The notes under the pieces are model-generated. The model was not told the DNA's origin. It made no database searches and was given only the letters and a program-made list of their open reading frames with translations. A program made the position numbers and the translations under genes. A DNA stretch of 41,880 nucleotides, taken from NCBI GenBank assembly GCA_030583685.1, contig CP129470.1, positions 701,412 through 743,291 on the forward strand, given 5' to 3'. This document shows positions 1 to 41,880 of the stretch, in pieces. Source of the DNA: Candidatus Dojkabacteria bacterium (GTDB taxonomy: Bacteria; Patescibacteriota; Dojkabacteria; GCA-002793355). Position 1 is the first letter of the stretch, and each line of letters starts with the position of its first letter.

Positions 1-413
1 ACAGTGATGTGTAGTGGTTCCGCAAAATATTTGTAGCCATATGTCGGAGGGAATTCTGGAGTCGCTCGGTATGGTTGTACGTGTTTTGCGATATTGTCTT
101 GGAGTGTTCGTAGTTCAGGAGATTCCTGAAACGTGAGAAGCAGTAACCCTGATTCGGTTTTTTTCAACGCTGACACTTGGAGTGAGATTACTGTGTGCTC
201 CGGAATTGATTGATCAATCTGTTGAACTTGTGGCAAGTGTGAGGTTAGCACATCTTTTGCGACATATAGCGTTATTTTTGGATAAAAGGAGGAATCTCTC
301 TTTGGTGATACAGTGAAATCTGTACGTAATTCACGTACGAGTTCCGCAACCAGAGAATATGACCTTTGTGATACTAAATATGATACGAAGAGTGATAGTG
401 ATTCCCCTTTCAT
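1..413 (-). CDS. 2H phosphoesterase (LigT/ThpR-like) family protein, truncated by the window edge
   Basis: The minus-strand frame is open from the ATG (rc of 411-413) to the window edge. It is missing from the ORF track because it has no stop. Translation MKGESLSLFVSY...AEPLHITV shows the second H-x-T motif (LHITV) of 2H phosphoesterases. The first motif position reads K-I-T (PKITLY). A TAAAAT box lies 5 nt upstream of the ATG. Confidence 0.4.
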   Translation of the reverse strand, partial: MKGESLSLFVSYLVSQRSYSLVAELVRELRTDFTVSPKRDSSFYPKITLYVAKDVLTSHLPQVQQIDQSIPEHTVISLQVSALKKTESGLLLLTFQESPELRTLQDNIAKHVQPYRATPEFPPTYGYKYFAEPLHIT

Positions 414-448
414 ACTGTATTTTACACTGCAATGCGTTATAATCACAA

Positions 449-1591
449 ATGATTGCATTTTTCCTTGGAACTCATCCAGAACTTTCTTTGGCTGAGCTAC
501 GGCTTGTGTTTGAGACACGAGAAACATTACGTTATTTATCTGTTGCGTTGTTTGACTTAGATGAGGAAGTTGTTTCAAAGCGGTTTACCGCACTTGGCGG
601 GGTCCCTCGTTACGGATCTGTGTTAGGAACGATCCCCCGACATGACGACGAGATTGAGCGAAAAATTCAAGAAGTTCTCATTACAGATTTGAAAGAAGAA
701 TCAAGACGAGAATATGTAATCTCTTTGTATGGCGTAAAACTGGATAAACGGTCATTTCATCATGATTTGAAGGACTTGCTCTCAGGGGTAAAATATGACG
801 GAAAATTTGACGAACCTCAACATGCTCCTGCCACAAGTGCTCATGTCCTTGCTCGAGGTGGGCACGAATATTCGTTGGTGATGATTGAAAATCTCGTGTA
901 TGTTATTAAAACAAAACAAGTGCAGGACGCAAAATTTTGGTCGATTATTGATGCAGAACGCCCAGAGCGAGATATGAAAATTGGCATGTTGCCGGCAAAA
1001 CTTGCGCGGATGATGATCAATATGTCTGGAGCCGAAATGGGGGGTAAATTATGGGATCCGTTTGTGGGGCTTGGAACTGTTGCAATGCAAGCCGCTTTTT
1101 TAGGAATTCCTGTTCATGGAACCGACAAGGCACAACAAAGTATTGAAAAATCACGTCAAAATATGCAGTGGTTGATTAAAAAAGGACTGGTTGCCCAGGC
1201 GAAGCATACGTTACTGCAAGAGCCAATTGAACGCGCAAGAGTGGATCGCTCTATTTCAGCAATTGTGACTGAGCCTTTCTTAGGGAAACCTCGTTTTAAA
1301 CCCTTTGCCTCAGGAGTACTTGCACAGCGAGAATGGAAACAAATTAATCGATTGTATGGTAGTTTACTGCAAATCGCAGCAAAAACACTAAGTTCTGGAG
1401 ATCGATTGGTCATGGTGAAACCACTTTTCTCCTTTGTTGCGAGAAATGGGCGTGAGTGGTATAATCCACCACTAGCAGCGTCACCTTCCGTGTGGAGAAT
1501 TCCGGAACTGATCCAAGATATCGGACCACTCATCTGGACTCACCGAGATAGCGTTGTTGGAAGACAAATCATGATTCTCGAAAAGAGATAG
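449..1591 (+). CDS. SAM-dependent methyltransferase, UPF0020/Trm11-like putative RNA methylase
   Basis: 380-aa ORF. SAM-binding motif I is DPFVGLGTV and the motif IV-like sequence is TEPFLGKP. TATAAT (438-443) lies 5 nt upstream of the ATG. Confidence 0.65.
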   Translation: MIAFFLGTHPELSLAELRLVFETRETLRYLSVALFDLDEEVVSKRFTALGGVPRYGSVLGTIPRHDDEIERKIQEVLITDLKEESRREYVISLYGVKLDKRSFHHDLKDLLSGVKYDGKFDEPQHAPATSAHVLARGGHEYSLVMIENLVYVIKTKQVQDAKFWSIIDAERPERDMKIGMLPAKLARMMINMSGAEMGGKLWDPFVGLGTVAMQAAFLGIPVHGTDKAQQSIEKSRQNMQWLIKKGLVAQAKHTLLQEPIERARVDRSISAIVTEPFLGKPRFKPFASGVLAQREWKQINRLYGSLLQIAAKTLSSGDRLVMVKPLFSFVARNGREWYNPPLAASPSVWRIPELIQDIGPLIWTHRDSVVGRQIMILEKR

Positions 1592-1611
1592 TTAAACTGT
1601 AGCAAAAAAAT

Positions 1612-1974
1612 ATGGCGCACGTAAAAGCTGGGTCATCCAGAGCACATCAAAAAGCAAACGTTGTTGGTAAACGACGAGGCCTTAAAGTAAATCAAGGACA
1701 AACTGTTCGTGGTGGACAAATTTTAGTTCGCCAAACAGGTATTGTGTATAAAGCGGGGATGAATACTAAGCTTAGTCGCGATAGTTCCGTTGTTTCTCGA
1801 GTTGCAGGGGTTGTTCAATTTTCATATCTCCGAAGACCAAATGGCTTACGAACCGTTGTCAACGTCTGGCCAAAGGTGGAAGCTCCAAAAAGTGAGAAGA
1901 AAGTTGTTGCAAAGAAAGTAGCACCAAAGAAGCGAGTTACCAAAGTTGAGACAAAAACAGAAGAGAAAGCGTAG
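1612..1974 (+). CDS. rpmA: 50S ribosomal protein L27 with Lys-rich C-terminal extension
   Basis: N-terminus MAHVKAGSS...GGQILVRQTG..YKAG matches the L27 signature. About 35 extra K/E/V-rich residues follow at the C-terminus. Confidence 0.9.
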   Translation: MAHVKAGSSRAHQKANVVGKRRGLKVNQGQTVRGGQILVRQTGIVYKAGMNTKLSRDSSVVSRVAGVVQFSYLRRPNGLRTVVNVWPKVEAPKSEKKVVAKKVAPKKRVTKVETKTEEKA

Positions 1975-1976
1975 TC

Positions 1977-2735
1977 ATGAAGATTACGATTGATTCAAAA
2001 ATATTCCAACATGCTCCGGCTCTTCGTCTAGGATGTGTATTGCTCGAGGGAATTGTGAATGACGGCCCAGAAAGTAACGCACTCCTTAAAAAATTACGAA
2101 ATATTGTACAGGAAACGCAACATTCATTTTCACTTGATACACTTACCGAAGTTCCCTTTGTATCTCGTTGGAGATCGGTGTATCGCAGTTTTGGTGCAAA
2201 ACCCTCAGATTATCGGAGTTCCATAGAAAATCTTATTCGAATGGTACTCAACGGGAGAGAGTTGTCACACATTTCCACGCTTGTTGATTTATACAATTTC
2301 TTGTCGCTAAAATACAAATTGCCTGTTGGTGGAGAAGATGTTGACGAAATTATTGGTGAAATGCGGTTAACTGTGGCTGAGGGAACTGAACCACCAGTCA
2401 AACTGCTGGGCTCACAGCAACCGGAACCACCTTTCATGGGTGAAATTGTCTATCGAGACGACGAAGGGATTATTTGCAGGTGCTTCAATTGGCGCGAGGC
2501 AGCTCGTACAAGTCTGCAAAAGTCTACAAAAAATGCAATAATCGTTATGGAAGCAATTGATCCTGAGGAGTATGCAACACTAGATGTTGCCCTTGATGGA
2601 CTGATGACTCTTTCAGGGCATTTTCTTGGTGGAACGATGAAAAGGGTAGTGTTAACAAAAGATTCTCCTTCAGTTGATTTCTCTTTTGTGGCAACAGTTT
2701 CTCCTGAGCAGGCAGAAATGGTAAAATACGGATAA
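1977..2735 (+). CDS. B3/B4 tRNA-binding domain protein
   Basis: 252-aa ORF. The segment YRSSIENLIRMVLNGRELSHISTLVDLYNFLSLKYKLPVGGEDVD resembles the PheRS-beta B3/B4 domain family. Confidence 0.55.
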   Translation: MKITIDSKIFQHAPALRLGCVLLEGIVNDGPESNALLKKLRNIVQETQHSFSLDTLTEVPFVSRWRSVYRSFGAKPSDYRSSIENLIRMVLNGRELSHISTLVDLYNFLSLKYKLPVGGEDVDEIIGEMRLTVAEGTEPPVKLLGSQQPEPPFMGEIVYRDDEGIICRCFNWREAARTSLQKSTKNAIIVMEAIDPEEYATLDVALDGLMTLSGHFLGGTMKRVVLTKDSPSVDFSFVATVSPEQAEMVKYG

Positions 2736-2818
2736 GCCGAGGTGGTGAAATGGCAGACACGTCAGCCTTAGGAGCTGATGCCCTCACGGGCGTGGAGGTT
2801 CGACTCCTCTTCTCGGCA
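2736..2818 (+). tRNA. tRNA-Leu (anticodon TAG), no encoded CCA
   Basis: Hand-folded cloverleaf. Acceptor GCCGAGG/TCTCGGC, anticodon stem TCAGC/GCTGA with loop CTTAGGA, long variable arm GCCC-tcac-GGGC, T-loop TTCGACT, discriminator A. Confidence 0.9.
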
Positions 2819-2842
2819 GAATGACGAAAAAATTGAGGAGGA

Positions 2843-2876
2843 GAAGCCCTGAAGTGAATGTAGTAACCTACATTCA
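2843..2876 (+). repeat. tRNA-trailer hairpin element, copy 1
   Basis: gaagccctgaaGtgaatgtagtaacctacattca is 33/34 identical to 5110-5143. It contains a 9-bp stem (tgaatgtag / ctacattca) with loop taac. Weaker similarity extends over about 65-70 nt, starting 14 nt after the tRNA 3' end. Confidence 0.8.
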
Positions 2877-2928
2877 TTGAAATGGGTGATCCCTTGCAAG
2901 AAAAATTAAGATCAGAGAAGTTACAAAC

Positions 2929-3828
2929 ATGGAGCTAAAACTCGTTCACACAAGTACCAAGGATGATTTACGGTTGGCAGGGTTGTTGTACACCGGAGAA
3001 GTGAAAAGTACTTGTGCAGCAATCTATATTCACGGATTTACAAGTGATTTTTTCAGTTTTCCGTTTCCTCTGAAAATTGCTTCAGATTTGTCACGTAGTG
3101 GTGTTGCCACTGTTGTTGCGCAAACACGGGGAACTGGTCTCCATATGGAATTTCTTCGTACCTCAATGCTTGAGAGCACCTATATTGGTTCATATCACGA
3201 AATTATCGAGGAGGCCTATCTTGATATCGATGCATGGATCGAAGCCTTACAAAAGCAAGGGTACAATGAATTTGTTCTGGTCGGGCACTCGTATGGAACG
3301 CATAAAGTTGTGCGGTATCTGTATGAGGGTACGTATCAAGCATCTGTTAAAAAACTCGTTCTCCTGGGGCCATTTGATAAAAATGCGTATGTCCAGAAAA
3401 AATCTGGAGACGCGTGGCCACAACAGGTTATTGAGGCAGAGAAGAAAATTGCAGACGGGAAAGGAAAAGAGATCATTCCAAATACCTTTGATGATTACCC
3501 TATGACGATGAATACGTTTCATTCGTGGTACAAGCCTGGAAAACTAAATGAAATTTGGGATTTCTATCGAATGGATACCTATGATTTTCCGGTTTGGAAA
3601 GAATTGTCACTTCCAATCCAAGTAATTACAGGAACTGATGACGAGGCCTTTGATTTCCCGGAATTTTATTCAAAAGAGGCTGTCTATGAAAAAATGCGGG
3701 AGTTGTTTTCGTCTGGTGAGGTTGTTGTGCTTACAGGATCTGGACATTGTTTTGTTGGCTATGAAGACGAGGTTGCAGCAAAGATTACAACTTTCGTTCA
3801 ATCATATAGTCAGCAACCCCAGCAATAA
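2929..3828 (+). CDS. alpha/beta hydrolase fold protein
   Basis: 299-aa ORF with nucleophile elbow VGHSYGT and a C-terminal GSGHCF histidine motif. Confidence 0.7.
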   Translation: MELKLVHTSTKDDLRLAGLLYTGEVKSTCAAIYIHGFTSDFFSFPFPLKIASDLSRSGVATVVAQTRGTGLHMEFLRTSMLESTYIGSYHEIIEEAYLDIDAWIEALQKQGYNEFVLVGHSYGTHKVVRYLYEGTYQASVKKLVLLGPFDKNAYVQKKSGDAWPQQVIEAEKKIADGKGKEIIPNTFDDYPMTMNTFHSWYKPGKLNEIWDFYRMDTYDFPVWKELSLPIQVITGTDDEAFDFPEFYSKEAVYEKMRELFSSGEVVVLTGSGHCFVGYEDEVAAKITTFVQSYSQQPQQ

Positions 3829-4879
3829 ACTTGAACCCTTCCGATTCAGTATAGTCCGGAAACTCTCTATAGAGACTTTCTTTCGCCTTGACAACAAGGT
3901 GATGTGCAACCTCTTTGGAATGTTGGAGAGAACCAGTCTCAACGAGTATTTGTTGAATTGCCTCAAAATCAGAATCAGATAATTCTCTATTTCCAAGAGC
4001 TGCCCTCAGGGTTTTCTTTTGCAGGTCAGAGCCATGTTGCAGCGCATACACCGAAAGGAGTGTCGCTTTCCCTTCCATGATATCGTCTTTATTTGATTTC
4101 CCTGTATCATGAGGATCTCCGTAAACACCGAGTATATCGTCTTGAATTTGGAACGCGATTCCTGCTTGTTTCGTGTACGTCGTGAACTTCTGTATAGTTT
4201 CCTCGCTCTGATCTGCCAATACTGCTCCGAGTTGAATCGGGTTAAAGTAGGTGTAGTGTGCAGTTTTTAAACGGTGAACTTCTAAAACATCTGCTTCACT
4301 GACCGTTAGAATCTGTTGATTATAAATGTCTCTGATTTGTCCGTAGGCTGTGACATTTATTGCATCGTTAATTCCATGTAGCGCTCGGAGGAGAGTTTTT
4401 GGGGGGAAATGTAATCCAAGTAATAGATTTCCGGCATGGTGCATTCCCGCAAGCCCTGATAAGGTAGCTGTTGAATAGCCATAGTGGAGTGAATCACCAA
4501 GACTTAGTTTTTCTTTATGGTACCGCTCATGAAGTCGATGTGCTGTTGGTTCACCTCGTCTCAAGTCCGATTTGTCATTGAAATCGTCAATAACAAGAAG
4601 ATACGCGTGGATGAGTTCGATGGCAACTGCTGCTTGAATAACGTCTGGAAGTACGTTTCCCGTAAACATTCGATATGCTTCTATGACAAAACTTCCTCGT
4701 AGGCGTTTTGCGGTGCGAGTAACGATATCTTTGTACACGTCAATGGCATAGCCAACTGCGTCGTGATACTCTTTAGCCCCTTTCCCGAAAACTTCGGCCA
4801 GGTAGGTGTCGAGCGACTGATTAATGGTAATTTGGTGCTCGTGGAGTCTTGTTTTCGCAAATTGTGTTAAGGACTTCAT
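3785..4879 (-). CDS. polyprenyl (isoprenyl) diphosphate synthase
   Basis: 364-aa ORF. First Asp-rich motif is LLVIDDFNDKSDLRRG and second is FQIQDDILGVYGD. Confidence 0.85.
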   Translation of the reverse strand: MKSLTQFAKTRLHEHQITINQSLDTYLAEVFGKGAKEYHDAVGYAIDVYKDIVTRTAKRLRGSFVIEAYRMFTGNVLPDVIQAAVAIELIHAYLLVIDDFNDKSDLRRGEPTAHRLHERYHKEKLSLGDSLHYGYSTATLSGLAGMHHAGNLLLGLHFPPKTLLRALHGINDAINVTAYGQIRDIYNQQILTVSEADVLEVHRLKTAHYTYFNPIQLGAVLADQSEETIQKFTTYTKQAGIAFQIQDDILGVYGDPHDTGKSNKDDIMEGKATLLSVYALQHGSDLQKKTLRAALGNRELSDSDFEAIQQILVETGSLQHSKEVAHHLVVKAKESLYREFPDYTESEGFKFIAGVADYMIERKL

Positions 4880-4977
4880 AGTGTTTATCCATTTAAGACA
4901 GTGTGTATCGTACTATATCAGACGAGTGGATATTCAGAAAGATGCATCTGGTGGTAATTGATAATGAGTGCGACGAG

Positions 4978-5006
4978 TTGAAACGAATGAAGTTTTTTTG
5001 TATAAT
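4978..5006 (+). promoter_or_regulatory. sigma70-like promoter for tRNA-Glu
   Basis: TTGAAA (4978-4983), 17-nt spacer, TATAAT (5001-5006). The tRNA starts at 5015. Confidence 0.5.
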
Positions 5007-5014
5007 TCACCATT

Positions 5015-5086
5015 GCCGCTATCGTCTATCGGTTAGGACAGGGGATTTTCAATCCTCAAGGCGGGGTTCGATTCCCCGTAGCGGCA
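5015..5086 (+). tRNA. tRNA-Glu (anticodon TTC), no encoded CCA
   Basis: Hand-folded. Acceptor GCCGCTA/TAGCGGC, anticodon stem GGGGA/TCCTC with loop TTTTCAA, T-arm CGGGG-TTCGATT-CCCCG, discriminator A. Confidence 0.9.
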
Positions 5087-5109
5087 GATCATTCCTTATA
5101 TTGGGAATC

Positions 5110-5143
5110 GAAGCCCTGAATTGAATGTAGTAACCTACATTCA
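5110..5143 (+). repeat. tRNA-trailer hairpin element, copy 2
   Basis: gaagccctgaaTtgaatgtagtaacctacattca is 33/34 identical to 2843-2876. The flanking similarity begins 14 nt after the tRNA-Glu 3' end, the same offset as copy 1. Confidence 0.8.
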
Positions 5144-5213
5144 AGGAAGTGGGGGGCCCGAGTTCGAAACTCCTTGGTACGCGTAGCGCGAGTAAGTTGG
5201 TTTCGTGAGTGGG

Positions 5214-5242
5214 CGATTCCCCGTAGTGGCAGATCATTCCTT
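5214..5242 (+). repeat. duplicated 3' fragment of tRNA-Glu plus trailer (direct repeat of 5069-5097)
   Basis: cgattccccgtagTggcagatcattcctt versus cgattccccgtagCggcagatcattcctt (28/29). It lacks the 5' part of the T-arm, so it is not a functional tRNA. Confidence 0.85.
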
Positions 5243-5259
5243 TTTCGGGTAAGAAAACA

Positions 5260-5607
5260 ATGAGAAATCCATTTAAAAAATCTCTACGCAATATAAAAAA
5301 AGAAGATGCGCATGGTGGCTCAGGAAGTCGGCAGGTTCTGCTTTCGTCGGGTGACTCGATTTCAAGAAATCTCGAAGCTATGACGAAAGGCTTTATCCCT
5401 GCAGGTGGAAGGTATGATTGGCATGTGCATGAAGATGTTGACGAATTTTTCTTGGTTGTAAAAGGAAGTGGGGTGATCGAATTTGCAGAGAGTGAGTCAA
5501 TCGAGTATTTGGAGGGTGATCTTGTGTACATTCCCGCAGGAAAACAACATAGAATACTCGCATCAAAGCAGTCTGATAATGAGTTCTACTTCGTCAGGAT
5601 ACGGTAG
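5260..5607 (+). CDS. cupin domain protein
   Basis: 115-aa ORF with cupin motifs WHVHEDVDEFFLVVKGSG and LVYIPAGKQHRI. Confidence 0.6.
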   Translation: MRNPFKKSLRNIKKEDAHGGSGSRQVLLSSGDSISRNLEAMTKGFIPAGGRYDWHVHEDVDEFFLVVKGSGVIEFAESESIEYLEGDLVYIPAGKQHRILASKQSDNEFYFVRIR

Positions 5608-5733
5608 TGATCATAATTTTTACGAGAACCGAACCTTCGAAACAATCTCCAGTCTAGTTCAAAATGTTCATCATTGTGAAACATTCATTCTCTACTTGGC
5701 AAGCCCCATTCTTTGTGCTACTATGAAATCGTT

Positions 5734-6300
5734 ATGGTAGATGTTTTTAAGAAAATTCTTGATTCGTTGGAATTTTACATATTCGCTGGGGTTTTCTTTA
5801 TAATTATCTGGTATTTTGTCCTGAGTCCTCGTGCTATCGACGGTATCTCAATGTACCCATATCTTCAAAACAACGACTTCATTTTGGTGTACAAATTGCA
5901 ATATCTTTCAGATAATCCACAACGCGGTGATGTTGTAGTCTTTAAGCATTCTGAAACGCAGGATTATATTAAGCGTGTTATTGCAACCCCAGGGGAAACC
6001 GTAATGGTTCAGAATGGAAAGGTGTATGTTGATGGGAAAGAATTATATGAAGTGTATCTTGACTCAGCAGTCAGAACACAGCCAGGTGCGACACTTCGTG
6101 AAGGAGTTGCCTATAAGGTTCCTGAAAATCAGTTCGTTTTGATGGGTGATAACCGACAATATTCGACTGACTCTCGCGAATTCGGCGCAATTCCAAAGGA
6201 ATATATTGAAGGGCGCGCAGTTGTGGTGTGGTTTCCACCGGAAGAGGCAAAATTGATAAAGCGGTTATCGTATGGTGATAATTTAATGGATAATCAATAG
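5734..6300 (+). CDS. lepB: signal peptidase I
   Basis: N-terminal TM segment. Catalytic Ser box GISMYP, Lys box IKRVIATPGETV, and box E VLMGDNRQYSTDSREFG. I chose the ATG at 5734 because TTGGCA-17-TACTAT ends 9 nt upstream of it. Confidence 0.85.
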   Translation: MVDVFKKILDSLEFYIFAGVFFIIIWYFVLSPRAIDGISMYPYLQNNDFILVYKLQYLSDNPQRGDVVVFKHSETQDYIKRVIATPGETVMVQNGKVYVDGKELYEVYLDSAVRTQPGATLREGVAYKVPENQFVLMGDNRQYSTDSREFGAIPKEYIEGRAVVVWFPPEEAKLIKRLSYGDNLMDNQ

Positions 6301-7115
6301 TGAGAATTTCGTTAGTACAGACACTCGATAAATCCTTGACCCAGACACTTCCTGTCGAATCCATTAAAGTTTTTCCAAAGGTTCCTGTTATGAATATGCC
6401 GGTAAGCACGATGCTCGCTTATGCAGAAGATGTTCGAAAAGATGGTCAAAGGCTTCCTTTGGTTTGTTTCAAAACACCAGGTGGTCCAGAAATAGTTCTG
6501 GGTGAGTTATATCATCGGATTCTCAAACTTGGCTCCCTAGAGCAGGCAGTAATTGTCTATATCGATGACGTCCCAATGGAAATTCTGCATTTGGTAATTC
6601 TGGGTTATCTCGAAGGTGGGTTCATGTCTCTTGCTGAGCAAGTGATGCTGCTCCATTTTTTGAGCAAAGCAAAGAAGGTTTCTCATGCACAGTTGGCATT
6701 GCGTTTCAAATTAAGCCGAACTGTTGTCACTAACCGAATACGACTCTTTTCTCTGCCGTATGAAGTGATGTCCGGTTTAGTAAATAACGAAGTTAGTGAG
6801 GGGCATGCTCGCGCGTTACTTTCTTTGAAACGCGATGATTTAATCGTGAATGCATTTGAAATTATTAGGCGAGATGGCTTGTCGGTTCGTGAAGCAGAGG
6901 AATTAGTGCGACGGTTACTTGGTCGAGGGAAGCGCTTTAAGCAGTCAGCAACCAAGTTAACTGTCGAATATGATCATATTGCCAAACAAGTCGGTGACAT
7001 GCTAGGAACCCGTGCGTATATTCAGCCACTTTTGCGTGGTGGACGTCTCATCTTGTCATTTAAGAGTAAAGAAGACCTTCGGGAAATTCTCGAGCGAATT
7101 CGTGTTGTTGTATAG
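6300..7115 (+). CDS. ParB/Spo0J-like protein with degenerate arginine patch
   Basis: The HTH region LSRTVVTNRIRLFSLPYEVMSGLVNNEVSEGHARALL matches the ParB family. The GERRxRA box reads GELYHRI. The start (GTG at 6300 or a downstream ATG) is uncertain. Confidence 0.7.
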   Translation: MRISLVQTLDKSLTQTLPVESIKVFPKVPVMNMPVSTMLAYAEDVRKDGQRLPLVCFKTPGGPEIVLGELYHRILKLGSLEQAVIVYIDDVPMEILHLVILGYLEGGFMSLAEQVMLLHFLSKAKKVSHAQLALRFKLSRTVVTNRIRLFSLPYEVMSGLVNNEVSEGHARALLSLKRDDLIVNAFEIIRRDGLSVREAEELVRRLLGRGKRFKQSATKLTVEYDHIAKQVGDMLGTRAYIQPLLRGGRLILSFKSKEDLREILERIRVVV

Positions 7116-7118
7116 CTG

Positions 7119-7559
7119 TTACGTTTTCTTTTTTTTCGGTACAAGCGCGTCTCGAATATCCTTTAATACTGAAAGCTCGGTATCTTTGTTTTTTTCCACC
7201 GCTTTCTCTTCTTTCTTTTTCAAGGAGTTTATTGCTTTAACCAATGAAAAGACAACAACTGCAACAAGAAGAAAATTAATTGCATTTTGCAGAAGATTAC
7301 CATAGAGAATTGCAACTTCTGGAACGGATTCTGTTTCTTGCTGAAGCACCAGTTTTAAATCAACAAAATTTACCTTTCCCATAAGCACTCCGATCGGGGG
7401 GAGAAGCACATCTTTTACGAGTGAGTTGACGATGCCAGTAAATGCAGAACCTATAATAATACCTACTGCGAGATCAATGACATTTCCTCTTGCAATGAAG
7501 GTTTGGAACTCCTTCAAAATTCCGGGCACTTTTTTGAGAGGTTCTTTTGTTGGAAGCAT
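7119..7559 (-). CDS. mscL: large-conductance mechanosensitive channel
   Basis: LKEFQTFIARGNVIDLAVGIIIGSAFTGIVNSLVKDVLLPPIG is a typical MscL N-terminus. I preferred the internal ATG at 7559 over the TTG at 7607. Confidence 0.85.
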   Translation of the reverse strand: MLPTKEPLKKVPGILKEFQTFIARGNVIDLAVGIIIGSAFTGIVNSLVKDVLLPPIGVLMGKVNFVDLKLVLQQETESVPEVAILYGNLLQNAINFLLVAVVVFSLVKAINSLKKKEEKAVEKNKDTELSVLKDIRDALVPKKKKT

Positions 7560-7613
7560 GTGTGAGTAGGTGAATTTAGTATCGTTACTATTGCGAGTAT
7601 AGTACAATGTCCG

Positions 7614-8045
7614 ATGAAGGTGAAGAGCGCAATTGATTGGGGAATTCGCTTGTCGTTTGCAATCATATATATTTGGTTTGGAATGCCGAAGGTTTTCGAG
7701 GTGAGTCCTGCGACTTCATTAGTGAGTGATTTGCTTAATGTACTCTTACCATTTGTGCCTGCTGCACCATTTCTTGTGCTATTTGGATTGCTTGAATGTG
7801 CACTCGGTGTTGGATTTTTGCTTCCTCGTATTACAAAAGGTGTTGTTATTGCAACGTTTATGCATCTCGTTGCAACGATGCTTCCGCTGATTCTTCTGCC
7901 GGAACATACGTGGTTATCGTTTGGAGTACTCAGCACAGAAGGGCAGTATGTAATGAAAAATGTGGTGTTATTTGCTGCGTTACCGGTGTTATGGGTGGGG
8001 AGAGGAGATATAGAGGTTGAAGAATATGAGATGAGATTACAATAA
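7614..8045 (+). CDS. small polytopic membrane protein (about 4 TM), family uncertain
   Basis: 143-aa hydrophobic ORF. TACAAT (7603-7608) lies 5 nt upstream of the ATG. Confidence 0.5.
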   Translation: MKVKSAIDWGIRLSFAIIYIWFGMPKVFEVSPATSLVSDLLNVLLPFVPAAPFLVLFGLLECALGVGFLLPRITKGVVIATFMHLVATMLPLILLPEHTWLSFGVLSTEGQYVMKNVVLFAALPVLWVGRGDIEVEEYEMRLQ

Positions 8046-8639
8046 CAATGATTTAAGTTCATTTACTGATACTTCAGGTGAATTCCTCTGAAAAAGATGT
8101 GTCTGCCAATTTCTTTGTTGAGCATTGGTAAGATAATCCTGACGATCGTCGATAAATAGAATCTCTGCACCTGGAAGTGAAGTCTCTTTTTCAATGTATG
8201 TGAAAATGCTTTCATCAGGTTTCTTGTACCCAATATCACAGGAAAGAAATCGATATGAGTACGGTATGTTGGGTAATAATCCGTGTTCAATAAAAACTGA
8301 GAACATGCCTGTGTAGATGTTTGAAAGTAAGCCAACATGATATTGCTGACAAATCTTTTGGAGAAATGCCTGCGTTGGCATTATTATTTCAAAGTCCAGC
8401 GACCATTTTGTAAGGAAATCGTATCCCTGTGGAATCGGCGGAAGTTGGTACTCTTTTACACATAATTCGAGAAGTTCTTGTGGCGTGATTTTGCCAAGAG
8501 TAATTTGGTCATCATATTTGTCAAAGGTGTCGTAGAGATAGTTGACGTTAAATCCGAGTTCTTTTGCTGTGGTAGTAAACACATTTCGATATTCGAGGAG
8601 TACGCCACCAATATCAAAAAGTACTAGGTTAGCTTTCAT
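8037..8639 (-). CDS. HAD superfamily hydrolase (subfamily IA-like)
   Basis: Motif I is LFDIGGVL, and a C-terminal FIDDRQDY acidic motif is present. TATAAT (rc of 8645-8650) lies 5 nt upstream of the ATG. Confidence 0.7.
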   Translation of the reverse strand: MKANLVLFDIGGVLLEYRNVFTTTAKELGFNVNYLYDTFDKYDDQITLGKITPQELLELCVKEYQLPPIPQGYDFLTKWSLDFEIIMPTQAFLQKICQQYHVGLLSNIYTGMFSVFIEHGLLPNIPYSYRFLSCDIGYKKPDESIFTYIEKETSLPGAEILFIDDRQDYLTNAQQRNWQTHLFQRNSPEVSVNELKSLLL

Positions 8640-8682
8640 GGCATATTATAGCGTAGCGTGAAAGGGCATAAGAGATTTTTTG

Positions 8683-8712
8683 TTGACGCTGGATAATGAT
8701 TTTTGATATAAT
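8683..8712 (+). promoter_or_regulatory. sigma70-like promoter of the aspS leader
   Basis: TTGACG (8683-8688), 18-nt spacer, TATAAT (8707-8712). Confidence 0.55.
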
Positions 8713-8719
8713 TACCTAA

Positions 8720-8940
8720 TTCCAGTGATTCCGCTAACACGGATGAGGAGACAGAAGAAAGCCTGAGGGCAAGTAGAACTGATCCGGGGGCGCCCGTAAT
8801 TGCGCAATGCTTTGTCGAGTTCCACACTCCGAGAAGCTGATAAGGCAAAACCTGTGAAGGTTTTGCAAAGATAGGGTGGCAGCACGTGAAAACGTCCTTA
8901 TCAGGTACATAAATTTATTTGTATCGAATATGGTAAGGAC
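8720..8940 (+). promoter_or_regulatory. T-box leader (tRNA-sensing riboswitch), apparently translational
   Basis: GAUGAG K-turn-like element at 8742-8747. Stem III hairpin GCAAAACC-ugugaa-GGUUUUGC at 8845-8866. T-box sequence AAAGAUAGGGUGGCAGCACGUG at 8868-8889. Antiterminator: helix A1 8871-8876/8896-8901, 7-nt bulge UGGCAGC 8877-8883, helix A2 ACGU-gaaa-ACGU 8884-8895. A competing 10-bp helix pairs 8894-8903 with 8931-8940 and covers the UG of the AUG at 8930. Confidence 0.75.
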
Positions 8941-10225
8941 CATGATCGACAAATTACACAGAAAGTTAGGTAAGAAAATACTTCTTAAAGGATGGATTCA
9001 TACTATACGACTCCAAGGGAGTGTGATTTTTATTCAATTGAGAGATCGCTCTGGAATCGTTCAGTGTGTTGTTGAGAGAACTTCCCAAGCATTTCAAATT
9101 GCGAAAGGATTGAGTGAGGAATCGGTGGTTTTATTTGCTGGCGTTGTTGTCGAACATCATAAAGTGCTCGAAGTTCACGTTGATAAAGCAGAAGTATATA
9201 GTAAGCCGGAGCAAGCTCTTCCAATTCCTGTAGTTAAAAAAGGACAGGAGGAGACGAATTTAAAGAAGAGGTTAGATTATCGATGGCTAGACTTACGAAG
9301 GCCAGAAAAAAGGCTTATCTTTGAAATTAGTACCTATGTGCATACACTTATGCGTGAATATCTCATCAAGCGCGGCTTTCTAGAAGCCTCTACCCCTAAA
9401 CTTATGGCGAGTCCAAGTGAAAGTAGAGCAGAATTGTTTACCGTTTCTTACTATGGAAAGAAAGCGTATCTTGCCCAGTCTGCGCAATTCTATAAGCAAT
9501 TGGCTATGGCCGCAGGGTTTGAAAAATTCTTTACCTTTGGTGACACTTATCGCGAAGATCCTTCAACAACTGTTTGGCATGTAGCTCAGTTCACGACTCT
9601 CGATATCGAAATGTCGTTTATCGACAAGTTTGAAGACGTGATGCGGTTTGAAGAGAGATTTTTGCATTATGTTCTCAAAAAAGTCAAAAAGAAATATGGC
9701 ATGATTGTTGAGCAAGTATTTGGAACAACAATAATTGTTCCTTCTCTTCCTTTCCCACGCATTACCATGGCTGAAGCGAAAGAGATTGTTCGGGGTGGGA
9801 TGGGTTCTTCTGAAACAGGCGCGGATTTATCGTCTCCTGAAGAGAAGATGCTGTGCGCATATGTTAAGAAGCAATTCGGCCATGAATTCGTATTTTTAAC
9901 AGAGTTTCCTTGGGAAGTAAGGCCGTTTTATCATATGAAGTCTACTGATGAGACAACTCGTAGCGCAGATTTACTCTATAAGGAACGTGAAATAACAACG
10001 ATTGCGCAGCGAGAGCATCGATACCAAGTGCTTGTCGAACAAGTGAGGGAAAAAGGAATGAGGCAGCAAGAAGTTCAGCATTACCTTGATTTCTTTCGTT
10101 ATGGTTGTCCACCGCATGGAGGACTTGGGTTTGGATTCGAGCGATTTCTCAAAATTATGCTTGGATTACCAAACATCCGAGAAACAGTGTTTCTTACAAG
10201 GGATATGAAACGATTGGCACCGTAA
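8930..10225 (+). CDS. aspS: aspartate--tRNA ligase, short archaeal/eukaryal-type (no GAD insertion domain)
   Basis: OB-fold N-terminus GWIHTIRLQGSVIFIQLRDRSGIVQ. Class IIb motifs QSAQFYKQ, FTTLDIEMSF, AQREHR and CPPHGGLGFGFERF. About 430 aa. The GTG at 8876 in the ORF track lies inside the T-box sequence, so I preferred ATG 8930 (or 8942). Confidence 0.85.
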   Translation: MVRTMIDKLHRKLGKKILLKGWIHTIRLQGSVIFIQLRDRSGIVQCVVERTSQAFQIAKGLSEESVVLFAGVVVEHHKVLEVHVDKAEVYSKPEQALPIPVVKKGQEETNLKKRLDYRWLDLRRPEKRLIFEISTYVHTLMREYLIKRGFLEASTPKLMASPSESRAELFTVSYYGKKAYLAQSAQFYKQLAMAAGFEKFFTFGDTYREDPSTTVWHVAQFTTLDIEMSFIDKFEDVMRFEERFLHYVLKKVKKKYGMIVEQVFGTTIIVPSLPFPRITMAEAKEIVRGGMGSSETGADLSSPEEKMLCAYVKKQFGHEFVFLTEFPWEVRPFYHMKSTDETTRSADLLYKEREITTIAQREHRYQVLVEQVREKGMRQQEVQHYLDFFRYGCPPHGGLGFGFERFLKIMLGLPNIRETVFLTRDMKRLAP

Positions 10226-10344
10226 TTCTAGGTGTATAATTGTTATGGCTGCGAGAAAGGACTGAAAATCGCAAGAAGAGATCCGTATGACGTGTGCTTA
10301 AGTCGTAAATGGTATCAAGGTAAGTTAGAACGTTCATTATTTGT

Positions 10345-11418
10345 ATGATAGATTATAAGAATATTCTGCAAGAGAAGAAAAAGCTCATTCTCAGTAATTA
10401 CACAGTTCCACAAACCATCACGCAAGAGTGGATTTCGCAAATGTTTCTGGATAACAAAAGCACTTTCTTTATTTGGGGGTGGTGCTATCGAGATATTTCT
10501 TCTGCAATTTTTTCTCAGGAGGTGACTGCAGATACCTTGAACAAAATTTCTTTTGATGACAAAACTGAATTCCCTGTGAAATTACCTGTTGGTTATGAGC
10601 CAGAAAAACTCCTGAAAGAAACACGAAAGGTTCCTTTGGGAATTGAATTACTCCATGCAAAAGGTGTGAGTGGACAAGGAATGTCGGTCGCTATTATTGA
10701 TTCAGCCTTCCTACCTCATGTAGAGACAGAGCGGGCGGGCTTTTTTTATTATGAACACTCAAAAATTGCGAGTGAACATTTTCACGGGTTATTGACGTCA
10801 ACCATACTTGCTGGCAAGAAACTTGGTATTGTGCCAAATGCGAAATGCTATTTTTACACCATGTCACAGATGACTGCAGAAAGAGATGGTGAACTTGTGG
10901 ATGGGCTAAAAAAGATTTATGAGCAGGTTTCAAAAGGAGAAAAAATTTGTGTTGTCAGTCTTTCTATGCCATATCCCAAAAGCACTAAAGATGAATATTA
11001 TGAAGTAGTCGAAAAATTAAAAGAAGCAGATTGCCAAGTAATTGATTCAGTTGAATTCAATAAGGATTTTATCTGTGGTCGATTTACTTCAGCAGACGTC
11101 TTAAATCTTGAATATGTTGATCTTAACGATTGGCAAAAAGAAGGCGAATGGCAACAAACAATTGAATCAAGGATAGTAATACCGAGTGCAGGGAGAGCCT
11201 TGCCGCTTTGGGGAACAGAAGATAGGTATCATTATTGCGCTCAAAGCGGAGTAAGCTGGTCAATACCGATGCTCGCTGGTTTGTACTGCTTGGCAAAGCA
11301 GATGAATCCCGATGTTGAGTATCAAGAATTTGTCAGGTTGATAAAGGAAACAGCATACAAAAATAAATCTGGCTTGAATGTCATAAATATTTCTCTCCTG
11401 TCTGCAAGACTCAAATGA
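10345..11418 (+). CDS. subtilisin-like (S8 family) serine peptidase homologue without signal peptide
   Basis: The D/H/S triad context is present: MSVAIIDSAF, HFHGLLTSTILAG, and SGVSWSIPMLAG (compare GTSMAAPHVAG). There is no N-terminal hydrophobic segment. Confidence 0.55.
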   Translation: MIDYKNILQEKKKLILSNYTVPQTITQEWISQMFLDNKSTFFIWGWCYRDISSAIFSQEVTADTLNKISFDDKTEFPVKLPVGYEPEKLLKETRKVPLGIELLHAKGVSGQGMSVAIIDSAFLPHVETERAGFFYYEHSKIASEHFHGLLTSTILAGKKLGIVPNAKCYFYTMSQMTAERDGELVDGLKKIYEQVSKGEKICVVSLSMPYPKSTKDEYYEVVEKLKEADCQVIDSVEFNKDFICGRFTSADVLNLEYVDLNDWQKEGEWQQTIESRIVIPSAGRALPLWGTEDRYHYCAQSGVSWSIPMLAGLYCLAKQMNPDVEYQEFVRLIKETAYKNKSGLNVINISLLSARLK

Positions 11419-11663
11419 TCTCTGAATGGATCGACTTTTAGGGCGCTTCTGGCTTAGAACCGTGCGTTTTCAAAAAGGTTGATTATTGACATTTTTAGAA
11501 AAATTCGGTTCATGGCCGTAACTCAAAAAGTACTTGTTTCTTTTGAGTAGGAAATGAGAGAATTATAAGAAAACGGAGATTGTGGGTCTGGCACCGTACA
11601 ATGGATGGCCGACAGAAAAAACGAGACAAAAGAGACAGTATAAAAAAGAATGTATAATGTCTC

Positions 11664-12212
11664 ATGTTTCAAACTATGTACGCAAAAGAAGATCAAGAAT
11701 TGATCCAAAAAGCAATTAGTTTCTTAGTTGAGAATTTCAACAAATCAGGTAACAACAGTAAGCCTGTTATTCTTCATAGTATTCGGCTTGCGATGCGCCT
11801 TTACGACAAAGGGGAAAAAGCATCTGTAGTCGTTGGAGCTCTTCTGCATGATTTGTTAGAAGATACACAGGTAACCTTGGCTGACATTACGTTATCATTT
11901 GGTGAAGAAGTTGCAAAACTTGTTGAGGCAAACAGTTTCAAAAGCGAAATTGCAGACTACGTTCAAAAATATATTGAAACTTTTGAGCGCAATATTGCTT
12001 ACGGAAGAGATGCGGCTATTATTAAGGCAGTAGATTTGCTTGACAATGCTGATTATTACACACTCGGCGCACCAGAATCATGGTCAAAACTCTATGGTAA
12101 GTATGTTAAATTTCTAGAGATGGCAGAAGGCTTGCTAAAAGATACTGGTGTTTGGGCAGAGTTGCAGGAAAAGAAGGGGCAGTTAGAAAAACAGATGGGG
12201 ATAGCCGAGTAA
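11664..12212 (+). CDS. HD-domain protein, RelA/SpoT-type (p)ppGpp hydrolase-like (small alarmone hydrolase)
   Basis: VILHSIRLA, ALLHDLLEDT and IKAVDLLDNA correspond to the SpoT/Mesh1 hydrolase motifs. At 182 aa it has no synthetase domain. TATAAT (11653-11658) lies 5 nt upstream of the ATG. Confidence 0.7.
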   Translation: MFQTMYAKEDQELIQKAISFLVENFNKSGNNSKPVILHSIRLAMRLYDKGEKASVVVGALLHDLLEDTQVTLADITLSFGEEVAKLVEANSFKSEIADYVQKYIETFERNIAYGRDAAIIKAVDLLDNADYYTLGAPESWSKLYGKYVKFLEMAEGLLKDTGVWAELQEKKGQLEKQMGIAE

Positions 12213-12219
12213 AAAATTG

Positions 12220-12603
12220 TTAGGAAAAAACAAACTCGAGTAGAGAAGCTTTGTGGTCGTTCCCTTTAAATGTACAGTACATTCCTTCCATTTTCTTGTG
12301 ACACTGCTCACATTTGATATTCGGTGTTTGGGCTAAATCGTAACGATTCTGTACTTCGGTATCATCTGCTATCCAGTCGGTAATGGTTCTCTCTTTCTTG
12401 GTATAGGCGTCGGCCATGGTAGTGTTCAGCATGATTGCTATTACTTTATCGACTTCAGCTTTATGGTCCTCGAAGGTGTGCCACTTTTTGAGAGGCTTGT
12501 GCTTAAGCATTTTTTCTTTGACCTTGAGAATCATAAGACAGTGCTCAATGGTCCAGAGGTCGTAGCGGTCGATGTAGTGCTGGCGCTCATAGAGAAATAC
12601 CAT
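12220..12603 (-). CDS. hypothetical protein
   Basis: 127-aa ORF with no recognisable motif apart from a CEQCHKK...YC cysteine cluster. TACAAT lies 7 nt upstream of the ATG. Confidence 0.4.
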   Translation of the reverse strand: MVFLYERQHYIDRYDLWTIEHCLMILKVKEKMLKHKPLKKWHTFEDHKAEVDKVIAIMLNTTMADAYTKKERTITDWIADDTEVQNRYDLAQTPNIKCEQCHKKMEGMYCTFKGNDHKASLLEFVFS

Positions 12604-12670
12604 GAACTAAATTGTAAATTTATTGGGGGAGCACTTTAAGTTTACTTCCACGTGTTGACAGTAACAATAC

Positions 12671-13176
12671 CTATCTTGCTTGTAGCAATACATCACTTCC
12701 TATTAATCGCCACCGCATAGCCTCAAGGCTTACAATGTATCTTTTTGCCAAATCTTCGACACTCCGTATGCCATGCTGACGATCATACTTAACCCAATCG
12801 AAAGGCATAAGCAGTTCTGCGGCAAATTGGTCAGCCTCTACTTCTTGAGGATGTTTCTTCGCTTCTTGTTGGTCGAAATTGATAACATGTCCAAATACAT
12901 TTTTGTGATTTGGCCTAGTTCGTGGGCAATTGAGAATCGCTGTCGCATGTATGAGCTATTCAAGTCGTAGAGTATCATTCCTGACTCGTATTCAATCAAA
13001 GCCGAAATATTTTTAATACCTAATGCATCAAAGTTCGCTGGAAACTCGGTTAAATCTTCGTGGCGAAGAAGTAGATTTAGTGGTACTGGAGGTTTGCTAA
13101 TAGATAATTCTTTTAGTAGCTTGTTTGCTTTACTTCGCGCGAGAAGTTTATTCGGTTTTAGTGTCGCTTCCATCAT
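12671..13176 (-). pseudogene. ImmA/IrrE-family metallopeptidase gene disrupted by a frameshift
   Basis: The N-terminal frame (13176-12838) ends ...RQRFSIAHELGQITKMY...*. A second frame then reads QEAKKHPQEVEADQFAAELLMPFDWVKYDRQHGIRSVEDLAKRYIVSLEAMRWRLIGSDVLLQAR* down to the stop at 12671-12673. That is the conserved ImmA/IrrE C-terminal half. The HExxH box reads HELGQ in the first frame. Confidence 0.6.
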
Positions 13177-13331
13177 TCTTCAGCCTTTTTATAAACTGTT
13201 TGATCAAAATTCGAGATATTTACCACTTACAGGACTACGTTGACACATTTCTGTTTTTGGCAATCAGAAAGTATCGACTCGTTGGTCGCTTGCAAGTATA
13301 GTAGCTGGGACTTGTGGAACCGTTTCAAATA

Positions 13332-13421
13332 TGGCGGAGAGAGAGGGATTCGAACCCTCGATACCCGTAAAGGGTATACTCCCTTTCCAGGGGAGCTCTT
13401 TCGACCACTCAGACATCTCTC
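13332..13421 (-). tRNA. tRNA-Ser (anticodon GGA) with encoded CCA
   Basis: The reverse complement folds as acceptor GGAGAGA/TCTCTCC, anticodon stem CTCCC/GGGAG with loop CTGGAAA, a long variable arm, T-loop TTCGAAT, discriminator G, then CCA. Confidence 0.9.
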
Positions 13422-13446
13422 CAATCTGGTGAATTATACAGGAAAA

Positions 13447-13995
13447 CTACTCCTTCGGAAACCAAACGGAAATTTCTCTTTTTGCCTCAGCTCGAGACGT
13501 TGATCGGTGGATTGTGTTGAAGAGGGCTCTGCGTTTTGCGTGTGAGAGTGCGAGTGAGTCAGTTGAATACATCCCTCGAATGGTGGATAAATCGAGCTCT
13601 GCCGGCATGTGTGAGCCTGCCACTTTTTTCACTTTTTCTACTGCATTTGGTCCATACAGAACTACAACAACGATTGATTTCTTAGTGAGTTGTTTTATCG
13701 ACCACTGGTATATAACTTTCCCAATTTCAATGGGGTTGCAGGAGTGAAATATTTTCTGTGCATGTGACTGGGATTTATAAAGGCTTAACGCCTTTTCTCC
13801 AACTGCTTGCAACCACTTTTCATCTTTACCCATAGCATAGTGAGCCTGTGCTTGCTCCTCTGAAGCGACGATTAGCTGTAACTTCGTAATCTTGAGTCCG
13901 ATATCTTCAAATTTCTGGAGAATTCTTCCGACGAGACCACGCTTAACTGAATCTGCTTTAATAATCACAAGAGTTGATTCCTGTAACATAAGCAA
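13447..13995 (-). CDS. ndk: nucleoside diphosphate kinase with internal insertion
   Basis: LVIIKADSVKRGLVGRILQKFEDIGLKI, STIRGMYS and the catalytic-His region NTIHRSTS match NDK. At 182 aa it exceeds the usual roughly 140-150 aa. Confidence 0.7.
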   Translation of the reverse strand: MLMLQESTLVIIKADSVKRGLVGRILQKFEDIGLKITKLQLIVASEEQAQAHYAMGKDEKWLQAVGEKALSLYKSQSHAQKIFHSCNPIEIGKVIYQWSIKQLTKKSIVVVVLYGPNAVEKVKKVAGSHMPAELDLSTIRGMYSTDSLALSHAKRRALFNTIHRSTSRAEAKREISVWFPKE

Positions 13996-14760
13996 TTATA
14001 CCGCAAATTCTTGGATCAGCTCGAGAACTTCATTTTCTGCGCTGAACATGAGATCATGACCATGTCCGGTAAGCACAACAATTTCAGCTCTCTGAAGTTT
14101 TTTGGCCAACGCAAGTTCTTCTTTGATTGGGAATATAACATCATCTCCTCCTAAAAGGAGTAATTTCTTCGCAGGTGTTACATGTTCAAGTGGGACTCGA
14201 AAATTTGTTCTTAGCATTTTCAGTTGCTTGCTCATTTCGGGATAGTTCTGTAAGTTTTCTTCCAGAAATATACTCGCCTCTTTTTTAGTGAGGAGTGTCG
14301 ATTTTCGAGTACTTTTTGTCACATTTAATGCGACACGGGCAAGAATTTTACTTTCGGTGAGTGAAAACTGCTGTAGCATTGGCGACATAAGGACCATTTT
14401 CGAAATCAATTTCGGATAGCAGGCATCAACCGAAAGGGCAATGCCCCCACCCATTGAATGAGCGAGTACGTGATGACCTTTGCCAAATGTCTGCAGAAAC
14501 TTGGCCACAATTGCTGTGTAATACTCGAGTGTCAGCTCTGAGCGGTAGTTGATTGTATTATGAAAGCCGGGATAGTGAAGCGCGATGATTTCGAAGTGTT
14601 TTCCTAGTTTCTTCAAAAAAGGGTGATAATAATGAATTGTTGCACCACCACCTGCAAGAAAGAAAAGCCTTGGACCTTTTCCAATTTTCTCTGCTTGCAA
14701 CGTAAGTTTTTCTGTTATTTCAATTGTTTGAACCATTCCTGAGTATACCTGATTTCTCAC
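13996..14760 (-). CDS. alpha/beta hydrolase fold protein
   Basis: Nucleophile elbow AHSMGGG and C-terminal GHGHD. GTG start. Confidence 0.7.
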   Translation of the reverse strand: MRNQVYSGMVQTIEITEKLTLQAEKIGKGPRLFFLAGGGATIHYYHPFLKKLGKHFEIIALHYPGFHNTINYRSELTLEYYTAIVAKFLQTFGKGHHVLAHSMGGGIALSVDACYPKLISKMVLMSPMLQQFSLTESKILARVALNVTKSTRKSTLLTKKEASIFLEENLQNYPEMSKQLKMLRTNFRVPLEHVTPAKKLLLLGGDDVIFPIKEELALAKKLQRAEIVVLTGHGHDLMFSAENEVLELIQEFAV

Positions 14761-14781
14761 AAATAAAGATAATTATCTGTA

Positions 14782-14808
14782 TTAGCACTTGACGAGTGTA
14801 ACTGCTAA
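14782..14808 (+). promoter_or_regulatory. CIRCE-like inverted repeat (HrcA operator) overlapping the groES promoter
   Basis: TTAGCACTT-N9-AACTGCTAA versus the consensus TTAGCACTC-N9-GAGTGCTAA. It overlaps TTGACG (14789-14794), a 17-nt spacer and TATACT (14812-14817). Confidence 0.6.
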
Positions 14809-14847
14809 TATTATACTTAACGCAATAATAATTTGATTCGAATACCA

Positions 14848-15129
14848 ATGAATATCAAACCAGTTGCCAAATATCTTGTCTTAAAAACAATCGAGCCAGA
14901 GGTGAAGACAAAGTCTGGCTTGTATCTTCCAGAAACGGCAAAAGAAGATAAAACGCCAAACATGGCAGAAATTGTTGCAGTAGGAACCTCGAAGAAGATT
15001 GCAGAGCGAGGGCTAAAAAAGGGGGATTGGGTCATTTACTCAAAATATGCAGGCACCGAAGTCGATCTTGACGGCACAAAATACATGCTTGTCGCGGTCA
15101 ATGACATTCTCGCAAAAATCGAAAAATAG
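14848..15129 (+). CDS. groES: co-chaperonin GroES
   Basis: MNIKPVAKYLVLK...KSGLYLPETAKE...AEIVAVG...GDWVIYSKYAGTEV matches the Cpn10 family. Confidence 0.9.
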   Translation: MNIKPVAKYLVLKTIEPEVKTKSGLYLPETAKEDKTPNMAEIVAVGTSKKIAERGLKKGDWVIYSKYAGTEVDLDGTKYMLVAVNDILAKIEK

Positions 15130-15190
15130 CAATTAGCTTTCGAGAGGTGAAGCACTTGCGTAAAAGTGTTTGTTTTCGCTATACTGAGGG

Positions 15191-15406
15191 GTGAGAAATC
15201 AGAAATTGTATATCGATAAGCCGAAAAGAAAGCTCTTTGCCGACGCATTTGTTGCAGGAGTTGGCTGGGGAATTGGAACAATTCTTGGAGCTGCACTGCT
15301 TTTTGCGCTATTGGGAATATTAGTGACACGTGTACAAGCAATACCCTTTGTTGGAGAATTCGTGTACAATGTGATAGTCGAAGTCCAAGAGCTTCAAGGG
15401 AAATAA
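15191..15406 (+). CDS. small single-TM membrane protein
   Basis: 71-aa ORF with a GTG start, a basic N-terminus and the TM segment FVAGVGWGIGTILGAALLFALLGILV. Confidence 0.4.
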   Translation: MRNQKLYIDKPKRKLFADAFVAGVGWGIGTILGAALLFALLGILVTRVQAIPFVGEFVYNVIVEVQELQGK

Positions 15407-15422
15407 GTTTACTGCCCAGAGT

Positions 15423-15686
15423 ATGATTGAATTACAAGTTGCATTGCAAGTTCTTGCAATTATTGCGTTACTACTCTTTATTGGAGTACTGGTATATGTG
15501 TTTTACTTGCTTGGTAAGGTGAATAAGAAGCTCGATACGATTATTGAAATTCTGACCTACTACGAGAGAGTTAAGTCGATAGTTACTGACTTTGCGAATG
15601 GTCCAGGTAAGCTTTATTTAAGCATCTTTCAATCAGTGATGTCTTATGTGACACCATTGTTGACAAGACGCAAGAAAAACAACTAG
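15423..15686 (+). CDS. small N-terminally anchored membrane protein (DUF948-like layout)
   Basis: 87-aa ORF. TM segment LAIIALLLFIGVLVYVFYLL is followed by a helical region and a basic tail. Confidence 0.45.
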   Translation: MIELQVALQVLAIIALLLFIGVLVYVFYLLGKVNKKLDTIIEILTYYERVKSIVTDFANGPGKLYLSIFQSVMSYVTPLLTRRKKNN

Positions 15687-15688
15687 AA

Positions 15689-17206
15689 TTGGGCATGAAA
15701 AAATTTGGAATATTCCTGCTAGTATGGCTGCTCAGTTTACTGTCAATCATTCAACCTGTGTTGGCACAATCAGAAGATTGTGAAAACCCAATCCCCGCCT
15801 TGTATACCGTGAAAAATGACGAGAAATATGCGCAAACAAGTAGCGAGTTCGGTGACAACTTAAAAGTAACAGGAACAGGATCGACCTCACGATGGGTAGA
15901 TACAGAGGGAATATTAAATGGATTAACGATAATTCCCGATTGTAATCCAATCAAGCAAAGTGTCTTACAACGAAACCCTCACTTGGCGTATGGTTTAACA
16001 CAGAACACAGGCGGCTTAATGCTTAATGCATTTTTAAATAGTCCAACCAATAATATCCCTGTATTTTATGCGCAAATGTTGTTACCAAAGGAGATCTGGC
16101 AACAAGGCGGAGGAACTGCGTTGGCACAACGAACGGAACCTCCTAACGGAGAATCTGCAACCGTATACCTAGGAAGTGATGGGCTTGGGATGAATAGATT
16201 ATGGAGTATTAGTTTTACACTTGCAATGGGAATCCTGGTCGTTATTTTGATAATTGCAGGGTTTATGATTATGTTTCGAAGTAAAGCCGGAGGACAAGTC
16301 GTCGTTACTATTTCCATGGCGTTGCAAAATGCGATTATCGGTGCATTTCTCGCGCTCGCGAGCTATGCAATTGGCTCATTCTTTTTGAATTTCTCAAAAT
16401 ATTTAGTGCTTGTTGTTGCGTTCTTTTTCCAAGATATATTTAATGATTATGGTATTGACGTGATTTATATTAATGGTCCGTGGAATCTGTTTAGGGATTT
16501 TATTGGGACGACAGTGTGGGGAACACTGCATAGTGATATAACTTCTTGGTGGAAGATGGCAGGTGATAGTATTGTCGGATCTGCGTTGGGGATTACAGAA
16601 GACATGCCAGAAGCGTTTCAGAAAGTGTTTGTTCATTTTTCGGCTTATACTGCCGGAACAACAGTAACTCTACTCACGATAATGGTAAGAACAATAATTT
16701 CCGGTGCGTTACTTATTACAACGTTAAGAATTTTCTGGGTAGTGCTTTCAACGTATATTAAAATGGTGATTGATATTGTCCTTGCTCCACTCTTATTGAT
16801 GATTTCTTCTTTACCTGGAAAACAATCTGGATTTAATACATGGCTTAGCAGAATGTTTAAGAATTCAATTACGATTCCAATCATGTTTGCATTTGTCAAC
16901 GTTGCGGCGTATATGGCCTATGCCGTTGCAACTTCGAGTGCTGGATGTGCCGGGGAAGGCAAAAGTATCCTAACTTGTATAACCGGAGGAATGATTCCTT
17001 CTGGCGCCGCCACAATGACAGACAACTTTATGGCTATAGTTGGGCCTTCAGCGGTGGTAGCGCTTGTCATGTTGAATATGGTTCCAACGGTACCAATTAT
17101 GGTTCAAGAAATGTTTAATCCAAAGGGTGGTGATATAAGCAAAGCATGGGATGGAGCCAAGAAAACATTGCAATCTACACCAGTTATCGGTGGATTATTT
17201 CAATAG
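15689..17206 (+). CDS. polytopic membrane protein with cleavable signal peptide (VirB6/TrbL-like topology only)
   Basis: 505 aa. Signal peptide MGMKKFGIFLLVWLLSLLSIIQPVLA-QSED. An extracytoplasmic domain of about 140 aa carries a Cys pair, followed by about 7-8 hydrophobic segments. Confidence 0.55.
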   Translation: MGMKKFGIFLLVWLLSLLSIIQPVLAQSEDCENPIPALYTVKNDEKYAQTSSEFGDNLKVTGTGSTSRWVDTEGILNGLTIIPDCNPIKQSVLQRNPHLAYGLTQNTGGLMLNAFLNSPTNNIPVFYAQMLLPKEIWQQGGGTALAQRTEPPNGESATVYLGSDGLGMNRLWSISFTLAMGILVVILIIAGFMIMFRSKAGGQVVVTISMALQNAIIGAFLALASYAIGSFFLNFSKYLVLVVAFFFQDIFNDYGIDVIYINGPWNLFRDFIGTTVWGTLHSDITSWWKMAGDSIVGSALGITEDMPEAFQKVFVHFSAYTAGTTVTLLTIMVRTIISGALLITTLRIFWVVLSTYIKMVIDIVLAPLLLMISSLPGKQSGFNTWLSRMFKNSITIPIMFAFVNVAAYMAYAVATSSAGCAGEGKSILTCITGGMIPSGAATMTDNFMAIVGPSAVVALVMLNMVPTVPIMVQEMFNPKGGDISKAWDGAKKTLQSTPVIGGLFQ

Positions 17207-17225
17207 TTCTTAACTCTTAAACAAT

Positions 17226-20162
17226 ATGGCAGGAGATAATAATGCATCATTAAGCGCATTGGGACAGTTTTATGATGCACTTTATGAACTTGCGCGTAAA
17301 CAAAGTCGAGATCATGGTCCTGCTTCTCTTCCAGATTTAGTTCCCGGGCAGGTGAGTGATGAAATCGCTGCAGGAATTATTTCTGCAGCATCCGCTCTTT
17401 CAGGTATGAGTCCAGATGGAGCAAACCTTCCTGGATTTGCTGTGGCGAAAGTTCAAAGTATCTTTGAAGGCTTGGGCACAAGTGTTGGTTTTACCCCTTC
17501 CTCACTTGAACAATTAAGAGAGTCATTTGCTTACTTGCAAAATGACGGAGTAGTGAATGTTAATCTTCAGGCTGAGGTAAAACCCCCAGCACTAACACTC
17601 TCTGCAGATACAGTAAAAGGGGCTATGCTTGATCCGAATGGGCTTGCCAACAGTATCGCGGACAAATATTGGAACGCTAAAGTAAATCAGAGAGTTTTAG
17701 AGTTTATTAACGCCTTAGGGGGCGAAGAGCCATCAGTGCAGCTGGGAACTGCATATTTATTATCGAGAGCAGCGGGTGTCGATGCAGATCTTGCAACAGC
17801 AGTCGTTACATCAAAGGAGGTTGAGTGGAAAAAGGCTTCTCCTGTTGCAATATCCCCTGATAAAGAAAAAGGATATTTTGAGCAAAGGAGTGCGAATGCT
17901 GATGCAGCAAAATATGAAGGGGCATTGAGTACTGCTGTTGCGGCGTATGCGGGAATGACGAATCCAGTTGAACGAACAGAGTTCGCCGATTATTATAACA
18001 ATACCTTAAAAGATAAGGTTCTTGAAGAGTATAACCGGTTAGTAGCAGGAACAGGAGAACCCCCGGTTTACGAATTTGAGAAATTGTTCAAGTCAAAGTC
18101 GTTATCAGATCTAGCTAAGACGCCAGGCGGTATGTCCGCAGCAGGGTTGTTTGCTCCTGGAGCTACCGGGGTATATATCCAGCAAGCATTTAGTCAGGCC
18201 ATTTCAGCAGAACTTCTCAACACAGGAAATTCAACCACAGTCGCCCACGGATTGCAGCAGATGTTCTCACAAGTTAATGCACCAAACAAATTTGCAAGTT
18301 TTATTGGAGGGATGTATGAAGCCAAGATAGATAAGGGGGGAAGCCTTAAAGGTATCGTAAAATTAGGACTTGACGAACTACAAGGTACGTTTGGAGCAGG
18401 AAGAGGACTTAATTTTGCAAAACAGACGCTGGATAACCCAAATACCTTTTTGTTCGATCGTCGAGGTGCAGTCAATCAACTAGGGTATTTGTACCAGCGA
18501 TGGAATACTATGCCAACCTTAAACAAAATTTTTACGCCTGTTGGTCTTTTCACGGGTTCATCATGGTTGGATTTGGCAAATTGGACGGGTGCGGTCACCT
18601 TTAATAAATTCAGTAACCCTGGGCTGTTTCCTGTGTATCAACTGTTTCAAGGAAATGACAAAATTAATGATCTTGCGACTGCAAACTTTGGGAAGAGAAG
18701 TTTTAAAAAAGCGGAAGGAGCGGTAATGGCGATGCAACTTAAATTGGAGAAAAATTTAAGAGATTCGAAATTTGCGGCGAACTCAGTGATTGCAAACCAA
18801 TTAGCAAAGGAAAGAGCTAAGATTGAGTCAAAATTGAATCATCTTACCGATAGATTTAACGTTGTAAAGGCGGAGTTCGGAATTTTTGGCGGAAACAAAT
18901 GGGGATACAAACCTGTTGCTGTTCTCTCCCATAAAGCAGGGTATCTTTCCAAGATGTCGTATACGCTTTACGCGTTTAGTCCTGGGGCGTTTTTTGGAGG
19001 ATTATTGAACGGTGATACGTTTCAGCGACTTGCCTGGATTGGAACAGGGTTTGGAAAACATATCAATAACAGGGATGGGTGGTTACTAATGGGAAGAGTA
19101 TCACACTTTATGCTGAATAACCGAATATACCGAGGAATTGCAAATGTATCTCGTACTGTTGCGTATGTTGTTAACTTGCCCAAAGAGTTATTAAATGTTG
19201 TCGTCGCTAGAGTTTCCGTTGCTGCACAGCGACTAGGGAAGTTAGTGGTGGAAAAGACAGTTGTAGCTTTGGCGAAAAAGGTACTTGGAAAAACCCTCTA
19301 TGCAACACTATCTGCCGCTCTTGCATACATTACCGCTGGTGTCAGTAAGGTGCTGCAATGGGCCTACAATATCACAAACTTTGTAACATTTGGGACACTG
19401 GACAAAATTACTGGTGCTATGCTCCGAATACTCATGCAGGTTATTATCGGATTAGGGATGGGGTTACTTGCTTTGTCCATGATGGGCTTGCAGTCATTTC
19501 ACGAACTTGGCGGGCCTTCATACATCACCCAAAACCTCGGTTCGGGGGGGTTGTTTGCACCAGATCCTGGGTATAGTCCTACTCTTGAACATATTGACGA
19601 TCCAACCGCTCCTTCGTCTCCAGGAGAAATTGGATATCCTCCCGATGCTCCAGGGGGACCAACATATTCTGGGTCATGCCAAGAAATTTTTGCACAAGTA
19701 AGAGCAGAAAGTATATTTAACGGTACAAACGCTAAGAATGGGACACTCATTACTCCTAATTCCGGAAAACCTTGGTGTGATGCATTTGGGTCTCCGGTTG
19801 TTCGTTGTCGCTTTCAAGAAATTGATCCGTGGTGTAGAAGGTGTCCGAATTCAGCAGGTAGATTGTTTCGTCACGAGTTGACGCATGTCGCAAAATCAGG
19901 TTCAGAGTTTTGTGCTGAACTAGTCGGAGATAACGGTGGTGGTTATGCGTTCCAGGCGCCAGATTTGTTTAATGGAAGTACTGCTTGGTTTACTGCGACT
20001 CAAATTGGTGAGACATTGGCCGCAAATACTGGCCTCCCAATGCTTACATTAAAAAGGGCATGCGTTGGAGACGCCCTTGCACTACAACAAGTTTCAAGAA
20101 AAGGTATCAATTTAGCAAAATATAATTCTCCACAAGGCAAAAGAACTGTAAGTTGTTACTAA
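17226..20162 (+). CDS. 978-aa membrane-anchored protein with Cys-rich C-terminal HExxH domain
   Basis: No signal peptide. An Ala/Gly-rich region of about 730 aa precedes the TM segment MLRILMQVIIGLGMGLLALSMMGL (19419-19493). A Pro-rich linker and a roughly 220-aa domain with 9 Cys and RLFRHELTHV (HExxH at 19872-19886) follow. Confidence 0.55.
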   Translation: MAGDNNASLSALGQFYDALYELARKQSRDHGPASLPDLVPGQVSDEIAAGIISAASALSGMSPDGANLPGFAVAKVQSIFEGLGTSVGFTPSSLEQLRESFAYLQNDGVVNVNLQAEVKPPALTLSADTVKGAMLDPNGLANSIADKYWNAKVNQRVLEFINALGGEEPSVQLGTAYLLSRAAGVDADLATAVVTSKEVEWKKASPVAISPDKEKGYFEQRSANADAAKYEGALSTAVAAYAGMTNPVERTEFADYYNNTLKDKVLEEYNRLVAGTGEPPVYEFEKLFKSKSLSDLAKTPGGMSAAGLFAPGATGVYIQQAFSQAISAELLNTGNSTTVAHGLQQMFSQVNAPNKFASFIGGMYEAKIDKGGSLKGIVKLGLDELQGTFGAGRGLNFAKQTLDNPNTFLFDRRGAVNQLGYLYQRWNTMPTLNKIFTPVGLFTGSSWLDLANWTGAVTFNKFSNPGLFPVYQLFQGNDKINDLATANFGKRSFKKAEGAVMAMQLKLEKNLRDSKFAANSVIANQLAKERAKIESKLNHLTDRFNVVKAEFGIFGGNKWGYKPVAVLSHKAGYLSKMSYTLYAFSPGAFFGGLLNGDTFQRLAWIGTGFGKHINNRDGWLLMGRVSHFMLNNRIYRGIANVSRTVAYVVNLPKELLNVVVARVSVAAQRLGKLVVEKTVVALAKKVLGKTLYATLSAALAYITAGVSKVLQWAYNITNFVTFGTLDKITGAMLRILMQVIIGLGMGLLALSMMGLQSFHELGGPSYITQNLGSGGLFAPDPGYSPTLEHIDDPTAPSSPGEIGYPPDAPGGPTYSGSCQEIFAQVRAESIFNGTNAKNGTLITPNSGKPWCDAFGSPVVRCRFQEIDPWCRRCPNSAGRLFRHELTHVAKSGSEFCAELVGDNGGGYAFQAPDLFNGSTAWFTATQIGETLAANTGLPMLTLKRACVGDALALQQVSRKGINLAKYNSPQGKRTVSCY

Positions 20163-20203
20163 TCCCCCCTTGCCCAATCATTATTACCAGGTATAATGGA
20201 ATA

Positions 20204-21328
20204 ATGAAGACTTGGTTTCCACTAATTTGTACTTTGCTTCTTGGACACTTATTGCTTATCCCTCTGGTGTCAGCACAAACAGCGCCACAGGAGTATTTCC
20301 CAATCAACTGTGATCGTACGAAGGGAAATTATCGAGTTATGGATACGCTCGTTCTAGTCCCACTCACTGACGATTTGACTTTACAAACCGGCAAAACTGC
20401 AGAGGAACTCGCAAAAAACCTCTTTTATGAATTTGCATATGTTCGGGGGAATAACGTAGCGCCAATCAATGCCTTGACCCACGGTGGTCAGTTTATATCG
20501 CTAACGTGTGATTACCCTGACTATTTGGCAAATGTCGTTATGGCTGAGAATGCTGGTTATTATATTCTTGGAGTTTCTGGAGAGCTTCCAACAGCCTTGG
20601 TTCAAGAAGTTATTAATTCCCTTAAACTAACGAAAATAATTCAGGCTGAGCTCGTTTCCGTTACTGATGAAAAAAATACAACAATAGCACTTGCAAATGA
20701 GAAGAATTGCACAGTGCTTTGCCAAGGAATCAAACCAAGTTCCCAAGGAACTGAAAAACGCTCATATGCAATTGAATTGTCAGAACCAGTCTATTCAAAG
20801 AGTGTGAGACAGAAAGAACTCGTTTCGTTTTCCGTACAGGTTAAAAATACGAGCGAATTTCCCATCTATCCGTCAGGTGCTGGCGCAGTTTCCTTGCAAA
20901 CGACTGCGCGGGGAATCTCCCCGTTGTATCATGCTTCTTGGTTGTCACCGGGTATAATTGCTCGACTTCCTGGAATTCTCTTGCCAGGTGATGAAACTGC
21001 AATGTCAGTAACCCTCGGATCGCCGTTACTTCCTGGAAAGTATTCTGAAAGTTTTGTCATTAAAATGGGAAGCACTCAGGTGGGAAAGCAAATTCCCGTA
21101 TCTTTTTCGGTTGAAAATGATAACTTCAAACTGGGAAGAGTAATCTCTCGTGATGGCGCAGATTTTGTTAATCTACGAGAAACTCCAAATTTGCGTGGCC
21201 CAATTGTGAACCGACTTGATATTGGAACATATGTTATCATCAAAGGGTACCAAGACGCGTGGGTGCGTATTGAAACAAAAGAAGGAAGGACTGGATGGAT
21301 ATACAAGCCGTTTCTTCGAGAATTGTAA
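20204..21328 (+). CDS. secreted protein with Ig-like middle domain and C-terminal bacterial SH3 domain
   Basis: Signal peptide MKTWFPLICTLLLGHLLLIPLVSA-QT. The C-terminus GRVISRDGADFVNLRETPNLRGPIVNRLDIGTYVIIKGYQDAWVRIETKEGRTGWIYKPFL is SH3b-like. TATAAT (20192-20197) lies 6 nt upstream of the ATG. Confidence 0.6.
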   Translation: MKTWFPLICTLLLGHLLLIPLVSAQTAPQEYFPINCDRTKGNYRVMDTLVLVPLTDDLTLQTGKTAEELAKNLFYEFAYVRGNNVAPINALTHGGQFISLTCDYPDYLANVVMAENAGYYILGVSGELPTALVQEVINSLKLTKIIQAELVSVTDEKNTTIALANEKNCTVLCQGIKPSSQGTEKRSYAIELSEPVYSKSVRQKELVSFSVQVKNTSEFPIYPSGAGAVSLQTTARGISPLYHASWLSPGIIARLPGILLPGDETAMSVTLGSPLLPGKYSESFVIKMGSTQVGKQIPVSFSVENDNFKLGRVISRDGADFVNLRETPNLRGPIVNRLDIGTYVIIKGYQDAWVRIETKEGRTGWIYKPFLREL

Positions 21329-21346
21329 GTTGTATGGTAATTTCAT

Positions 21347-23347
21347 ATGGGAACTTTAGAGGGATTAAACGCTGCGCAACGTGCTGCGGTAGAAGCATGT
21401 GATGGACCGCTATTAATTTTGGCAGGTGCAGGTTCAGGGAAAACACGAGTTCTCACCATGAAAATAGCTCATTTGATTACCGAACTACAGTATAGACCTG
21501 ATTCTATCTTGGCCGTTACCTTTACGAAAAAAGCGGCAAATGAGATGCAGGAGCGAATTGCGCAATTGCTTCCTCCTGAAATGCAAGATCGGAAACCATT
21601 TGTTGGGACATTTCATTCATTTGGCGCCTACTTATTGCGTCGTCATGCTCAGGAGATTGGGCTTGACCGCTCGTTTACGATTTACGATCAAGATGACCAA
21701 CTTTCTGTTGTCAAGGCAATTTGTAAAGATTTGGAAATCAGCCAGAATTTCAAACCAAATTTGATTCATGACAAAATTTCGGATGCAAAAAATAAGGGGA
21801 TTGCTGCGAGTGAATACTTTGAAAACAGTTATGGAGATGATTTTGATGAAATTGTCTCGAAAGTGTATAAGGAATATGTACGCAGATTGCAAGCACAAAA
21901 CGCAGTTGATTTTGACGATTTACTGTCATTAGTAGTGAAATTATTCGATACAAAACCAGAAATACTCGCACGGTATCAACAACAATTCCACTATGTTCTC
22001 GTTGATGAATATCAAGATACAAATATGGAACAATATCGAATTGTTCGAGCTTTAGCAAAAGTTCATCGGCATTTATGCGTGGTGGGTGATGAAGATCAAT
22101 CAATTTATTCTTGGCGTGGTGCAACAATCGATAATATAAGATTCTTTCAGAAAGATTTCCAAGAACATAAGATCGTTAAGTTGGAGCAGAATTACCGTTC
22201 GACAAAAGTGATTCTTGAGGCGGCAAATCATGTGATTTCTAAAAATCCGAATAGAATCCCTAAAGCGTTATGGACTGAAAAATCTCAAGAATTTCCTATT
22301 ATAATTAATAGGCTGGATGATCCATTCTCTGAGGCGATGCAGGTTTTACGAGAATTACAAAAGTACCAAAGTAATCTTGATGAAGTTGCCGTGTTATACC
22401 GAGTTAACTCACTATCGCGAAGTTTTGAAGAAGTTTTCGTAAAATTTGGAGTACCCTACAAATTAGTTGGGGGCGTTGGCTTTTATCACCGCATGGAAGT
22501 GAAAGATGTCCTCGCATACATTAAATTTGTAAGTAACCCCAAAGATGAGGTCAGTTTATTGCGTATCATCAATACTCCTTCTCGAAAAATTGGAGACGGA
22601 GCAATTAAAAATTTCCGTGAGGTAGCACGTGCATCACGGTTGACTTTTGCGGAGTTTGTTTGGTATGGAGCCCTCGTTTCACATGATCCAGAATTTTCCC
22701 GAGCGATGGTGAGTGATGACTTTCTCTTAAAAATCCAAGAGGCTGGGAATACGGTATTTACTAAGTTCCCTCAACTCTTTGAGCAGCTTGGGCAAGCGAT
22801 TAAATCGTCTTTTGATCCTGAAATCGACATCTCAAGTTACATTATGAAGGTGGTTGACAGTGTTGGATATAAATCCTGGATTGAAAAAATGGCAAGTACT
22901 AAGGAAGAAATCATTTCTCGTACTGCAAACGTACAAGAACTTGCTGCAGTTGCAGAAAGAAATAAGTATGTTGGGCGAGAAGGATTAATGAAATTTCTAG
23001 AAGACGTCGCGCTTGTTGAAGAAGCAAAAGAAGTTGCAGATGATGTTCACGGCCCTGTCCATGGTAAAGTACACTTAATGTCAATTCATGCGGCAAAAGG
23101 CCTTGAATTTGGGACGGTATTTCTTGTTGGTCTCGAAGAAGGAATATTCCCACACAATCGTTCCTTGGAAAATCCTGTTCAAATGCAAGAGGAACGCCGG
23201 TTGTTTTATGTGGCTATCACTCGAGCAAAAGAGCACTTATATCTCTCAAGTTCACGCAAACGACAACTGGGAAGCATGATGTTCGAAACGGTTCCTTCGC
23301 AGTACATCACTGACATCCCTGATAAATTGAAAATTGCGATGTCATGA
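21347..23347 (+). CDS. pcrA: UvrD/PcrA-family ATP-dependent DNA helicase
   Basis: Walker A AGAGSGKT, motif II DEYQDTN, plus QNYRS and VTFTKKAA motifs. 666 aa. Confidence 0.9.
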   Translation: MGTLEGLNAAQRAAVEACDGPLLILAGAGSGKTRVLTMKIAHLITELQYRPDSILAVTFTKKAANEMQERIAQLLPPEMQDRKPFVGTFHSFGAYLLRRHAQEIGLDRSFTIYDQDDQLSVVKAICKDLEISQNFKPNLIHDKISDAKNKGIAASEYFENSYGDDFDEIVSKVYKEYVRRLQAQNAVDFDDLLSLVVKLFDTKPEILARYQQQFHYVLVDEYQDTNMEQYRIVRALAKVHRHLCVVGDEDQSIYSWRGATIDNIRFFQKDFQEHKIVKLEQNYRSTKVILEAANHVISKNPNRIPKALWTEKSQEFPIIINRLDDPFSEAMQVLRELQKYQSNLDEVAVLYRVNSLSRSFEEVFVKFGVPYKLVGGVGFYHRMEVKDVLAYIKFVSNPKDEVSLLRIINTPSRKIGDGAIKNFREVARASRLTFAEFVWYGALVSHDPEFSRAMVSDDFLLKIQEAGNTVFTKFPQLFEQLGQAIKSSFDPEIDISSYIMKVVDSVGYKSWIEKMASTKEEIISRTANVQELAAVAERNKYVGREGLMKFLEDVALVEEAKEVADDVHGPVHGKVHLMSIHAAKGLEFGTVFLVGLEEGIFPHNRSLENPVQMQEERRLFYVAITRAKEHLYLSSSRKRQLGSMMFETVPSQYITDIPDKLKIAMS

Positions 23348-24198
23348 GAAGATGCCTTGCGGTTGTGCTCAGTATAGGGGTAGTCTCATTTTTTTTATCT
23401 CTCTCAGCCGTTTCTGCTCGTTCAATTTTTACTCAGTCGCTTCTTGAACCTCGTGTTTCTGCTCAAAGCACTCTCTGTGTAGCACATTACCCTGTTGTGC
23501 TTTCATTGCCAGGAAATGACGAATATAGAATGGTATGTCATACTAATTATGACCGTATATTCGAGGAATTTGGTTATCGTTACGAGGAATATGAAATCAC
23601 CTTCGATACGACAAAAAATGGGAAAAGGACCATAAAAGCAGTTCCGGTCACGAAAAAACGGATACTTACGTGGGAAAAAATTCCCTACTCCTCCGAGATT
23701 ACCTATACAAAAGAAGTACCTCATCGTAAAAAAATTGTTGACTCGCCAGGAAAGAATGGAAGACGAGGAATCGTGACAGAAGAAGTAACTTTTCCAGATG
23801 GAACGAAAAAGAAGAAGGTTGTTTCTCGATGGGTTGAACGTGAGCCGGTCGTCGAAATTGCCCGTATAGGGACACAATATGATTTAGCAGTCGAGGAAAT
23901 TAAAGGCACGCACGTGCATTATTGGAAGAAATTAACCGTATTGGCAACTTCATATGATAGCACTTGCCGTGGTTGCAATAATATTACGGCGACCGGTGCT
24001 TTCTTGCGAAAAGGAGTTGTCGCCGTGGATCCGAGAGTTATCCCCCTGTATACAAAAATGTACATACCTGGCTACGGTTTTGGGCAGGCGCTCGACACGG
24101 GAGGTTTTATCAAAGGAAATAGGATTGATTTGGCGTACGACGATATCCGTTACGGAGACTGGAGTCGACGATGGGTCACCATTTATCTGATTGATTAG
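23344..24198 (+). CDS. cell-wall protein with G5 and 3D (MltA/RlpA-like) domains
   Basis: Signal peptide or anchor, then the G5-like repeat EKIPYSSEITYTKEVPHRKKIVDSPGKNGRRGIVTEEV. The C-terminal 3D domain reads VAVDPRVIPLYTKMYIPGYGFGQALDTGGFIKGNRIDLAYDD. Confidence 0.7.
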   Translation: MRRCLAVVLSIGVVSFFLSLSAVSARSIFTQSLLEPRVSAQSTLCVAHYPVVLSLPGNDEYRMVCHTNYDRIFEEFGYRYEEYEITFDTTKNGKRTIKAVPVTKKRILTWEKIPYSSEITYTKEVPHRKKIVDSPGKNGRRGIVTEEVTFPDGTKKKKVVSRWVEREPVVEIARIGTQYDLAVEEIKGTHVHYWKKLTVLATSYDSTCRGCNNITATGAFLRKGVVAVDPRVIPLYTKMYIPGYGFGQALDTGGFIKGNRIDLAYDDIRYGDWSRRWVTIYLID

Positions 24199-24896
24199 TA
24201 ATGCTTAACAAGGTATTCCTGTTCGATAATAAAAGGCGAGAGTTGCCTTTTACAGATACGTTTCCAGACAGTTGTGTCTTCTGGACCATAATCTTGATTG
24301 GTCTGAAGATTAGCTAAAAAATCTTTTGGTGTCATCCAATAATTTTCTCCAAACTCATTTCTTTCTTGTAAAACACCAACAGGATCGTGGGAAACACAAT
24401 AATGATAAAACGTGTCTTCAAGAAGTTCGTTACGAGAATTTCGTTTTATACTGCGTAAAACACCAATAAAGGTAAATTGGGCTGCGAGGTTAGTTTCTTC
24501 AAGTAGCTTTCTGCGTGCCGCTGATACAATAGATTCTCCAAGCAGAATCTTTCCTGCAACTGAAGTCAAATCGCCGTAAAAAGGACTTCGTAATCGTTTT
24601 TGCACAAGTAATTCTGTGTAATTATTACGGAATACTGCGAGTGCGACAGAGTTCTTAAACAACTGTTGTGGTATTCCCTGCGCGTTCATTTTCGAGGCAA
24701 ACTGTTTACCTCGTTCAGAAAGCTGATAATGGCTATCTTTTTTTGTTAGGAACTCTTTCTTTACCAGTATTTGTAGATGGTAGTTAAACAAGTCGTTGTC
24801 GACACCTGGTATTTGTAATTCGCTGTATCGTTGAGGCAAAGGTTTTTGAAGCAATTTCGTGATAATCTGACGTTGCAGGTCATGAATTTCTTGCAT
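24195..24896 (-). CDS. winged-helix plus Nudix domain protein
   Basis: The N-terminal wHTH-like region (LFNYHLQILVKKEFL) is followed by the Nudix box GKILLGESIVSAARRKLLEETNL. TATACT lies 5 nt upstream of the ATG. Confidence 0.55.
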   Translation of the reverse strand: MQEIHDLQRQIITKLLQKPLPQRYSELQIPGVDNDLFNYHLQILVKKEFLTKKDSHYQLSERGKQFASKMNAQGIPQQLFKNSVALAVFRNNYTELLVQKRLRSPFYGDLTSVAGKILLGESIVSAARRKLLEETNLAAQFTFIGVLRSIKRNSRNELLEDTFYHYCVSHDPVGVLQERNEFGENYWMTPKDFLANLQTNQDYGPEDTTVWKRICKRQLSPFIIEQEYLVKHY

Positions 24897-24937
24897 AGAA
24901 GAGTATATCGCATTTTACCGAAGTTCGTTTCACTAGA

Positions 24938-25714
24938 TTGAGCAGGCAAATGTGTGAAAATTATGTTATGAATTCAAACGCAATACGGCAATATCTGAAC
25001 GCTCTTGACGATCAGCATACTGCTTCAAAAAAAATAGCAATTTTTGCTGACTTTGATGAATGTGCGACAGAACAACATTTATCTCGAATGGTTACCGAAG
25101 CAGTACTTAAAGGGAAATCGACACCTGCAATAGAGATGGCAAAAAAAGACAATACTACTCGAGGGTTGCATATACTGGGTAATGTTTATATAGGATTACC
25201 CTTACTGAAGTTTACGCAAGTGATTGATTCGGTCGTCGATATTGCAACTCCACGAAAAAACTTCGTGAAATTCCTAAATTTTGTCGCATCTGAAAAGGCA
25301 GTCGTCTTGTATTTTGTAAGTTCTGGCTTGTCTATGGTAATTTCACGATTTTTAAACAAGGTACACAAAGAAACGTGTTCTTTTGTGTATACAGTCGCGA
25401 CCTCGATGAATACGAACGAACAGGGGACAATTTCTTCTCACGGCGCGTTGTTTGGAGTTGCAGAGAAAGGTCAAGTGGTGTCATATTTACGAAAGAAACA
25501 CAAATATGCTTGTTGCGTAACGTTAGGGCACAGTTCGGGTGATTATGAGTTAGTGAAAGCCGGTGACAGAGGTATGCGTCTCTGTTTCGATGACAGCCCG
25601 CAACTTCATAAGGTCGCTGACAGGATGATTGAAGACTGGGACTGGGGGCAAGTGGAAGCGTTAGTTAAAAGCAAATTACGAACAGTAACGGGGCTAAGTG
25701 AAGCTTTGGGCTAA
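24938..25714 (+). CDS. HAD-IB-like phosphatase family protein
   Basis: Motif I-like IAIFADFDECAT, motif II VSSGLS and motif IV-like GHSSGDYE. The start (TTG 24938, ATG 24950 or ATG 24968) is uncertain. Confidence 0.45.
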   Translation: MSRQMCENYVMNSNAIRQYLNALDDQHTASKKIAIFADFDECATEQHLSRMVTEAVLKGKSTPAIEMAKKDNTTRGLHILGNVYIGLPLLKFTQVIDSVVDIATPRKNFVKFLNFVASEKAVVLYFVSSGLSMVISRFLNKVHKETCSFVYTVATSMNTNEQGTISSHGALFGVAEKGQVVSYLRKKHKYACCVTLGHSSGDYELVKAGDRGMRLCFDDSPQLHKVADRMIEDWDWGQVEALVKSKLRTVTGLSEALG

Positions 25715-25785
25715 ACCTTTGATTTTCTCTCATTCTAGTAGTATAATCCACTCGACTCCTTTGTTTAAGATAATTCAAAATTGGT

Positions 25786-27879
25786 ATGGCAAAAGCCGAA
25801 AACGCAAAGATTGACCTACATTTAGTTCGAAACTTTGGTACGATTGCACACATTGATGCAGGAAAAACGACAACTTCTGAGAGAATGTTGTACTTTACGG
25901 GAAAAACTCACAAAGTTGGTGAAGTTCACGAAGGTGCAGCAACTATGGATTATCTTGCTGAAGAAAAAGCACGAGGAGTCACCATCGTTGCGGCTGCAAC
26001 AACTTGTTTTTGGACAAAAGAGGGAGTAAAACATCGATTGAACTTAATTGATACCCCTGGACACGTCGATTTTACAGCGGAAGTAGAGCGATCTCTACGT
26101 GTCCTTGACGGTGCCGTTGTTATCTTTGATGGTAAGACAGGTGTTCAAGCACAAACTGAAACAGTCTGGAGGCAAGCAGATAAGTACCATGTTCCAAGAA
26201 TCTGTTTTGTTAACAAGTTAAACATCGTTGGTGGAGATTTTTATGCAAGCCTGAAGTCTATTCAGGAAAGATTATCAAAGAACGCAACAGCATTGGCTTT
26301 GCCTATTGGAATTGAAGATAATCTGACGGGACTTGTTGATCTTCTTGATCAAAAGGCTTATATCTACAAAGATATTAATCAATTCGATTTGGAAGAAGTA
26401 CCTGTTCCCGAGGATATGAAGGAAAAGGTTGCGGAATATCGAAATATTCTTATTGAAAAAATTGTTGAGTTTGATGACAAATTGATGGAAATGTACCTGG
26501 AAGGTAAGGAAATTCCTGTAGAAGATTTGCGAAAAACCTTACGAAAGGGCACTATTCAGAGTGGAATCTTCCCTGTTCTTGGGGGTAATGCTCGTGGCCC
26601 AATTATTAGGCAGTTACTTGATAATATTGTGAATTACCTACCTTCGCCTCTCGATGTTCCCCCTGTCGAAGGTACAAATCCTAAGACTCAGGAAACAGTC
26701 ACTCGTCATCCAGATGAAAAGGACCCGCTCTCAGCATTGGTATTTAAAGTCGTGAGTGATGAACATGTTGGGACATTGTCTTATGTTCGAGTCTATTCAG
26801 GAGTCCTAAGACCAGGGTCGTATGTCTGGAACTCAACAAAGAATGAAATGGAACGTATCGGTCGAGTTCTGCTGATTCATGCTGCCCACCGAGAAGAAGT
26901 GGAAGAGCTTCGAGCAGGAGAAATTGGAGGAGTCGTCGGCATGAAAAAGAGTGTCACGGGCGACACGCTTTCTGATCAAACAAACCCAGTAATTCTGGAG
27001 AATATCAAATTTGCTGATCCTGTTGTTTCTGCCTCAATTTTCCCAATGACCAAACAAGATTCCGAAAAAATGGCAGATGTCTTGGCGAAAGTTCAGGTTG
27101 AGGACCCTACCATTAAAGTTAAGGTTGATCCTGAAACTGCTGAAACAATCATTATGGGTATGGGGCAGTTCCACTTGCAGATCTGGACTGAGCGTATGGC
27201 GAGTGCAATGGGGTTATCTACCAGATTAGGTGAGCCAAAAGTTGCTTATCGGGAATCAATTGGAACCTCTGTTAAGATGGAAGGAAAGTTCGTTCGACAG
27301 TCTGGTGGTAAAGGACAATATGGACACTGTTGGCTTCGCCTGGAACCACAAGAGCGAGGTGCAGGGTTCGAATTCATTGATGAAGTAAAGGGTGGCGCAA
27401 TTCCTAGAGAATACATTCCTGCAGTTCGCAAGGGTGTTGAAGAGGCGTTGCAAGCTGGCGTAATTGCAGGATATCCAGTCGTTGATGTTAAAGTCGCCGT
27501 TTATGATGGGTCTTATCACGATGTCGATTCCTCTGAAGCTGCCTTCAAAGTCGCCGGTGCCCAAGCGTTTAAGGATGGTCAAAAAGCCGCTCAACCCTAC
27601 ATCCTTGAACCAATTATGAAGATTGAAGTCATGGTCCCTGATCAATATCTTGGTGAAGTGACTGGTTTACTCAACAGTAAGCGAGCACAAATTCAAGGTG
27701 CAAGTGAACGAGCAGGATTACAAGTTATTCTTGCAGACATTCCCTTGTCAGAGACTTTTGACTTTACCACAAGGCTTCGTGCATCAACCTCTGGTCGTGG
27801 GTCATCGTATATGGAGTTCTCTCATTATGACAGAGTTCCAAATTCGTTGGTCGCACAATTGGTGCAAAATGCGAAATAG
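25786..27879 (+). CDS. fusA: translation elongation factor G (non-canonical G4 motif NKLN)
   Basis: AHIDAGKTT and DTPGHVDF are present, and the five-domain EF-G aligns over the full 697 aa (for example HDVDSSEAAF, GMGQFHLQI). Confidence 0.95.
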   Translation: MAKAENAKIDLHLVRNFGTIAHIDAGKTTTSERMLYFTGKTHKVGEVHEGAATMDYLAEEKARGVTIVAAATTCFWTKEGVKHRLNLIDTPGHVDFTAEVERSLRVLDGAVVIFDGKTGVQAQTETVWRQADKYHVPRICFVNKLNIVGGDFYASLKSIQERLSKNATALALPIGIEDNLTGLVDLLDQKAYIYKDINQFDLEEVPVPEDMKEKVAEYRNILIEKIVEFDDKLMEMYLEGKEIPVEDLRKTLRKGTIQSGIFPVLGGNARGPIIRQLLDNIVNYLPSPLDVPPVEGTNPKTQETVTRHPDEKDPLSALVFKVVSDEHVGTLSYVRVYSGVLRPGSYVWNSTKNEMERIGRVLLIHAAHREEVEELRAGEIGGVVGMKKSVTGDTLSDQTNPVILENIKFADPVVSASIFPMTKQDSEKMADVLAKVQVEDPTIKVKVDPETAETIIMGMGQFHLQIWTERMASAMGLSTRLGEPKVAYRESIGTSVKMEGKFVRQSGGKGQYGHCWLRLEPQERGAGFEFIDEVKGGAIPREYIPAVRKGVEEALQAGVIAGYPVVDVKVAVYDGSYHDVDSSEAAFKVAGAQAFKDGQKAAQPYILEPIMKIEVMVPDQYLGEVTGLLNSKRAQIQGASERAGLQVILADIPLSETFDFTTRLRASTSGRGSSYMEFSHYDRVPNSLVAQLVQNAK

Positions 27880-27911
27880 TAGAAAAAGTTAGAAAAAGAG
27901 TGCAAAAGGTA

Positions 27912-27940
27912 TTGCATTCACTAAAAACTTTTGATATTAT
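27912..27940 (+). promoter_or_regulatory. sigma70-like promoter upstream of tuf
   Basis: TTGCAT (27912-27917), 17-nt spacer, TATTAT (27935-27940). Confidence 0.4.
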
Positions 27941-27991
27941 TAAGGAGCTTTTTGTAAGCAACGTATACATTAATTAATAAAATATTGAAAC

Positions 27992-29158
27992 ATGGCAACA
28001 TTTGAACGAAATAAGCCACACTTTAACATTGGAACTCTTGGTCACGTCGACCACGGAAAGTCAACACTTTCTCGTGCAGTACTTCGTGCATTTGATCCAC
28101 AGTGGCAAGCAACTGCAGATAAGATTGATAAGGCACCTGAATCACGAAATCGAGGAATCACTATTTCGATTGCTCACGTAGAATTTGAAACACCAAATCG
28201 ACACTATGCATGGATTGACTGTCCAGGACACAAAGACTATATCAAGAACATGATTACTGGTGCAGCTCAATTAGACGGTGCGTTACTTGTTGTTTCTTCA
28301 ACAGATGGTCCAATGCCTCAAACACGAGAGCACGTCTTGTTGGCACGACAGGTTGGTGTTCCAAAACTCGCAGTTGTTATTAACAAATTCGGTCAGACAG
28401 ATGATGAGATCCTTGAACTTATCACCGAAGATGCTCGCGACTTGCTTTCAAAGAATGGTTACGATCGAGAAGCACCTGTCTTTGTCATTGATGCATTTAA
28501 AGCATCAGAAGGTGATGAAGAGTGGGTTGGAAAGGTTCAAGAAATGATGGCAAAGGTTGACGAATACTTCGAAATGCCAGAGCGCGAAATGGATAAGCCA
28601 TTCTTGATGGGTATTGAAGATGTCTTCTCAATTACTGGACGAGGAACTGTTTGTACTGGTCGTGTTGAACGAGGAACATTGAATGTTAACCAAGATGTTG
28701 AACTTCTTGGTCTCGGACACAAACCAGTCAAGACAACCGCAACTGGACTTGAAATGTTCCGAAAATCACTTGATCAGGTTGTTGCAGGTGATAATGTCGG
28801 TGTACTGGTCCGTGGTATTGAAAGAAAAGATGTTGAGCGAGGTATGGTATTGGCAGCTCCAGGATCCGTTACTATGCATACCGAATTCAAGGCAAGCGTT
28901 TACGTCCTGAAAAAGGAAGAAGGTGGACGACACACTGCATTCGTCAGTGGATACCGACCACAGTTCTACATTAAAACTGCAGATGTTACTGGTGAAGTAA
29001 CCTTGGCAGATGGTGTCGAAATGATTATGCCGGGAGACAACGCAGATCTTACTGTTAAATTGATTGTTCCAGTTGTTATCGAAAAGGGAATGAAGTTCGC
29101 TGTTCGAGAAGGTGGAACGACCGTAGGTGCAGGAGTTGTCACCGAAATCGTTAAATAG
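27992..29158 (+). CDS. tuf: translation elongation factor Tu (non-canonical G4 motif NKFG)
   Basis: [19 protein letters not shown] and a colinear match to EF-Tu through domain III ([19 protein letters not shown]). 388 aa. Confidence 0.95.
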
Positions 29159-29164
29159 GTGATT

Positions 29165-29194
29165 GTGGGGCTTTGCCCCACGCTCTGCTCTTTT
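29165..29194 (+). terminator. hairpin plus T-rich tract between tuf and rpsJ (possible attenuator or terminator)
   Basis: GTGGGGC-ttt-GCCCCAC (29165-29181) is followed by gctctgctctttt. Confidence 0.4.
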
Positions 29195-29215
29195 ACATAA
29201 TAGGAAACAAAAAAT

Positions 29216-29539
29216 ATGGCAAACGACACTGGTTCAGTAAAAATCAAAGTGAAACTCGCTGCTTACGATATTAAGCTTCTTGACACAACAGTCAAAAATA
29301 TCGTTGCAAACGTAGTTAAAACAGGAGCTCAAGTCGTTGGGCCAGTTATGCTTCCTGTTGAAAGAAAAGTCTGGGCAGTTAATAAATCACCTCACGTGTA
29401 TAAGTCATCGATGGAGCATTTTGAAATGCGTACACATCGCAGACTTATATTGATTTCTCAATGGAATCCAAAAACAATCGAGGCATTGCAAGGTGTTAAT
29501 GTTCCTGCAGGTGTATCAGTTGAGTTGAATCAGAAATAA
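29216..29539 (+). CDS. rpsJ: 30S ribosomal protein S10
   Basis: Family match (KIKVKLAAYD...SPHVYKSSMEHFEMRTHRRLI) and operon position. Confidence 0.95.
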   Translation: MANDTGSVKIKVKLAAYDIKLLDTTVKNIVANVVKTGAQVVGPVMLPVERKVWAVNKSPHVYKSSMEHFEMRTHRRLILISQWNPKTIEALQGVNVPAGVSVELNQK

Positions 29540-29540
29540 C

Positions 29541-30116
29541 ATGGTACTCTTTGGTAAAAAAATTGGAATGACTCATGTTGAGGAAGGGTATCTCGTGAAG
29601 CCCGTTACTGTTTTGGACATTTCTGAGAATGTTGTGGCTCGTATTGGTGACAAAGTGATGCTTGGGTTTGGGAAAGTTAAGAACCCAACAAAAGCACAGC
29701 TTGGTCAATATAAGGAGTTGGGCTTTGTCCCTCAACTCGTACTTGAGACAGATATTCCAGTTGAAGGTTCACAGATTGGTGCCTATACTCCAGCAGAAAT
29801 GCCAGAGAAGGTACACGCACGAGGTACTTCAAAAGGAAAAGGGTTTGCCGGTGTTGTAAAACGACATGGCTTTAAAGGGGGAAAAGAAACACACGGACAA
29901 TCTGATCGTGTTCGTGCGCCGGGTTCAATTGGTGCAGGTACAACACCAGGTCGTGTCTTTAAGGGAACCCGTATGGCTGGGAGAATGGGAACGGATACGG
30001 TAAAAGTACGAAATTTGAAAGTCGTAAAGGTATTTACAGAAGACGGGAAGTCGCTGATGGTTCTGAAAGGAGCTATTCCAGGACCGAACGGAAGTATAAT
30101 TCAACTATCTTGGTAA
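29541..30116 (+). CDS. rplC: 50S ribosomal protein L3
   Basis: GKKIGMTHV...[19 protein letters not shown] and operon position. Confidence 0.95.
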
Positions 30117-30745
30117 TGTCACTCACACTTCCAATTTACAATCTAGAGGCAAAGAAAGTAGGTGACTACGCCTATACGCCATTTGAAGAAAAAATGTCTG
30201 CAGCCATGATTGCACAGGTACTTCGAGTCTATCGAACTAACCAACATCAAGGCACAGCGCAAGCTAAAACTCGCGGTGAAGTATCTCATCCAGAAAAGAA
30301 GCCATGGAGGCAAAAAGGAACAGGAAGAGCTCGACATGGATCAAGAAATTCTCCAATTTGGGTCGGCGGAGGTGTCACCTTTGGTCCTCGTGCACATACG
30401 AAAAGACTAACGCTTTCTTCGGCACTTAAACAGAAAGCAATGAGATATTTCCTTGATCAGGAAATGGCACAAGGTTCAGTAGTTGTTTTTAACGAAGCGC
30501 ATTCTGTTGCGAAAACGAAAGAAGCAGCCTCCTTCTTAGCATCAGTCAATTCATTTAGACTTCCTATTGTTGTGGTATTACAAGCAAAAGACGAGAAGTC
30601 CACCTTAGTATTTAGAAATATTCCAGGTGTTACAATTCGCCGAGCATCACTATTGAGTCCTCTTGATATGAATAAAAAAGCTCTCTATGTTTTTGCAGAG
30701 GGAGCACTAAACACTTTAGTTGAAAGAATTTCTCATGACTCCTAA
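30116..30745 (+). CDS. rplD: 50S ribosomal protein L4
   Basis: [15 protein letters not shown] motif. ATG overlaps the L3 stop (TAATG). Confidence 0.9.
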
Positions 30746-31010
30746 AATTTTCCCGGTAAAAACAGAAAAAACCTTTAAGTTGGCGAATTCTGGAATTTAC
30801 ACCTTTGCCACTATGCAAATGATGGAGAAATCTGATATAATCAAGGCACTTAAGGAAGTTTACGGTGTCGATGCAGTCGAGTGTACCTCTCTTGTAAGAA
30901 AAGGTAAACAAAAGAGAAATCTTTTAACTCGCAAGGCATACTCAACTCCTCAGTACAAGAAAGTGTACGTTCGATTGGCGAAAGGTCAATCGTTAGATCT
31001 TTTTAAATAA
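30735..31010 (+). CDS. rplW: 50S ribosomal protein L23
   Basis: Operon position, size, and the N-terminal PVKTEKTF motif. I preferred ATG 30735 over TTG 30720. Confidence 0.85.
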
Positions 31011-31029
31011 TTAATTATACTACCGAGCT

Positions 31030-31857
31030 ATGGCGCTCAAACGATATAAAGCAACAACTAACCCGCGAAGACAGCGAGTCATGATCGACCGTTCTGGTTT
31101 TGCAAAAAAGACCGCAGCGCCTAAGAGATTGTTGGCTCCTGCAAAGAAGGTTACTGGACGAAATAATCAAGGTCGTGTTACTGTACGACACCGAGGTGGT
31201 GGACAAAAGCGAATGTATCGGGTGATTGACTTCAATAGAAACAAGTTTGATATTCCTGGTAAAGTTGTTTCTCTCGAGTTTGATCCAAACCGAACGGGAG
31301 CTATTGCGCTCGTGACCTATGCAGACGGCGACAAGCGTTTTATTCTCGCACCTGCCGGGTTGGAGGTTGGAATGAGTGTTGTCTCTAGCCGTAAAGAAGT
31401 TTCGATTGATCCCGGAAATGCGACGCTCCTCAAGAATATTCCTTCTGGTTTCAATGTTCATAATGTTGAAATGTATCCAGGACAAGGTGCAAAACTTGGA
31501 CGTTCTGCAGGCAATTCATTGCAAGTGCAAGGACAAGTAGGAAAGTATGTTCAGGTAAAAATGCCATCAGGAGAAGTAAGACTTATCCATGGAGATTGTC
31601 TTGCGACTATTGGTGCTGTTTCAAATGAAGATCATCTTCACGAAGTTATTGGGAGTGCAGGTGTTAACCGAAGACTTGGTCGCAGACCAACAGTTCGTGG
31701 AGTTGCAATGCATGCACAGCAGCACCCTCACGGTGGTGGTGAAGGCAAGACCGGTACCGGTGGACCAGCTAAAGATATCTATGGACATCGAGTTGGAGTT
31801 CGAACCGGCGCAAACAAGAGAACAAAGAAATTTATTTTGAAACGAAGAACTAAATAA
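31030..31857 (+). CDS. rplB: 50S ribosomal protein L2
   Basis: GRNNQGRVTVRHRGGG and MHAQQHPHGGGEG motifs. Confidence 0.95.
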   Translation: MALKRYKATTNPRRQRVMIDRSGFAKKTAAPKRLLAPAKKVTGRNNQGRVTVRHRGGGQKRMYRVIDFNRNKFDIPGKVVSLEFDPNRTGAIALVTYADGDKRFILAPAGLEVGMSVVSSRKEVSIDPGNATLLKNIPSGFNVHNVEMYPGQGAKLGRSAGNSLQVQGQVGKYVQVKMPSGEVRLIHGDCLATIGAVSNEDHLHEVIGSAGVNRRLGRRPTVRGVAMHAQQHPHGGGEGKTGTGGPAKDIYGHRVGVRTGANKRTKKFILKRRTK

Positions 31858-31869
31858 ACATTAAGAGTT

Positions 31870-32184
31870 ATGTCACGATCACTAAAAAAAGGAATGTACA
31901 TCACGCCAAGCCTTCTCAAGAAGGTGACTGCTCTTCGTGAATCAGGGAAAGCGACAAGTGTTGTGGTAAAGACCTGGGCACGAGATTGTACAATCTTTCC
32001 TGATATGGTCGGTATGAAATTTGCCATTCATAATGGTAAAGATTTCATAACCGTCTTAATTACCGAAGATATGGTTGGGCACAGACTTGGTGAATTTGCG
32101 TTAACTCGTAAGTTCCAAGGTCATGCGAAGAAAGGTAAGATCTCTAAATTGTATGGATTCTCTGGTAGATTCCTTAAAGAGTAA
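31870..32184 (+). CDS. rpsS: 30S ribosomal protein S19
   Basis: MSRSLKKG...[19 protein letters not shown]. Confidence 0.95.
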
Positions 32185-32201
32185 GATGAATAGCGAGTAG
32201 T

Positions 32202-32540
32202 ATGATAGTAACAGCAAAACAAATTAATGTACCAATGTCTCCAAAGAAATTGGCTCGAGTGGTCGAAGTCGTCAAAGGACACACAGCCTCGAAGGCACTG
32301 GACGAGTTAAAACTTCTTCCAAAGAAGGGTGCCTTTTATGCGTACAAAGTGATTTCATCTGCTGTTGCGAATGCAGAGCATAACTTTAAGCTTGATACAG
32401 CAAAGTTGATAGTCTCAAAAATTTGGGTAACTGATGGAATGAAACGACTTCGCAAGGTACGTTTCGCATCGCGAGGAAGAGTTTCATTTGTCAGAAAATA
32501 TCGATCTAACTTATACGTCGAACTTTCGTATGGGAAATAA
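32202..32540 (+). CDS. rplV: 50S ribosomal protein L22
   Basis: Operon position and family match (SPKKLARVVEVVKG...). Confidence 0.9.
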   Translation: MIVTAKQINVPMSPKKLARVVEVVKGHTASKALDELKLLPKKGAFYAYKVISSAVANAEHNFKLDTAKLIVSKIWVTDGMKRLRKVRFASRGRVSFVRKYRSNLYVELSYGK

Positions 32541-33165
32541 GATTAATGCCACCGGACTCCGAATAGGCATCATCAAAAATTGGCTTTCAACGTGGTTTAG
32601 TGGGTCACGCGATGAGTATACAAAGAATCTTCACGAAGACCTAAAAGTCCGTGAATTTCTTCATAAAACGTTTGCTTCTGCAGAAATTCAAGAAATTGAA
32701 ATAAACCGATCACCAAGTTCACTCGAAATTGTTGTACACGTTGGACGACCCGGTATGGCAATTGGACGTGAAGGAAAGTTGATAGAAAAAGCGAAAAAAG
32801 ATATGCAGAAAGTGTTAAAAGCGAAAGCAGTTGATCTGCAAATCAAAGGTGTTCAGCAACCACAATTTTCTGCACGAATAATTGCACAACAGATTGCAGA
32901 TGGCATTGAAAAGCGTCGAAGTGTTAAATCATTGGTTAAACGAGCTATTGAATCTGCACAACGATCTGGTGTTCAAGGTATTAAAATTTGGGTAGCAGGT
33001 CGATTAACTGGAGGAGAGCATGCCAATATGTATAAAAAACAAATTGGTCGTGTACCTTTGCAAACTCTTCGAGCTGACATTGATTATGCCTATGTTCGTG
33101 CGAAATCGATGAGCGCAGGTATTTTAAGTGTAAAAGTTTGGATCTATAAAGGAGAAATCTATTAG
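32530..33165 (+). CDS. rpsC: 30S ribosomal protein S3
   Basis: MGNKINATGLRIGI start and a KH-domain region. It overlaps the L22 end by 11 nt. The upstream part of the ORF-track frame is rejected. Confidence 0.9.
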   Translation: MGNKINATGLRIGIIKNWLSTWFSGSRDEYTKNLHEDLKVREFLHKTFASAEIQEIEINRSPSSLEIVVHVGRPGMAIGREGKLIEKAKKDMQKVLKAKAVDLQIKGVQQPQFSARIIAQQIADGIEKRRSVKSLVKRAIESAQRSGVQGIKIWVAGRLTGGEHANMYKKQIGRVPLQTLRADIDYAYVRAKSMSAGILSVKVWIYKGEIY

Positions 33166-33185
33166 TAAAATTATCGTAAAGCAGT

Positions 33186-33596
33186 ATGTTACAACAACCA
33201 AAGAAACTAAAATTTAGAAAACCACACACCGTTGTTCCTCGAAACCGTAAACCCGTGGTCGATTCTCTTTCCTTTGGTTCGTTTGGTATAATGTCAATTG
33301 AAAATGCGTTGGTCAGTGCAAACCAGCTTGACGCAGCACGACGCGCCATCGTTGGATATGTAAAAAGAAAAGGGAAACTCTGGATGAAAGTCTTTCCTGA
33401 CCGACCAGTTACCAAGCATCCAGCAGAAACACGAATGGGTAGTGGTAAAGGTGATGTTGATTTCTTTGCCGCAGTTGTGAAAAAAGGTCGAATTATTTTC
33501 GAGCTTGGTGGTGTAGAGGAGAAAGATGCGTTGGAAGCGTTCCGCAGAGCGGCACACAAGCTTTCAGTAAAAGTTAAGATTGTGCGCAAGCAATAA
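33186..33596 (+). CDS. rplP: 50S ribosomal protein L16
   Basis: MLQQPKKLKFRKPH...ETRMGSGKG. Confidence 0.95.
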   Translation: MLQQPKKLKFRKPHTVVPRNRKPVVDSLSFGSFGIMSIENALVSANQLDAARRAIVGYVKRKGKLWMKVFPDRPVTKHPAETRMGSGKGDVDFFAAVVKKGRIIFELGGVEEKDALEAFRRAAHKLSVKVKIVRKQ

Positions 33597-33598
33597 TT

Positions 33599-33769
33599 AT
33601 GGAGAAAACAGAATTACTCGCAAAAATAAAAGATCTTCGAGCAAGTCTTGCTGCGAAACGAATTGAGCATGTCAAGGGCGAGTTAAAAGATACCAGTAGC
33701 TTGCGAAAAATGAAAAAAGAGCTTGCTGCTCTATTGTATAAGTTAAACGCGATGCAACATGGCTCGTAG
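33599..33769 (+). CDS. rpmC: 50S ribosomal protein L29
   Basis: 56-aa ORF below the ORF-track cutoff: MEKTELLAKIKDLRASLAAKRIEHVKGELKDTSSLRKMKKELAALLYKLNAMQHGS. It sits in the correct position between L16 and S17. Confidence 0.85.
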   Translation: MEKTELLAKIKDLRASLAAKRIEHVKGELKDTSSLRKMKKELAALLYKLNAMQHGS

Positions 33770-34007
33770 TGCGTTACAAGGTGAAATTACAAAAGTGAGT
33801 GGAAACAAGACCTATCGTGTTACCGTATCATATAAACGTCTTCATCCATTGTACAAAAAGATTGTTACCTACAAGAAATCACATTTAGTTCACAGCGAAA
33901 ACGAGCACGAAGTTGGTGAGAAAGTTTCTATCGTTCCCGCAGTGAAAAAGATTTCAAAAATGAAACATTATGTGTTTGTTAATGATAATAAGGTGAAGAA
34001 GAAATAG
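33759..34007 (+). CDS. rpsQ: 30S ribosomal protein S17
   Basis: Operon position and family match. It overlaps the L29 end by 11 nt. Confidence 0.9.
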   Translation: MARSALQGEITKVSGNKTYRVTVSYKRLHPLYKKIVTYKKSHLVHSENEHEVGEKVSIVPAVKKISKMKHYVFVNDNKVKKK

Positions 34008-34008
34008 T

Positions 34009-34380
34009 ATGTTGAAATTTGGAACATTTGTTAATGTCGCTGATAACTCTGGTGCCACAAAAGCACAAATAATCGGTACTTTTGGAGGAACGAAACGAAA
34101 AGTTATCCGTTTGGGTAACGTTGTTAAAGTGACTGTAAAAGCAGCTCGACCTCACGCAGGCGTGAAGAAGAGTGAGCTCTTTCGTGCGGTGGTTGTTCGT
34201 GTAAAAAAAGAGCATCGACGCGAAGATGGCACGTATATTCGATTTGACGATAACGCAGTGGTCCTCCTTGATGGAACCACAAACGAGCCAAAGGGAACAC
34301 GAATTTTTGGACCAGTTGCTCGTGAATTAAAAGCTCATGGCTTTGACAAAATAACTTACTTAGCGCCAGAAACACTATGA
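34009..34380 (+). CDS. rplN: 50S ribosomal protein L14
   Basis: VADNSGA...RFDDNAVVLL...IFGPVAREL. Confidence 0.95.
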   Translation: MLKFGTFVNVADNSGATKAQIIGTFGGTKRKVIRLGNVVKVTVKAARPHAGVKKSELFRAVVVRVKKEHRREDGTYIRFDDNAVVLLDGTTNEPKGTRIFGPVARELKAHGFDKITYLAPETL

Positions 34381-34793
34381 GAAAAGTAAAAGCAGGAGAT
34401 TCTGTTGTTGTCATGACTGGCGACGAGAAAGGAAAAAAGGGAAAGGTACTTTCAGTGCTCGGCGATCGAGTGATTGTTGAAGGTATTAACAAAATGAAAA
34501 AGTTTGTAAAGAAGAATGTTATGGGGCAGAATCAACAAGGAACAGTCGTTGAAATTGAGCGCCCACTTCATATTTCCAATGTTCAAGTACTTGATCCAAA
34601 AACTGGTTCAGGAACTCGAGTGAAGTTTACTCAGACAAACGGCAAGAAGGTAAGAGTCTCAGCGAAGTCTGGCGAAGTGGTCGTTTCCGTCGCGGTAGAA
34701 ACAGAAACAGCAGAGGTAGAGAAACCTGAAAAGAAAGTAACCAAAAAGAAGAAAGTAGTTAAGTCAAAGAAGTCTAAGAATGAAACCGCTTAA
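34377..34793 (+). CDS. rplX: 50S ribosomal protein L24 with Lys-rich C-terminal tail
   Basis: KOW motif VKAGDSVVVMTGDEKGKKGKV. About 35 extra residues are rich in K/E/V. Confidence 0.9.
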   Translation: MRKVKAGDSVVVMTGDEKGKKGKVLSVLGDRVIVEGINKMKKFVKKNVMGQNQQGTVVEIERPLHISNVQVLDPKTGSGTRVKFTQTNGKKVRVSAKSGEVVVSVAVETETAEVEKPEKKVTKKKKVVKSKKSKNETA

Positions 34794-35319
34794 AGAACGA
34801 TTCGAAAAAGAAATATTACCGAAGTTCATGGCAGATCATGGTATTACCAATCCAATGGCAGCTCCAATTCCACAGAAAGTTGTTCTCAACATGGGGATTG
34901 GCGAAGCGCTAAAAGATAAGGGAGTTGTCGAGCCTCTTCTGAAAGATTTAGAAGTAATTGCAGGACAAAAACCAACGCCAACGAAGGCAAAAAAGAGTAT
35001 CGCAGATTACGGGCTTCGAAAAGGTGATGTTGTCGGCTTGAAAGTGACGCTGAGACGTGATAGAATGTGGCACTTTATTGATAAGCTCATTAACATCGTT
35101 TTACCGAGAGTTAAAGACTTCCGAGGTATTTCTCCAACAGCGTTTGACGCAAAAGGAACATACACATTGGGAGTGACTGAACTCGTTGTCTTCCCTGAAA
35201 TTGATGCGACAAAAGTCGTTAAGGCAAAAGGTTTTGCAATAACAATCACGTTCTCAAACGGAACGAAAGAGTTAACAAGCGATTTAATGAAAAGATTAGG
35301 TTTTATTTTTAAAGAATAA
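34780..35319 (+). CDS. rplE: 50S ribosomal protein L5
   Basis: Family match (KVVLNMGIGEA...) and operon position. Confidence 0.95.
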   Translation: MKPLKERFEKEILPKFMADHGITNPMAAPIPQKVVLNMGIGEALKDKGVVEPLLKDLEVIAGQKPTPTKAKKSIADYGLRKGDVVGLKVTLRRDRMWHFIDKLINIVLPRVKDFRGISPTAFDAKGTYTLGVTELVVFPEIDATKVVKAKGFAITITFSNGTKELTSDLMKRLGFIFKE

Positions 35320-35325
35320 GAAACG

Positions 35326-35520
35326 ATGTCAAGAAAAACTCGCGAAGCAAAACATAAAAGACTGCTGAAAAGAGCACCTTTTAAAACCCGAATTTATAAT
35401 CAATGCTCACGATGTGGAAGGCGCTCTGCATATATCCGAGATTTCGGTCTTTGCAGAATTTGCTTCCGTGAACTTGCGCATCAAGGATTACTTCCAGGTG
35501 TAACTAAATCGAGCTGGTAA
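35326..35520 (+). CDS. rpsZ: 30S ribosomal protein S14, zinc-binding type Z
   Basis: 64 aa with CSRCGR...CRIC (CxxC-N12-CxxC). Confidence 0.9.
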
Positions 35521-35523
35521 ACG

Positions 35524-35907
35524 ATGACGAACTATAGTATTGGAGATGTATTAATAAGACTTAAGAATGCTGCAATGGTCAGCAAGAAGGTTATTGAGGT
35601 TCCAAAGTTTAAGTATGCAATTTCTGTCTTAGAGGTGTTAACCAAGAAGGGTTTTATCGAGGGTTACGATATCATGGGGCGTGAAATTTCAGTCAAAATG
35701 AAATATTCAGATCGTGGTCTGAGTGCAATTCAAGATATCAAATTGTTTTCTCGCCCTGGGCGACGATGGTATGTAAAAGCTGAAGAGATGAGACCAGTTC
35801 GTTCCGGAACAGGAATTCAAATTGTATCGACACCACAAGGTGTTATGACAACTGCCGATGCAAAAAAGCAGAATGTCGGAGGTGAACTTATCTGTGAAAT
35901 TTGGTAA
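35524..35907 (+). CDS. rpsH: 30S ribosomal protein S8
   Basis: IGDVLIRLKNA start and operon position. Confidence 0.95.
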   Translation: MTNYSIGDVLIRLKNAAMVSKKVIEVPKFKYAISVLEVLTKKGFIEGYDIMGREISVKMKYSDRGLSAIQDIKLFSRPGRRWYVKAEEMRPVRSGTGIQIVSTPQGVMTTADAKKQNVGGELICEIW

Positions 35908-35909
35908 TT

Positions 35910-36449
35910 ATGTCACGAGTAGGATTGAAAAAAATAATAGTACCAGAAGGCGTGACCGTAACTGTTTCTGCTGATTCTGTTGTTGTTAAAGGCAAACATG
36001 GAGAGCTAGCAGAGGCGACCCCCGTAGGAATTACCGTGAAGATGGAAGGAAACACCATCACTGTCGAGAGAAAGAATGACTCAAGAAAGATGAAAATGCT
36101 TCATGGAACAGTTCGAGCGTTGATTGCAAATATGATCACTGGCGTATCGGAAGGATTCACCGTTGAGCTAGAACTTTCTGGCGTAGGCTATCGTGTTTCT
36201 CTCGAAGGAAACAATCTATCTTTGGCTATTGGCTACAAACACTTAGTGAAGTATCCGATCCCTGCCTATGTGAAAGTTGAGGTTCCCTCTCAAACCAGCA
36301 TTAAGATGTGGGGAATCGACAAACAAAAACTTGGATTGTACGCATCAATGGTTCGAGCCTTGAAACCGCCAGAAGTGTATAAAGGTAAAGGTATTCGATA
36401 TGTTGGAGAATACGTTCGTAAAAAAGAAGTTAAAACAGCAGCAGCATAA
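35910..36449 (+). CDS. rplF: 50S ribosomal protein L6
   Basis: MSRVGLKKIIVPEGV start and operon position. Confidence 0.9.
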   Translation: MSRVGLKKIIVPEGVTVTVSADSVVVKGKHGELAEATPVGITVKMEGNTITVERKNDSRKMKMLHGTVRALIANMITGVSEGFTVELELSGVGYRVSLEGNNLSLAIGYKHLVKYPIPAYVKVEVPSQTSIKMWGIDKQKLGLYASMVRALKPPEVYKGKGIRYVGEYVRKKEVKTAAA

Positions 36450-36465
36450 GTTTGAGTAAAGAAGT

Positions 36466-36813
36466 ATGGAATTACAAGTAAAAAGAAACAGAACACGATT
36501 TAAACTGAAAATGAACAGCAAGCTACCTCGTGTATCAGTTGATAAATCAAATCGATACTTTTTTGCACAACTTGTTGATGTACACAGTGCGGGTAAAGTA
36601 CTTGCAGCATTGCATGAAAAAGCGTTTGTCAAAACAGCAAAATTAGAGAAAGATAAGCCAGTTGCTCGCGCAGAAAAAATGGGTGAAGCATTTGGTAAGC
36701 TAGTGAAAGAGGCAGGATTTACCGCAGTTGCTTTTGACCGTTCTGGGTATGTTTACCACGGAAAAGTAAAGGCCTTTGCAGATGGCTTGAGAAAAGCAGG
36801 ATTAACATTATAA
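36466..36813 (+). CDS. rplR: 50S ribosomal protein L18
   Basis: Operon position, with C-terminal FDRSGYVYHGKVKAFADGLR. Confidence 0.9.
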   Translation: MELQVKRNRTRFKLKMNSKLPRVSVDKSNRYFFAQLVDVHSAGKVLAALHEKAFVKTAKLEKDKPVARAEKMGEAFGKLVKEAGFTAVAFDRSGYVYHGKVKAFADGLRKAGLTL

Positions 36814-36823
36814 CCGATGGTTC

Positions 36824-37381
36824 ATGGATAGAAACAATAACCGACAACAAAATAATAACCAAAGAGGAAACCGAAGGCCACCATTTGGTCAAGGGAATCG
36901 ACAACAAGAAGAAAAACTCTTTTCTGAGTTAGTTGCTTTACGACGTGTTGCGAAGGCAACAGCAGGTGCAAAGCGACTTCGCTTCAGCGCAGTGTTGGTT
37001 GTTGGAGACAAAAAAGGAAAAGTAGGTATTGCTATGGGTAAAGGAGCTGATCCACAGGAAGCAATTCAGAAAGCAATGAAAAAGGCGAACTCAAAACTTT
37101 TCTCAGTTGAAATGAATCAAGAGCGAAAAACAGTAACACATCGAGTTGAGGCGCAGTATAAGTCATCAAATGTTCTTATTAAACCTGCACCAATTGGTAC
37201 TGGTGTTGTTGCCGGAGGATCAATCAGAAAAGTATTGGAACTTGCTGGAATTGAAAATGTTGTAGCAAAACGAATGGGGGCAGCAAACTCCTTAACGAAT
37301 GCATACTGCACAATTTTAGCTTTGACTAAGTTGAAACAAGTGAAACGTGGAAGTAAATCTCCAAAAGTTAGTGCTGAATAA
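36824..37381 (+). CDS. rpsE: 30S ribosomal protein S5 with N/Q/R-rich N-terminal extension
   Basis: RRVAKATAGAKRLRFSAVLVVGD and GTGVVAGGSIR motifs. About 30 extra N-terminal residues (MDRNNNRQQNNNQRGNRRPPFGQGNRQQ). Confidence 0.9.
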   Translation: MDRNNNRQQNNNQRGNRRPPFGQGNRQQEEKLFSELVALRRVAKATAGAKRLRFSAVLVVGDKKGKVGIAMGKGADPQEAIQKAMKKANSKLFSVEMNQERKTVTHRVEAQYKSSNVLIKPAPIGTGVVAGGSIRKVLELAGIENVVAKRMGAANSLTNAYCTILALTKLKQVKRGSKSPKVSAE

Positions 37382-37781
37382 GCAGAAACGACGAGGTCGA
37401 GGCATTGGTAGTGGACAAGGTGGACACACCGTCGGTTACGGACAAAAAGGTCAAGGTTCTCGTGGTAGTCACAAAATTAAGAACACGGACGAAGGTGGAC
37501 AAATTCCGCTATACCGAAAGCTACCTGCACAACAAGGCTTTAAATCGCCCACAGGAAAGTCAGCGACAGTCACAATTTCTTGGCTAAACGCTCATACAAA
37601 AGCCGAGCAAATGGTTGACGCCGCATTTTTGATTGCTCACAATGTCATTAAGAAACCAACAGACAAAGCAAAAATTGTTGGAAAAGATAACGTTGCCCAC
37701 AAACTCACGATTCAAGGTATTCCCGTTACCGCAGGTGCTCGCAAGGCAATTGAAACTGCAGGTGGTGTCGTGATAGACTAA
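37347..37781 (+). CDS. rplO: 50S ribosomal protein L15
   Basis: KRRGRGIGSGQGGHTVGYGQKGQGSRGS motif. The GTG start overlaps the S5 end by 35 nt, leaving no room for L30. Confidence 0.85.
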   Translation: MEVNLQKLVLNKQKRRGRGIGSGQGGHTVGYGQKGQGSRGSHKIKNTDEGGQIPLYRKLPAQQGFKSPTGKSATVTISWLNAHTKAEQMVDAAFLIAHNVIKKPTDKAKIVGKDNVAHKLTIQGIPVTAGARKAIETAGGVVID

Positions 37782-37785
37782 TGCC

Positions 37786-39111
37786 ATGCTTGCATACTTC
37801 AAAAATAAGGACATAGTCCGAAAAATTTCATTCACGCTAATTATCTTGGCAATTTTTCGATTAGTTGCTGTTATTCCTATTCCTGGAATTCCCCAAAATG
37901 CGTTGCAAGATTTACTCACAGGTAATAATTTCGTTCAGGTTATTGGGCTGCTTTCTGGAGGAATGCTGCAAAGCATTGGTATCCTCACAATCGGTTTAGG
38001 CCCTTATATCAATGCTTCTTATATTTTCCAGTTATTAAGTGTTGCTATTCCTCAAATTAAGGAACTGTATCAAGGTGGACCGGTAGAGAGGAAAATGCTC
38101 ACCATGTATACACGATTACTTTCTATTCCGCTTGCCATTATTCAATCTGTTGTTATTTACACAATTCTTCAGAGACTTGGATTGTTAGGGACAGCTGCAA
38201 CACAATTACAAGTGGCTGCAATTATCGTAATGTTAACGTTTGGTGCTGCCTTTGCCATGTGGCTAGGTGAGTTGATTACTGAATTCGGAATGGGTGGTGG
38301 AACGTCTGTTATTATTTTGGCAGGAATTCTGGTATCTGTTCCCGCTCAATTAATGCGAGATTTCGAGACTATTGGTGTCAAATTTGGTACCATGAAACTG
38401 TGGGATACTGTTCCCATGCTTTCAATTGATGGTACCGCGCAGGCAATTAATAAATTCCTATTGCTGTTGGGGCTCATCCTTGGTTCAATTATACTTGCCT
38501 TGATTGTGGCACTATCAGTAAGAAAGATTAAGTTAATCTATGCTCGTCGTGTGCGACCTACCGGGATTGGTGGTTATGCGAACTATATTCCCTTGAGTAT
38601 TAATACCGCTGGGGTTATGCCGGTCATCTTTGCGATCTCAATTCTTGATCTTCCCCGAATTGTGTTTCAGTACTTAGCAACGCAGGTGCAGAATCCTGGT
38701 TTTGTCACTTTTGCAAATAATGTGGTGAACTTTCTCTCAAATCAGCTCTATTACGATGGGTTGCTTATGTTGATTACTATATTCTTTGCGTTTTTCTCTG
38801 CATACATCGTGTTTAAACCAGAGGAAGTAGCGGAGAATATTAATAAGCAAGGAGCTTTTATTGAAGGCGTTCGCCCGGGAAAAGCAACGCAGCGCTTCTT
38901 AAATAAAGCGTTGCTGACAACCACGCTCTTTGGTGCGTTACTGCTGGCAGTAATTGTTGCGGGCCCAAATATCCTTGTGCAGCAGTTCGGACTTCCACAG
39001 CAGGTGATTACCGGTACAGGAGCAATGATTATGGCTTCGGTAGTCATGGATATGACTCGACAAGTGCAGGCAATGCGAGCAATGGATCAGAAAGATAAGA
39101 ATTACTACTAG
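37786..39111 (+). CDS. secY: preprotein translocase subunit SecY
   Basis: 441 aa with 10 hydrophobic segments and a typical SecY N-terminus (ILAIFRLVAVIPIPGI). Confidence 0.95.
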   Translation: MLAYFKNKDIVRKISFTLIILAIFRLVAVIPIPGIPQNALQDLLTGNNFVQVIGLLSGGMLQSIGILTIGLGPYINASYIFQLLSVAIPQIKELYQGGPVERKMLTMYTRLLSIPLAIIQSVVIYTILQRLGLLGTAATQLQVAAIIVMLTFGAAFAMWLGELITEFGMGGGTSVIILAGILVSVPAQLMRDFETIGVKFGTMKLWDTVPMLSIDGTAQAINKFLLLLGLILGSIILALIVALSVRKIKLIYARRVRPTGIGGYANYIPLSINTAGVMPVIFAISILDLPRIVFQYLATQVQNPGFVTFANNVVNFLSNQLYYDGLLMLITIFFAFFSAYIVFKPEEVAENINKQGAFIEGVRPGKATQRFLNKALLTTTLFGALLLAVIVAGPNILVQQFGLPQQVITGTGAMIMASVVMDMTRQVQAMRAMDQKDKNYY

Positions 39112-39114
39112 ACA

Positions 39115-39867
39115 ATGCGCCAACTCCCAGAAAAAGTTGTTCTCATGAAAGAAGGAGGACGAATACTGACGACAATTATGTCTCACGTTTTATCGAACAT
39201 CTCCGTAGGTACGACGGGGTTCGATTTGGAAAAAATCTTTGCACACCAAATTTCTCAAGCGAAAGTTCATTCGGCGTTTCAAGGGTATGAAGGGTATCCG
39301 TACCATTTATGTATTGGCGTAAACGATATGGTTGTTCATGGATTTCCGTCTGACAAAAAGTATCAAAACGGAGACATTGTTTCAGTAGATATGGGCATTA
39401 TTTACAAAGGTTATTATGTAGATATGGCACGAACTGTCGTCGTGGGAGAGGATATTCATCAGTATCAACCATTTATTGAAGCGGTAAAAAAAGCACATTT
39501 TGCTTCAGTTGCACAAGCTGCAGTTGGGGCAAAAGTTGGTGATATGGCTGCTGCTTCTCAACAGATTGTTGAAGGTGAGCATCCATACGGAGTTGTCAGA
39601 GAAATGGTTGGACATGGCGTTGGCGAACGACTCCATATGTTGCCAGACGTGCCTGGATACGGAAAAGCTCATTCAGGACCCGTACTCAAAGAATTTCAAA
39701 CACTTGCGGTGGAAATCATTGCGATTCGACACAAAAACCCTGCAATAAAGACACTCTCCGATGGTTGGCAAACAAAATCTGTTACCGGTGAAGTATGCGC
39801 AATCTATGAGAATACTATCTTTGTCGGAAAATCAGGTGGAGAGTTATTGACCGGAAGCAGAGAGTAG
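39115..39867 (+). CDS. map: type I methionine aminopeptidase
   Basis: The metal-ligand context is conserved: VSVDMG...YYVDMARTV, GHGVGERLH, LAVEIIA, AIYENTI. Confidence 0.9.
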   Translation: MRQLPEKVVLMKEGGRILTTIMSHVLSNISVGTTGFDLEKIFAHQISQAKVHSAFQGYEGYPYHLCIGVNDMVVHGFPSDKKYQNGDIVSVDMGIIYKGYYVDMARTVVVGEDIHQYQPFIEAVKKAHFASVAQAAVGAKVGDMAAASQQIVEGEHPYGVVREMVGHGVGERLHMLPDVPGYGKAHSGPVLKEFQTLAVEIIAIRHKNPAIKTLSDGWQTKSVTGEVCAIYENTIFVGKSGGELLTGSRE

Positions 39868-40089
39868 CGTACAATTCCAGGTAGGGATGAGTACGTCTAG
39901 ATTCTCCACACTGGTGACAGCAGAGAACCGAAATAATGAGTGAATCTACAAAAATCGGCACAGATTCGCAATTCCGCCGACATGTGAAACCGAACGAAAA
40001 CTATGGAAAAAATAGAGCAGTATGCAATATTTGTGAAATAATCGTTTCTGGCAGGTACTAATCCTCGTATTAAGTTAATTATTTATAGT

Positions 40090-41604
40090 ATGACCGCAGT
40101 CGTGGTATTTTTAGGTATCCTTGCCGCAGCAGGAGTTGGGGCAGCGCTTTACTTTCGCATTCAATTGCAAAAGGAGAAAGCAACATTTTCCTCACAATCT
40201 CAGGAGAAAGTAAAGGAAATTGCAAAACAATTGTTGCAGAACAAGTTTAAGGAAGCAGATCAAGAAGCAGAACAGCTTCGAAAGCAGGCAAAACAATTTT
40301 ACGAAAGAATCAAGAGCCAATTCCAATCTCAGCAAAAAGCATTAGAGCAGAAAGAAAAATTGCTTGAAGCACAGAGATTGAGTGTCGCAGACAAGGAAGT
40401 GTCATTGGTAAAAAAGGAAGAGGAAGTCGCTGAAACCCGCAAGAACTTGTTAATCAAGCTCGAAAAAGTCGCGGGAATGAGTAAAGAAGAGGTACAAGCA
40501 CAATACTTGAAGGAGTTTGAAGCAAGTTTGATTTCCTACAAAGCGAAGAAAATATCAGCCATTGAGAAAGAGATCAAGCTGGAGGCAGAAGAAAAAGCAC
40601 GCGAATTAATTGTTGATGCAATGCAGAGTGTTGCAACAGAATATGTTGACGAAATCACAGTTTCCCTCGTAGAAATTGGAAATGAGGAAATTAAGGGGAA
40701 GATTATCGGAAAAGAAGGGAGAAATATTCGCGCTTTTGAAAAGGTAACCGGTGTTGATGTTATTATTGATGAATCACCCACAGCTATTGGGCTTTCTTCG
40801 TATGACGGAGTGCGTCGAGAAATTGCACGAATTGCATTGGAACGACTGATTAAAGATGGAAGAATTCACCCCGTTACTATCGAAGAACAATATAATAAGG
40901 CGAAGAAAGATGTCATTGTTGAACTTGAGAAAACAGGAAAAATGATGGCAGAAAAAGCAAACTGGTTCGATGTACCAGCAGAGTTAGTACCAATTCTTGG
41001 ACGCTTGAAGTATCGACGAAGTAAAGGTCAGAATATGGTGGAGCATACCCTTGAAGTTATGGAAATTGCAGAATATATTGCACGAGAATTGAAGGCAGAT
41101 GTCAATGTTGTGCTAAAGGCAGCATTGTTGCATGACATCGGAAAAGTGTTGACCACAAAAGTAAAGAAACCACATCATCATATTAGTGGTGACGTTGGTA
41201 GAAAATATGGACTTGATGAAGTAATTGTCAACGCGATCGAGGCACATCATGAAGACATCGAGCCACAAAGTGTTGAAGCAGTTATTATGAAAATTGCTGA
41301 TGCTGCATCTGGTGCTCGAACTGGTGCACGTAAAGAAAATGTGGAAGATTATGTTGAAAGAATTGAAAATCTTGAGAAAACTGCCTACGAAGTTGCCGGT
41401 GATGCAGCCGAAGAAGTGTTCGCTGTTCGTGCTGGCCGTGAACTTCGAATTATGGTACGCCCAAGTCAGGTAAATGACGAAGCAGCAATGGTTATGGCAC
41501 AGAATATCGCGAAGAAGATCGACGAAACAGGAGTTTTTCCCGGTATTGTGAATGTCGTTGTCGTAAGAGAGGTGCGTGCACACGCAAGTTCGGGCAATTC
41601 TTAG
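40090..41604 (+). CDS. rny: ribonuclease Y
   Basis: N-terminal TM, coiled coil, KH domain (IIGKEGRNIRAFEKVTGVDVIIDE) and HD domain (ALLHDIGK...IEAHH). Confidence 0.9.
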   Translation: MTAVVVFLGILAAAGVGAALYFRIQLQKEKATFSSQSQEKVKEIAKQLLQNKFKEADQEAEQLRKQAKQFYERIKSQFQSQQKALEQKEKLLEAQRLSVADKEVSLVKKEEEVAETRKNLLIKLEKVAGMSKEEVQAQYLKEFEASLISYKAKKISAIEKEIKLEAEEKARELIVDAMQSVATEYVDEITVSLVEIGNEEIKGKIIGKEGRNIRAFEKVTGVDVIIDESPTAIGLSSYDGVRREIARIALERLIKDGRIHPVTIEEQYNKAKKDVIVELEKTGKMMAEKANWFDVPAELVPILGRLKYRRSKGQNMVEHTLEVMEIAEYIARELKADVNVVLKAALLHDIGKVLTTKVKKPHHHISGDVGRKYGLDEVIVNAIEAHHEDIEPQSVEAVIMKIADAASGARTGARKENVEDYVERIENLEKTAYEVAGDAAEEVFAVRAGRELRIMVRPSQVNDEAAMVMAQNIAKKIDETGVFPGIVNVVVVREVRAHASSGNS

Positions 41605-41613
41605 GCAAAACGC

Positions 41614-41642
41614 TTGACAAAGTGCGGAAACTGCATTATAAC
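41614..41642 (+). promoter_or_regulatory. sigma70-like promoter upstream of the HU gene
   Basis: TTGACA (41614-41619), 17-nt spacer, TATAAC (41637-41642). Confidence 0.5.
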
Positions 41643-41672
41643 TGAAAAAACAATAACAGGAGGAAAAGTAAA

Positions 41673-41880
41673 ATGACCAAAGCACAGCTATTCAGCATGC
41701 TTGCCGACAAAACAGGCATGTCTAAGAAGCAAGCAAAGGCAGCAGTCGAAGGATTCGTTGATGTTGTTACCGCATCTCTTAAAAAGGGTGAAGCAGTAAC
41801 CATCACCGGCTTCGGTAAGTTCTCAGTTGGACGACTCAAGGCACGAGACCAAGTCGTTCCAAAGAGCAACAAAGTTGTCA
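41673..41880 (+). CDS. hup: HU/IHF-family DNA-binding protein, truncated by the window edge
   Basis: MTKAQLFSMLADKTGMSKKQAKAAVEGFVDVVTASLKKGEAVTITGFGKFSV is preceded by AGGAGG (41658-41663). The frame is open to the window end, so it is missing from the ORF track. Confidence 0.85.
   Translation, partial: MTKAQLFSMLADKTGMSKKQAKAAVEGFVDVVTASLKKGEAVTITGFGKFSVGRLKARDQVVPKSNKVV

Follow-up and report, generated by a model that had tools for sequence, protein, structure and literature searches.

The leader of an aspartyl-tRNA synthetase gene (aspS2) in a Candidatus Dojkabacteria genome raises two questions: which tRNA does this RNA read, and which step of gene expression does it control? The original prediction, made from the window (the whole stretch of 41,880 nucleotides that was analysed; all features described here are on its forward strand), had proposed a T-box that responds to tRNA-Asp and occludes the start codon. 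Comparative analysis of the sequence confirmed that the leader is a real, stripped-down T-box riboswitch. The Rfam covariance model RF00230 aligned over its full length of 219 positions to 8716-8902 (E = 1.1e-5 in a local search and 5.7e-6 in the whole genome). The score of 32.6 bits is lower than the curated gathering score of 93, because about 73 distal Stem I positions of the model are absent from the leader. At the gathering threshold, i.e., in standard Rfam annotation, the scan returned three tRNAs only and missed this T-box, which appeared when an E-value threshold was applied. The proposed T-box leader 5' of an AspRS gene is genuine. A custom covariance model (R1) was used to collect related leaders and count covariation; it recovered 12 further leaders, all 5' of AspRS2 orthologues. 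Across this set (13 sequences), 95.1% of base-pair cells were paired, compared to ~40% when partners were slid, 30 of 40 pairs had changes on both sides, and none of 500 shuffles matched the observed pairing and covariation values.

The leader is preceded by a sigma-70-type promoter (8683-8712) consisting of TTGACG (8683-8688), an 18-nt spacer and TATAAT (8707-8712); 11 of 12 positions match, and the -10 is extended by TG. Transcription is predicted to start at ~8719, where the foot of Stem I lies, and relatives have TATAAT at an equal distance from Stem I. Stem I itself (8720-8750) is ultrashort: a basal helix (8720-8723/8747-8750) and a 4-bp UCCG/CGGA helix (8730-8733/8740-8743) flank a K-turn, in which AGUGAU (8724-8729) is opposite UGA (8744-8746). 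The sequence AGUGA.../...GAUGAGG aligns to the UGA/GAG K-turn columns of the model, and the GAUGAG (8742-8747) that had been noticed as K-turn-like is the 3' side of this turn at the Stem I base. The motif is kept in relatives and its flanking helices covary (helices 1 and 2, 80% and 98% paired, both-side changes in 7 of 8 pairs). Stem I ends in a 6-nt terminal loop, CUAACA, and the distal elbow-binding platform (AG bulge and distal loop) is absent, 73 model positions being reduced to 3 nt. Stem II (8752-8781) is composed of CAG/CUG, an internal loop AAGAAA / AAGUAGAA carrying the AGUA/GAA S-turn consensus, GCC/GGC and the loop UGAG; its helices 3 and 4 are 97% paired, with both-side changes in all six pairs. 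It is followed by the Stem IIA/B pseudoknot (8785-8805), made of IIA CGG/CCG (8785-8787/8794-8796) and IIB GCGC (8790-8793) with GCGC (8802-8805). Pseudoknot pair 76:89 is U-A in eight sequences, C-G in three and A-U in one; pair 75:90 is G-C in nine, U-A in one and G-U in one. The short Stem I without an elbow platform, together with the Stem II S-turn and the IIA/B pseudoknot, is the architecture described for class II T-boxes (PMC10651847, PMC7583486).

The Rfam model has no counterpart for the hairpin that comes next (8809-8837), an extra element inserted in the linker from the pseudoknot to Stem III; its helices 6 and 7 are 100% paired with double changes in two pairs, and its loop sequence is variable. 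Stem III (8845-8866) is an 8-bp hairpin, GCAAAACC-UGUGAA-GGUUUUGC, with both-side changes in 8 of 8 pairs (13 sequences) and 94% of cells paired. The T-box sequence AGGGUGGCAGCACG forms the antiterminator-type helix, here an antisequestrator (8871-8901): A1 of 6 bp (8871-8876/8896-8901), the 7-nt bulge UGGCAGC (8877-8883), and A2 of 4 bp (8884-8887/8892-8895) closed by a GAAA loop. Helices 9 and 10, of which it is built, are 98-99% paired and have double changes in 6 of 10 pairs. The promoter, GAUGAG, the 8-bp Stem III, the canonical A1/bulge/A2 fold with ACGU-GAAA-ACGU and the 10-bp alternative helix described below were thus all recovered at the positions assigned to them by the original prediction. 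The low Rfam score, the truncated Stem I and the lack of the element in three genus members could suggest a decaying or non-functional T-box remnant. Such a remnant would not be expected to have each helix and the pseudoknot maintained by compensatory changes, nor to have a specifier, T-box bulge and promoter spacing that are invariant in relatives down to ~55% protein identity, and we consider this explanation exceedingly improbable.

Which tRNA is read depends on the specifier. The terminal loop of Stem I contains AAC, an Asn codon, followed by the conserved 3' purine A (8736-8739). In T-boxes of the same genus, this loop position is occupied by UAC (tyrS), AUC (ileS) and CGC (argS), each followed by A-C, and by CCC 5' of proS. 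By position homology with these sibling T-boxes, the specifier is AAC, and therefore the sensed tRNA would be tRNA-Asn(GUU). Of 13 Asn-type leaders, 12 have AAC-A unchanged, and the stem that closes the loop covaries. The bulge UGGC (8877-8880) is complementary to the tRNA 3' end GCCA, and tRNA-Asn(GUU) has G73. Each of the three T-boxes in this genome has a UGGN that agrees with the discriminator base of the tRNA its specifier calls for: UGGU with A73 for the Pro and Tyr T-boxes, UGGC with G73 for the Asn T-box.

The ligand originally proposed was tRNA-Asp, with the specifier left between two candidates. The match between UGGC and the G73 of tRNA-Asp does exist, and the regulated gene encodes an AspRS; however, UGGC fits any tRNA with G73, and in this genome G73 is common to tRNA-Asp and tRNA-Asn, so that the bulge accommodates both. 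Both candidate specifiers were rejected because they are located in stretches that vary between relatives: CAC-A (8823-8826) sits in the unconserved loop of the linker hairpin, and GAU-A (8839-8842) lies at positions where the sequence changes from one relative to another. Leaders with a true GAC-A loop are found elsewhere in Dojkabacteria, e.g., L122, located 5' of an AspRS gene, indicating that the Asp and Asn kinds are distinct. Sensing of tRNA-Asp through a specifier elsewhere in this leader, such as GAU-A, is very improbable, given that the calibrated specifier position is AAC in Asn-type leaders. As judged from its sequence, the riboswitch reads tRNA-Asn, not tRNA-Asp.

An Asn specifier upstream of an AspRS gene can be understood from the gene content. 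The gene aspS2 (8930-10225) encodes an archaeal-type AspRS of 431 aa that matches NF003483, aspartate--tRNA(Asn) ligase, with 451 bits (cut-off 353). It contains PF01336 and PF00152 only, i.e., the OB domain and class IIb core without a GAD insertion, and the closest solved relatives are archaeal AspRS (3NEL/1B8A) and T. thermophilus AspRS2 (1N9W), to chain residues 2-422 of which residues 3-431 align. The other AspRS paralogue of the genome, whose 641-aa ORF includes a fused YbaK-like editing domain, also matches NF003483; thus, the profile does not tell which AspRS charges tRNA-Asn. An AsnRS above the cut-off was found neither in this genome nor in the 11 genomes of the family, and GatB is present (550 bits), located ~100 kb away at C1:809653, gatCAB being outside the aspS2 operon. 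The tRNA-Asn of this genome has U1-A72, whereas its tRNA-Asp has G1-C72, which is the identity rule of GatCAB (PMC4206432). The absence of AsnRS, together with GatB and a U1-A72 tRNA-Asn, implies that Asp-tRNA-Asn made by an AspRS is an obligatory precursor, and AspRS2 may be the enzyme that charges tRNA-Asn. Three genus members have neither aspS2 nor its T-box, indicating that the module is accessory.

The step under control is addressed by the 3' part of the leader. The 3' strand of A1/A2 can form, as an alternative to the antisequestrator, the sequestrator hairpin (8894-8940), with an outer arm of 10 bp, GUCCUUAUCA (8894-8903) / UGGUAAGGAC (8931-8940), and an inner arm of 6 bp (8904-8909/8920-8925). 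The two helices are mutually exclusive, and the outer arm covers U8931 and G8932 of the AUG as well as codons 2-4. The proposed alternative helix over the UG of the AUG is real in the sense that the hairpin has a folding energy of -17 kcal/mol (z = -4.98), and none of 200 shuffles folds as well. The predicted absence of a U-tract also holds: the hairpin is followed by CAUGAUCGAC, and no terminator-like site was scored between 8716 and 8960. The sequestrator helix is conserved in six leaders, with 95.7% of cells paired. It should be noted that covariation, found in A1, A2 and every aptamer helix, does not extend to this helix, which in six closely related sequences has no compensatory double changes and two one-sided changes that keep pairing; therefore, its conservation could partly reflect the T-box core in one arm and coding constraint in the other. 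All six sequestrator-type leaders have AGG as Arg codon 3, the partner of CC in the T-box 3' strand; AGG is the rarest Arg codon of this genome (7.5%).

In a nearest-neighbour model of the window's own sequence, forcing the antisequestrator left the cost of opening the start region unchanged (12.6 vs 12.6 kcal/mol), because a local hairpin at ~8917-8954 (AUAUGGU-AAGG-ACCAUGAU plus flanks) re-pairs both AUGs. In five relatives, the gain in opening energy between the ON and OFF states was just 1.3-3.7 kcal/mol in the same kind of model. The expectation that folding with the antisequestrator in place would free the start is thus borne out to a small extent in the relatives and not in the window. 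Translational control by occlusion of the start codon agrees with the lack of a U-tract, with a helix that covers the AUG and with the Shine-Dalgarno statistics given below; the modelled ON and OFF states neither establish nor refute it. We consider that the gene is most likely switched on by uncovering of its start codon.

This reading depends on where translation begins. The start codon of aspS2 is assigned to ATG 8930-8932, and there is a second in-frame ATG at 8942. The first ATG is kept in all six close relatives, whereas the second is missing in L155. A true start upstream of 8890 would have spoken against the original prediction; the only in-frame start upstream of 8930 is a GTG inside the T-box sequence, and L155 has an in-frame TAA three codons 5' of the conserved ATG. 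The claim that this genome barely uses Shine-Dalgarno (SD) sequences stood up in a crude motif count, in which GGAG, GAGG and AGGA were found upstream of 3-6% of 586 starts, compared to 4-8% at control positions inside genes, while the 16S 3' end of the genome keeps CCUCC. No SD is present at a workable distance from ATG 8930; thus, the SD occlusion of class II T-boxes was not found for this start.

A classical SD-sequestering T-box, as in actinobacterial ileS, would require that ATG 8942 be the true start and that AAGGA (8935-8939) be its hidden SD. Public gene calls for near-identical proteins do begin at the second ATG (P0001, 427 aa; P0004 and P0005, 429 aa), and AAGGA is complementary to the retained CCUCC tail of the 16S rRNA. 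Conversely, AAGGA is just 2 nt from ATG 8942, SD motifs are not enriched genome-wide, and L155 keeps the helix and AAAGGA, there a coding sequence, without the second ATG and with the stop just 5' of the first. Moreover, the N-terminus M-x-R-T/I is common to orthologues, and in the alignment of the 431-aa form with T. thermophilus AspRS2, residue 3 falls on residue 2 of the latter. We regard the SD-based alternative as distinctly unlikely, and the annotation is corrected here: in public calls, aspS2 begins at the wrong ATG or is extended through the riboswitch.

Comparison of relatives places the sequestrator in a series. All relatives with AspRS2 identity of at least 60% have the helix covering the AUG, whereas in relatives with identity of 57% or less, and in those of other families, a hairpin and a U-run come after the same AAC T-box, with aspS 120-300 nt beyond them. 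These terminator-type Asn T-boxes, from Dojkabacteria-class genomes and metagenome contigs (L065, L081, L156-L159), share with the window the ultrashort Stem I with AAC-A, Stem II, the pseudoknot, Stem III, the UGGC/UGGU bulge and an orthologous AspRS2 gene. They differ in the hairpin and U-run ahead of aspS and in Arg codon 3, which is AGA in five of five, as opposed to AGG here. L156 and L157 have tRNA-Asp and tRNA-Asn genes between the terminator and aspS. In nearly all of the 17 T-boxes of the family, the hairpin formed by the A1 3' strand ends at, or no more than a few nucleotides from, the start codon; in two proS leaders (G001 and G002), a similarly placed hairpin is built from adjacent sequence. 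The hairpin arms differ between specificity classes, and a U-tract is present in none of the 17. Searches of genome and metagenome contigs with AspRS2 found one leader-bearing relative only (L004, which is G004); the other matches, at 40-50% identity, lack a T-box. The T-box is also missing from G006, G007 and G009, which are orthologues of the same family at 44-49% identity, and from all AspRS1 copies. The exact pattern of T-box and sequestrator strand had no matches in viral contigs. A sibling AAC T-box (L085) precedes a gene for an S66 peptidase, a family that includes MccF, the microcin-C immunity enzyme.

The terminators of more distant relatives, at the homologous position, raise the alternative that the same Asn T-box acts on transcription or mRNA fate and not on initiation, the hairpin 8894-8940 being a U-less terminator or pause site, or a determinant of nuclease or Rho entry, inherited from an ancestral terminator. 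For the window, start-codon accessibility differs little or not at all between the modelled ON and OFF states, which is in line with this alternative, as is a weak terminator-like site at 9010-9032 within the coding sequence; however, one such site per 800 nt equals the shuffled expectation (0.7 +/- 0.9). Furthermore, there is no U-run after the hairpin in any of the six close relatives, the 3' arm, AUG included, is part of the coding sequence, and the hairpins of sibling T-boxes end at or beside their own start codons, a placement that termination does not need. This alternative is, in our opinion, rather unlikely.

We regard it as probable that a class-II-like T-box with a short Stem I senses the charging of tRNA-Asn and controls initiation of aspS2 translation. 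From the features described above we infer tRNA binding, the direction of switching and the block to initiation as follows. Transcription would start near 8719, and an 86-nt decoding module (K-turn Stem I, Stem II with S-turn, and IIA/B pseudoknot) would offer AAC for pairing with the tRNA-Asn anticodon GUU. An uncharged tRNA-Asn, once bound, would pair its 3' GCCA with UGGC (8877-8880) and so stabilize the antisequestrator. With charged tRNA-Asn, or with none, 8931-8940 would instead be paired to the antisequestrator's 3' strand, and the hairpin would bury the first codons together with the UG of the AUG. Given initiation without SD pairing, burial of the start codon would block the 30S subunit, and AspRS2 would be made when Asn-tRNA-Asn runs low.

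A wider reading, which we find plausible yet somewhat short of likely, is that a CPR lineage, comprising this genus and near relatives, rebuilt Asn, Pro, Tyr, Ile and Arg T-boxes into a sub-class in which the 3' strand of the antisequestrator pairs with the start and first codons, and not with an SD or a terminator arm, an arrangement that would suit SD-independent initiation. In aspS2, the conversion from terminator to sequestrator would be traceable down to the rare AGG recruited into the helix, and tRNA-Asn would trigger a dedicated or back-up AspRS. If so, AspRS2 could serve the tRNA-dependent asparagine route, or it could take over if the main AspRS is lost or inhibited (compare the S66 peptidase downstream of the L085 T-box). 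Several points follow: (i) an ultra-small CPR genome appears to serve several amino-acid specificities with a minimal 86-nt decoding module; (ii) an expression platform on the start codon, in a genome without SD enrichment, is a testable case of a riboswitch gating SD-independent initiation; (iii) the orthologous leaders provide a natural series from terminator to sequestrator; and (iv) where transamidation is the only source of Asn-tRNA, the charging of tRNA-Asn is pointed to as a bottleneck that the cell monitors.

Among known systems, the closest in architecture are the translational ileS T-boxes of actinobacteria, reportedly treated by Sherwood, Grundy and Henkin in 2015. T-boxes have been treated as Gram-positive regulators, with the translational form almost only in actinobacterial ileS (PMC7583486, PMC7778990), and known translational T-boxes hide the Shine-Dalgarno sequence (PMC7583486). 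The class II ileS representatives are from Mycobacterium tuberculosis, M. smegmatis and Nocardia farcinica (reviewed in PMC7583486), and their structures are available, e.g., PDB 6UFM (PMC10651847). Full-text literature searches found no paper on a T-box in the Candidate Phyla Radiation, Patescibacteria or Saccharibacteria. The aspS2 leader shares with the ileS T-boxes a short K-turn Stem I without the elbow-binding distal platform, Stem II with the S-turn, the IIA/B pseudoknot, Stem III, the UGGN bulge, and an antisequestrator/sequestrator pair in place of antiterminator and terminator; its decoding module of 86 nt compares with the 87- and 99-nt constructs T87 and T99 (PMC10651847). It differs in Asn instead of Ile specificity, in the accessory AspRS gene, in the CPR/Patescibacteria host and in the extra linker hairpin; furthermore, the ileS T-boxes hide an SD, whereas the aspS2 leader covers the AUG and codons 2-4, with no functional SD evident. 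With class I T-boxes (RF00230; Bacillus subtilis tyrS and glyQS), the leader has in common the core sequence, A1/A2 with the 7-nt bulge, Stem III, the K-turn at the Stem I base and a specifier codon followed by a purine, whereas the internal Specifier loop with its S-turn, the platform of AG bulge and distal loop, and the terminator with a U-tract are absent.

In physiology, the nearest parallel is from Clostridium acetobutylicum, where an Asn-specifier T-box is said to control an operon of a non-discriminating AspRS and GatCAB (Saad et al. 2012, J Biol Chem 287:20382). In both systems a response to tRNA-Asn would control an extra AspRS that feeds the tRNA-dependent asparagine route, and in both a single aspS paralogue is under T-box control, one of three in C. 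acetobutylicum (PMC2494555). The gatCAB genes are in the T-box operon there and not in the aspS2 operon here. The C. acetobutylicum T-box, in a Firmicute, reportedly has a long Stem I and is transcriptional, with a terminator, whereas the aspS2 leader has an ultrashort Stem I and is probably translational.

All sequence features listed in the original prediction for the leader of aspS2, the aspartyl-tRNA synthetase (AspRS) gene of the window (G000:C1:701412-743291, from a genome consisting of one contig of 888,748 bp with 41.5% G+C), were found at the coordinates assigned to them. The promoter (8683-8712; TTGACG, an 18-nt spacer and TATAAT) has 11 of 12 matches and a TG extended -10, GAUGAG represents the 3' half of a K-turn, the 8-bp Stem III occupies 8845-8866, and the T-box core AGGGUGGCAGCACG comprises helix A1 (8871-8876/8896-8901), the bulge UGGCAGC and helix A2 (ACGU-GAAA-ACGU). 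The Rfam T-box covariance model RF00230 was not reported at the Rfam gathering threshold, at which three tRNAs were the sole matches; under an E-value threshold it aligned over its full length to 8716-8902 (32.6 bits, E = 1.1e-5), with 3 nt of Stem I in place of 73 model positions. Two further sub-threshold matches in this genome lie upstream of proS and of tyrS, and T-box matches were found in 46 of the 61 genomes in our first sample of the class.

A custom covariance model, R1, was derived from two sequences, the window and locus L004 of the sole close genomic relative (G004), and used to search 221 genomes of the class; we also added the contigs of the eight AspRS2 proteins most similar to that of the window (53-75% identity), and each of these carries the leader. 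In the resulting 13-sequence alignment, which was fitted to R1 and is therefore biased towards structure, standard pairs occupy 95.1% of base-pair cells, compared to approximately 40% when partners are slid, changes on both sides occur in 30 of 40 pairs, and the observed pairing and covariation values were matched by none of 500 shuffles. The two-sequence comparison that preceded the model already contains compensatory changes in Stem III (three pairs), in A2 (U-A to C-G) and in the IIA/B pseudoknot (C-G to U-A); at pseudoknot pair 76:89, 12 of the 13 sequences have C-G, U-A or A-U. The full-length alignment together with the covariation among relatives upholds the T-box call and indicates that the leader is a real, selected T-box aptamer.

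The ligand was originally proposed to be tRNA-Asp, and no specifier was assigned. To calibrate the specifier position, we aligned 11 T-boxes with a short Stem I from the genus of the window and its sister genus. The terminal loop of Stem I reads NNN-A-C throughout, where NNN is UAC before tyrS, AUC before ileS and CGC before argS; the proS leaders retain an internal specifier loop, with CCC. The window carries AAC at the calibrated position (8736-8738), with A8739 directly 3' of it. This AAC-A is unchanged in 12 of 13 Asn-type leaders, and the stem that closes this loop varies (UCCG/CGGA, UGCG/CGCA, GUAG/CUAC, UCUG/CAGA, GCUG/CAGC, GCAA/UUGC). CAC-A and GAU-A, the two candidates considered previously, were rejected because both occupy positions that vary among relatives. 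G73 is common to tRNA-Asn(GUU), present in a single copy, and tRNA-Asp(GUC), so that UGGC cannot separate the two; even so, in each of the genome's three T-boxes the N of UGGN fits the discriminator of the tRNA named by the specifier. The leader is therefore very probably a tRNA-Asn T-box, as judged from the specifier, and the assignment to tRNA-Asp is not retained. GAC-A is found in the same loop in two relatives within the class, L122 (G026:C60), which precedes an AspRS gene, and L134 (G055:C70), both with terminators; thus, Asp-type and Asn-type leaders are separate kinds. Judging from leaders such as L122, AspRS genes in this class are controlled by both Asp-sensing and Asn-sensing leaders.

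The controlled gene (8930-10225) encodes a 431-aa archaeal-type AspRS (NF003483, 451 bits versus a cut-off of 353), for which archaeal AspRS and the AspRS2 of T. thermophilus (1N9W) are the closest solved structures. A second AspRS of the genome (C1:509772-511067; ORF of 641 aa) carries a fused editing domain of the YbaK/ProX type (PF04073) and is not preceded by a T-box; the region of this fused gene lies outside the window (G000:C1:509772-511700, corresponding to L104 1375-3300). The fused enzyme is the sole AspRS in three members of the genus, so aspS2 is accessory. An AsnRS at or above the cut-off was found neither in this genome nor across the 11 family genomes, and GatB is encoded. The tRNA-Asn has U1-A72 and the tRNA-Asp G1-C72, which is the rule of GatCAB discrimination (PMC4206432). 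Taken together, the lack of AsnRS, the presence of GatB and the U1-A72 pair imply that Asn-tRNA-Asn must come via Asp-tRNA-Asn, and it is physiologically reasonable for an AspRS to be tied to how well tRNA-Asn is charged.

All six close leaders keep the ATG at 8930; in L155 the second ATG is missing and a TAA stands in frame three codons before the first; and the N-terminus M-x-R-T/I is common to AspRS2 orthologues. Together these place the start probably at this conserved first ATG, rather than at GTG 8876 or ATG 8942. Public calls for AspRS2 orthologues (P0001, P0002, P0004, P0005) either take the second ATG as the start, giving 427 or 429 aa, or read upstream through the riboswitch; such an ORF has 520 aa in L152, and GTG 8876 appears in the ORF list of the window. 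Among 586 long ORFs of the genome, Shine-Dalgarno motifs are not enriched before starts, in agreement with the scarce use predicted originally, although the 16S 3' end (about C1:387420-387450, minus strand) retains CCUCC. The same ORFs show, by base composition, a TAtAaT-like signal between -12 and -7 relative to ATG, which suggests that leaderless mRNAs are widespread. In a genome of this kind, occlusion of the start region, and not of a Shine-Dalgarno sequence, is the expected gate for initiation.

The 3' strand of the T-box can form a hairpin (8894-8940) in which a 10-bp outer helix (8894-8903 with 8931-8940) is joined to a 6-bp inner one and A8930 sits in the internal loop GAAUA. This alternative helix stands as originally described: the hairpin has -17 kcal/mol (z = -4.98), no U-run follows it, and no terminator was scored in the leader. 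Compared to -8.6 kcal/mol for the antisequestrator by itself, the predicted energies follow the usual T-box hierarchy. The AUG-covering helix occurs in relatives with at least 60% AspRS2 identity, whereas L156-L159 (at most 57% identity) and L065 and L081 from other families have the same AAC aptamer followed by a hairpin and U-run 120-300 nt before aspS. For the Arg codon that pairs with CC in the T-box 3' strand, six of six helix-type leaders use AGG, the least frequent Arg codon in this genome (7.5%), and five of five terminator-type relatives use AGA. In nearly all of the family's 17 T-boxes, with five specificities, the hairpin of the A1 3' strand ends on or within a few nucleotides of the start codon, two proS leaders using adjacent sequence instead; the arms vary in sequence from class to class, and a U-tract is absent from all. 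The terminator-type contrast, the AGG/AGA codon and the hairpin placement across the family support selection for the AUG-covering helix. The expected covariation is present in A1 and A2; the sequestrator arms of the six helix-type leaders, all from one clade, vary very little, with no double changes and only two one-sided changes that keep pairing.

In nearest-neighbour modelling, forcing the antisequestrator gave an accessibility gain of 1.3-3.7 kcal/mol in relatives and no gain in the window (opening of the start region, 12.6 versus 12.6 kcal/mol), because a local hairpin, UUUGUAUCGAAUAUGGU-AAGG-ACCAUGAUCGACAAA (core AUGGU-AAGG-ACCAU; approximately 8917-8954), can draw the in-frame AUGs at both 8930 and 8942 into pairing. 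This hairpin is found in four of the six sequences, L063 and L155 being the two in which it is broken; it could be a side effect of M-V-R-T-M coding, or a third switch state. A weak terminator-like site (9010-9032; a 5-bp stem and GTGATTTTTA) lies 80 nt into the aspS2 coding region, and shuffled sequence yields sites of this kind at a rate of one per 800 nt. On balance, we consider it likely that the T-box acts by occlusion of the start codon; the original prediction thus holds for the kind of element and for the probable mode of control, with tRNA-Asn in place of tRNA-Asp.

Sibling T-boxes occur in other settings. In two metagenome contigs, L156 (142-600) and L157 (226-700), with 55-57% AspRS2 identity, an AAC T-box and terminator are followed by tRNA-Asp(GTC), tRNA-Asn(GTT) and aspS2; by gene order, the T-box appears to head an operon that holds the gene of its own ligand. 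A T-box with AAC and UGGC also occurs on the minus strand of L085 (G220:C73, 1-981), where the alternative helix covers a GGGGGAG Shine-Dalgarno sequence and the gene downstream encodes a Peptidase_S66 protein (LD-carboxypeptidase family) instead of an AspRS. Among the S66 members is MccF, an enzyme that detoxifies microcin C, an inhibitor of AspRS; this arrangement hints at a resistance response triggered by tRNA-Asn.

A full-text literature search found no publication on a T-box in the Candidate Phyla Radiation, Patescibacteria or Saccharibacteria. Translational T-boxes are described as gating access to the Shine-Dalgarno sequence or the ribosome-binding site (PMC7583486, PMC7778990), and the TBDB search for them covered Actinobacteria only (PMC7778990). 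As cited in PMC4206432 (Saad 2012), C. acetobutylicum has an Asn T-box on an AspRS/GatCAB operon, and there, as here, just one of several aspS copies is under T-box control (PMC2494555). The 86-nt decoding module of the leader, with its K-turn Stem I hairpin, Stem II with an S-turn, and IIA/B pseudoknot, matches that of the actinobacterial translational ileS T-boxes (PMC10651847, PMC7583486); the leader differs from them in its Asn specificity and accessory AspRS target, in its CPR host, in an extra linker hairpin, and in that it would conceal the start codon together with early codons and not a Shine-Dalgarno sequence.

Follow-up and report, generated by a model that had tools for sequence, protein, structure and literature searches.

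Gene order and the EF-Tu orthologue

The tuf gene studied here is the EF-Tu gene of an uncultured Candidatus Dojkabacteria (WS6, Patescibacteria) bacterium. It lies in a stretch of 41,880 nucleotides (assembly GCA_030583685.1, contig CP129470.1, positions 701,412 to 743,291), the whole of which is called the window. The gene (27992..29158, + strand) encodes a 388-amino-acid EF-Tu with domains 1-3, as identified by its open reading frame, structure matches, Pfam, TIGR00485 and an AlphaFold2 model. Directly upstream there is fusA (25786..27879, + strand), encoding an EF-G of 697 amino acids assigned with TIGR00484 and Pfam domains, and downstream there is rpsJ (29216..29539, + strand) for S10, the first gene of the S10-spc ribosomal protein operon. 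The order fusA-tuf-rpsJ-rplC and onwards is the str/S10 operon position, which agrees with the placement given in a preliminary description of this DNA. The genes rpsL-rpsG were absent upstream of fusA in the window, their place being taken by a HAD-like and a NUDIX gene.

The order fusA-tuf-rpsJ was present in all Dojkabacteria loci except L007, which has no fusA within 10 kb upstream. Genome scanning returned a single tuf locus per Dojkabacteria genome, with a second canonical copy in 0 of the 80 loci returned, and neither these 80 loci nor 120 homologues included a second copy or a canonical EF-Tu labelled as Dojkabacteria. Genes for IF2, LepA, Obg, Ffh, FtsY and tsf were found neither in the window or its 10-kb extensions on either side, nor in the regions on either side of tuf at ten Dojkabacteria loci. 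Just past the end of the window (extension locus L081) there is truB, whose synteny is kept in relatives, with no adjoining GTPase. FtsZ in locus L090 was the sole other GTP-binding protein reached around the Dojkabacteria loci. A conserved 280-amino-acid gene intervening between fusA and tuf in some relatives (L005-L007) was considered as a nucleotide-related partner and proved to be a CDP-alcohol phosphatidyltransferase instead.

The window protein scored 594.8 bits with TIGR00485 (equivalog cut-off 522.4) and matched solved EF-Tu structures over its full length with E = 1e-162. It carries the three-domain architecture GTP_EFTU, D2 and D3 (PF00009, PF03144 and PF03143), and its AlphaFold2 model (mean pLDDT 87.3) has the ordinary EF-Tu fold with the expected secondary structure. 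The elements of NTP hydrolysis, namely the P-loop, the Thr of switch I and the DxxGH motif that carries the catalytic His, are invariant both in the Dojkabacteria clade and in the outgroup. Residues H62, E209, D210, F212 and T222 of the window protein, which correspond to His66, Glu215, Asp216, Phe218 and Thr228 of the E. coli aminoacyl-tRNA pocket, also stand in invariant alignment columns. Purifying selection acts strongly on the conserved three-domain fold and aminoacyl-tRNA pocket of Dojkabacteria EF-Tu. Comparison of the window tuf with its 87%-identical relative L085 gave a dN/dS of 0.093 at a dS of 1.06, and synonymous differences lie inside the G4 and G5 codons as well.

The earlier view that the gene looks like the working EF-Tu is therefore upheld by TIGR00485, the str/S10 position, the dN/dS of 0.09 and the kept catalytic and pocket residues, and we regard it as the primary EF-Tu, probably the only one of the genome. 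It is very improbable that it is an accessory or decaying paralogue, specialised or non-essential, while a canonical tuf elsewhere does the work: the operon position is held in all loci, the score and the dN/dS are those of a constrained equivalog, neither the homologue search nor the genome scan returned a canonical EF-Tu under a Dojkabacteria label, and Dojkabacteria genomes have only about 1 Mb.

The identical EF-Tu protein was encoded in 23 independent contigs, which come from at least 10 sequencing runs. The nucleotide differences among these contigs were all synonymous, with 7 of the 7 variable sites at third codon positions, and the same motif changes recur in more than 100 diverged relatives. 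A sequencing or assembly artefact is refuted by this agreement, and its probability is practically nil; the preliminary description had already thought a coincident sequencing error unlikely.

Motifs of EF-Tu and of the neighbouring EF-G

Residue numbers 135-138 (G4) and 173-175 (G5) are those of E. coli EF-Tu; the equivalents in the window protein are 131-134 and 167-169. G1, the P-loop (28040..28066, + strand), reads GHVDHGKST, switch I (28151..28165, + strand) reads RGITI, and G3 (28217..28231, + strand) reads DCPGH and includes the equivalent of the catalytic His84; all three are intact, as had been noted before. In most other members of the clade the switch I stretch reads KSITI.

The base-recognition motifs are different. 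G4 (28382..28393, + strand) reads NKFG (residues 131-134) in place of NKxD, and a Gly codon (ggt, 28391-28393) stands at Asp138. The classical guanine-specific pattern [N/T]KxD does not cover this motif. The loop after G4 (28394..28408, + strand) reads QTDDE and leads into helix D, the canonical MVDDEE being one residue longer. G5 (28490..28498, + strand) reads DAF (residues 167-169) in place of SAL: Ser173 is changed to Asp (gat, 28490-28492), Ala174 is kept and Leu175 is changed to Phe. Of the classical S-A-[K/L], in which Ser braces the G4 Asp, the window protein keeps the Ala. HMMER alignment with solved EF-Tu structures placed NKFG against NKCD and DAF against SAL and left a gap of one residue following G4. 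Both substitutions thus have the positions and residues first described for them.

A pseudo-GTPase with degenerate P-loop and/or G3 was ruled out, since G1 and G3 of the window EF-Tu are intact. Among 150 representatives of the EF-Tu family at 50% identity, mostly fusions, fragments and degenerate paralogues and so a rough census, most members without NKxD also had a broken G1 or G3, and those with intact G1 and G3 nearly always read NKxD.

The EF-G of the window scored 921 with TIGR00484 (cut-off 659). Its G4 (26212..26223, + strand) reads NKLN, with Asp changed to Asn, and its G5 (26581..26595, + strand) reads GGNAR against a canonical G[ST][SA][FLY]KNKG, with Ser changed to Asn and one residue deleted. 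It had been proposed that EF-G lost the same base-recognition residue in parallel. The change of both motifs is real, but the Asp became a conserved Asn and was not simply lost. An EF-G with NKxN and GG[D/N]x-R was also found in three other CPR genomes with canonical EF-Tu, and the CPR holders of this combination include Berkelbacteria and Saccharibacteria. The EF-G variant is thus distributed more widely than the EF-Tu variant and, as it occurs in CPR genomes that keep canonical EF-Tu, it is probably the older change.

Remodelling throughout the Dojkabacteria clade

An alignment of 104 EF-Tu sequences of the Dojkabacteria clade and 89 from outside it, other CPR lineages included, was analysed, and a dereplicated clade set (n=25) was used for per-residue conservation. 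All 104 sequences without NKxD form one group, including those named Dojkabacteria or WS6. Outside the clade, in contrast, N-K-x-D was present in 89/89 sequences and Ser at the first G5 position in 88/89. On this alignment the contrast between clade and outside is far beyond chance. A peculiarity of a single genome was ruled out, the variant being a trait of every Dojkabacteria EF-Tu sampled.

At G4 the clade follows the pattern N-[KTVQEDLNIY]-F-[GPKEDL]. Neither Asn135 nor Asp142 varies in the clade, and Phe137 and Ala174 were each found in 24/25 dereplicated members. Lys136 varies freely (entropy 2.58 bits, against 0 in the canonical set), and at the position of Asp138 Gly predominates, with Pro, Lys, Glu, Asp or Leu in other members (1.19 bits against 0). 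Residue 173 (1.36 bits against 0.15) is Asp or Asn in 100 of the 104 members, and four lineages keep the Ser. Many lineages have Glu or Asp at residue 139. One lineage, L006 (NKFPGA...SAL), has no replacement acid at position 138, 139 or 173. The single-residue deletion after G4 is clade-wide, the G5 loop context xA[LF]KAxxG is conserved, and helix D, where Ile149 and Asp152 are fixed, is likewise conserved among members of the clade. Otherwise invariant positions of switch I and helix D are also changed (E55S, E150K, E152D, and R154 variable), which means that the remodelling reaches beyond the base pocket.

A strict covariation of G4 and G5 was rejected, for Gly at G4 is accompanied by Asp, Asn or Ser at G5, and the neighbour-joining tree was too weak for ordering the events at the two motifs. 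By the measure of these column entropies, constraint is gone in the clade from the side chains that serve the guanine N1/N2 edge (Asp138) and the base cover (Lys136). Our search of the literature on EF-Tu or NKxD in Dojkabacteria, CPR and Patescibacteria found no description of the variant.

How could such an EF-Tu handle its nucleotide? In canonical GTPases the backbone NH of the residue equivalent to Ala174 binds O6 of the base. Changes of Lys136 or Asp138 in E. coli EF-Tu reportedly cripple GDP/GTP binding, a result ascribed to Hwang and Miller, so some compensation must exist in the Dojkabacteria protein. We suggest, with a probability of about one half, that this is a working EF-Tu still on GTP, whose base would be held by backbone contacts, Asn135 and hydrophobic packing, with looser binding. 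The factor would keep cycling on GTP, and guanine O6 would be contacted by the G5 backbone (Ala174 NH) as in canonical GTPases. Asn135 and hydrophobic or aromatic packing from Phe137, joined by Phe/Tyr175 in the subclade of the window, would hold the base, and the G5 Asp/Asn may be a nearby, dispensable acceptor for N1-H/N2-H. With the base held in this way and the G5 acid optional, weaker and less specific binding is predicted: spontaneous GDP/GTP exchange should be quicker and 6-oxopurine nucleotides (GTP, ITP, XTP) poorly discriminated, with ATP still disfavoured.

Cells can live without the NKxD Asp: yeast is viable with eEF1A D156N as the sole copy, though with raised misreading (PMC1885216), and in a PDB survey many GTP-binders had no NKxD, and O6 was bound in 85.6% of the guanine complexes by a backbone NH of G5 or by other residues (PMC11594714). 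Retention of GTP is also the more economical reading because the CPR genomes with variant EF-G keep a fully canonical EF-Tu, and because the two guanine-binding residues of helix 7, Phe and Asp, are retained in a Dojkabacteria FtsZ.

Another explanation is that the carboxylate was shifted from G4 to residue 173 or 139 and that specificity, affinity and dependence on EF-Ts are essentially unchanged. Ser of G5 hydrogen-bonds the G4 Asp in canonical GTPases, as in structures of Ras and EF-Tu, so that residue 173 adjoins the vacated site. The Asp or Asn in 100/104 members would suit such a transfer, and so would the Glu/Asp at residue 139 in many lineages, the conserved helix D with its two fixed residues, and the independent change of Ser to Asp/Asn at the matching G5 position of EF-G. 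However, Asp and Asn swap freely at residue 173, Ser173 is retained in four lineages, one of them without any substitute acid, and a moved carboxylate does not account for the loss of Lys136, which matters for affinity in E. coli EF-Tu. We therefore regard an exact exchange as unlikely. The relocated guanine contact that had been proposed for G5 is plausible, as EF-Tu and EF-G both have Asp/Asn there, but it is not obligatory, because four lineages keep Ser173 and L006 lacks any substitute acid.

A more radical possibility is that EF-Tu, and perhaps the CPR-type EF-G, is now an ATPase or an unselective purine-NTPase, and that the more abundant ATP largely drives elongation. Both guanine-specificity residues of NKxD are unconstrained in the clade, and the L006 lineage does without an acid at 138, 139 or 173. 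The two elongation factors of the same genomes are altered in the same two motifs, which suggests that the cause lies with the nucleotide. Loss of the NKxD Asp with an acidic G5 residue is sufficient for a preference for ATP in SpoIVA and in an engineered Era (PMC7952092), and the comparable signature of SpoIVA, an Era-derived ATPase, means that this combination can mark a switch to ATP. CPR bacteria have also shed many GTPases, with der and era absent from Dojkabacteria (PMC12641178). On the other side, Ala174 and xA[LF]KAxxG, the backbone-NH element selecting 6-oxopurines, are conserved, and residue 173 may be Asp, Asn or Ser, so that no new strictly conserved side chain reads adenine. In PMC7952092, moreover, engineered D-to-N mutants of EF-Tu and Ras are cited as gaining binding of XTP and not of ATP, and in other CPR lineages the variant EF-G coexists with an EF-Tu of the canonical GTP type. 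A change of nucleotide is thus doubtful. In its full form, in which neither Dojkabacteria factor would read the guanine edge and EF-Tu, possibly with the CPR-type EF-G, would take ATP or any purine NTP, it is if anything slightly more doubtful still. If it were true, protein synthesis would be partly uncoupled from the GTP pool, EF-Ts would perhaps be unnecessary, and nature would offer a case of translation elongation that departs from the GTP-driven rule.

Few motifs in biology are known to be as conserved as NKxD in EF-Tu, which textbooks give as the determinant of guanine specificity. Every sampled Dojkabacteria EF-Tu dispenses with the constraint on Lys136 and Asp138 under strong selection, and this is a natural experiment. 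It bears on how much GTP recognition translation needs, on the tuning of nucleotide affinity and exchange-factor dependence in tiny nucleotide-scavenging cells, on the possibility of translation on another NTP, and on the positions that might be altered safely in designing orthogonal elongation factors driven by XTP or ATP. In practice, NKxD should not be presumed in CPR by motif-based GTPase annotation or in marker-gene alignments.

Comparison with known systems

The window protein is about 60% identical over its full length to canonical EF-Tu (E. coli TufA/B, Thermus; TIGR00485), and shares with it the three domains, operon position, G1/G2/G3, catalytic His and aminoacyl-tRNA pocket. It differs in having NKFG/DAF for NKxD/SAL and one residue deleted after G4, and about 20 near-invariant positions are replaced, for example E55S, H78W/L, A85K, V149I, E150K/T and E152D.

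In the engineered XTP-dependent EF-Tu D138N and in Ras D119N the G4 Asp is likewise removed, and the window EF-G has the same Asp-to-Asn change. Those are single laboratory substitutions in which Lys and the G5 Ser are kept, whereas the Dojkabacteria change arose in nature and has become fixed across a bacterial class, and its EF-Tu has Gly and not Asn, together with Ser to Asp/Asn at G5 and the loop deletion. Oncogenic fast-exchange Ras alleles (K117N, A146T, D119 changes) are likewise G4/G5 substitutions, which weaken base binding and speed spontaneous exchange. They arise somatically in disease and affect a signalling switch, while the Dojkabacteria variant is lineage-wide in a translation factor.

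The NKMD-motif alleles of eEF1A reduce the need for the exchange factor eEF1B-alpha. In yeast the mutants N153T, D156N and D156E are the nearest case of an EF-Tu-family factor that sustains life without the canonical motif, D156N and D156E lacking its Asp (PMC1885216). These alleles are laboratory-made and have a fidelity cost, with a 1.7-fold increase in near-cognate misreading for D156N (PMC1885216).

The ATP-using TRAFAC GTPase descendants SpoIVA and YchF/Ola1 resemble the window protein in that the NKxD Asp has disappeared in nature and a polar or acidic residue has appeared in the G5 loop (PMC7952092). The details differ: SpoIVA has NSxR at G4 and SxE at G5, with the acid two residues past Ser, and YchF has NxxE, whereas the acid of the window protein is at the Ser position itself. 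Membership of the window protein among such ATP-using derivatives was rejected, since NKFG/DAF matches neither NxxE of YchF nor NSxR with SxE of SpoIVA, and the protein is an EF-Tu orthologue. SpoIVA and YchF are paralogues with new functions, while in Dojkabacteria it is the orthologous, essential translation factor that has changed.

The tuf gene and its product

The tuf ORF (27992..29158, + strand) encodes a 388-aa EF-Tu, which aligned over its whole length with EF-Tu proteins of solved structure (best E = 1e-162). In these alignments NKFG (residues 131-134; 28382-28393, +) stands opposite NKCD at G4, and DAF (residues 167-169; 28490-28498, +) opposite SAL at G5, and the loop following G4 is one residue short (QT-DDE vs MVDDEE). 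The Gly codon ggt (28391-28393, +) and the Asp codon gat (28490-28492, +) had been called correctly in the preliminary description, and G1 (GHVDHGKST), switch I (RGITI) and G3 (DCPGH) are all unbroken, as described there.

Twenty-three contigs, each assembled independently, encode the identical protein; ten of these were inspected and came from ten different sequencing runs. Across them, only seven nucleotide positions of tuf vary, each in the third place of its codon, with no variation in the codons of G4 and G5. A sequencing or assembly artefact, already thought improbable on first reading, is thus effectively excluded, with practically no doubt left. Compared with an 87%-identical orthologue (locus L085, MAG GCA_964525295.1), dN/dS was 0.093 at dS 1.06, and the Phe codons within G4 and G5 differ synonymously, with the same amino acids.

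The gene is flanked by fusA (25786-27879, +) and rpsJ (29216..29539), and the S10-spc operon comes after it. This order was found in all Dojkabacteria loci examined, deep branches included, except L007, in which fusA is absent within 10 kb upstream. The protein scored 594.8 bits with the TIGR00485 equivalog model (cut-off 522.4) and contains all three EF-Tu domains of Pfam. Its AlphaFold2 model had a mean pLDDT of 87.3, with 88-96 around G4 and G5. The aminoacyl-tRNA pocket falls in invariant alignment columns (H62, E209, D210, F212 and T222, which correspond to H66, E215, D216, F218 and T228 of E. coli). From operon order, domains, pocket residues, equivalog score and dN/dS, we consider this a real and selected EF-Tu and, as was first proposed, a working one. 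No canonical second tuf from any Dojkabacteria genome was found among the homologue-search matches or genome-scan loci, and tuf is likely single-copy. Given also the operon position and equivalog score, a dispensable paralogue is effectively excluded. There were no genes for tsf, a second tuf, IF2, LepA, Obg, Ffh or FtsY in the window or the fetched flanks of Dojkabacteria tuf loci.

Some features of the surroundings were also recorded. Upstream of fusA, the place of rpsL-rpsG is taken by a HAD-like gene and one of NUDIX type; the genes recorded there by position are one for a winged-helix and NUDIX hydrolase (24195-24896, -) and one for 258 aa that matched nothing in Pfam (24938-25714, +). 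It is pure speculation that a NUDIX enzyme adjoining the genes of elongation factors could be of importance, should non-canonical purine NTPs need keeping low. The fusA-tuf spacer is only 112 bp; in some Dojkabacteria a conserved gene of the CDP-alcohol phosphatidyltransferase family (~280 aa) lies between fusA and tuf (L005:6618-7448, L006:2393-3247), and in L007 (8992-9819) such a gene is directly upstream of tuf with no fusA nearby. The nucleoside diphosphate kinase gene (13447-13995, -) encodes 182 aa, the usual length being ~140 aa, and its Pfam NDK match comes in two separate parts, suggestive of an insertion or of an extension at the N-terminus. Between rplE and rpsH there is a gap of ~200 bp (35319-35524), where relatives such as L085 have a 64-aa S14, below the ORF length cut-off used.

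Distribution and anatomy of the altered pocket

Homologue search gave ~100 EF-Tu proteins, down to ~63% identity, which carry the variant; the named carriers are Candidatus Dojkabacteria, e.g. WKZ30291.1 (1.09-Mb contig) and MBN1374440.1. A scan of species-representative genomes revealed eight loci with the variant (L001-L008), the majority of them labelled Dojkabacteria or candidate division WS6, and the other 72 loci were canonical, including those of Beckwith-, Shapiro-, Sacchari-, Berkel- and Paceibacterota CPR genomes. In the joint alignment, the 104 sequences without canonical G4 (the clade) have N-[K/T/V/Q/E/D/L/N/I/Y]-F-[G, rarely P/K/E/D/L] in its place, and their G5 reads [D/N, rarely S]-A-[L/F/Y]; outside the clade, N-K-x-D was found in 89/89 and Ser at the first G5 position in 88/89. 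In a set of 150 EF-Tu-like cluster representatives, drawn from 1.8 billion proteins, NKxD is almost always present where G1 and G3 are intact. In most of the exceptions the P-loop or G3 is broken too, and so these are degenerate paralogues or fragments. It means that the variant is common to every Dojkabacteria EF-Tu sampled and rare elsewhere. Two representatives, P0367 (430 aa, with lysine-rich insertions) and P0335 (363 aa), have intact G1 and G3 with NVKK and NVKY at G4, respectively, and may be independent cases of G4 loss. Full-text literature searches found no account of a G4 variant in Dojkabacteria or CPR EF-Tu, and it should be of interest to translation and GTPase specialists.

Conservation was compared on a dereplicated set, with 25 sequences from the clade and 46 from the outgroup, of similar internal diversity (mean identity 69% and 72%); E. 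coli numbering is used for these comparisons. Pocket positions that are fixed outside the clade are labile within it: entropy was 2.58 bits against 0 at Lys136, 1.19 against 0 at Asp138 and 1.36 against 0.15 at Ser173. Asn135 (25/25), Asp142 (25/25) and Ala174 (24/25) are kept, a new Phe occupies residue 137 in 24/25, and the one-residue deletion after G4 is conserved. Residue 139 is frequently Glu or Asp, and also Lys, Gly, Gln or Thr. Judged from the alignment, the trait therefore takes in Lys136, Phe137 and a deletion as well, and because it is also common to all sampled Dojkabacteria EF-Tu, the observation is stronger than was first known.

Other near-invariant residues are swapped in the clade (A29R, E55S, Y69F, H78L/W, A85K, P111V/A), as are positions of helix D (V149I, E150K/T, E152D, R154 variable). 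A29R, E55S, H78W/L, A85K and the helix D swaps sit at positions at least 90% conserved outside; clade-specific replacements lie at window tuf residues 28, 51, 74, 81 and 144-149 (28073-28075, 28142-28144, 28211-28213, 28232-28234 and 28421-28438). Switch I became KSITI in most members, and RG is retained in the window's subclade. These replacements possibly reflect co-evolution with EF-Ts or the ribosome. Helix D, on which EF-Ts docks in the E. coli EF-Tu-EF-Ts complex, is conserved within the clade in its new form, which speaks for constraint being maintained and gives by itself no sign of EF-Ts loss.

The neighbouring EF-G

The adjacent EF-G has NKLN at G4 (26212-26223, +) and GGNA-R at G5 (26581-26595, +), where the canonical form is G[ST][SA][FLY]KNKG. 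Every Dojkabacteria EF-G seen reads NK[L/I/V]N with GG[D/N]x-R, and the KNKG stretch is lost. The two neighbouring GTPases had been described as losing the same residue, with G5 changed in each. Both motifs are indeed altered in both factors, but in EF-G the residue was not lost: a conserved Asn replaced the Asp, and Asp/Asn was gained at the G5 Ser position. The EF-G variant was also identified in Berkelbacteria (L056), Saccharibacteria (L049) and another CPR-like locus (L033), all three with canonical EF-Tu; another Saccharibacteria-labelled locus (L019) has canonical EF-G. The EF-G change is thus wider than that of EF-Tu, and probably older.

Nucleotide use

The established picture of canonical G domains has several contacts to the base: the acceptor for N1-H/N2-H is the G4 Asp, itself braced by the G5 Ser; the ring lies under the alkyl chain of Lys; Asn touches N7 and links the loops; and O6 is bound by the backbone NH of the G5 Ala (PMC11594714, PMC7952092). 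By alignment, the catalytic, tRNA- and ribosome-facing features of the clade EF-Tu are unbroken and its two classical specificity side chains unconstrained. In the protein described here, Asn, Ala and hydrophobic walls (in its own numbering Phe133, with Phe169 in its subclade) survive, so selection for 6-oxopurines would be expected to persist through the backbone contact, with reading of the 2-amino/N1 edge weak or optional. Asp167 takes the place of the Ser that normally touches the G4 Asp and, with the room left by Gly134, could serve as acceptor for N1-H/N2-H, either itself or by way of water. That both factors acquired Asp/Asn at the same G5 position is the best argument for its now mattering to the base.

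The relocated guanine contact suggested at first is plausible on this ground, but not obligatory, since four clade lineages retain Ser173, and in L006 (NKFPGA...SAL), which is among the four, positions 138, 139 and 173 carry neither an acid nor an amide. That the G5 Asp/Asn compensates exactly is improbable: it fits 100/104 clade sequences, but not the Ser-retaining lineages, and leaves the loss of Lys136 unaccounted for.

Use of ATP or of purine NTPs promiscuously has a precedent in SpoIVA, which evolved from an Era-like GTPase and came to prefer ATP by loss of the NKxD Asp and gain of an acidic residue in G5; in Era, engineering in the converse direction works (PMC7952092). The parallel change of two factors suggests a cause on the nucleotide side, and der and era have been shed by Dojkabacteria (PMC12641178). 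We nevertheless regard this as doubtful, for the G5 Ala context is conserved, no fixed adenine-reading residue is present in the clade, and the EF-G variant coexists with GTP-type EF-Tu in other CPR, which is the best argument that the variant pockets still bind GTP.

So we favor, at roughly even odds, an EF-Tu that uses GTP, and predict that it binds GTP/GDP more weakly, exchanges them faster and discriminates poorly against ITP and XTP. The first interpretation is partly supported as a whole, and the specificity may be altered. Within the loci covered, FtsZ (L090:3430-4623, -) was the one further GTP-binding protein, and it keeps the helix-7 Phe and Asp that bind guanine in the FtsZ of E. 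coli and S. aureus; this lends weak support to ordinary GTP use in the cell. L090 is a Dojkabacteria contig whose EF-Tu reads NVDL...SAL, with an ftsA-ftsZ-ftsW cluster and groES just upstream of fusA. Living support for the GTP-using reading comes from yeast with eEF1A D156N, in which translation is sustained at a cost in fidelity (PMC1885216), and therefore a factor of such kind can sustain translation.
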